Positions 1 to 64,000 are shown, counted from the stretch's first letter. The stretch: 64,000 bases of DNA from Phallusia mammillata (GCA_965637545.1 OZ281501.1:19592001-19656000), one strand, 5' to 3'. Notes: generated from the sequence alone by a model not told the origin. Numbers and translations are program-made.

Positions 1-155
1 GTAAAAGTCAGCAATCATGCAAAGAATAGAAACTGCTTCGATAAATTTACAGTAAAGGTTTATAACCGGAGTTTAACACTACATAGTATAATTTACATCA
101 TGTAAATCACACAGTTAAAACGTCACCTAGCAAACAAACAAATTCTCTGTCCATT

Positions 156-2882
156 TTACAACGAGAAGAATCGTTGCAAGGAATATCCGATGAGTGCAGG
201 GAGAGACATCATCAGCAAACTCTGCAATGGCATCACAGACCCGTTGCCTGCCAACAAAACTTTGTTTAAATACTCGACCAAGTGTGTTTCGTTTCGTAGT
301 TAAAGCCGCAAATCACATTAAGTGCGACTTCATTTGTCAAAAACGCTTTTGAACGTAGAATTCTGGGTATTTATATTCTGAGGCAGTTGTTTATTGCATT
401 TTATATCAGGACACTTTTTTGTCCAGTTCTTATTCAAAGTGAATTCTTAAAGTTTATTAAACTTTTCACAAATCGACTTTGGTGCAAAAAGTCACAGAAA
501 AAGTAACTGGGTTACACCGGTATGTTTTATGGTAACACGCACCTTGGTTGCAACCATTCCCTGTGCAGGTTCTGTTGCACACTCGGTAATCGACCCCGTC
601 AACAGTAGTCTCGTTGCAGCTGTTTCCTTGGTCGAAGAAAGCGCATCCTCTGGTGACGTCTCGGCTGAAACCTTCTCTGTCTTCACCTGAACCGCGAAAG
701 TTTGGGTCAGAAATGTCATTTTCCACTTTCATTGACAAGTTTGCTTACCGATTTCCCTGACAAAGCAATATCGATGAGCAGGGCTTGTGCAGACAGTTGC
801 CACTGGTGGGTTATTTAGGCAAATGTCGTATCCAGCCACAAGTCCGTCAAAGCTGGATGAAGACCTTTGAGTACTGCAGTCCACACATCTGCTTCGGGTT
901 GCTGTAAAAAGATTGTCAACGAACTTTATAATTTCCAAACTGGAAACAGCCCTGAAGTGTTTATGCAGAACAGCGATCACGGAATACTTATAAACCATAA
1001 TACGCCAGCCCCATTTAAGGAGACTTATCTAATCAGCCGGTCACCAAGCATTCCCATATATGAAAAGACATAGGCTAGAGAAATCTAGCATGCAGTGGGA
1101 TTCGAAGCAATTTCAGGGGCCATTTTCACGTCCTGCGCTCTATCAACTGTTCTACACAGGCTCAGTGTCGAGCCTTAATTCAATCGGTCTGACGTACAGA
1201 GAAATATTTCCAAACTAGACAGTTTTAACGACCAAATTGAAACTTACGAAATCCGACGTTGCATCCGTCTTCAGTGCAGCTTTCCTCGCATGTCACTCTC
1301 AATGCGCTGCTTGTTCCAAGTGTTGCGTTAGTGCAAGAGTTCACAGATGTTGTGGAATCACGGCATCCGCGTTCAGTTGATATAATCCAAACATCGGGAT
1401 TAGCTGAACAACAATCCACAATAAAGCACAGAGAAAGTTTGATTCAACCACGAACCACGTACCTTGGTGGCGAAGATCGCCCTTTTCCTGATAGTAGTAG
1501 ATAATTTTTGAGTAGCACTGATTCGCGGCACCTTGGCAAAGTGTTCTTCCGGTTATGGTGTTGCACGAGTGACCATTTCCGGTTCCTGTGCATTGTACGC
1601 ACTGGAGAGCTCTATCTGCGGCCGCTACAACTCCATCAGCTGCAAACATTCACTTGTCAACCTCGCTGTTTTCCATATTATTGCTTGTGCTTACGTGTTC
1701 CTGTGTTGCAGTTATCGGTCTGACAAGTGCTGGTGCAAGTCTGTTCAGTGTGGTCGGTGAATCTGGTGTCAGAAGGGTTGGAAAACTCGCATCGGTCTTG
1801 GAAGTTGTTGGTTGTTGTGCATCCGCGGGTTATTCGGCTCGTCACCACGGCCCCAACTACAAGAAATCGAAAGAACTAGTTTGAAATCGTGTTTACCGGG
1901 AACAGAACATTATTTAATTTCTTCTTCACTCTCAGTTTTGAAATAACTTACCGGCATCGTACAGGGTAGTTCTAGTTGTTGTGCAGTAAACATCTGCAGC
2001 CGGCGAGTCAATAGAGCAAGCTGTTCCTGCTGTTTTTGTGGCACAAGTGCTGTCAGTTTCCTGGGAACATTGGACGCAAGAACGACGGGTAACTGTCACT
2101 GTGTGTGGAAAGTTTGATAAACTTGTGATGATCGCAAATCTTATGATGATATTTACCTTCAGTTGTACAATTAATTCCCATGAAATTTCCCACACAATCA
2201 CACAAACCAGTGAAGTAATTGCAATAACCTCCGTTCATGCATGTTGATGCGCATGACATCAAGCTGTCTGTAAGTTGCAGCAATAAGTGATTTATCTTTT
2301 AATGTTTAGTGATGAATGTTGTCAGGTATCAACTTACTTGCCGCGAGAGTGTTGCAATTATTAGTTGTACAAGTGTGGCGGCAGGTTGTTATTTCAACTC
2401 CGTTGCCGAATGCTACTTCGCATTTTGGCGATGCTGGGACAGTGTCTATTGTTGGGTCAAAGTCACTTGCAGCATCTTCTCTGGTTCTCGTCATCATGCT
2501 CAGAACACCTAAACACATTTATCAAGACATGCAACTTCAAGTTCACTAACTCAGTTCACTTAATCTCACCGTCGCGGAAAACGCTTGTGGTTAGGCAATA
2601 TGGAGTCATAGATGAAGTAGCAGGTGGTGGGGTTAAATCAGTGGCGTTGTCGTAGCAATGGTTGTCGGTCTGGTCTTCGTCGTATAAACCCGTTGTCGCG
2701 CACACTATGCATGACCTGTTTGTTTGGCCTGAAAAAATTTCGTATTGTTAGACGACCTTGCGTCGTGTTTTAATATTTCTTAAGAATTCTAGACATTCAC
2801 ATTTTTTTACAAATAGCAACTTACCATCGACCGAAACGAAGCAGGCAACCGTCAACATCACACAAACTATCGACAACTTCAT
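156..2882 (-). CDS. GPI-anchored cysteine-rich surface protein, copy A: signal peptide, LU(Ly6/uPAR/quiver-like) domain 1, EGF, LU2, LU3, LU4, GPI signal; 11 exons, roughly 500 aa
   Basis: Spliced manually on the minus strand with GT-AG phase-1 introns. It starts MKLSIVCVMLTVACFVSVDG. It has four repeats ending C-x3-C-x4-CN (TCRHTCTTNNCN, TCTSTCQTDNCN, TCEESCTEDGCN, VCNRTCTGNGCN), three of them with RGC. The EGF is CASTCMNGGYCNYFTGLCDCVGNFMGINC. The tail AGNGSVMPLQSLLMMSLPALIGYSLQRFFSL* ends at TAA 156-158. Confidence 0.8.
942..1205 (-). mobile_element. tRNA-derived SINE inserted in intron 8 of LU gene copy A
   Basis: Absent from the equivalent short intron of copy B. Flanked by the direct repeat ATTTCCAAACT (931-941 and 1206-1216). 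The minus-strand head gagcctgtgtagaacagttgatagagcgc...ttcgaatccccactgcatgctagattt and body catatatgggaatgcttggtgaccggctga match the element at 34459. Confidence 0.7.
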
Positions 2883-4176
2883 TCTTGTCACTTATTCAAC
2901 GTTTTTAAATTAAACAAAAAGTTTCCTACAACCTGAAAAACAGAACAACAATAATTTGTGGTGAAAAGATCGGATTCTGATAAACTAAACTATATCTTAG
3001 CTTTTTTAGTTATAAATCTAAAGCTGCAAAACAAATGTAACATTGACAAGTTTTGATCGCGTTCCGTCGAACCTGAAAGTAAAAATATCAGTATTAGACA
3101 AACAAGTGAGCTATTATCTTTGACAAAATTAAAATTGTAATACTTCATCTTTTCTCCTCCCAAAACGCCCAAAACAATCTAATTTTTCTGTCACAAAGAT
3201 GTTTATCAATTGTTAATCGTTTATTTTTTTTACCCGCGAACGCAAATATTAAGTTGAACAGTAAAGTGATGGTAAGGAGGCATCGATTAACCTTTCGGTT
3301 TTCGAGTGAAGATGCCCCCCAATAAACGTAATTAAACATATAAAGTTACAGGGTTAATGTGATTTGAAAGAAGTTCCCGCCGTGTTGTTCAACAATATTT
3401 ATTTAATTTGATATTTGCTGTTGCAAATCTGTCTACAAATTTATTTGGGTATTTATTTTTATTGTATATTTTGCTTTTGCAAACCATTTATTTTTATGGT
3501 ACTTGGTGTTTGCAAGCGGCTGCAAATTTTTAGGGTAAAGGTTTTTGTTTTTATTACTTTTCATATTAAACAAACGTTGAGTAAAATATGTTACCTTGAT
3601 TGGATGGATAATTAATGTCGTTTTAAGTTTCTGTTTTTTTGCTATGACAAAGCATTGCAGAAGTTAAAAAGTTTTAATAAACTCTGGTTTTGATTGGTGC
3701 CGCTGTACATGGACAAATTGAAATGCTTTTACAATTGCCATCAGTTAAATGGCGTGTTAGGTGAAGTTTATTCGCCGAATTTGCTGCTTCAACGTTTAGT
3801 TTGAGGATATTTGGTGACGAATTTAAAGCTACTCTTAAAGGTTTTCCAAACAGAAAAGTTTTTGGTTCAAGTTTTCGTTGCGAGAAATTGTCCGGTTTTA
3901 TGTGTAAATTCGATTTTGGTTTAATTGTTTTTGTGGTCAATTAAGACCACTTACTGAACAATAATTCACTTGGGCACTTTTGTTTAAACGGTAACTTTTT
4001 AACATTACTGGTGTGGATATTTTGTAACAGGGTCTGCCCATATTCCAGCGACGTTCCGCTTTTAAATATTCGGGTTTTATGTGAATTTGAAAACGTTGCC
4101 GGGAAACAGAGCATCCTTAGCAGCGTCATGTCAATACCATATTATTTTGTGTTGCTTAATACGGGTTGGTTTAAAA

Positions 4177-4417
4177 CAGGGGTGTGCAACCTGCGGCCCG
4201 CGGGCCAAATGCGGCCCATTGATTAAAGGTTATACGGCCCGCAGTGACGCTTGGATTTCAAATGCACTGCAAACGAGTCCAATTATTATAAATTTTTGAG
4301 CAGATTAATGTGTCCGGTGCTATTTTTCTGCGACCTGACAATATGCGACTGGAATTAAAAGGTAAAATCACCTGTAACTGTATTTAACCCCAATGTGACA
4401 AAGGTCGCACACCCCCG
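4177..4417. mobile_element. hAT-type MITE (241 bp)
   Basis: TIRs caggggtgtgcaacct / aggtcgcacacccccg and a perfect 8-bp TSD gtttaaaa; no ORF. Confidence 0.85.
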
Positions 4418-5506
4418 GTTTAAAACATCGGTTTGGCTAAAATTTTGGAGGTGCCATATAAAGTTTTTGTGAGGTTTGGAGCGTTTTAAACTTGTTTCCA
4501 CTCAACGATCGGAATGACCGTTAGTTTGTGTTAGGTCAGGTTTCATAAATATTACGGTGCGGCAAGATTTTAATTTGATTTGGTTTCTCTAAAATTTAAG
4601 TGGAGCAGAAAAATGTCCTAAGTTTAAGTCGCCGGCGTGAGTTACACGGATGAGTGATTATGACACGGTTGGCATGGCAACGGGCAGTGTCGGGAGAGTT
4701 TTTTCATGCGGAACGATACGTTGAAACATTTTCAACCCACGCGCGAAGTTGGCAGGTTGTACGGTTAATTCCGAGATAATATGGCGCGTAACTTACCGAT
4801 CAAACTTTGGAATTCCAGTGGTGGGCATTTAAGTGGTTAATATAATGCCAACGTGAGTCGGGCCCTGCACATTAGACATACTTACCGGACATTGGCATAC
4901 TACACATGTTTCTTTGCACTGCAACCTATTTAATTGTTTCGATGCAGACTGAAACAAATGACGTTTTTTACGGTTTGTTGTCGACAGTTTTAAGTAAACC
5001 CCCGCCATTTTTGTTAAGCCCATATTTAGTAAGTTTTGGTGGATTTTATGTTGATTCTAACTTCCCCATACATTGAGATTGAGGGTGCAAAGGTGCGGGA
5101 AATTACAGTGTGCAATATCTTCAAGGGTCAGAAAACTAAAGCTGAAGCGGAAAAAAATCACAAAGCAGCTTTTTGAATCAGCGTGAAGCAAGCAAGCATA
5201 AATCGTTGTGTGAATAAGCTGCATGCACGTCACATTGCGGAAAGCAGGTTTTGCGATTAATAGAAAGCATTTGTATTTTGCGGCACACAGAAAACATTCA
5301 ATTATCTTGCCAACTGAAAAAAGTTAACAATCATGCAATGAACGACCAACTGTGCGCTCAATATTCACCAAATTGAAGCAAGCATTAGCGAATAAGCATT
5401 GACTACAAGCATTTCCCTTGCTGGGATAAAATAATAATTATTTCTACATCATGCAAATCACACAGTTAAAACGTCACCCAGCAAACAAACAAATTCTCTG
5501 TCCGTT

Positions 5507-8116
5507 TTACAACGAGAAGAATCGTTGCAAGGAATATCCGATGAGTGCAGGGAGAGACATCATCAGCAAACTCTGCAATGGCATCACGGATCCGTTGCCT
5601 GCAAACGAAACTTTGTTGAAATACTTGGTCAAGTGGGTTTTGTTCTTTAGTTAAAGCATTAAACTTTTGTGAAGTGCGACTGTGGCGGTTGGACACGTCC
5701 CTTGTGAGAAGTAGTCACGAGTAACATACAGATGCAATCAAAACGGGGGAGTTTGATGGCTAATACTTGTGCGTAAGGATCGAAAACCCAAATAGTTAAA
5801 ACTTTATTACAAACCCCATTTCTTAACAGTGGAGTTATAAATTGTTACTGGCTAGTTAAGACATCGGTATGTTTTAACTTAGCACGCACCTTGGTTGCAA
5901 CCATTTCCGGTGCAGGTTCTGTTGCACACTTTGTAATCGACCCCGTCAACAGTAGTCTCGTCGCAGCTGTTGCCCCGGTCGAAGAAAGAGCATCCTCTGA
6001 CGACTTCTCGGCTGAAACCTTCTCTGTCTTCACCTAGACCAAGAAAGTTTGGGTCAGAAACGTCACTTTTAACTTTCACTGACAAGTTTGCTTACCGGTT
6101 TCCCTGACGAAGCAATATCGATGAGCAGGGCTTGAGCAGTCAACTGCAATTGATGGGTTGTTCAGGCAAATGTCGTATCCAGCCACAAGTCCGTTGATCG
6201 TTAAAGCGTTATTAGTGGCTGCCGCGATGGATCTTTGAGTACTGCATTGCACACATTTGCTGCGGTTTGCTGTAAAAAGGTGTCAACACGCGTTAGTATT
6301 TCCGAAGTGGAAACGTTTTAAGGACGGAAGTGAAACTTACGAAATCCTACGTTGCATCCGTCTTCAGTGCAGCTTTCCTCGCATGTCACTCTCAATGCGC
6401 TGCTTGTTCCAAGTGTTGCGTTAGTGCAAGAGTTCACAGATGTTGTGGAATCACGGCATCCGCGTTCAATCGATTCAATCATAACATCAGGATCAGCTGA
6501 ACAATAATCCACAATAAAGCACAAAGAAAGTTTGATTCAACCACGAACCACGTACCTTGGTGTCGAAGATCGCCTTTTTCCTGGTAGTAGTAGATGATTT
6601 TTGAGTAGCACTGATTCGCTGAACCTTGGCAAAGTGATCTTTGGACTGCGTTGTTGCACGAGTGGGTGTCACCGGTTCCTGTGCATTGTACGCAATAGAG
6701 AGCTCTATCTGCGGCCGCTACAACTCCATCAGCTGCAAACATTCAATTGTCAACTTTGCTGTTTTTCATATTAATGCTTGTGCTTACGTGTTCCTGTGTT
6801 GCAGTTATCGGTCTGACAAGTACTGGTGCAAGTCTGTTCAGTGTGGTAGGTGAATCTGGTGTCAGAAGGGGCGGAAAACTCGCATTGGTCTTGGAAGTTG
6901 TTGGTTTCTGTGCATCCGCGGGTTACTCGGCTTGTCACCACGGCCCCAACTACAACAGACGTGAATAAAAATACTTTTTTTCCGTCTGAGCTTGTCACAG
7001 CATTTGCTTTTGTGCATTTTTAAAATATCTTACCGGCATCATACAGGGTAGTTTTAGTTGTTGTGCAGTAAACATTAGCAGCCGGCTGATTAATAGAGCA
7101 AGCTGTTCCTGCTGTTTTTGTGGCACAAGTGCTGTCAGTTTCCTGGGAGCATTGGACACAAGAACGACGGGTAACTGTCACTGTGTGTAGAACGTTGAAT
7201 AAATTTGTGATGATTGCAAATCTGATGATGATATTTACCTGCAGTTCCACAATCAGTTCCACTCCAATCTCCCACACAAACGCACTGACCAGTGAAGTAA
7301 TTGCAATATCCGTTGTTCATGCATGTTGATGCGCATGACATCAAGCTGTCTGTAAGTTGCAACAATAAGTGATTTGTTTTGTGATGTTTATTGATAATGT
7401 TGTCAGGTATGAACTTACTTGCTGTGATCGTATTGCAATTGTCAGTTGTACAAGTGTGGTGGCAAGTTGTCAGTTCAACTCCTTGGCTAAAATCTGTTGT
7501 GCATTTTGGCGATGCTGGGACGGTGTCTATTGTCAAGTCAAACTCGTCATTAGCTGCAGCATCAATTGGTCCTCTAAACACGGATGTCGGGATACCTGAA
7601 AAAAAAAAAAATTTTGAGAAAATTTGTAATTTCGATCAGCAAAAGAAACATCTCACCGTCTAGGAGTGTGAACCTGGTGAAGCAATATGGAGTGACAGTT
7701 GATATCATCGCAGTATTTTCCATTGTTGCGTTGTCATAGCAATGGTTATCAGCCTGGTCTGCGTCGTAATAGCCGGTTATGGTGCACGATCTGCAATTTC
7801 TGTCGACATTGGTTTGCCCTGAAAACAAGTTCGAAAAAAAACTCACAGAAATGCTATACAAACGAAATTTTAATAACTCATACTTTTGTGTTGGGAAAAT
7901 ATCATATTAATTAAATGTAAAGTGTTGAACAATTTTTGTGGTCGTTGTTTGGCGTGGAAAAGTGTTATATTATGAAAACACCTTACATCATATATTAAAT
8001 ACTTATAAAAAAAACCAGACATTTACATTATTTAACTTTTGTTAACCTTAAAACTTACCATTGACAGAAACGAAGCAGGCAACCGCCATCATCACACAAA
8101 CTGTCGACAACTTCAT
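5507..8116 (-). CDS. GPI-anchored 4xLU + EGF surface protein, copy B (tandem paralog of copy A)
   Basis: Same 11-exon structure. It starts MKLSTVCVMMAVACFVSVNG, has the same cysteine frameworks and ends VSFAGNGSVMPLQSLLMMSLPALIGYSLQRFFSL*. No stop was seen in the spliced frame. Confidence 0.8.
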
Positions 8117-8461
8117 TATTATCACTTATAATTACTGTTTTCGAATTAAACAGGAATATTTTTGAACCTTCACAAAATGATTCCAGATTAATATAGTAAA
8201 ATATGCCTAATTCAACTTTTCTAATACTCTTGCTTCCAGAACTAATTAACGCAAAGGTTGATATTACTCCTGCACTCAAACACAAAACGCAGGTTGTCAA
8301 CAAATGTTATCTGTTCTATCACACGTATTAAGAGCTTGCCCACATTATGAGTAATTATCAAATATAGTAACAAACAGTGGGTGGGTATTAGGTGGGTGAA
8401 CCACAAACACGTACACACAACCTGTGACACCAACCTAAACTGCCATAATAATTATTTCGAG

Positions 8462-8551
8462 TTATGCAAGCTTCGTTGACCAGTAAAAACCTTATGCAAG
8501 CTTCCTTGACCAGTAAAAACCTTATGCAAGCTTCGTTGACGAGTCGAAACC
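8462..8551. repeat. 30-bp tandem repeat x3 (ttatgcaagcttcgttgaccagtaaaaacc)
   Basis: Three head-to-tail units are directly visible; the third has a diverged end. Confidence 0.9.
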
Positions 8552-11242
8552 TCAAATGAAGCTTGCCCGGTTACTTGCCCCACTGAAATACCCCACCCTG
8601 TTACCATTAACGACCCGATCAACAAACCACAATCTTCAAATCTTCTTGGTGACGGTTGCCAAGCGTCGACGAATGGCCGTTTCTGTTGGGCGAAGCGGGA
8701 CAAACATCAGAGGTTTTTGTTTTTTTGTAAGTGACACCAGCAGCGTTGAAAGGAAACCTCTTGGGGCTATTATTCGTCCGCGGGTCGCTAACGGAATCTC
8801 TTTTGTTCCTCTGCGACGAATGTTCTTCCGTTCACGCTCTGGGCTGTCGTGGCACGTTCAGGCAAAATCTCCGTGAGTATTTTTCCATTAAATCGATTTT
8901 TTATCTGCTCTACCTTTTCCACCAGCTACAGAACTTCAAATTTCCAAACTGTATGTTTTTACCGTTTTTGATTTGGTTTGTGTCGAAATCACCTTTCTGA
9001 AAGTAGGTTTTTTCAAGCACTTTGTTCTTTGTTTTGAAAGTTTCATTTCCAAAAAGTGCCAAAATTGCAGTGACGTTTCTTTGTGAAAGAAGGTTTGAAA
9101 CCGTAACCTAAAAGAGTTTGAATAAAATTTAGTAACTGGTTTTTCTTTCTGTTTATATTTGGCGACTAGAAACGTAATTTTACGCCGCAATTGTTCTGTT
9201 GCGTTCTGGACGAAGTATTTTCTTAGTGGATAAGAATACATCACATGATACGAATTGTCGTCGCAACAATATGTCAAATATTTTTCTTATTCTTTCAGGT
9301 TAAAAAAATATTGTTACAGAAAAGAGAAGGTATCTATCACAATATAAAGGCTTTCAACATTTATTACTTATTATCGTATTTGCCCAACTTGGAAGAATAA
9401 TGAAAATGTTTCCAAGTTGAATTCGACGCGATTTAATTTGACCCCAGGGTTATTTCTTTTGTTGAAATGAATCCATTGTGCAAAGCCAACTAAACTTGTA
9501 AAAGCCAATTTGTCGAATCACTAGCCGAGAAGGTTTTTGGTACGAGTTGGGGAGAAATGTGACTTGCCTTTGTATTTTCTGTGGAAATCTTTAAGTTGAA
9601 TTCTCGTAATTTCCTATTTTGTTGCAAAGCGTTTTCTTTTTTAAGAAACGGAGCTTTTTGTTGACAAATGAGGTTTGGCCAGTGATTGAGTTAATGGGAT
9701 GGGCAGGAACAGAAAGAAATCTGCGTCGCCTGTGTTTGTTCGGGATCAACAAACTTATTTTGTCGTTTAACTTTTTGAAGCGTAACACCATTTCTTCAAT
9801 GAAAAATGTGTTTGTTTAGGAAAAGGGGCTTTTTTCGACGTCGACAAATCGTTTCCCCAACAAATAACCGCAATATTTTGAAGGCTTATTCCCTGCGTTT
9901 CCTACTACAAACTTTTGTACTACTTCAAATTGCATCACACAGTACGGAATATTTTACAAATCCGTAACAATGGCGCTTCTCATCTTTATCTGTTGACAAC
10001 TCGTCTCCGTAGCAACGCTTGCGTCCAAGTCACATGATATTTATTGTTGCGTGATAAAAAAAACAATACGTCCCCGACAACGCGGCTTTGTGCATTTGTT
10101 CTAAAATAACAAGCAACAATGCTTGGAATTGCGTGGGACGAATTCCAACTGGTGAATTGGCAGAGCGCAAACTTTCCTTTGTATTTCGGTGTGCAACCCG
10201 ATATCCCCTCGCCCCCCTACAAACACGCCCACGGATTAATCAAAGGTTTCGTTGAAAATGTGTAGAAGATTATTTTTGTTGTTTCCCTGAATTTTCCTTC
10301 TTTTTGCCACATCAGCATTTTGCCTTATATGACACACATATATATATATATGTTGAACAGAAATCAGCAGGGTGGGTGAACTTGTGTACGAAAAGTAACT
10401 ACGAAAACGCCTTAAAATATGACAAGACACGATAATTTATTTTCTTTAATAGAAATGTGCATATATTTAATGGGGAAAGTATTGAATGCTGTAATGTTAA
10501 AAGCTGTGTTAAGTTGCTGTGGAAATGTTTCAGGGTGCTACGTGATGTCTGTTGGTAATTCGATCACGGACCGCGCGTCACACATACGACCCCCTGCCCT
10601 ATTTCGTTTGTTAGTTGTATCCATGGAAACGCTGACACATTCGTCATAAACAGGTTTACACTGTATAGTAGAAATGACATAGTAGTTCGGTTTATTTATA
10701 TTTGTGAATGCTTTAATTCGTTGATAACGGTTTTGCGCGATTTAGTGTGACGTATGAATCAAGGGTGACTTGTTGCGGTTTCCCTTCGTCCTTGAAGGGA
10801 CGTTAATCCACTAACCAAAGTTGTAAGTTGGGACGGGCTTTTCTGGCCGGGTTGAGGCCCGAATTGTTTTCAGGCCTGTTTACAACTCTGGAACCAATAA
10901 TCAAGTATTTGTTCCAAAGTACCGTTATCACAACTTTAAACTGAACAACTTAAACAGCAGAAGGAATTTTATTTTGCAGCAAGTTATCGAACTTTGGTTG
11001 AGTTTGAAGAAGTCGCTGACGATTCGCACTAGAGTTTTGCACCACACGTCATGTACAGTAAAACACCTCATCACACAAAGCAAGAAAAGTACGCAGCACA
11101 ATGTAAGGTAACAACAGCAGCAACAGTGTGCAATAAAAGTGTCGAAAAACTGGTAAAGGCTTTTAAATAAATATTCGGAATGTTGAAGACAGAAGGTAGG
11201 TAAGTCAAGTCTGGCGCGTGAAATTGATGCGGAGGTTGTCGG

Positions 11243-14200
11243 CTAACTCGGTCCAAATAAATTCACTGTGATGTTTGTGTACGTCGGGTGTAGATCACGT
11301 GACACAACCTGTCCAATCAAAACGTGCAATTCTTATTTCAGGAAATATTAATTTCGGATATTAGTCGTTGGGCCAGACAGGTTGCTGATGGAATATTTAG
11401 TCAACCAATGCAGGTTATAATTATTTTACTGATGGTTGCGGCTAGTTTGCTGGGATTCCACCCCCCTGCACGGAAACTGACTCACTTGATACTTGAGCGT
11501 GTTCAGTCCATCTTGATTCATTGTCTGATGAGTTTTCTGGATCATTTTGAACCTTTCAGGGTTTGCTTCGTTTCCTCTTTCGCGTTGGTGGGAAATCATC
11601 TTGTAGCTGCGACAAACACTTGTCAATCACAGTTCATGACGCTCAGTGACCAAACAATGACAATGATGGTGACGAAACAATCACAATAAAAACGATGGAG
11701 GGCATTTAATAAAGAGGGTAGCTTCCCAACCATTTGCAGAATCGTAAGCATTGTTTTGGAAAACAGCTTTTTGTCATCACAGCCCACGTGTTGTTACACA
11801 ATCCCGCCCACTTAATTACACAGAGCATTCACTGCATAATAAAATGTGTATATCGTGAAATCTCGGATAAAATTTGTCTATCGTGGGACGCGTCCCGCAC
11901 CTGGTGTACACCAAGCAATCTCGTTTCCCCCTTTACTTCAAACACAATAAGGAAGGTAGACGAGCGGTTGAAAGAAACAGCACTTATAAGGCAGTGAACG
12001 AATAATTAAAGACCTGTCCATATTGCTTGATAAGCCAGGTTGTCTCATTTTTTTACAGGCTTTGAACCCAGGACACTCCCGGGGACGAATCCCGATCTGT
12101 TTTTTGTCTCTATATGGGTCAGACGCGTCAGATCATTCGGCCAAGCTCCTGCCCACAAAGTTGACACCACACAAACAATGCGCACTGCGTCACCTGGTGT
12201 CGTAATACAAAATAAATACTCACCGCGAGATGTCGCTCGAGTAGCGCATAATATTCATTCCCTTAGTTTTGATTCTGCTGTACATGTCGTCGTCCTCCCC
12301 GCCCCATCCCCAGAAGGAATTCGAGTATCCGTTCACTTTCACAAACTGTTCGCGCGTCAGCTCCGTTACGCCACCTAGACAAAATAATTTTCAAAATCAA
12401 TATTTTTATCTACGAAATATTTACGATTACAGGCTGGTAATCGAGACTACAAACAGTTTTGCCACGGTTTGGTTTTCAGGTAATTTAAAAGGCTGGCAGG
12501 ATTTTTTTATCTTATACAAACAATATGTTGTTGATTTATCCAAAGTAAAAATAGGTTTGCAGCGGTATTGCGCCGGGCGGACATCGATAACTTTGGAATA
12601 TGCGAATCCTAATACCTTCTGATGTTGTAACTTACACATTTTTATAAAAAACAACAACCACAAACTAAACTACTTATGTCCAGCGTTTCAGGCAACATTC
12701 GTTTGTTGCAGCTTTCCCAGGGAATCACGGAGTCGGCGACAATATCGAAGTTGGGAGGCCGGCGAGATTTCAAGTACAAAGTGAACAACGCTTGAGCCCC
12801 ATTTTGTGTCGCTTGAAAATACACGCTTGATGGAAGTGCTAGTAACCCGGATGTACGTCGCTATCCCCCGGTTTAAGACGTCACAACAGTAGTTTATGAT
12901 GTCACGATTAATGAAAATGTTTTAAAAAAGTCTTTCAAAAAACAGGTTTTAAAGTAATTAGAAAGAAATTCCCTTGTTTGGGCAAAAAATGTTGACTTGA
13001 AACAAAATTTTACATTTCAATGATTCTGCTGTTTGTTCACCGCGTGTAAAACATAGTTAGGAATTGCTGAAAACCTGAGCGATATTTGGTCATAGTTGTT
13101 GGACGACACCTTTAATGTTTACAAACAGTTCCTTTTAAAATATTGATTGACTTGCGTGATTGTGAAAACCGGCTTTACAAAACTTGGAGCACAATTCGAA
13201 AGGGATTGAACGTCTAATTAGCGAGTTGTAAACGACTGTTAAGTGGTCAAGTGCTTTCCATTAGTTAAACAGTAGAGTTGACCGGCTATTGTCTTTACAA
13301 CAACAGACAATCTTTTACGAGTTTAGGGTATTTGTTTTCAGCAACGACTTTAACTATTTCGCAAGTGGACGCGCAGATTGTGAATTTGTTACGAACCAGT
13401 TGCTAAAAGTTTAATTTCTGTCTGGTTGCCAGCTGAGCAACTTACAGACGAACACTGCAACATATCCTGGTGCAGTTGCAAGCGAATCGCGAATCACCCG
13501 CTGAAAGTTCGCCTGGGAAACCGCACATTGGTGTTAAGTTTTCAACCTGAAGCTGCGATGCTTCGTAACTCTGTTTCCCACAAAAATTTCCTACTTACTA
13601 AACTTTATTGTTGGCAGTTGGCATCGTCGGGATTGCCCCAGATTATCGGGAAAATAAAAGCAAGCCTTCCTTCCCGACTTAACTTCCGGCATAATCCTAT
13701 CCAATCAATTTCCACTATGACCCAGTTATTGGCAGATTATCGCAAATCGAATGAAGTTTACGACCGGCTGTTGTATGTACTTTGCTTGTTGCAAACGCTT
13801 TTAACTATTATTGGCCAGATTTGGTAGCGTTTTTACGTCTGTTGCGAAACCCTACAAACCCTACACTAACAAATAATATACCCAAGCACTTGGCAAGTAA
13901 GTCAATTTTCTTAAGTGTTTCAGAAACACTTCATTTTTCCACTTTCCTCACCCAACTTGTGTTACTCACCAAATATGGCCGAATACGGAAGACGATAATT
14001 AAACTTGTCAACTCCCACGGATAAATGTCGTGGATTGTTTGGGCACGTGTAAAGGCACTTGTCATTTTCCAGGATTAAATCAACATCGTGAAAAACAAAG
14101 CAACCAAAATCATAATCTTTGGAAGCTTCCACAAAACCAATGTTCATCAGCTTGGCACGATTAAATTTCCCCGAGCCAAACTGCAAAGGTGCAAATTAAA

Positions 14201-15638
14201 AGTTTGGCCAATGTTTTTTATTGCAACAAAAATTTATAAAAGCCTTCTAAAGTTAATAATTTTCTACAAAAAGATTGTTTGGCTTTTTTGACTGTAAGTT
14301 ACTTTTAAACTCTGGGTATTGACATATGTAGCAGCAAAACATTTATTATTTAAAGTCTTTCAGTTAATGACCATCTGGTTATGTGGACTGGCCACTCCAT
14401 CAATCTTTCATAACAAGTGTTTTAAGGTGTTTGACCACTTGACAATATAAAAAACGCATTTTGATTTTTGTTACACTTCACTAAAAAACATAAAAACCAA
14501 TGTTGTATAGTCATGGGATTAAGGAAACTTATTGGCTAATATTGTGATTGTAGCACTTCCTTTATTAGTAAACTGATCGTTACCTGATTGATGATGTAAA
14601 TCCTGAAATCTAATTGCTGTCGTTGCAAAATTGGAAGCATAAAGTGCAAAAAATACTGAAAATGTTGATCACGATTGCGAAAGGGAATAATAATAGCAAC
14701 CTGAAAAAAATGATTTACTGCAGAATTACAAATTTAGAAATTTTAGACCAACTTTGTTGACAGTGATAGTTTTTTAGTTATGAAGGGCATCTCAAACCTT
14801 AGAGCGAGCTTTACAAAATGGGGGCTGAAAATGTCCACCATCCTTTCCAAGTGGGTTGTCAGCAGCTATTGCATCAAATGTTCCTGGTTTATTGGAAAAA
14901 GAAATTTCCAGGGAACCCTGAAAAAAAAAATTTTAAATATTTTTACAAAACAAAGCAAATATCTTTAAAAAGGTCTTTGTTTGAATAACCTGTAAATGTG
15001 GGGGATCAGCCGGACAATCTGGCAATATTTCCCCTGTACTGTTTCTTCCAGTTGTCGACCCAATATGTTTTATTGTTAGATTGAAATTTTTGGATGTAGC
15101 TTGATCTTGTTCCTCTTTACTTTTCTCAGCAATTGTTGTCAGTTTTACAAAAGTTGTAATTGTTGAAGGTCTTTCTGATGCTGATATATTCAAAGTTGAT
15201 ATGATTGGAGTGACAGCAAATAAAAAACTTGAATTATGGATGATGCTTGAACTGTTGTTGCTACTTGTTGTATTCTTGTGACTCAACCATCCGTCGACAT
15301 GAACAGTTCCATTCCTCAACAAATTTGTAACTTGGGAATTCAATGAAAGTTTGGCCATTTGGACCCATCGCTGATTAAACTGAAGATCAATCTACAAAAA
15401 AATTAAGTCAATAAAATTTTTTGAGCTGTTTGTGGAAAGTACACACAGAAGAGACAATAGGTAGAGTCTACCCATTACAACTTCAGTTGCTTACCTGGGA
15501 AGCTAAAAGAGTCCATAGTATTGGCACTTGGATACAAACCACAACAAAAAGGGCAATTCTTCTGCTTCGCAAATTCAGGTGTGAATGAGATTCTCTAATT
15601 TTTTCCAATGAAGTAGAATCAATTTTAATTTGTACCAT
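11243..15638 (-). CDS. Beta-1,4-galactosyltransferase family (GT7) type II membrane glycosyltransferase, Ile-type, possibly beta-4-GalNAcT
   Basis: The exons give an N-terminal TM (RRIALFVVVCIQVPILWTLLAS), a Ser/Thr-rich stem, then CKARSKVAIIIPFRNR, FNRAKLMNIG, FHDVDL (DxD), PRHLSVGVDKFNYRLPYSAIFGG, VNGYSNSFWGWGGEDDDM, YKMISHQRERGNEANPERF, DGLNTLKY and YTNITVNLFGPS*. Confidence 0.92.
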
Positions 15639-16973
15639 GACTTCTGCATCTGCTTTCCAAAACCTCTCCCACACTCAGAAACATTTCACTTCATTTTTAA
15701 TTATTTTCAAACTACAGTGAAACAGGGAAATATATTGCACATATTTTCAGTCTGCCAGAAAATAAAAAAAATGCTTAAAACGCCACACGAAATTTACTTC
15801 ATCCCACAGGAAAATGAGTGCAAGCAAACCTGGGCAAAGTATCTGCCAACCTTTCTAATACAAGGGCGCATAATGTGCACTATCGCTTGCAATCATTCAA
15901 CCTTTCGATTCTGCCACTTTTCCCACTCTCTAGTCTCATGTGTGACCGAGCTGGGGACGCAATGTTAACCCGCTGCTTGTCCAACTGTGTCTGCCCACTG
16001 TGAGTGCAACGCTACAGACACTCAACACACGAGCATAGCACTGTTGTTTTTTTGCCCGGTTCGCCTTCGGGGAAAACCCATCTTGAAAACAACTTAACAG
16101 CGCCACCGCCTGGCGGTTTATTTGACGCGAACCGGATAAAATCGGTGCCATCCAGCAACAACAGGGGAATGAGCGAGTCATATGGCGCTCCAATAACGTT
16201 CTAGATACGACGCTTGTCTCGGTCGATAAAAGAACACAAAATCGTGACCGGAAGCGTTTAATTTAATCCGGCGGAGTACATCGTTCGCATCATATTTGCC
16301 AGTGGGCCACCTGTGCACAGTTTGGACAAAATTAGTTTGACAAAGTCTCTGTCATGCTGGTGACAAGCAGTGAAAAAAGTTCTGGAAAAACATTATCTCT
16401 GGGACGGCGTCTACCAACTAAACCCAATGGCGAAAATAGCCTATACCGATTATTAAGTATATTTGACTTAAGTTCCTTTGCTGAATGAAATCCCCGGATA
16501 ATATTCGTATTCTTATGAAAAACTCTGAAGTGATTTTATTCTCAGCTTTCAATTGTTTATTTTATTTCTGTGACTTTGATAGAATTAGCCCAATTTTCTT
16601 ACTGGTAAGCTATACAGAGTATAGTCGCTTTACTTTGAAAGAAGTAATTTTGCAGATATTTTTCGTCCACCAATAACAATAAACCATAAAGCGATGATCG
16701 TTACAACTGCAAAGTATGACAAACAACAGCGGGATACAAAATTAATAATGTGACGGACAAAAGTTCTTCCCGGAACAAAAGACGCACGAAAACTAACAGT
16801 TCACAAACACCGCTGCTTTTCCATTTAATCTTCGCAGTAAAACTTTCAAACGATTTTTTTTAAATTATCCTTACAATTCAATAGCAACAGAAAAATTTAA
16901 TAGCTTATAGGCCATCACATAATGTTACAGGTTTATAAGCTTTGTGGCAAACTAACAATGATTCATTCTAGGT

Positions 16974-17540
16974 CATGGGTCTGCAAAGTTCGGTCCGCCG
17001 GTTTGATGCGATCAACCAAGATCTTTAGTCCGGGCTGCCGTGCTTCCGTCAAACATTCTTAAACAGTAAATGTCGGAATTAATAAGAAATATAATTTACC
17101 AAAACTAACTTTATAACGCTACATGTTACAGCGAAGCCGATACAGAGATGGCTGCGAAAAGTTTTAAAGTTTAAATTCGAAAACAAGATGAACAAAACAA
17201 CACCTGTGAGCCCCATACAAATATGTTGAATATCATTGGTCAAAGATTTGTTTTTTCTGACTTTTCGCTTCGAGTTGAGCCAGGTAAATTTTCACATGCA
17301 TAATATTACACAACTTCGAATAGAATGTTATCTCAATACTGCCAAGGCGGTCCCTGAGAGGGCCGCAAAGTGATGTTGTTGGAAGCGCTGTGAATTGGTT
17401 CCGAAAAAAATTAGTCTTATTGTGACATAAAAACCTGGGTCGTTAAATATTCTAACCTATTTTGATCCCAACCTTAGCGTATTTTTAATACTCGTGTTAA
17501 TTTCACTACCCGCTGAGCATGAAATAGTTTGCAGACCCTG
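16974..17540. mobile_element. Degenerate hAT-like MITE
   Basis: Imperfect TIRs catgggtctgcaaagt / agtttgcagaccctg; no clear TSD. Confidence 0.5.
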
Positions 17541-18185
17541 TGAAAGGCCATGACCCACACTATGGTAACCACTATTTTATCCGATCGCCGTGTGAACGAT
17601 TTTATTTATTGGCAATAGTTTCAGTTCAATCCATCACAAGTTTAGGAATGAAGTTCAAAAGGCAAGATTAAACAAAAAAAATGTTTTGTTTGTTAACGGC
17701 AATCTGAAGGCGCAGTAAAAATATATATTCAATAATCTGATTTTTAAACCTAAGCATATTTTTTAAATGTATTCAGCAAGAACTCGACAAATGTTTTTTA
17801 TTGTCTTCGGGATGGTGATTTCTATGTTTCAACTCAGTTTGGTCATGCAAGACTGGTTTTGTTTACACAAGGAATGATTTTGTGGACGACAAAAGATCAA
17901 GTAAAAGTTTCGTTGCTTTGTTTCCGTTTTTAATTTATGTACCCTAAAATATTTGCACCGTTAGTAATATATAGAAAATAGCGGTAGTTATGTAGTTTCT
18001 CTGCTGGTTCAGTCTAGATGGATGAGATAACCGTTCTTGTGTTATGTACACTAATATCTGTAAAGGTAACTGGGATACTCATTACTGGATTTGGTAGGTA
18101 TTATGTACATCTGTTGAGGGTTTAGTTGGACATTTTTAACATATTGTTTGGTGACAACTTGTACAAATTACACAAGTTGTAAAAG

Positions 18186-21100
18186 ATGACAAACCGATGC
18201 ATGTTTAAAACTCAACTGCCTAATGTTGATCAACTTTGCCATGCAGTTCTGCAAGTTGCTGAAAGTAAACAACAATTCCACCACCAAGTAGGTTTCTCCT
18301 GACAAAATAAGCAGTTCTGACTGAATGATCATATTCTTGCAGGCACTAAAATGTCGTCAACTACTTTTCTTATGCAAAGATGTTATTGCTTCACCAAACA
18401 TGGAGAATATAAGAAACATTGATGTCGTTATGCAAGTTACATTTTATAAAGCCAAGTTATTGTCAGTTTGTAAAAGGCTCAACTTAAAGGTAGGTTGTAT
18501 CTTATTTGTTATAACTTCTGTTCAAAACAGTTCTTTTTATCAGCGAAAAACTCCAATTACTTAAACAAAATTGTAGTGGGTCCTTGGCTTCAGAAATTTA
18601 TTGCAATCTGTAAAATTAAAACCAATAATTTAAAAAGCATATTTAAATTTTAGCCACTGCAAGCATCCAAGGTTGCAAATTATGTACTGGAAAGATGTGC
18701 AATGTACACAATCAAGTTTAAAATGGTTTCAATTTGGCCACAAGTTGGACAAGTGTTAATTAACAATCCTGATTTTATTTTATGTCGTGGAAAAATGCCA
18801 GCAGTCAGTAAGTACAAGTTTTAAAGTTTGTTTTCCCATAATTTCAGCAGAGCATAGCGGAAACATTGATTGCATATGTGTTAGGATGGTAACTATCTTT
18901 GTGTTAAACTCGGATAGGACAAATGCCTAAAAATCTCACCAATATTCGTCATGTATTATTGTCTTCTGAGCATTTTTTTTTAACTTTGTAACAGTACGTA
19001 AAAATACCATTGAGATCAATAGCAGTTAAGCAAGATTCACACCAGACGCGGTTGGCGGATAGCGACACGTTTTTGCGTTCGACGTCAAGCGACGGGGTAT
19101 TCACACCAGACAGCGACTTGCCGTGACGGCGTGATTTTCTCGGTTGAAACGGCTTTCTCGGTTGAAATCGGATTTAACTTTTCCGTCAGCCCCGCTAGAC
19201 TGCTGGATGAAAAACTCGGTATTCGGCGGGTGCTCGACTTGTTTAAGATACATTTCTGCTTGATTTAGGTCTTTTTGTTTGTAGGTGGGTTGTTTTATCG
19301 TTTTTACCAAGAAAATAAGAATGAAGTACTGATAGTATTGGTACAAATTGTCTTGTTTTAATTGTTTTTTGTCTGTTTTTAGTAAATTAGTTTGAAATGG
19401 TCGTTTAAATAGTTTGAAATTAAATACTGAACACAAACATACTAAAATTTTCTTACCAGTGGTTTAAAGAACTTCTATTCACAGCTTTTTGTTTAGTCTT
19501 GGGTTTTTTTCGAAATGATTTTGTAATTATCTAATCACTACTTTGCAAAAAGAAAAGTACAAGAGAGGTGCTGCTGTTGAAATCTTACCAGGATGGAATC
19601 ACTATTCATATGAGCCTATGTGTAGGTGAGTTTTGGTATAAGTTATAAATGTATTGCTCCTTTAACAACTATGATTTGTTGCAGAAGTGTAGGAACTTTT
19701 ACTAATCTACATGTCTATGACTGATTCAGCAACTCCAGTGCACCTGTTCAATAAACTTCATGGCAAGAAAAGAAAATGTTATATTTGAATTTCCAGGTTG
19801 GTATACTTGAATAAAAATGTAGTTTCTGCCGATCAACTGTTCCATATATATTTCCATAGAGTTCAAGATATGAATTTGTGACATGTTTGTCAGACTTGGA
19901 AAGCAAATTCCCAATAAAAACCTCATCCAACATCACAGATCAAATTGATGAAGTTACAAACTTCAGAAAAGTATGCCACAAGCCAAAGAATACAAGTTTT
20001 TTTCTCGCATTTGACAACATTTAGCATCATTGTAATTGTGCAACAATGTGCAAATTTAATGTAAATGCATCTTTTTACATTTAAGCTTTTTTATATGTTG
20101 TTGTATGATTGTTTTCTTTGCGTTTCTGCAATCTTGTGTTTTCTAAAATGTGTTCATTTATGTTATTGCTATTATATTACCAACTTTGAAACATAAAGTG
20201 TCTGTAAAACAGGAAAGTGTGTTTCAACAGCAATGACAGAAGTAAACTTAATCCAATGTTGCTGTTGTAATTGTTTTTGGAAACATTTTACCGTGGAATG
20301 ATGATCAACATTATATTTTGTCACAAACTAAACGGAAATTTGTAGCAACTTTCTTAAGACGTAGAAACACTCAATATGTCAAGCACATTGACCCAGTTTT
20401 CTTAGCAACAAAAGTCGTCGACGGCAACCGCACTGCCGGTGTGAAGGGCCAGCGTCGCGTCAAACGTTACGCGCAAAATCCGCCAACAACCGCCGGCGCT
20501 GACATCGCTAGCCGCCACCGTCAACCGCGTCTGGTGTGCAGAGCCCTTTACTCTTGACCAATGAGTTTGTAAAACAGCCAACATAAAGTTTGTACCATAC
20601 GCAGTTTCGGAACCTAAACGTTATTTTGAGAGTAAATATTTTGCGAAACAAGAGAAAAGTGGTGTTCTTGAGGATGGTAGCACATGGATCTTTGTGTAAT
20701 ATTTAATGCGGTTTTGCAATACACAAACATACACTCATGGGAAAAACTGACAAACATGATAACATAGCCAGATAGCCTCAAATATTTGTTATTCTATTTT
20801 GTGGCATACCTGCTAAAAAACAAAGTTGTTGCCTACAGCAGCTATGATAGTGTTTCTCAACCTGGGGAGGGGTGTGTGGAAAAAACACTCAAGTTATATT
20901 GTATATCCCTGAGCACATTTATTTTTCTGTTGGGTTAAAATGAGCTGATTTGTTACACTTTAGTGAAGCACTGTTTAATGTGTTTATGCAGATCTTGAAC
21001 TACGAGTGACTGGTGAAGAAATGATTATTCATGTGACACCGTATCTTGTGAAACTTCCACCGACTCACTTGGAAAGTTTTGGGATTTGTTCTGAAGTATT

Positions 21101-23281
21101 GCTTGCAATAGAAATATATATATATTGCCAATTTACTCACAGAAATTTCATATTTCTCAAGGCATTGGAAAGATTTCGATTAGACCCAAACTATGAGATA
21201 ACAGAATGCTTCATCAATCTATCTTGGTGCCACATTTTGCCATCAATGAAACGTGGTCAGATTGTTAAAATTACAAGAAAACTTTCTACAAACCTGGATG
21301 GAATTATTTTTGCAGATTATGAAGCTATTCGCAAATATTGGAGAAATCAGGTAAAAATGCAGCACTAAACATTTATTAGAAAGTTATATGAAACCTCTGA
21401 TGTTAAATAGGATATGTAAGAGATTTTTAAAACTTCCCACCAACCAGCTGGTTAATGTGCTTCATTGGATTAATCATAGCTCCGAACATGCCTTTTATAT
21501 TTATTTGTGTTGGATGGTTTTAGGTTGCACCTATAAAATGTAAATGATGAAAACCGTTGCCGGTATTGTGACATGATTCTTTAACTAAATGGATGGCACT
21601 GCTGTTGTATTTGGATTTAAAAAAGTTAGGCAGTATCTTCAAAAGCTTGTTGTTTTTGTGTAAAGCCATATCACCTGTAGGTTAAATTAGTCGGTTTGGA
21701 ACATGTGTTAGAAACTGGAAGCATTGGCTTACGTGAGTAATTTGTTGAAACATTTTTTTTCTACAGTATGGATATCGTCTCCCTGCAGAAGATTGTGACG
21801 TGATATATTGCAGTGTATACATGAAAGCACTAAGCGAACACACTTTTACATATCCACTTTCTTGTGTAAGAAGCCACAAAGTGCTGCATCTCCCTCGATG
21901 TGATGGACATAACATCATCAAGGTAATATTATAAAATCATATTGTTCTTCACCAATATTTGTATGTTTGTACTATTTTTATCCTAGATATGCTTACAATA
22001 AATTTGCCTCCAAGATGCCTGTTTTATTGCAACAGTAAATTCAGGTCTTTTACAGTTTTTTGCTTGGTACCCTTTAGTTTCATAAATTTTTACCACCCCT
22101 CCTAAGTGTTTAAAACATACAATCTTGCAAATGTAAGCTTTTAGTTATTTGGCCTGTATCAAACACTCATTTGTTGTCAGCAGTTTGTCATCTGAAATAT
22201 TACTTTCTTTTATACCACTGTAACCAGTTCATGTTTTAAACACTACGAGCATGTCAGACAGGTTTGTGTGATCCAGTATTAGACGCTTATCCCATCTTCT
22301 TCCCAAACACCAAAAACACTGAGAGGTTATATTTATTTTGTAGACATTTTTGGCAAACATGCATGAAAGAGTTGATACAATCTGTGGAAGTCGATTACAA
22401 GTTTCACCGCAGATGCTCAACACAACCACTCATCTCACAAACTCCAAGCAGGTTGTTATAGAATTTTGTTGCTTGTAATCCGTGTAACTGACATTCGCTT
22501 ACTTCACATTAGTTGACTGAGAATTTCAACAGCAACATTTGTGAAGATAAATCGTGGGACAACATTCCTGAAAAACCACAAGTCGTTCCATCCAACTCGA
22601 CTCTTATAAAGTACTCTCACCAGAAATCTTCACTTCAATGTGTAAATAAACATGCTTTGCATAACTTTTGGTTGCTTGTTTTTTTGTATTTCTTAACAAA
22701 ATTAAAACCTGTCTTTGCAGGTCCCTGGGAGCAGTGATGTGATTCCTTCAACGCAACAAACTATGAACAAAACTAATAAAAGTAAATTATGTTTGTTTTC
22801 ACCACCGAGCTGACTCAAGCTACCAATAAACTTTGTGTGTATTTGGATTGTCAGGTAAAATTGCAGGAATTGACAAAAAACTTCTGCACAAATTTCCACT
22901 AACCAGCTCTGGAAAGTATATCCCAGTTTTCGGCAATCCATCAACACAAAGTAAACCAGGTAAGCCATAAAAACATTTAGCTTTATTTATTGAGAAGCAT
23001 AGTTAAAAATTTACACATGCGAGATTGAAAACATAGGAAGAACAGAAAAGCTCAAAAATAAGGATGTGGATAAGAGGCAAGGTAGGAAAAGGAAGCAGCC
23101 GAGCAGATGTGAACCAACCGGCAGTGCCAGCAAGTTTGACAGCCTGTTTGCATCAGCTAGCAAACAATCTTGTAAAAAACCTTCTGGTTCAAGCCCTTTC
23201 AGTTCCATGGAAGTTGATCGTGGTAGTGGTAACTCGAAAGCTTTCGACATGATATTCTCCAGCGCCAGAAGCAGCAAATAA
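18186..23281 (+). CDS. C18orf63: C18orf63-like (DUF4708/DUF4709) protein, multi-exon; middle/3' exon boundaries partly inferred
   Basis: Exons MTNRCMFKTQLPNVDQLC..., ALKCRQLLFLCKDVIASP...VVMQVTFYK, WCHILPSMKRGQIV and YGYRLP...HTFTYPLSCVRS match my recollection of vertebrate C18orf63 motifs (KMCRQLLFL, WCYVLPSMKMGQI, YGYKLP, TFTYPLSCIRS). The last exon is Lys/Ser-rich and ends at 23281. Confidence 0.75.
19029..20547. mobile_element. Non-autonomous PIF/Harbinger-like DNA transposon (1.5 kb) in a C18orf63-like intron
   Basis: TIRs agcaagattcacaccagacgcggtt / aaccgcgtctggtgtgcagagccct, a 3-bp TSD TTA on both sides (19026-28, 20548-50) and GC-rich subterminal regions. Confidence 0.75.
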
Positions 23282-23485
23282 ACAGAAGTTTGGCTTTAAA
23301 TCATCTGAAATAAAACCGTGCATCACAAACAGCAGGAATGTGGGCCATAAGCTACCAGTGTTTAATGCTCAATATTATAACTGACAGACAAGAACAGTTC
23401 CAAAAGAAGCGAAATTTGATGGTTGGTTTAAGTTGTGTTTTCTTATTGAAGCTTTCTTTAATTTGTTTGCAATAAAAAAGTTTGT

Positions 23486-25946
23486 TTACCTTTTGTCCCT
23501 TGAGTTGCAAGTTCCACTCAGATAAAGTTTTGCTGATTTTAGTCGATGCACAGTTTCATTTTTACCAAGCATCGTGATAATATCAACTATCGAAGGCCCC
23601 TCCTATAATTGAGTGTATTTAATGTCTAGCAGTCACCTTCAGTATCATTCCACCAACCTTCCTGTCGATCAGAATCATGCGCAGAAATTGCATAAGTTTT
23701 CCAAAATTTATGTCCTGCAGTTTGGAAAGATTTCGAAGTTCCTTCATTACAGAAACCAAATCACTTTCCAAATTACTTTCTTCGAGAAACCTAAGCACAA
23801 ACAATGATTTTTGAAAACAGAAATTTAACATGAATCTAAACTCATTTATTATTGAAATAAGCTATTGCTGCCAGGCATAATGTATGACTAAGTATTGCTC
23901 ATCCAGCAGTTTTATTGTAAACAATCGACGTTTCGACGTCCTATACAAGACGCCTTCATCAGGATAATGACATTTATTATTGTTTACTTTTCAACTTTTT
24001 CAAGTGCTTGAAGAAACTCTGTTTGCGCCGGCAAATTTTCTGTGTCCGTCCTCACCCACAGGTATTTGTATTCATCATCAGTAATGTCAAGTATTCTTGT
24101 AATGTGACCCTGCAAATATTTGGTAACAAAATGCACAACTGCAACAATATTTCAAATTTACCTTTCGAACATCAAGAAGTGTTTCAATGTATTTCTGTGA
24201 TTTTTCATCCAAGCTCTGTGGGTTTATTACGCAGTTGTCCCCATAATTTTTAATAACTTTGTTGTAAACATCTTTCACTAGTTTTGCAAGTTGTTCTGGA
24301 TGAGCATTTGTGATTTTTCTTTCAGTTAAAACTCGACCAAACTCTTCAAGTTTGCTAAAGTTCATGCGAACGTCAGAGTGAATGATCTATTAAAATATCT
24401 AATAAACAGTTATGTAAAATATGATTTCATATTCATTGCCAAAAGAAAATACCTCACTAGGACTAAATCTTTGGATAAGGATTTTCAAAACCTCTTCATA
24501 ATTGTCATTACCGATCGGAAATTTATCGGTTAAATCTGGAAAAGCTGATCCATGGCTTGCAATAAAATTTAACATTGTGGCTGGGGAATATCCTTTGTTA
24601 CGATATTGTTCAACAAACACATCACCCTGAAAAATCCAAGTAACATTTGTAATAAATCCTCAATCACAACAAGAACCATTCACCTGTCGTTTCGATAATT
24701 TTGAACCATCAGGATTCACAAACAGAGGTAGGTGTAAATACTGTGGTGGATTCCAGCCAAAATATTTATACATTATTGTATGTTTCACAGTTGATGTAAG
24801 CCACTCCTGACCGCGGATAACATGACTGATTTGCATGAGATGGTCATCAACAACATTAGCTAGATGGTAAGTGGGGAACCTAAACATTAAACTTGTTTGT
24901 TCTACTGCTTGGTGAATAACAATATTCACGCACTTACCCATCTGTCTTCAGCAACACTGGATCACCTTCAAGCTGGGATATATTGTAGCCAACTTTCCCA
25001 TGCAACATGTCCTCAATGAACTCTGTTTCTTCTGGTAACTTTAATCGGATTACATAAGGGATGCCCATTTCCATCTGCTGCTGGACTTTGTCTTTGGATA
25101 AATGTCTACATCTGTTGTCATATCTACAGAAAAAAATCAAATCAAAGACGAAAACTGCACATTGTTTTCAGTTATACCCTGCCTGTTTATTAAGGCAAAA
25201 TATATATTTCTGTTATTAAAAGAAAGGGTTTATGCTTTTTACCTGTTTTAGTGAAACAATCTAATATTCTACTGATCAGAAGCAAGAATCTTTCTTTTAT
25301 ACATTTTATTGTCTGTGGAAGATTCGTTAAATAACTGTTTCAGTGTTACCTTGTTTGTTCTTTTCTTGTTTTTTGACCTTTCTTTAACAAAGCCAGTCGT
25401 TGTTGTGAACAAAAACATTGGTAGGCTGCCCCACTTTCTACAAGCTGGTTTGCAAACCTGTAAAAAATAAGTAAGTCAGATTCTCAGCAGACAACCAGCA
25501 TTTAAATTGAGACTGACTTATTGTAATGGTGCAACCTCTCGCTTTGTATGTATGGACCATGACTACCACCATGCACACTACTTTCATCTGGAACAATTCC
25601 AACCCATTTTAGAGACGACAACAAATTGTCGACGGAGTTTGGAATAAATCTGCTCTGGTCAGTGTCTTCGATTCTTAAAATAAATTTCCCATTGTGTTTT
25701 TTAGCGAAAAGGAAGTTATACAAAGCTGTCCGGAGTCCTCCAATATGCAAGAAACCTAAGCAGATGAAATAAAACTAATAATTAGTCACATAACATTACA
25801 ACTTTGCACAAATAACCTGTTGGGGACGGTGCAAAGCGAACCCTCACTGCTTCTTCACTTTGAATTGATCTCACAGGAATCAAAAACTTTAATTTATTAA
25901 ACTTGTATAATTGTTTCAATTCGTGACGGGTGAATAACGCTTTCAT
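23486..25946 (-). CDS. EARS2: Mitochondrial glutamyl-tRNA synthetase
   Basis: [55 protein letters not shown]-like segment, [53 protein letters not shown] (KMSKS-like) and a C-terminal [13 protein letters not shown] anticodon-binding segment. Confidence 0.95.
23921..23968 (-). ncRNA. Minimal type I hammerhead ribozyme motif (Penelope-type) in an EARS2 intron, sense to the pre-mRNA
   Basis: The minus strand reads attatc CTGATGA a GGCGTCTT gtat AGGACGTC GAAA CGTC^ gattgt: both core boxes, an 8-bp stem II with a tetraloop, a palindromic ACGT stem III, a GUC cleavage triplet and a short stem I. Confidence 0.7.
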
Positions 25947-26069
25947 GCTTAACAACAAGTAAGCATTATTTATAGCCAATTTGCAAATCGTGTAAACACA
26001 AAAGTTGTCACAAAATAAACCAAAAAGCACAAAGACATGTTTTTTAAGTGTTTTTAACTAGAATATAAT

Positions 26070-26339
26070 TCAAGATTTAAGTGCTGTTTGTGGAGATAAG
26101 TTTGTGGTCTGCTGAAGATGTTCCTGGAATCGCTGAGATATTCTTGCTGTTGCTTTCAGATACTTTTGCAGACAATATGTAGAGCAAACATTTTCGGACG
26201 AAGTTACTTTTCGTGACGTGAAATCATGAACACAATCTCCGAAGCATTCTTCCGTGATTTTGTTGTACGACTGAAGAAACTCCTTGAATTGTTTTATTTG
26301 ATCTGCTTGATTCGTTTGATCAGAACCCGGCATCGCCAT
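26070..26339 (-). CDS. TIMM9: Mitochondrial import inner membrane translocase subunit Tim9 (single exon)
   Basis: [32 protein letters not shown]...[22 protein letters not shown]: twin CX3C motif with the Tim9 signature. Confidence 0.95.
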
Positions 26340-27256
26340 TTTGAAATGTTGTTAGAAGCAAATCAATTTTAGAAATATTTTTTTGGAAAGTTGAACTGCG
26401 TGGTGTTGCAGGCTTTTCTGAACAGGGGATTTCCGGATTTGTTCGTGTGACTTGTCGTAGATTTAAACACAAAATCTACGAAATCCCGTTTTTATATCAG
26501 AAAAATTACAATGGAAAAAAACGTTTAATTCCAAAACCCGTTTCACGTTTTTTAGTCTTTGCTAAACTTTAAAAAAATGTTCGTTTATATTTACAAAACA
26601 CACAAAAAGACACACAAAAGCTTATTCGCAGTTGATTGACAAATTTTGAATGAAAATTGTTTTTCATAAAAGCAAAAACGGGAAAACATTTTTAGCATTG
26701 GATTTAAATTTAGCAGAGCGTCTAGTTGGAAAAACACAAAACAAAACTTGTGGAAATTTGGAATAATTTGAGATCGGCGGTAAATTAAATTCTACGCATG
26801 ACTGGTTCCATCCACTCATGATCGACCACGCGCTGCTTTTGTACGGGGCCGGGTCTTAATGCACGGGATGTGCTTTGGCGTGTTTAAGCTTTCCGTAAAA
26901 ATGATGGACAGCGGCTTCCTTGCAGTTGGTATTGTAAAAGGTATTTAGTCGTTATGTGCTTTGACTGACGTTTGTGAATTCTCATTTTTTTTACTTCTTT
27001 AATTTAATGCTTGATAATTTGTAATTGCAATATGTCAGTGTCACTGTATTAATTAATGAACATTGCAACAGCGAATTTGTTACATTTATGGGAGCTATAG
27101 ATAGTTCACAGTGAACACATGTGCGATGTTGGTAAACTTTACCTTGCAGATTTTGAAACACATTTCCGTGCTGATAGTTTTGGTTTAACATATTGCAATT
27201 TTGTTAAAATTGTGTTTGATTTTAGATTTTGTAAAATAGGGTTTAACTGATAGAAT

Positions 27257-30200
27257 ATGAATTTTTTATTGTTAATTGTCTTGGTTGGGATTCTCTCAAC
27301 TAGCTGTGCCGATGATGAAAAACAGGTCAGAAAGTTTTTTATTTAGTTTCTCCCAACAGTGTTTATAACTTTTAAGTTTTACAGGCACCAAAATATTCCA
27401 CACCGATAGCCAAAGGGGATGTTTACCTGCAGGAACCATTTGATTCTGACGATGCCATTGACAGGTTGGTTAATATTTGACATGTTTTTAAATAATAAAT
27501 GATATTTGAAAAAAAACATTGTGTGTGGTCCAATTGTTTGATTTTTTTGCCAATAAGTTTCATTTTCCCAGTTGGACAGTATCGAAGGCAAAAAAAGATG
27601 ATGTAGACTCAGAAATTGCAAAGTATGATGGGAAATGGAAAGTTGAAAGTCCGCAGGAAAATGCTTTGCCAGGAGATTTGGGGCTGGTTTTGAAAAGCAA
27701 AGCAAGGTGATACATGGTTTCATAAATATGGATCCCCTTTCTTGCAGAGGCCTGTATTTATTTTTGTAAAGTTTCACCCCAAAGGACATTTCTGAACAGG
27801 GTTGTAACCATCTTTATTGCATTTATGACCTTGCACAACTCAGCAGGTTGATAACCGTTTTAGAAATTTGGACCACATGCTTTTTAGCAGTTGACACAGC
27901 CAAAGGTATAAGTTAAACTTGCGTTACGCTTCTACTTGGACAAAGCACCTTGCTGTATTCCAAAGTGTCGTTTAAATCACATAACAGAATACGTCAGGAA
28001 ACATATTGACAGGTAAATACAAGGGTGCAGCCAAGCACATCACCTCCAAAAAACATGCACAACAATATGCAAACAAAAGTTGTTCTTGTTAAATGTTGTA
28101 CAACGTTGAGATCGGTGGTTAAAACTACTTAAAGCTGGCACAGTTGCATTGTTCCCATGCAATATTTCAATTTCGTTTTGTGACACTAACAGATAAAACC
28201 ATATTAGTATCTTTACTAATTTGCATATACAAGTATGAATAAACCCATCCATTTCTACCAGTAGAAACAATTGTGTGCTTTAGAGTTTAAACTCCCTTTG
28301 ACATTAAATATGTAAATTGGCAACATGAGAAAGCCACCTTTCCAGTTGCTGTTAATTTCACAAATTAATTTTTCAATTTTCTTTTCAGACATCATGCCAT
28401 AGCTGTTCCGCTTGATAAACCATTTGTATTTGATTCAAAACCATTTATTGTCCAATACGAAGTAAACTTTCAAACAGGGATTGAATGTGGCGGAGCATAC
28501 ATGAAACTTCTCACACACACTGAAGATCTGAATCTAGTAAGTTTTCAAGTTCTCTAAATGTCTGAATATTTTTTTTAGCTTGTGACTACTTGTACCTTAT
28601 GTATTTGAGAGTTTTAGAAAATGTGATAAATATGTACTGCTTTAAAATAAGCCGCTGTGTTTGTGAAATAGAACAACATTATGGTGTTCACCACTTTGGT
28701 GTTCAGCACGCCAAAACCACTGGACTACGTGGTCACACTGTCAGTGTGTCTAAGAAGATGTAAACAATTTTCTTTCTTAACTGAAAAATTGCTGTAACTT
28801 TTATCTGCAGTTGTGCATTTACAAAATAAATGTTTTCTAGGAACAGTTCCAGGACAAAACCCCTTATACAATCATGTTTGGGCCAGACAAGTGCGGAGAA
28901 GATTACAAGGTAAAAATGGTGATGTGCTGCAGTGATTAATTTAAGCTAGCTGTACACCTAACACACTGTTTCAACTTATTGTGCCTTATCAGTGCAGCTG
29001 GTGACATTGACTAGTGTAGCCTTATTATACAATCCAGTTTGTTGGGCGTAACAAACTGAAAAGCCATGCCATAGCTTATTTATCATGTATATGGCTCCAT
29101 GATTTTTTATGTGTGTACAATTAAACATTTTTACTTAACATGTCTTGTTTTATTCAGTTGCATTTTATATTCCGCCACAAAAATCCCAAAACTGGTGAAT
29201 TTGAAGAAAAACATGCAAAGAAACCCACTGTGGACATCAAGTCGTATTACACTGACAAAGCTACTCATTTATACACACTTATGTTGACCGAGGACAACAA
29301 CTTTAAAATCTACATCGACCACAACGAAGTGAATTCTGGAAGTTTACTGACAGATTTCAGGTAATTTGCTGCGGCATGAATAACTATTGGTTGATGTTCA
29401 ACATTCCCTTGTCCTTGCTGTAACTTTGTTAGTTGCTTTAAATTTGCTGGAATTGGTTAGCTTTAGTATAAAGAATAAATATGTTTCCCTGACACTGAAC
29501 ATGCTTGCATAAGCGAAAAATATTTGCTAACTGATTTCAGCCTTAAAACAAACACTTCCAAACTTGTGATACATAATATGAAAGGTGGAAATCATTACAA
29601 CAATGGTAACAGAATAGGGAATGTTTCCCAAACTCATTTTACTAGGATTAATGGATTTAATGGTTTAATTTTTCCCCCAAAAAAGTCTAGTTTATTAATT
29701 TTTCCAGCCCCCCTGTCAACCCACCGAAAGAAATTGAAGACAAAGACGACAAGAAACCTGAGGATTGGGATGAACGGGAAAAAATTGCTGACCCAGAAGC
29801 TTCAAAACCTGATGACTGGTTAGTTTACTGGAAATATTTGTTTTCCCACATTATGGTAAATAGTGGCTACATGTTAGATGACAAATATTATAAGAATCAA
29901 AGCTGACAGTCACTTTCAGACCTAGTTTTGCAAACACACAATTTAACAGAAAACAATTCATAATTGCAACACACAAACATTAAGGGTTGTTTATGAAAGA
30001 CTACTCGCAAATATGCAATCTATGCAAACTGCAGTTAGCAATGGCCAGACTTTGCTGTGTAAATTTCGCACCAGAAAAATAACTATATCTAGAATATATT
30101 GTGTTTGAACAAGGCTAGGCCATTTGATGCACATTTGTCACAATAGAAAATGTGAATAACATGGTTTGAATAGCACTTTGCTAGTTGTAGTTTGGTAGAA

Positions 30201-33200
30201 GCAAAGCACATTTGCAACATTGTTAATTGTGTTCAGGGATGAAGATGCTCCAGCTAAGACTGCTGATCCGGATGCGGAGATGCCGGATGGTTGGTTGGAG
30301 GACGAACCTCTGTACGTGGATGATCCTGATGCAGCAAAACCTGAAGATTGGGACGATGAGATGGATGGGGAGTGGGAAGCACCTAAAGTGAGATCATCAA
30401 ATATTTTTTAACTTAAATTTAAGTTTTGCTGTTCGTTGAAGTTGTGAACTTTAATCAAAGCTGCCATATAGAATTACCTGAAATGTGACCTTAGGTTGTA
30501 AACATATTTAACTGATGTGGCCTCTCATATCACTGATGATGGCATGAACACTTGCTAAGCCAGTTGACTCATACAGCATGTCACTTTTGACAGCTGTTTG
30601 TGCCTTACTTTCCACATTAAACTTATGACCTTGGGTCAGTGTTGCAAAAAACTCCAATTTACAGTTTTCAATTTAGTTTCGCTTTTGTGTTTTTTTATAT
30701 GTTTACCAATTTTACTTAAGCTTGTGACCAAACCATGAACTCATGCAACTTCACAGGTTGACAATCCTAAATGCAGTGAAGTTGCCGGCTGTGGAACGTG
30801 GGAACCACCGATGATTTCAAACCCCGCCTACAAAGGAAAATGGCGCCCTCCGATGATAAGCAACCCTAACTACAAAGGAATTTGGAAACCAAGAATTATC
30901 CCGAACCCAGACTTTTTCGAGGATTCACAACCATTCAAGATGTTCCCCATTGTAAGTTGATGAAACATATTTCTGATCCTCGTGGTTTTATGAAACTTGT
31001 GATTTCATTTTTAGGGTGCTGTTGGATTTGAATTGTGGTCTATGAGTGAAGACATTTTATTCGACAATATCATCATAACATCGGATAAACAAGTTTCAGA
31101 TGAATATGCGGAAAAAACCTGGAAAATGAAAAAACAAGTCCAAGCGGAGAATGAGGTTCGTTGTAAGTTAATTGTCAGGGGGAAATTTTGCTGAATCTTA
31201 TTCATGACTCAGCAAATACAGAGAATTCTAAAGCAGCAGAAAAGTGTGAAGTCAAAGAGAAGAAAGAGAAAGGTTTAATTTTGTTTGTGGGTGGATGGTT
31301 TGGGTTGAAACTTGCATGAGTAAATTACTTTGTTGTACAGAAAAGCAAGAAAAACAGAGGACACAGAAATGTCAAGGTTTTGCATGTGTAAATTCTAGAA
31401 TAAACACTGAAAGTAGAATTTTTTGGATGATTTAAAATTTGCTTTAGGGTTTAGTTACAGGGGGTAGTATATAGTTATTGGAGGTTGTAGATACAATAGT
31501 TATAAAATTAATGGTAATAAAATTACACTATTCAGTTTTAGTGGAAATGTTTTTGAGCTCTTAATGTTTTTTTAATTATTTTCAGCCTGGCTTTGTGCAA
31601 GGCTTGTTGTCAGCCACAGAAGAGCGACCCTGGCTGTGGATTATTTACGTCTTGGTTGTCGGTTTGCCGCTCGTACTCCTCTTCACATTCTGCTGCAGGT
31701 TTGTTTCACAAAAATCTCGACGATAAAAGAAATAAATTGTAATCCTAATTTTTTTTCATGCAGTGGTGGAAAGAAAGCTGATCCGAAGAAGACTGATGAA
31801 GCGACTCCGGATGATCCTCATGATTCAGAGGAAGAAAAGGTTTGTTGATGTCACTTGAATCTCTGCTTGACTAGTGTCGTTCGTATCTGGTCAGAAAATA
31901 TGTTTTGCTTGTTCGTTGTACTATGAAGTATTGATTATAAAAGACAATGGCTAATATGGGACCGGGAATATATTTCTGTTTGAAAATAGGCATAGCATGC
32001 AGCGCAATACACAACTAATTTTCCTTGCTGCACACTTTGCAGGTAAACATAACAAAAGTTGTTTAAAAATGTTAATTATGGGTCCCTTTCTATGAAGGGA
32101 AACACATATTGTTTTTGTCCGTATTTCTTTTTCTGTCTAACGCTGGTTTGTTATACACGTTTGGTCATGAAAAAGTGCTTTAAATTTATTCAAATTTGGA
32201 CAAATGTTAAGTTATTAATCCAAATTTGATCCTCCTGAAGTTTGACCCCAAACGACCCAGCGGTTCACCCGCAGGCCCCCAAAACATATTTTTTAAAAAA
32301 CGGCTGTACTGACTAAAGTACAGCATCTCTGAGTGATATGCTTTGTTGTTTGGTGCAATATAAGATATTTCAAAGAATTTTGTATCTTTTTTTCGATTCA
32401 CCCATTTTCACCCCTAAAACCCCAAATATTCATTTCTGTCTAACGCTGGTTTGTTAAATGCGTTTGGTCAAGAAAGAGTGCTTTAAATTTATTCAAATTT
32501 GGACAGATGTTAGTTATTAATCCAAATTTGATCCTCCTGAAGTTTGACCCCAAACGACCGAGCGGTTCACCCACAGGCCCTCAAAACGAAAAAATTAAAA
32601 CGGCTCTACTGACTAAAGTACATAATCTGAGAGTTTCATGCTTTGTTGGTTGGTGCGATGTAAGGTATTCTAAAGAATTTTGTAACTTTTTATTGGATTC
32701 ACCCATTTTACCCCTTAAACCCCAAAATAATAAGTTTTAGGCCAAAAATACAAGCCCTAATGTGCTGAAATGTTAAACAATTGTTTGCAGTAGGTTATTC
32801 GTTTAGTGTGTAAAATTTTGCCTTAATCTGCCAAATAGTTACTTTTACAGCCCATAATATGTGTACACTGTCAATCAGATAGAAGTCTCAACTCTCAAGG
32901 GAGTAACTCACTTGTTTACGATTAAGGCGGATGTTTACAAGACAGTCATGTCAGTGATTAGAAATCAGCTGTTTTTGCGCAGCTATACTATGTCGTTTTA
33001 TTAAGTATCAAGCACATTTTCAGTTGTGGAAAATTGTGTTTGAAAACTGACCTTGAACGACAATATCAAGGTCAAAGCATAAGATTAAATTAAAAGTATT
33101 TTTCCCGTACTGTGTTTTGTAATTATATGACAATAATGATGCAAAAAGAATACGGACAAAACTTTTAAAGCTGGGTTATTGCTAAAGTTGGTTTCACCCA

Positions 33201-34790
33201 AAGTTTTTTCTTAAGAATCTAAAAATATGCAGGACGTTAAATCTGCACAAACGCGTGTGTGAGGACCCATTCGTTTTTGCTTGCAAAAACAATCATATAT
33301 GTACATCGAATGATGTGTATAGTAAATTGGTAAACAGCGTATAGATCATATAAAAAAAGTATATTAGAAAGCCACCTTTCTAGTTTTCAACCTAATTGTG
33401 GTGGGTAAGGATGCTTTTCATTACTAATAACTCAAATATGAGGTTTGCAACGTTATCTTGCACTCCAGTATTTGTCATGACGTCCTAAAACACCAGAGAA
33501 TGTTTGCACTTTAACACAGGGAATATTTTGAGGCACACTTGGAAGTCTCTCACGGCACACAGTTTGATAATCACTAGTGTATATGCAATGGTTAAGATTG
33601 CTAAGCCACCCTTCTAGTTTCTTGTCTATCATTGTGATGCAGTGTGTATCTGTTTTTAAGATCCGGTTTGCATGATTTTGTGTACTTCTAGTTTAAGATT
33701 GGAACAGAATCAGCTGATTTGTTTTCTATCAAGTTTATAATTCTGTATATTTTGCACAGGAGGCTGAGGAAGGATCACAGAAAGATGCGACCGAATCCCA
33801 AGGAGAAGAGGATGGAGGTGATGAAGTGAGCACAGCGAGATCCGGGGAAGAGGAGGAGGAAGGAGGCGATGGGGAGAAGCCGGTGACAAAAGCTGATCTG
33901 GAGAAAGATGAGGAAGATGTTGATGATGATGACAGTGGTCCTGTCAGGTGGGTTGGAACTTTGTGTCTTCTGGTTCTTACTAGGGATGCGCCGAGCCGAG
34001 CCAGAACCCGAGTACTCGGTACCGAGCATCGCTGTTTTTAATGCTCGGTGCTCGGCCGAGCAGTTGCACAAACTGACCCGAGCGTTAAATTTGCATATTC
34101 ATGCACTGCTAACATATGTAACTAGTGTTCTAAAGGGTGTCTTTAAACAAAAACGAATGGTACTTTATGGGCATGTACAGCTTAATAAAACACCACCGGT
34201 GACGTAAGAGGCCTTGTAGAGCTAAAACGTAGAAAGGGGATTTTTTGTGACGTCATAATGCACCGAGCGTGCTCGGCCGAGCACCGAGCATTAAAGTGAG
34301 ATGCTCGGTGCTCGACCAAACAGAACATTTGCAGTTTTGGCACATCCCTAGTTCTTACTATAAATTATTAAATTTCTTGATAAAATCTGTTGCAATATAA
34401 TCATAATAGATCATGTATTAAATAGATCACGAAAAAACACTTGTAACTTCGAATCGCGGAGCCTGTGTAGCTCAGTTGGTAGAGCGCCAGTCCTGGAAAT
34501 ACTCCAGTCGTGGGTTTCAATCCCATTGCAGGCTAGATTTTTTGTCTGCTCTGTGCCTTGCCATATGTGGGATTGCTTGGTGACTGGCTGACATGTTATA
34601 ATGCTATGGGCCTGTTGTGCAATACTTTATGAACAAATATGCCTTGAGCGCTGGTCTGCATGAACGCTCCCGGGCTGATCACAGTACGTGTGTAAGTTTA
34701 CCTTAGCTGACACACAAAAATCTTACACCAAACAATTTTGCTTCCAACAGAAGATCACCTAGAAAGCGGAAGCCGAGAGTCCAGGACTGA
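27257..34790 (+). CDS. CANX: Calnexin
   Basis: Signal peptide [18 protein letters not shown]; [33 protein letters not shown]; P-domain repeats ([44 protein letters not shown]); [26 protein letters not shown]; acidic tail ending [13 protein letters not shown]. Confidence 0.97.
32075..32740. repeat. ~303-bp tandem duplication in a calnexin intron, probably transposon-derived
   Basis: Units beginning ttctgtctaacgctggtttgtt at 32131 and 32434. The 5' leader attatgggtccctttc...acacatattg recurs at ~61143. Confidence 0.75.
33981..34350. mobile_element. hAT-type MITE (TAGGGATG family, 370 bp) in the last calnexin intron
   Basis: TIRs tagggatgcgcc / ggcacatcccta, a perfect 8-bp TSD gttcttac and internal ccgagc(a) repeats. 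Confidence 0.85.
34459..34710 (+). mobile_element. tRNA-derived SINE (3' end approximate)
   Basis: The head GCCTGTG-TA-GCTCAGTTGGTAGAGC...GTGGGTTTCAATCCCAT-TGCAGGC has acceptor, D and T stems and A/B boxes but no pairing anticodon stem. It is followed by a body shared with the element at 942-1205. Confidence 0.7.
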
Positions 34791-35542
34791 CAAAAAACTA
34801 AACAAACACGAACAGAATGACAAATTTCTCCATCGGACGTGGACACATGGCACTGTGGCCATTTACCAAATGCATGGGAAATTAAAATTGTTAGTAGGTT
34901 AATTATTTGTAACAAATTAGAAGTTCTAGACCAGCAGTTTCTTCACCAATTAAATATGTCTTGTTTTGTTTGTTAACCGTGTTGTGTGTATTGTATTTGT
35001 AAAAGTAGTTTAAATATGTTGTTAAATCTTTTTTTGCTGAAACAAATTTTCTTTACCCTAATATGTTTACACAAATTTTTTTTCTGCGGATAATAATGGT
35101 AGGGCTGAACTGAAAAAGCTGCAGTTTGAAATGCTATGCAAGTAATTGTCAGTTGTGAGATCAATGATAATGTCACCAAGATTTATTATAGTTTGCTGAT
35201 TCGGGATGCTGCTGTATATTTGAGGTTTCTCAAAATTGTTTGTTGTTTAAATGAGAACTGGTCCCAGCAAATTCTTCAGTGTAGTAAAAGTATTGATTGT
35301 GTCGGTGTTTGTGATATTACGCAATAAACTGGAGCATTTGGTGGATGAAAATTTGTGTTTGCACGAGTAACTTCCTATATAGGGCCTGTGAACACAACTG
35401 AACATTCATTTGCTACAACTCACATAAGTTCAAATGATTATATTGATATAAAAAACTTAAAGTTTAAAGTGCACCTTGGAAATTACAGAACATAGAAACA
35501 TGCAAACCGTGTAAAAGCAACAGTCAGAAAACAAATTGCACT

Positions 35543-37041
35543 TTAATTTGACGAGCTTGCGCCATGTAAACTTTCCCCGGACTCATTTGGGTTTTGGGTT
35601 TCTTGGTTGGTGGCATTTTGAGCAAGTTGTAAACAGTTTTCATCAGTTGCTTGTTTAAGTGATGTTTCTGCAGTTTGTTCTTTGGTTTTCGAAACTTCCA
35701 GTTTGTGATCTTCTTCCTTTGCTTCCTGACTGATGTTCTGTTGTTCCTTTGCTTCTTTATTATTCCTCTCTTGTTCCTTTGCTTCAAGAACTTCTTCTTC
35801 CACATCGAGCTTCATCATCAACTCTTCCAACTTCTTCGCCTGTGAAAAAAAAACTTGTGATTACAAGTAGTAAATTCCCAGTACCTCGGCAAACTACCTT
35901 TCTTTCTTCATTAGCCTGGATCATGTGATACAAGTGTTCTGTGAGATCTTCTTTCTTCACAGTTTTCTTGTTAAGATCCAGTTTTGCTTCTACATATTCT
36001 GCTTCAGCTTTATTGAATCGTTTTCTGAACAATTTAAGGTTAGTTTGTTTTTTAGGCTGGCAAAAAAGTTTTTACCCACTGTGCGTTTGCAAACTCGAAA
36101 CAAGCCGTCTCTATACGATCCCGAAGTATTGAAACATCAACGTTTAACATTTGGTCGAGTTTTGCCAATTCGTTTTGGATTTTGACGAGTTTGTGAGATT
36201 CAGCAAAAGCTTTCTTTTTCCTGAAATGTATTTCTTTGATTATTTAAAGCTTCCAATGAAAGAAATATTTAAATTTTACCTTTCAGCAATTTCCTTTGAG
36301 AGCATTGCTTTCTTTTTTCTGTTTTTTTCTTCCATTTGCTTCTGTCTCAGATGAACATCTTCAAGTTTTAGTTTCTCTTTTCTGCAACAAAGTTTTTATG
36401 TTAAATGCAAAACAGTTAAAAAAAACAAGTCTCTTACTCTCGAACTGATTCTTCATCGATTACGATATTTTTCTCCAGTGGAATATTTTCAGGAATCGCT
36501 TTGTTTTCTTTCGGTGTTTCTTGTGTTGTTTCATGACTGTTTTGTTTAGCAGCAGAAATTTCATTTTTCTTGATTTGCTGATCATGTTTTGGTTGGGACA
36601 GGGCAGCTCCCGGTGGAATGTGAGAAGTTGTTCTGGTTGCTTCATCTCGTCTTGTCTGCAAACATTAAGGTTACTTAACCATGATTTGAAATGCACTGAA
36701 AAATATTGTTTTAGGCTGAATGCAACACTTGTAGCATACAGAAGGCTAATTGCTGGGGCCTTGTTTAATCTATGTTGTTGGGTGATTGTGAATATTTTTC
36801 GTCATTTAAAAAAATGTTCTGCAAAAGTTTATGAAAGAAAGAGGAAAAAAATGTGCCCCCTCATTGAATGAACCACGTAATAACATACATTAGACTTCGG
36901 TCTTCTGTTGTTTGTGTTCAGCTTTGTCTTTTGTGCTGTTACTGGTTTGACAATTTTTGGTTGATTTTTCTTCTGCATAGCTTTTGGATTATTTTTCATT
37001 TTTTCCAGATCAGCATCAGTAAACCCTACCCAATCTGCCAT
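35543..37041 (-). CDS. GORAB: RAB6-interacting golgin
   Basis: [17 protein letters not shown]-terminus; coiled coil [57 protein letters not shown]. Confidence 0.88.
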
Positions 37042-37245
37042 GGTTACATAAAATGTCTGAAAAAAACAACAACGAACAAACGAAGTTAAAAGCAGAGTTG
37101 CAGGATCAGGATCTTAGGTTCAGAGTTGGGGGTTTAGGTTTAGATTGAGACTCTTTAGAGCTAGAATCAGAAACGTAAAAAGTCTGAGGTGTCTAAACGT
37201 ACCCTAATAATGCCTGCAACCTGGAGGTCGAACAGCAACAAACTG

Positions 37246-38292
37246 TTAATTTGCCAGTAAGCCCGGTTTTATTTCAAGAAATGATTTTCGGAGATTTTCT
37301 TTTGTGTTTTCGTCTGCAAATATGTGGTCAATTGCGTCGTATGAAAGTTTAAACATTTCAGATCTTTTGTAGCCAAGTGCTGAAGCAGCAAGTGAGTATT
37401 CATATGATAGAGTTGTTGAGAAAACCCCTTTGTCATCAGTGCACACAACACATGGATGTTTTGACTCAAGCCATGTTGTGATGTGATGTTTTCTGTAGTC
37501 TAGTGGGCTGGTCTGTGTCTTAATATTTGATGAAATGCACAACTCCAGAGGAATTTTGTTCTTGAGCACCATTTCATGTGATTTATTCCTGTCTATGATG
37601 TAAGTTCCATGACCAATTCTTTCGGGCAGAACTTGTAAAAGTTTCCAATCATCATCCAAATATCCTGGCACCTCCGCAGTGTGAATACTGAGTTTCAACT
37701 CCGCCCTCCTTGCAAGTTTAAGTGGGGGAAGAAACTCTCCAATGTTTCCCTGGTACGGATTTCCACTCAAGTCAATACCAACAACTTTGGATGAAGAAAC
37801 TTTAAATTCCTCGGCTAATTTCACTGTTTCAAATGCATTTTCAATATTCTGGCCCCTGTCTAGTGATGGCAGATAACGAACATCAATGCATCGATTATTG
37901 TTGACATTATCATGTTCGTATTCATTAATCCCGCTTAACACACTTTCAATGTAAGACCTTTTGTTTAACCCAGTTTTTGGATTGTCCCTCGGAGTGCTTC
38001 GCAGTTCCAAATATTGAACACCATCCATTGCAAAGTCATTGATGACATCTTTAGTGGCTTGCTTTACCATTTCTGCACTGTCAACTATTTCGTGCAGAAT
38101 TCGAAACATTTCAAAGCACTCATCCATCGTCCTTTGATGCCCTTTCCCAATCACAACACGAGCAGCACTTTGGTCAATTCCAGGTTTTCCTGACAAAAGA
38201 CCTTGGACCGTTTTTTCGCTTAAAGAACCTCCAAGATGGGCGTGCAATTCAACTTTCGGCAATTTTCCACAAAAATCCAAATCAACTGCCAT
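37246..38292 (-). CDS. ADAL: Adenosine deaminase-like protein (N6-methyl-AMP deaminase), intronless
   Basis: Single ORF with LPKVELHAHLGGS, YLELRSTPR, VVGIDLSG, SIHTAE, RIGHGT, PLELCISSN and CTDDKGVF; the metal-binding and catalytic residues appear intact. Start taken at MAVDLDF. Confidence 0.93.
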   Translation of the reverse strand: MAVDLDFCGKLPKVELHAHLGGSLSEKTVQGLLSGKPGIDQSAARVVIGKGHQRTMDECFEMFRILHEIVDSAEMVKQATKDVINDFAMDGVQYLELRSTPRDNPKTGLNKRSYIESVLSGINEYEHDNVNNNRCIDVRYLPSLDRGQNIENAFETVKLAEEFKVSSSKVVGIDLSGNPYQGNIGEFLPPLKLARRAELKLSIHTAEVPGYLDDDWKLLQVLPERIGHGTYIIDRNKSHEMVLKNKIPLELCISSNIKTQTSPLDYRKHHITTWLESKHPCVVCTDDKGVFSTTLSYEYSLAASALGYKRSEMFKLSYDAIDHIFADENTKENLRKSFLEIKPGLLAN

Positions 38293-39074
38293 TGTAAATC
38301 TTAATGGCAAAATAGTTTGTTTTCTGAAAAAAAATAACGTTTGCTATTATTATTTAGTGCAACCACCAATACTACTTATAAGTTACTAGTCACAAACTTA
38401 CTTAACTGAACTTTATCGTAAACTACTGAACTCATCTGTTGTTGCGTGACGTAGACGTGTAAGGTCATGGTTCATTGATTGTGGTCATTCATCCGTTTAA
38501 TGTAAATTTTTGCCTGTTGGTCGACTTGCAGCAAAGTCTTTTAAATTGTTCTATAAGTTAGCGAATGTATTTTAAGTTTAATCATCCCTTGCCAAAATTA
38601 ATAATGCCCACGAAATATGTTGTTCAAGTTACTTTTATATTAGGTTATGGTCGCATATCCAACATGTTTCTTGTGGTTTCGCTAAGAACATGTGCTTAAC
38701 AACGCACCACAGTGGCATGGGACACACACAGAACAGATTTCTGCTATGCAGCTGCTAAAAATTGGATGTTCTTAGGTTAGGAATCAATTTATTGGCTCTG
38801 GTTTATCGCGAATCTGACAAAATTAAAACTGTAAAGTCGCAAGGTGGCACTGCGCAGCTACTGACGTCACATGTTTACTTACTGGCCTTTTTCTTCAGAT
38901 TTGCACGTGCGTAAATTTTAAACGGCAGTTTCAGGTTGTTTGTATGCGTGCGTGCGGTTGGAGCTTCTAATCTCGTAGTGCTTGGCATGCATTTAAACAT
39001 TTTTGTGTGAAAAATTAATACAGGAACCAGTGTAGGGAATTTAGGCCAGTTTTGTAAGTTTTGTAAAAAAAGTA

Positions 39075-46008
<6,934 letters not shown>

Positions 46009-47880
46009 ACCTCCTCGCCGGAGCAACTTTGTAAATAAACTCATCCCATCAATTTATCATTCCAGACTTTTTGTGGCAACGTAGATTTTACTGATTTTCT
46101 GTTTTCTCCCCAAACAAAATCCAATTACATTGTGACGTAAACAATACCAACTGTGACAGCATCAACTGTGACGTATTTATATGCGGGAAATAGCTTCAAG
46201 AATTTTCTTTTCGTGCCCTTGGGCGAGTTTTAATAACCAGCGTAATAATTTTGCACTATACTGTATCATGCTTGTAATTGTTTAATTCTTCGCGAAAACA
46301 CTTATAACCAAGTTTCCCAACCCATGATGGCTGTTTTTGCACTAGATGTCGCTGTGGGTTTTATAATCACATGCACTTGCTGCTACAAAATAATCGGTTG
46401 TACTTTTTAATTTGTTTTGATAATTATATGTTCCCTGTGCAAACCGCATTTCAGGAAACAGTCGGTACCTGACGATAATCCCATGTTTTATGTTTGTTGA
46501 TGTTGTTTTCAAGACGTATCGTATTTACAGGGTACCTCTTGTCATTCCGAATTTATGTTTTAATTCGTTTCCGCAGTTAATATTAAATAACGTTGAGTGA
46601 TTTTCATTGAACAGAGGAATTTGTGTTTATAGCTTGTAATCCAACACATACACGCTGCGCAAAACATTTCGGTGTGTCCGGTCGCGGAAATGTTTCGCGT
46701 CTCGTTGTTACATTCGGTGGAGTTTAAGTTGCGCCCACTGACAATCATCCGGTAGAGCTACTGACCCAAGAACTCACAAAAGTTTGCGAAATATCGATGG
46801 ATGGCGTAAATAGCGCGGCTATTTAAATTAACAGTGAGACTGGATTAGGCTTAGGGGCACAACTGGGTTGTTAGGTTAATTTTATTGTTACTATTATAAA
46901 ACCTCAGACCAACCCTAATAGCCCTAAGTTGGGCCCCTAACCGTCAGCATTTTTACGCAAGTTGCGTTTTAAAATTAGCGAATGCTCTGCGTCACTTCAC
47001 AGAATTGCGAAAACTTTTATTTTGTAACTTTTTGTGTCCACAGTAACTAGTTCCGCGTGGAAGTTTCGATTCGAATCTTTTCACGAAGTTCGTAAAAGAT
47101 TCGGTTTCTGCCAAATCGCAACAAATTATTCGGCCGAAAACGAATCTTTTACGCACAAAAAGCGTAGTTTTCCTTTAAAACTGAAATTTGGCAAGTGGGT
47201 CAAACCGCACTAAAAGCAACAGCACGCCACAAGTAGTTAAGACGCAGATGAATAGCTGGGGTCAGGCCTGAGGCGCGATGCCAACCAGCAATCACAGCAT
47301 ACTCGTATATAGTGAATGTTTGGTAACCGGCTGATTCGGTACAAATCTTAGGCCTCGCGTACTGTGACCGCGTCAAGTTGTTAACGTTTTGTCCACTCAA
47401 AATATATCATTCCGTGCGTTACTAGTGGTTACCGCCAAACGGTACTTGTTAACAAAAACGCCCCCAAGTGGTGACAAAATCAGTTGCAAAACTGGCACGA
47501 TGTCGCGGTTAGAAGTTTCACGTGGCGGAACAACTTGGGTAGATGGATCACAAACGTATGATACCACAAATATAGTGTTGTTGCCAGGCAATGTTTCATA
47601 AACTATTGTTTTTTTTGTTCAACAAGCAAACAATAATATGACTGCGTAATTGTAACAATGCGCTCTTTTTAGGCATGTTTTCCATTTTTTTAGGTATTGA
47701 CTTTTTCATAATGTTTCCTAAAATGTGCACTATGCATAACTAATTTTTCACGGGGAGATTTGTTTATCTTATACCAACAACATGTGATTCTTCGACTCGA
47801 GTTAGTAACCAACGTCACCAATAACAAACACAAGTTTAACGAAATACAGACAAAATATTATTGCGGTAAAGGGCAAGTTA

Positions 47881-48206
47881 ATAGAGCTCTTCTGCCAAAT
47901 GTAATTTTATTCCGACGTTTCGACGTCCTATACAGGTCGCCTTCATCAGGGTAAATAACACTGAATGCGACTAGTACAGTGCACGATAAACAAAGGAAAA
48001 GGGAATGGAACGCAAGTACATCACAACGCAACGAAAACACCGCGCGATTACGAATGATTGGGCCTCTAACCTTTGAGCAGGTGCATGTAGCACGCTGAAA
48101 GCATCACGTCTGTTTGTCGCATTCAGTGTTATTTACCCTGATGAAGACGACCTGTATAGGATGCCAAACCGTCGGAATAAAAACACATTTGCCAGAAATG
48201 CTCTAT
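47881..48206. ncRNA. Inverted pair of ~90-bp Penelope pLTR-like arms, each carrying a hammerhead motif (left intact on -, right degenerate on +)
   Basis: Arms at 47881-47971 and 48116-48206. The left arm reads on minus ttatttacc CTGATGA a GGCGACCT gtat AGGACGTC GAAA CGTC^ ggaataa. The right arm has CTGATGA but gccaaacc replaces GAAA. Confidence 0.65.
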
Positions 48207-48607
48207 AGGGTAACAATAGGTTCTGCACTTGACGATCTTACTAACACGCGTTGATTTTGCTCTTTGCTGAAAGCAACGAATTACAAATAATTGCAATTGT
48301 CAGTCAGTTATAAAAGCCGGATTTAAGTTGCAAAAGTCGGGTAACAATTGGCCTAAAAATGTCGGTGATCATTTTAATCTTTAAATACCGTGTTCATGTT
48401 CTAGTCAGGACTTGTTCATTTTGTAACAACACACAAAGGTATAATCAAAAACTATAAAACTATTTTGTTAAAGAAATTTCTTCGATTTACAGTCGATTAA
48501 TGGCAAACTCAGCTGTTTGATACAAATTTTCGAAGTATTCCTTAATTTAATTTGGCCATTCATGCACACTTTGACCTAAGCTATCAGACCATTTTTGCAG
48601 TAGCGCG

Positions 48608-48715
48608 AGGTGACGACAAACGAGCATTGTGACGCAGGGTGACGACATACGCGCCTGACCTTGTGACATCACACTTCACGAGCAGCTGCGAGAAAAAATC
48701 TCGGCAAATATAAGT
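48608..48715 (+). promoter_or_regulatory. Muscle-type cis-regulatory cluster upstream of myosin heavy chain
   Basis: GTGACG at 48610, 48629 and 48639, an E-box CAGCTG at 48683 and a TATA-like aatataag, followed by a 5' UTR exon with a donor at ~48770. Confidence 0.55.
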
Positions 48716-48852
48716 GACCGCGACCGAAGCAAATTCATCACTTGTTTGATTCAAGTTTCGCAACCACAGGTAAGTTGGGATCTTTACAACCATCACTGCT
48801 CGAAACCCTTTGCTGTAATCATCGTGTTTCAGTTCAGTGATACATCGTCACC

Positions 48853-57305
<8,453 letters not shown>

Positions 57306-59819
57306 AAGCGACTGTGTCTGACAGTCATCGCCATTTTACGTGACAAAACGTATTTATAATGTACACATACTTACACCTCACAGTCAATTTACGCATATTT
57401 GTAGGTTATTACACATTGGAATACATGCGCCCTATTAAACTGCTGATCATATCTGAAAAACTCGCCACAAAAATGCCTAAAACAAAATTTATCGACATTT
57501 TTCCACTCTCTCCCCATTGCCCGCAATGCATTTTTGGGGCTTCCTTTTCAGCCGCCATTACGCTTCAATTTGCTTCAAAAACCACCCAACCGTTCAACGG
57601 AGTAGCGCAATCCAGGGTTTATAGAGATCAGTGGATGACACGCTGGTTGTCAATAGTTTTCAGTATGTCAGTTAGGTGTCACGTGTCATAGCAAACTGAC
57701 AATGGTCGGGTATATTGGAAAGTCAAAATCCTCAATTTATTCCCGCCGCTGTTTAATCTGGCAGAGATATATCTAAACCTATTATCAACAACAACAGAGG
57801 TCACTAAAAAACACCAGTGCACTTCACACAAAAGCTGCACCAGTCGTTCACATTTAAGTAATCACAGTAAAACTAGAGCAGCCGCAGCCATCTATGGAAC
57901 GCAGTTGTCAAATGAATTAAGTTGCAGCAAGTTAGGTAACTTGGATGGATTGAGATAAGAAACATAATAACACAATTGTAAACAATCACCAAGCCAGGAG
58001 TAGCTTTGCAATATTACAAGTCATAAAGCATACATTTTTGCGAAACTCGGTGTTTGCATTTTTTGTATTTGATTGTTGTATAGTTGGTCTGCCATTGTTG
58101 CAGCATATAGTTGGACTGCAACAAATTACCAGTTATTAATATCAGTGTTAATTACCAGATTTTTGCTGTTTTGCAGAAATATGCTATGTTGTTATGTCAT
58201 GCCAGAGTTCTCTTTGAAGTCAAGTTTAGAAGAATGTCTCCTAAAACTTCAAATGAGTAATATAGCCAAATCATAATTGCTAAACTGCAAACAATTCCTA
58301 AGGTTGTAATTTTTTCTTTAAAATTATGCGCTGTATTGTTCCACTATACTGTATATTTTCCACTATATTTTTTTCAGCAAGTTGAGTTTGATAAAAACGT
58401 TATATTAGCCGCAGAAAACAAAAAATATAATCCAAATCCTAATTTTATCATGTTTTCATTGTTACGCATGAATAAATATGCGCGTGTAAGCATGACGAAG
58501 TGACATCACAGCTAAACAGCTTTGATTGACAGCTCGGGTTTAGTTTTTGGATTTCAGTTTAGTTGCGTTGAAATGTTGACGAGTTAATTGCTTAAAAAAC
58601 AGAAATTTAATATTACTTCGCAATTCAATTGTTGTTTGCCGTTTTTCAGTGATTTTTCGGCAGAAAGGGACAATAATGTGCGAAAAATGTTAAAAATCAG
58701 GAAAAAACCTAGGTTATCTACAGAAGAAACGGTCGGTAATGGTGCTGTAAATGGGACAAACTATGGAAGTATTTCATAAACAAATGATATAAGTAAGTTT
58801 AATGTTATTTAAGTGTGATTTATTGATGTTTTTTCTATGCATAAATCACATGTGTGAAAATGTTTACTTTGATTTTTATTGGTTCAAAAACAGTTTTTTG
58901 AAGGTTGAAAAACAAATTTTTAACTAGTTTTAATGTTTTACAACAGTTTCTAAATGTTCATCATTTTAGTTGTGTAATGCAGATCGTTTATTTTTAAACA
59001 AAAAAAATTTAAACAAACTTTATTTGTAGATACTGAAGATTTTAGTTACGTAAAGTTCAGTGGAAAAGGTGGAAGGACTTGTCTGACATGCAAAGACACC
59101 GGACGGATTGCTAAATGTAAAACATAATATTCCTGCTGGTGTGCAGTTACCACATGTAGACTGCAGTCTCAGAGTTTTTATAACTGCGCTTTTTATATCT
59201 GTGCCAGTACTCAAATTTATTTGAAAAACAGCACTTTTGGGGTTGGTAATATGTAACAACATGCCATACAATGCACTGTAACGAAACTTTTGTGTCACCA
59301 AATATAGTTAAGTTATTGAACCGTTCGGAATTTTGCCCAAGCAGATGGTAACCATAATATGAATGTCTTAGCTACTTGGAATATCCTGGTGTGATTGTCA
59401 GCTTAAACAAGTAAACCATAACTTTATGGACTTCCTATAGAATAACTTACCATCTGATAGAACAGTTTGCTGGTATAACTGTGAGCATTCAAGTGATGGT
59501 AAAAGTGTGGCCGTGTAAACTTTTGTCTGCACATAGAATCAAAACCTTAGTTGTGTAACTCTAATTCAAAAAATTAAATCGCATTTCCAGGCTATTGTTT
59601 TTTGTTATCAGTGTGTTTATCAGCACAGGTTATATATATAACTACAGTGGACATTGTACTATGGTAGATAACAAGCTACGAGTCTTTAACGCATACCTAC
59701 TGTGGTTTGACACCATAACAAACCACATCTATAGTAAATATATTTATGACATGTTTTTATTGCAGAACAAGAAGATGAATTGGTTGCACTGATTCCTTAC
59801 AATGACCGAAGACTTAAAC

Positions 59820-60727
59820 CAGGGGTGCACAACCTGCGGCCGTGAACATAATTAATATAATGTAGGTACTGGTGGCCGTTACAGAAATAAAACTCTTTTG
59901 CTAGATATTTTGATTTTTAATCTGCTCTAAACATTTTTTGTGGTACTAAAAAGAGTACTATTACCGACCTAGTAGCCATATACGTTAGTAGTGATGGGAC
60001 GATACCAGGTTTTGAAGCGAGTACCGATACCGAGTACGAGTACCACATGTATATACCTTCGATACCGAGTACGATTACCGAGTACTTAGTTGTATATCAC
60101 TGGCTAATTTATCTGCCATGGTCGGGGTACAGGCGTGCGCACACACACATGCCGAAAAATGTAATCTCCTCGTGATAGCGAAAAAGATATACGTAAACTG
60201 GCGAAGCTTTTTTCCAATTTTGTGCTGTCCGAAGCAAATATTGGCATAAAGTTGCCCGTATTCTTATGGTGTAAATCGGCCTTTGGTACTCGCATGTTGG
60301 TATCGAAAACTGAGGCAAAATATTTCGATACCGAGTACGAGTATCGATACCACTGAAATGGTTCGATACCAAGTACCGGGTACCCGTCCCATCACTATAC
60401 GTCAGACTTTTTGTTCGCCTATTGTGTGCAAAGAATGCGAACAAAAACATGTATCACAAGCATCACAATATAGATTATGACACCATAAACACTTAAGACT
60501 GATTCTTATACTGTGCAGCTCAATATGTGCACGCTAGAGACTGATTCTTATACTGTGCAGCTCAATCTGTGCAAGCTAGAAATGAATCTGAGCTTTTTAG
60601 GTGCCATTAAATGGTATATTTAATAAACTCAGTAAATTTAAAACAAAAATAAGCAGGCAAATGGCGGCCGTTGGTAAAATGAAAATCTGCGATGCGGCCG
60701 TCATAGCAAAAAGGTTGTGTATCCCTG
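59820..60727. mobile_element. hAT-type MITE (908 bp including a nested element) inserted in TMEM106-like exon 3
   Basis: TIRs caggggtgcacaacct / aggttgtgtatccctg; the perfect 8-bp TSD acttaaac duplicates coding sequence (R-L-K-P). Confidence 0.88.
59989..60397. mobile_element. Nested hAT-type MITE (TAGTGATG family, 409 bp)
   Basis: TIRs tagtgatgggacg / cgtcccatcacta; 8-bp TSD tacgttag / tacgtcag (1 mismatch); internal gataccgagtac repeats. Confidence 0.85.
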
Positions 60728-61759
60728 ACTTAAACCATCCAGAATGTACGTAGAGAAGAATAACATTTGTTGAGTTATGGGATGTTTAACAGATGAAGTA
60801 TTTTTTCAATATGTCACATGTTATTTGCAGGAAGTTTTACGTGCTTCTGGCAGTCGTTATTTGCTTGTTACTTTGTGGGTTGGTTTTGTTTTTTCTTCTT
60901 CAAAGAACGGTCACAATCACTGAAGGTCAAATAGTAAATTACAATGTCCCTCTTCACAAAAAGGACTCCAGTGGTGTCATCGTGCTCACAGTAAGACTAC
61001 TGTTGTGATGTCATAAAAGGTTTTTGTCTACCTATTGTTTTAACAGAACCTGTTCATTGTTTCCAACACCAAGTTTTTTAAAGTTCAAATTTCTCACGTA
61101 GATGTGGAGGCATTTTTTGATCAGGTGACAAATTTTTAACTTATTATGGGTCCCCTTCCCTAAAGGGGACACATATTGATTTTACCCGAATTTGTTTTGT
61201 TTTTGTTTTCTTTTGTTTTTTTAATTTTTTTTCTTCCCAAAGTTTGTCCGACTCGTTTTTCCATGAAATGTTTGATGGATTTGGATGAAATTTACACATT
61301 TTTCTTGAGGTGATTTTATTATTTTTTGCATATCTCACATTCATTGTAACATATGTATTAGTTGTAACCATTTCCACCATCCATGTTTCAACCACACAAA
61401 ATATATTTTACAAACACATGGATAATGCTATGTAATAAATAGTCAAAAACTTTGTTCATCGGCAAACATATGCTTAGTGCAATATTATGAATATTTATAA
61501 AACTTTGTTCGCTGATAAAACCTTGCCCACTTGGTGGTGCAAGTGATTAGATTTGTGAAACTTTTGTGAATTGTGTTCACTGTCATAAACTTATTTACTG
61601 TTGTCATTTGATAGCTACCACCCTGCATTGTAATACTTATGTACATTTACCTTGTTGCATTTGATTGTGTTTACAACAAGATTTACCATACTTATAACTT
61701 TTATTATAGACTGTGAATTTACTGACACAAATAAGTGACATTGTGTTGATTTATTTCAG

Positions 61760-63104
61760 GGCAAACTCCAGGAGTGTTTCAGGCAGTTTTATCTGATGAA
61801 ACATTCTGGAAGGAAACTCACGTTTCAATCAACTCTCGGACATTGTGTCTTGAAAAGCAAGTTTGAAAATGTAAGTTACTAGGTTGTAAAATTTAAACTT
61901 CAATTGCTTTGTTCATCATGGATTATAGCAGTAGTTCCCAACAGGGAAGGAATTTACTTTGATGTTTGCATGTGGTTTGTAAATAGACACTTCAGCTCTG
62001 GGAATATAACCTGTGAAGTTAATAAAAGACCCAAATTTAAATGATCTAAACGCCGGAACTTTATAAACGAGTAAAACGTTTTTGTCATTTCTTCCCAAAC
62101 ATTTTGCGAAAAGTCATTTTGCACAAACCTTTTACTCAGTCGCCAGTACATTACTACTTATTCTGTTGGTTAGTGAGTTTGCTGTTCGTCTATGACAGGG
62201 GTCACCAAACTACGGACCGCGAGGTCATTTCATCCGGCCCGCGAGGTCATTTCATCCGGCCCGCGACGACATTTTATGGTTTCCAAATCATATTGATGAC
62301 TTTGTGACATTCAAAAATTGATCTACTTCACACGAAAGTTTTCCTGTCGCGATATGTAGAATAATATTACCTAGTTTCGTGGAATTACAACTCCCAGGAT
62401 TGATCCAAAGCCAGCAGTTTGTTACGTCACAGACAAGACTACATGTGTCAGTTGTGCGCAAACAATTGCCTTTTTTGTTACTTGTGACGTAATATACAAG
62501 CATTGCTCGTAAGAGACGACCTTTGTAGTTTATAGGTCGCATCACCAGATTTTAAATGGGTTTGTAGAAAGACCATATCTTGGCGCACCTAGAAAAATCG
62601 CCTTGCGGATTAAGTTTGGAAAGGCGGCGCCAGGGCATGTAATCTATGCGGCCCGCGCGAATTACTTTTAAACTTATCCGGCCCGCAGTGAAAAAAGTTT
62701 GGTGACCCCTGGTCTATGAGAACATATAAGACGCGTCTAAAAACTAAAACGATCCACTTGTCAAGTTCTGCCTACTCCACATGATCCAGTTATTGTGCCT
62801 CAACTGAGGTCACTTTGAACGAATACTTAATACTGTTTTGAAACAGTTAAAACTCTTAAAAAGTATCTAAAAGTGGCAACAAGCAATAAACCTTCAATTC
62901 TGTTATATTGTCCTAATAAACTTCACACACCCATGTTGTTTATATTTGCAGGTTGAAGAAAAAATTGACACGGCCGGACGCGTTTTCCGGGACCGACAAT
63001 ATCAGATAGATGCAGCCATTGTTAGAACAATGAAAATGAGAAACTCTTTGTCGCATCAACTTCTAGCGTCCGAAGTTTACGACCAACTCAAGTTCCCGAT
63101 TAAG
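61760..63104 (+). pseudogene. Cullin-4 C-terminal exon fragments (two phase-0 exons, 61760-61870 and 62952-63104); no N-terminal cullin exons in the window
   Basis: [37 protein letters not shown] and [51 protein letters not shown] match the CUL4 cullin-homology and neddylation (winged-helix) domains. Both have canonical splice sites. Confidence 0.75.
62196..62711. mobile_element. hAT-type MITE (516 bp)
   Basis: TIRs caggggtcaccaaact / agtttggtgacccctg; perfect 8-bp TSD gtctatga; subterminal ggcccgcg repeats. Confidence 0.9.
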
Positions 63105-63579
63105 GTACAAGTTTAGCTTCATATATTTCGGGGTTCTTTACATTGTGCCTGAAAACTATGTTCACGGCATTTTACTCAAACATTTTTGTAAGATTTACCT
63201 TACCGTGTTGAAATGCTTGAGAGACCGACCCAATTCGGTGTGTGTGCGTGGGACTTCATATGATTTTTGGGATGTTCGTTTCTCTAACACGCATTGTGTC
63301 TGAAAACGAACACGTTTTGTGTTTCTGCCCTGGGTTTAATCCCTGTTTTTGTAATGTTCCGTATTGATATGCTTGAGAGGCCGACTTGATTCGGTGCAGC
63401 CCCTTCATGACGGACGTTTTCTTCTGTGTGTTAATGTTTTGTTTCAACTCTATAATGTTGCATGTAACAGAATGGAGTCAAAAAATCACAAGTAAACTGC
63501 AGACAATGCACACTGTTTTGACCTATAATGTCTCGTCAGTGCAGTGCTGGTGACGAGAGATCGGCCGTATTGGCTAGTC

Positions 63580-64000
63580 CAGTGGTTCTCAACCTTTTTC
63601 CTTTCGTGGCCCACTTTCATTGCACGAAAATTCTGTGGCCCAGTAAATTTTCATAAATGAAATAAAACAACTACAAAATAGGTTCAGCACAAAAAAACTG
63701 CAGAACATATTTCAAACAGATAATAAGTCCAAAATAACTTAATTTAAAAAAATCATAAAACAGCACTTTCCCTTCTTTAATCAAGCATGTTCAGTTATGA
63801 CCGAGTAATTGGACAATTGATATGCCGCTATTATCTGGCTTTATTGTAATCTCAAAGTAGTTTATTACATCATAAACATGTAGGGTTGCAGAAACTCAAA
63901 GTAACTTTATACCGTAAATTGATTAATTTAAATTCATTTACGTTCCTTTTCAATTCCTACCCAAGCCATTATTCTTGGAAAATTGAGTGTAGTGACACAA
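63580..64000 (+). mobile_element. Probable left end of a hAT/Charlie-type element running off the window
   Basis: Begins cagtggttctcaacctttt...gtggccc, a typical Charlie-like TIR; the right end is not seen. Confidence 0.45.

What the first reader, a model, noticed from the sequence alone, without database searches (positions are those of the whole stretch)
156..8116. Tandem pair of GPI-anchored proteins with four Ly6/uPAR-like domains and an EGF module
Seen: two intact paralogs with the architecture SP-LU1-EGF-LU2-LU3-LU4-GPI signal, each LU domain split over two phase-1 exons. Known: multi-LU GPI proteins (uPAR, CD177, C4.4A, TEX101) act in adhesion, immunity and sperm function, but I know of none with an EGF inserted between LU domains. 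Inference: a lineage-specific surface receptor/ligand family, possibly for gamete, self/non-self or microbial recognition. The array may continue left of the window, since 1-120 mirrors the 3' flank of copy B.
Basis: partly seen in the sequence, partly recalled or inferred. Interest (0 to 1): 0.7.

Follow-up and report, generated by a model that had tools for sequence, protein, structure and literature searches.

The report
Sea-squirt four-LU plus EGF surface proteins
Two intact neighbouring sea-squirt genes, at least one of them transcribed, encode probably lipid-anchored surface proteins built from four Ly6/uPAR three-finger domains with an EGF module after the first; they are the last two copies of an eight-gene tandem array of an unstudied family found so far only in sea squirts.

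Summary
Window 156-2882 (copy A, 509 aa) and 5507-8116 (copy B, 519 aa) are intact 11-exon minus-strand genes; every intron is GT-AG and phase 1. All ten introns of copy B are removed at the predicted borders in RNA-derived contigs from runs of two studies, and one of them also in a third. The layout is signal peptide, LU1, EGF, LU2, LU3, LU4 and a short hydrophobic GPI-type tail.

Domain evidence:
- Pfam hits on single exons.
- Profile-profile homology among the four LU modules.
- AlphaFold models of the closest public relative (Ciona XP_002128273.1, 36-37% identical), which match uPAR, CD177, C4.4A, TEX101 and Lypd6 domain by domain, and EGF modules for the insert.

The array continues left of the window: seven young copies plus one older one. 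The scan already examined those upstream copies (note s1-353684). Relatives occur in Ciona, Phallusia and Styela, all unnamed or misnamed, and I found no paper on them.

The array is a lineage-specific expansion. LU2, LU3 and the tail are homogenised; LU1 persists as two old types and lacks the Cys4-Cys6 disulfide. Purifying selection dominates.

Function is inferred only: a GPI-anchored binding receptor. I rate it a new variant of a known kind, of moderate interest.

The spliced proteins were never sent whole to any search or folding tool.

The parts
156..2882 (-). Copy A, whole coding span (11 exons, 509 aa)
   Evidence: Intact model with GT-AG phase-1 introns. No contig on exons 1-3 in the four runs laid. 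Exon 4 (2190-2267) is present without mismatch in one X8 contig.
2825..2882 (-). A exon 1: start codon and signal peptide
   Evidence: Hydrophobic N-terminus, mean Kyte-Doolittle 2.57 over residues 4-18. Donor GT, phase 1.
2570..2728 (-). A exon 2: LU1, N-terminal half
   Evidence: Aligns with LU1 of the family. Cys4 column is not Cys.
2338..2508 (-). A exon 3: LU1, C-terminal half, ending in the C-x4-C-N motif
   Evidence: Cys6 column is not Cys. Family LU1 vs LU3/LU4 by hhalign: 94-96% probability.
2157..2267 (-). A exon 4: EGF-like module (6 Cys)
   Evidence: Pfam EGF_2, E=4.1e-4, 21.1 bits against a cut-off of 22.1. Symmetric phase 1-1 exon.
1952..2098 (-). A exon 5: LU2, N-terminal half
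   Evidence: Ten-Cys framework across exons 5+6.
1695..1856 (-). A exon 6: LU2, C-terminal half
   Evidence: Profile A1 of this exon retrieved the ascidian family.
1463..1639 (-). A exon 7: LU3, N-terminal half
   Evidence: Pfam UPAR_LY6, 25.0 bits against a cut-off of 24.8, E=2.7e-5.
1248..1403 (-). A exon 8: LU3, C-terminal half
   Evidence: Ten-Cys framework. 92% identical to copy B at protein level.
749..901 (-). A exon 9: LU4, N-terminal half
   Evidence: Model. 100% identical over 49 residues to the copy in L002, a gene-conversion tract.
543..686 (-). A exon 10: LU4, C-terminal half
   Evidence: Pfam UPAR_LY6_2 (Lypd6 type), E=0.017.
156..247 (-). A exon 11: GPI-type tail and stop codon
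   Evidence: Small residues, a short spacer, then a 12-14-residue hydrophobic stretch (KD 1.81) running almost to the C-terminus, with no cytoplasmic part.
5507..8116 (-). Copy B, whole coding span (11 exons, 519 aa)
   Evidence: Intact model. All ten introns skipped in RNA-derived contigs of X1, X2 and X5; one X5 contig of 1717 nt covers the 3' UTR to exon 1.
8059..8116 (-). B exon 1: start codon and signal peptide
   Evidence: Joint 7818/8059 seen in X1, X2 and X5.
7657..7818 (-). B exon 2: LU1, N-terminal half (second LU1 type)
   Evidence: 52% identical to A exon 2. LU1 dS 0.77 between A and B.
7419..7595 (-). B exon 3: LU1, C-terminal half
   Evidence: Cys6 column is Pro. Joint 7595/7657 seen in four runs.
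7239..7349 (-). B exon 4: EGF-like module
   Evidence: Pfam EGF_2, 24.1 bits against a cut-off of 22.1, E=4.7e-5; also teneurin/tenascin-type EGF models.
7034..7180 (-). B exon 5: LU2, N-terminal half
   Evidence: Weak DUF753 hit, E=0.06.
6788..6949 (-). B exon 6: LU2, C-terminal half
6556..6732 (-). B exon 7: LU3, N-terminal half, with a variable finger-1 patch at 6622-6671
   Evidence: UPAR_LY6, E=7e-4. RNA contigs differ from the window, and from one another, in this patch.
6341..6496 (-). B exon 8: LU3, C-terminal half
   Evidence: QVR, E=0.049, on profile positions 47-86.
6096..6269 (-). B exon 9: LU4, N-terminal half, with a 7-residue insertion in finger 1 relative to A
5890..6033 (-). 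B exon 10: LU4, C-terminal half
5507..5598 (-). B exon 11: GPI-type tail and stop codon; the 3' UTR runs on to about 5401
   Evidence: Tail identical in protein to copy A. Contigs end at 5401-5402 in X1 and X5.

Best explanation
Each gene encodes a secreted-pathway protein that is most likely held on the outer face of the cell membrane by a GPI anchor. A chain of four three-finger (Ly6/uPAR, LU) domains projects from the membrane, and a rigid EGF-like module sits between the outermost domain (LU1) and the rest.

By analogy with uPAR, C4.4A, CD177 and TEX101, it should act as a binding receptor or adhesion molecule. It would capture an extracellular protein partner on the fingers and concave sheets of its LU domains. 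Having no cytoplasmic part, it would act through neighbours in the membrane or by presenting its ligand.

The genes belong to an ascidian-restricted family that grows by local tandem duplication. Within this array, gene conversion keeps LU2, LU3 and the tail nearly identical. The distal LU1 persists as two old sequence types: A-like, and B-like as in copy B. The EGF C-terminal half and finger 1 of LU3 and LU4 carry most of the other differences. So the copies probably share a common stalk and differ in what the head binds.

Shown: gene structure; splicing and transcription of copy B; domain identities; tandem array; taxonomic spread among ascidians; mosaic divergence; purifying selection.

Inferred: GPI anchoring; surface location; ligand binding; division of labour between head and stalk.
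For: - Intact models and phases.
- Spliced transcripts of copy B: all ten joints in X1, X2 (one study) and X5 (a second study), one joint also in X8 (a third).
- Pfam on single exons: UPAR_LY6 at 25.0 bits against a 24.8 cut-off (A exon 7), EGF_2 at 24.1 against 22.1 (B exon 4), plus weaker Lypd6, QVR and DUF753 hits.
- Full-length relatives at 28-38% identity, E down to 3e-96. The same cysteine columns.
- hhalign among the family's modules: LU2/3/4 97-98%, LU1 vs LU3/4 94-96%, LU1 vs LU2 72%, EGF control below 1%.
- AlphaFold model of Ciona XP_002128273.1 (pLDDT 69, cores 75-87).
- Foldseek on that model: uPAR 1.7e-9, CD177 2.9e-9 over 496 columns, C4.4A 3e-6, TEX101 1e-3.
- Per-domain matches: LU3 to uPAR D1 Z 10.1 (rmsd 2.3 over 81 residues); LU4 to Lypd6 Z 8.7; LU2 to C4.4A Z 7.4 and TbRII Z 7.6.
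- LU1+EGF folded alone (pLDDT 79, pTM 0.72). An unbiased search of 48,161 chains gave CD177 Z 8.3 and TEX101 Z 8.1, and EGF modules for residues 103-143.
- Intron inside each LU exon pair lies at the loop-2 hairpin tip, as stated for canonical LU genes in PMC6600238.
- C-terminal tail features.
- Array of 7+1 copies plus two distant paralogs.
- dS is 0.6-0.9 between the two LU1 types against 0.05-0.22 in LU2-LU3. Omega is mostly 0.2-0.6.
- Species-specific clade at 100/100 support.
Against: - No GPI predictor was available, so the anchor rests on simple rules and family habit. In canonical LU genes the GPI signal sits in the last LU exon; here it has an exon of its own.
- The structures are of a 36%-identical Ciona relative, not of the window's own proteins. 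LU1 of copies A and B lacks a disulfide (Cys4-Cys6) that the modelled LU1 has.
- Sequence similarity to solved LU proteins is not significant (Lypd6B E=0.068, CD177 E=0.44).
- No ligand, tissue or phenotype is known, and no paper was found.
- Copy A's exons 1-3 had no contig in the four runs laid.
Confidence: 0.6

Rival explanations
1. Individual-specific recognition determinant, for allorecognition or gamete self/non-self. The variable head and finger patches would differ between individuals and decide which partner is accepted.
For: - Tandem array with two old LU1 types kept apart despite conversion elsewhere.
- In the LU3 finger-1 patch (6622-6671) the RNA contigs of three samples differ from the reference and from one another, and match no reference copy exactly.
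- Other LU proteins act in fertilisation (Bouncer, TEX101; cited).
Against: - Average dN/dS is below 1 in every LU domain. Only short, noisy peaks exceed 1.
- The contig variants may be assembly mosaics of near-identical paralogs.
- No tissue information. The known ascidian self-sterility genes are of other families (own knowledge).
Confidence: 0.12
2. Secreted or shed extracellular-matrix, tunic or egg-coat component, not a membrane receptor. The hydrophobic tail would be removed without anchoring, or the protein would be released after anchoring.
For: - The tail is only moderately hydrophobic (KD 1.81 over 12 residues).
- EGF-containing cysteine-rich proteins are common matrix and egg-coat components (own knowledge).
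- Many LU proteins are secreted (PMC13719153).
Against: - All full-length relatives keep a C-terminal hydrophobic tail preceded by small residues. That conservation would be pointless for a simply secreted protein.
- The tail is nearly invariant among copies.
Confidence: 0.13
3. Modulator of ion channels or nicotinic receptors, like Lynx1, SLURP or Drosophila Quiver. It would act in cis on a channel in the same membrane.
For: - Pfam QVR hit on LU3 of the Ciona relative (32.9 bits against a 27.3 cut-off), and weakly on B exon 8.
- Lynx1 and SLURP are among the fold matches.
Against: - Those modulators are single-LU proteins. The best matches here are the multi-LU receptors.
- Fold and profile similarity do not carry function.
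Confidence: 0.07
4. Decoy or co-receptor for TGF-beta-family ligands. The LU modules would mimic receptor ectodomains and the EGF module would play a Cripto-like part.
For: LU1 and LU2 of the model align with ActRIIB, TbRII, AMHR2 and BMPR ectodomains at Z 5-7.6.
Against: - These Z values lie in the range the tool calls common for any shared fold.
- LU receptors score higher for every domain except LU2 in the whole-protein search, where TbRII is tied with C4.4A (Z 7.6 against 7.4).
- No sequence signal.
Confidence: 0.04
5. Complement regulator of the CD59 type, protecting the animal's own cells from its pore-forming complement components.
For: CD59 is among the fold matches (Z 4.0-4.6). Earlier notes on this genome report other LU genes combined with sushi and vWA modules, not tested here.
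Against: CD59 is a single LU domain and scores low here. Nothing specific links this family to complement.
Confidence: 0.04

Closest known systems
CD177 (four LU domains, GPI-anchored, human neutrophils)
   Same: Four consecutive LU domains, an N-terminal signal peptide and a GPI-type tail. It is the best independent fold match for LU1 (Z 8.3) and aligns over 496 columns of the whole model.
   Different: No EGF module. Sequence similarity is not significant (E=0.44). It belongs to the mammalian 19q13 cluster, and its N-terminal LU lacks the 7-8 disulfide (PMC6600238), whereas copies A and B lack 4-6. The multi-domain state very probably arose independently.
uPAR / PLAUR (three LU domains, GPI-anchored)
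   Same: Top Foldseek match (E 1.7e-9). Domain 1 fits LU3 at Z 10.1, rmsd 2.3. Two exons per LU domain with phase-1 introns. Its natural ligand is an EGF-like module, that of urokinase.
   Different: Three LU domains that close around the ligand, with the EGF module in trans. Here there are four LU domains with the EGF module in cis between LU1 and LU2. Three-LU genes were not found below lungfish and tetrapods, apart from one teleost (PMC6337849).
C4.4A (LYPD3), TEX101, Haldisin (two-LU GPI proteins)
   Same: GPI-anchored multi-LU surface proteins. Fold matches at Z 8-9.4. The first LU domain has only eight cysteines.
   Different: Two domains and no EGF. The missing disulfide is 7-8, not 4-6. 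Vertebrate-specific.
Public ascidian gene models: Ciona intestinalis XP_002128273.1, XP_002129979, XP_002126174, XP_009859787, LOC108949271, LOC100182096; Phallusia mammillata CAB3262712.1; Styela clava LOC120329939, LOC120330278, LOC120329855
   Same: True family members at 28-38% identity over the full length. Same SP-LU-EGF-LU-LU-LU-tail layout and the same cysteine columns.
   Different: LU1 has all ten cysteines in these. One Styela model carries the LU1-EGF pair twice. None is characterised, and their automatic names (comC, G surface protein, MEGF10, cell death abnormality protein 1) are misleading. No one-to-one orthology to copies A or B.

Membership tests
Ly6/uPAR (LU, three-finger) domain superfamily | Three-finger beta fold: a disulfide-rich core with three loops | tested here: met
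   Tested on models of the 36-37%-identical Ciona relative, not on the window's own proteins. LU3 Z 10.1 (uPAR D1), LU4 Z 8.7 (Lypd6), LU2 Z 7.4-7.6 and LU1 Z 8.3 (CD177) in an unbiased search, where the top 36 rows were all three-finger proteins.
Ly6/uPAR (LU, three-finger) domain superfamily | Framework of 8-10 cysteines ending in C-x4-C-N | tested here: met
   Ten conserved Cys columns in each of the four modules across the family. Copies A and B have 8 / 10 / 10 / 10, each module ending in Cys-Asn. Cys8 and Cys9 are three residues apart, not adjacent.
Ly6/uPAR (LU, three-finger) domain superfamily | Match to the curated sequence profiles (Pfam UPAR_LY6, QVR, UPAR_LY6_2) | tested here: inconclusive
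   Met for LU3 only: A exon 7 at 25.0 bits against 24.8, and QVR on Ciona LU3 at 32.9 against 27.3. Sub-threshold or absent for LU1, LU2 and LU4. These are tied to LU3 by hhalign at 94-98% (LU1 vs LU2 only 72%). Half-domain exons limit this test.
Ly6/uPAR (LU, three-finger) domain superfamily | Gene structure: two exons per domain, flanked by phase-1 introns, with the internal intron at the tip of loop 2 (PMC6600238) | tested here: met
   All introns are phase 1 and are confirmed in transcripts of copy B. Internal introns map between the two long strands of each module.
GPI-anchored proteins | Cleavable C-terminal signal: small omega-site residues, a short spacer, a hydrophobic stretch and no cytoplasmic tail | tested here: inconclusive
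   Simple rule-based check only. The features are present and conserved in relatives. No dedicated predictor and no experiment.
EGF-like domain (Pfam EGF_2, tenascin/teneurin type) | Six-cysteine pattern, profile match and small two-hairpin fold | tested here: met
   Six conserved Cys. EGF_2 at 24.1 bits against 22.1 for B and 21.1 for A. Model residues 103-143 match the ADAM22, Notch-1, epigen and epiregulin EGF modules at rmsd 1.9-2.8 and 26-33% identity.
Vertebrate multi-LU cluster (PLAUR, LYPD3, LYPD5, TEX101, CD177, PINLYP) | Detectable sequence relationship or orthology to cluster members | tested here: not met
   The family profile against PDB sequences gave CD177 at E=0.44 and no uPAR hit. 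The exhaustive exon-6 profile search returned ascidian proteins, unlabelled fragments and two unrelated repetitive proteins, and no vertebrate LU protein.
Vertebrate multi-LU cluster (PLAUR, LYPD3, LYPD5, TEX101, CD177, PINLYP) | N-terminal LU domain lacks the 7-8 disulfide; the protein is made of LU domains only | tested here: not met
   LU1 of A and B lacks Cys4 and Cys6 and keeps 7-8. Other family members keep all ten. An EGF module is present.

The most novel reading that the evidence does not exclude
The variable head (LU1 in two ancient types, the EGF C-terminal half, and the finger-1 patches of LU3 and LU4) makes this array a polymorphic, individual-specific recognition system of sea squirts, used in allorecognition, gamete compatibility or pathogen sensing. 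Gene conversion would shuffle patches between copies to create new specificities. A linked possibility is that the cis EGF module docks onto the LU domains as urokinase's EGF-like module docks into uPAR, giving a self-occupied receptor that a competing ligand opens.
Probability: 0.1. Interest if true: 0.8.

Novelty: new variant of a known kind. Interest (0 to 1): 0.42.

Why it matters
LU-domain specialists hold that this domain is almost never mixed with other modules and call it only a "proto-module" (PMC6600238). They also find that proteins with three or more LU domains arise late, in lungfish and tetrapods (PMC6337849).

This family shows that sea squirts, the closest invertebrate relatives of vertebrates, independently built four-LU, probably GPI-anchored proteins and shuffled an EGF exon into them. 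In this array the outermost domain has also dropped a core disulfide. That echoes the vertebrate multi-LU receptors, but the bond lost is a different one.

It gives a natural comparison for how multi-LU receptors are assembled and stabilised. It also gives a set of unstudied surface proteins with homologs in Ciona, where knock-outs and expression mapping are routine.

Tried and rejected
- **Peptide motifs in a script.** I used coordinates only afterwards.
- **Pfam on half-domain exons.** This gave no hit for LU1, LU2 and most of LU4, so those rest on profile-profile and fold evidence.
- **Family profile against PDB sequences.** Only non-significant LU hits.
- **Word-index protein search with the full-length profile.** Only six ascidian proteins, and it missed known members, so it says little about other phyla.
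- **ESM Atlas.** Only sub-0.8 leads, all LU-like: DUF753, Toxin_TOLIP, UPAR_LY6.
- **Literature.** Six searches, by LOC numbers, accessions, automatic names and topic words, found nothing on the family. A seventh, on ascidian sperm GPI proteomes, was scanned by title only.
- **Foldseek with LU1+EGF alone.** No match at E<=0.001. The exhaustive aligner was needed.
- **Pseudogenes or mis-modelled ORFs.** Rejected: spliced transcripts and omega well below 1.
- **Pervasive positive selection.** Not supported.
- **The X8 contig joining B exon 3 to A exon 4.** I read it as most likely an assembly path through a stretch at the start of exon 4 that the sequence shows to be identical in A and B, not as read-through splicing. 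This is unresolved.
- **Upstream copies c4 and c1.** For c4 the exon-3 acceptor and phase, and for c1 the last exon, could not be modelled. Both lie outside this window.

Full report
**1. What is in the sequence**

Reading the minus strand of window 1-8400 and translating it shows two series of open segments rich in cysteine. With exon borders set by coordinates, and copy A projected onto copy B by alignment, each series gives an 11-exon gene.

| Exon | Copy A | Copy B |
|---|---|---|
| 1 | 2882-2825 | 8116-8059 |
| 2 | 2728-2570 | 7818-7657 |
| 3 | 2508-2338 | 7595-7419 |
| 4 | 2267-2157 | 7349-7239 |
| 5 | 2098-1952 | 7180-7034 |
| 6 | 1856-1695 | 6949-6788 |
| 7 | 1639-1463 | 6732-6556 |
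| 8 | 1403-1248 | 6496-6341 |
| 9 | 901-749 | 6269-6096 |
| 10 | 686-543 | 6033-5890 |
| 11 | 247-156 | 5598-5507 |

All twenty introns are GT..AG and all are in phase 1. There is no internal stop. The products are 509 and 519 residues.

**2. Are they real genes?**

One look-up of public runs and one laying of four runs from three studies on window 2150-8149 gave contigs that skip all ten introns of copy B at precisely the predicted borders:
- 5599-5889, 6034-6095, 6270-6340, 6497-6555, 6733-6787
- 6950-7033, 7181-7238, 7350-7418, 7596-7656, 7819-8058

Runs X1 and X2 (one study) and X5 (a second study) show all ten; X8 (a third study) shows one. One 1717-nt contig runs from the 3' UTR (from 5401) to exon 1. 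Since the introns are gone, these contigs come from RNA. Copy B is transcribed and spliced as modelled.

Copy A's exons 1-3 drew no contig in these runs, which does not show silence. A's exon 4 appears without mismatch in one low-depth contig of X8.

Among the intact copies, dN/dS is mostly 0.2-0.6. These are genes under purifying selection.

**3. Domain identities**

The joined proteins were never typed, sent to a search tool or folded. The step "search or fold the whole spliced protein" was therefore left out.

Single-exon Pfam results:

| Exon | Family | Result |
|---|---|---|
| A exon 7 | UPAR_LY6 | 25.0 bits against a cut-off of 24.8 |
| B exon 7 | UPAR_LY6 | E=7e-4 |
| B exon 8 | QVR | E=0.049, C-terminal half of the profile |
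| A exon 10 | UPAR_LY6_2 (Lypd6) | E=0.017 |
| B exon 5 | DUF753 | E=0.06 |
| B exon 4 | EGF_2 | 24.1 bits against 22.1 |
| A exon 4 | EGF_2 | 21.1 bits |

To obtain referenced full-length proteins, I searched a ten-copy profile of exon 6 against 1.84 billion representatives. There were 21 hits. Several are 499-533 residues long, and local BLASTP aligns them with A and B end to end at 28-38% identity, E down to 3e-96.

A 17-sequence family alignment shows ten conserved cysteine columns in each of four modules and six in the EGF module. Copies A and B have 8 / 6 / 10 / 10 / 10. LU1 lacks Cys4 and Cys6, which is one disulfide.

Profile-profile comparison ties the modules together:
- LU2, LU3 and LU4 with one another: 97-98%
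- LU1 with LU3 and LU4: 94-96%
- LU1 with LU2: 72%
- the EGF module as negative control: below 1%

**4.

The closest relative (P0004, Ciona XP_002128273.1) was folded with the family alignment. Mean pLDDT was 69 and the domain cores reached 75-87.

Foldseek ranks the multi-LU receptors first: uPAR E 1.7e-9, CD177 2.9e-9 over 496 columns, C4.4A 3e-6 and TEX101 1e-3. Single-LU proteins follow.

Domain-wise alignment:

| Domain | Model residues | Best match | Z |
|---|---|---|---|
| LU3 | 276-379 | uPAR domain 1 (rmsd 2.3, 81 residues) | 10.1 |
| LU4 | 379-485 | Lypd6 | 8.7 |
| LU2 | 167-272 | TbRII / C4.4A | 7.6 / 7.4 |
| LU1 | about 19-123 | ActRIIB / TbRII | 6.8 / 6.7 |

Because LU1 and the EGF module were barely tested in that search, they were folded alone (pLDDT 79, pTM 0.72).
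- Foldseek alone gave no match at E<=0.001.
- An exhaustive comparison with 48,161 representative chains put CD177 (Z 8.3), TEX101 (8.1), GPIHBP1 (7.7) and Lypd6b (7.1) on top. All of the first 36 rows were three-finger proteins.
- Residues 103-143 matched EGF modules of ADAM22, Notch-1, epigen and epiregulin at rmsd 1.9-2.8.

The domains do model as three-finger folds. The caveat is that the models are of a relative, and the array's LU1 has one disulfide fewer.

**5. Gene-structure hallmark**

The 2019 review of LU proteins states that an LU domain is typically encoded by two exons flanked by phase-1 introns, with the internal intron at the tip of loop 2 (PMC6600238). Here every LU module follows this rule. 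The internal introns map to the turn between the two long strands of each module.

The EGF module is a single symmetric phase 1-1 exon lying in what would be the phase-1 intron between two LU exon sets. That is the signature of exon shuffling. One Styela model carries the LU1-EGF pair twice, so the pair behaves as a cassette.

**6. Ends of the protein**

The N-terminus is a typical signal peptide. The last exon encodes small residues, a short spacer and a 12-14-residue moderately hydrophobic stretch that runs almost to the C-terminus. It has one charged residue and no cytoplasmic part, and the mature body has no transmembrane-like segment. All full-length relatives end the same way. This is what a GPI signal looks like, but no predictor was available, so anchoring is inferred.

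**7. The array and its evolution**

The window is G000:C8:19592001-19656000 of a 240-Mb assembly. Upstream DNA was fetched.
- The array holds seven close copies about 5 kb apart, plus one divergent copy. All are on the minus strand, and all show the same exon layout where the exons could be found.
- Two more divergent paralogs lie 13.5 Mb away on the same contig.
- No family exon lies right of 8300.
- A, B and three upstream copies model as intact. Two upstream copies could not be fully modelled.

Divergence is mosaic:
- LU1 falls into two types, A-like and B-like, with dS 0.6-0.9 between them.
- LU2 and LU3 have dS 0.05-0.22, and the tail is almost invariant.
- Some exon blocks are identical between non-adjacent copies.

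This is the pattern expected from gene conversion that spares the head. Amino-acid change concentrates in LU1, the EGF C-terminal half and finger 1 of LU3 and LU4. Sliding pN/pS exceeds 1 only in short, noisy windows.

In a maximum-likelihood tree the five intact array copies form one clade (100/100) with the divergent tandem copy as sister (82/87). The distant pair is a clade of its own, and the backbone between genera is unresolved. These are lineage-specific expansions, not one-to-one orthologs.

**8. Taxonomic range and prior knowledge**

Sources name the relatives as Ciona intestinalis (at least six genes), C. savignyi, Phallusia mammillata and Styela clava. One further relative comes from an unlabelled transcript contig. 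All are "uncharacterized" or carry automatic names that do not fit.

The exhaustive exon-profile search found no member outside ascidians, apart from short unlabelled fragments and two unrelated repetitive proteins. A 53-position profile has limited reach, and the word-index search is not exhaustive.

No paper on the family was found.
- The 2026 survey of invertebrate LU proteins did not include tunicates and does not mention EGF.
- The review states that LU domains occur almost only alone or as LU-only repeats.
- Three-LU genes were not found below lungfish and tetrapods, apart from one teleost.

The scan itself has met this family before. Note s1-353684 covers the five upstream copies of the same array and reports the Cys4/Cys6 loss, which I confirmed for A and B.

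**9. How it most likely works**

I commit to a GPI-anchored, outward-facing binding receptor. LU2-LU4 would form a conserved stalk, and the LU1-EGF unit would be the variable, ligand-selecting head. It would act like uPAR, C4.4A and CD177, which bind extracellular proteins and work through membrane neighbours.

Architecture, transcription of copy B and evolution are shown. Anchoring, location and binding are inferred. The rivals are an individual-specific recognition system, a secreted matrix component, a channel modulator, a TGF-beta-ligand decoy and a complement regulator. Each is listed with its test.

**10. Verdict**

This is a new variant of a known kind: a multi-LU GPI-type receptor with a shuffled-in EGF module, confined as far as seen to sea squirts. 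It is present in databases but unstudied. I rate the interest as moderate. It matters mainly for the evolution of LU-domain receptors and as a candidate recognition family in a model chordate.

Noticed in passing
window 4167-4427: A roughly 260-bp MITE-like element with 26-nt terminal inverted repeats (85% complementary), lying between copies A and B. There are more than 1,600 first-look candidates in the genome at about 87-90% identity, one of them inside the same array upstream. RNA-derived contigs touch it with loose ends.
   Followed up: partly
window 6622-6671 (copy B exon 7, LU3 finger 1): RNA contigs from three samples differ from the window at 12-14 bases plus small indels. They also differ from one another, and they match no reference paralog exactly (at best 14 of 17 listed positions). 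This is either a hypervariable or converted patch, or an assembly mosaic of paralogs.
   Followed up: partly
window 2190-2267 joined to 7419-7709: One low-depth contig of run X8 joins copy B exons 2-3 (7 mismatches in exon 3) to copy A exon 4, skipping 5151 bases with GT..AG ends. It could be an assembly path through the stretch at the start of exon 4 that reads the same in A and B, another allele or paralog, or B-to-A read-through splicing.
   Followed up: no
L002:6166-8635 (upstream copy c4) and L004:1318-3394 (upstream copy c1): In c4 the exon-3 acceptor cannot be placed in phase 1, and the simple projection gives a frameshift. In c1 no last (tail) exon was found downstream of exon 10. Both may be damaged copies or modelling failures.
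   Followed up: partly
P0031 (Styela clava LOC120329855, 658 aa): This relative carries the LU1-EGF pair twice (LU-EGF-LU-EGF-LU-LU-LU), showing that the head cassette can duplicate as a unit.
   Followed up: no
P0019 (Styela clava LOC120330278), LU3: This relative lacks Cys7 and Cys8 in LU3 (8 cysteines). That is the same disulfide that vertebrate multi-LU proteins lack in their first domain, but here it is missing from an internal domain.
   Followed up: no
window 23921-23968 and 47881-48206: Earlier first-reader notes on this window report hammerhead-ribozyme-like motifs in an intron of an EARS2-like gene and upstream of a myosin gene. I did not examine them.
   Followed up: no
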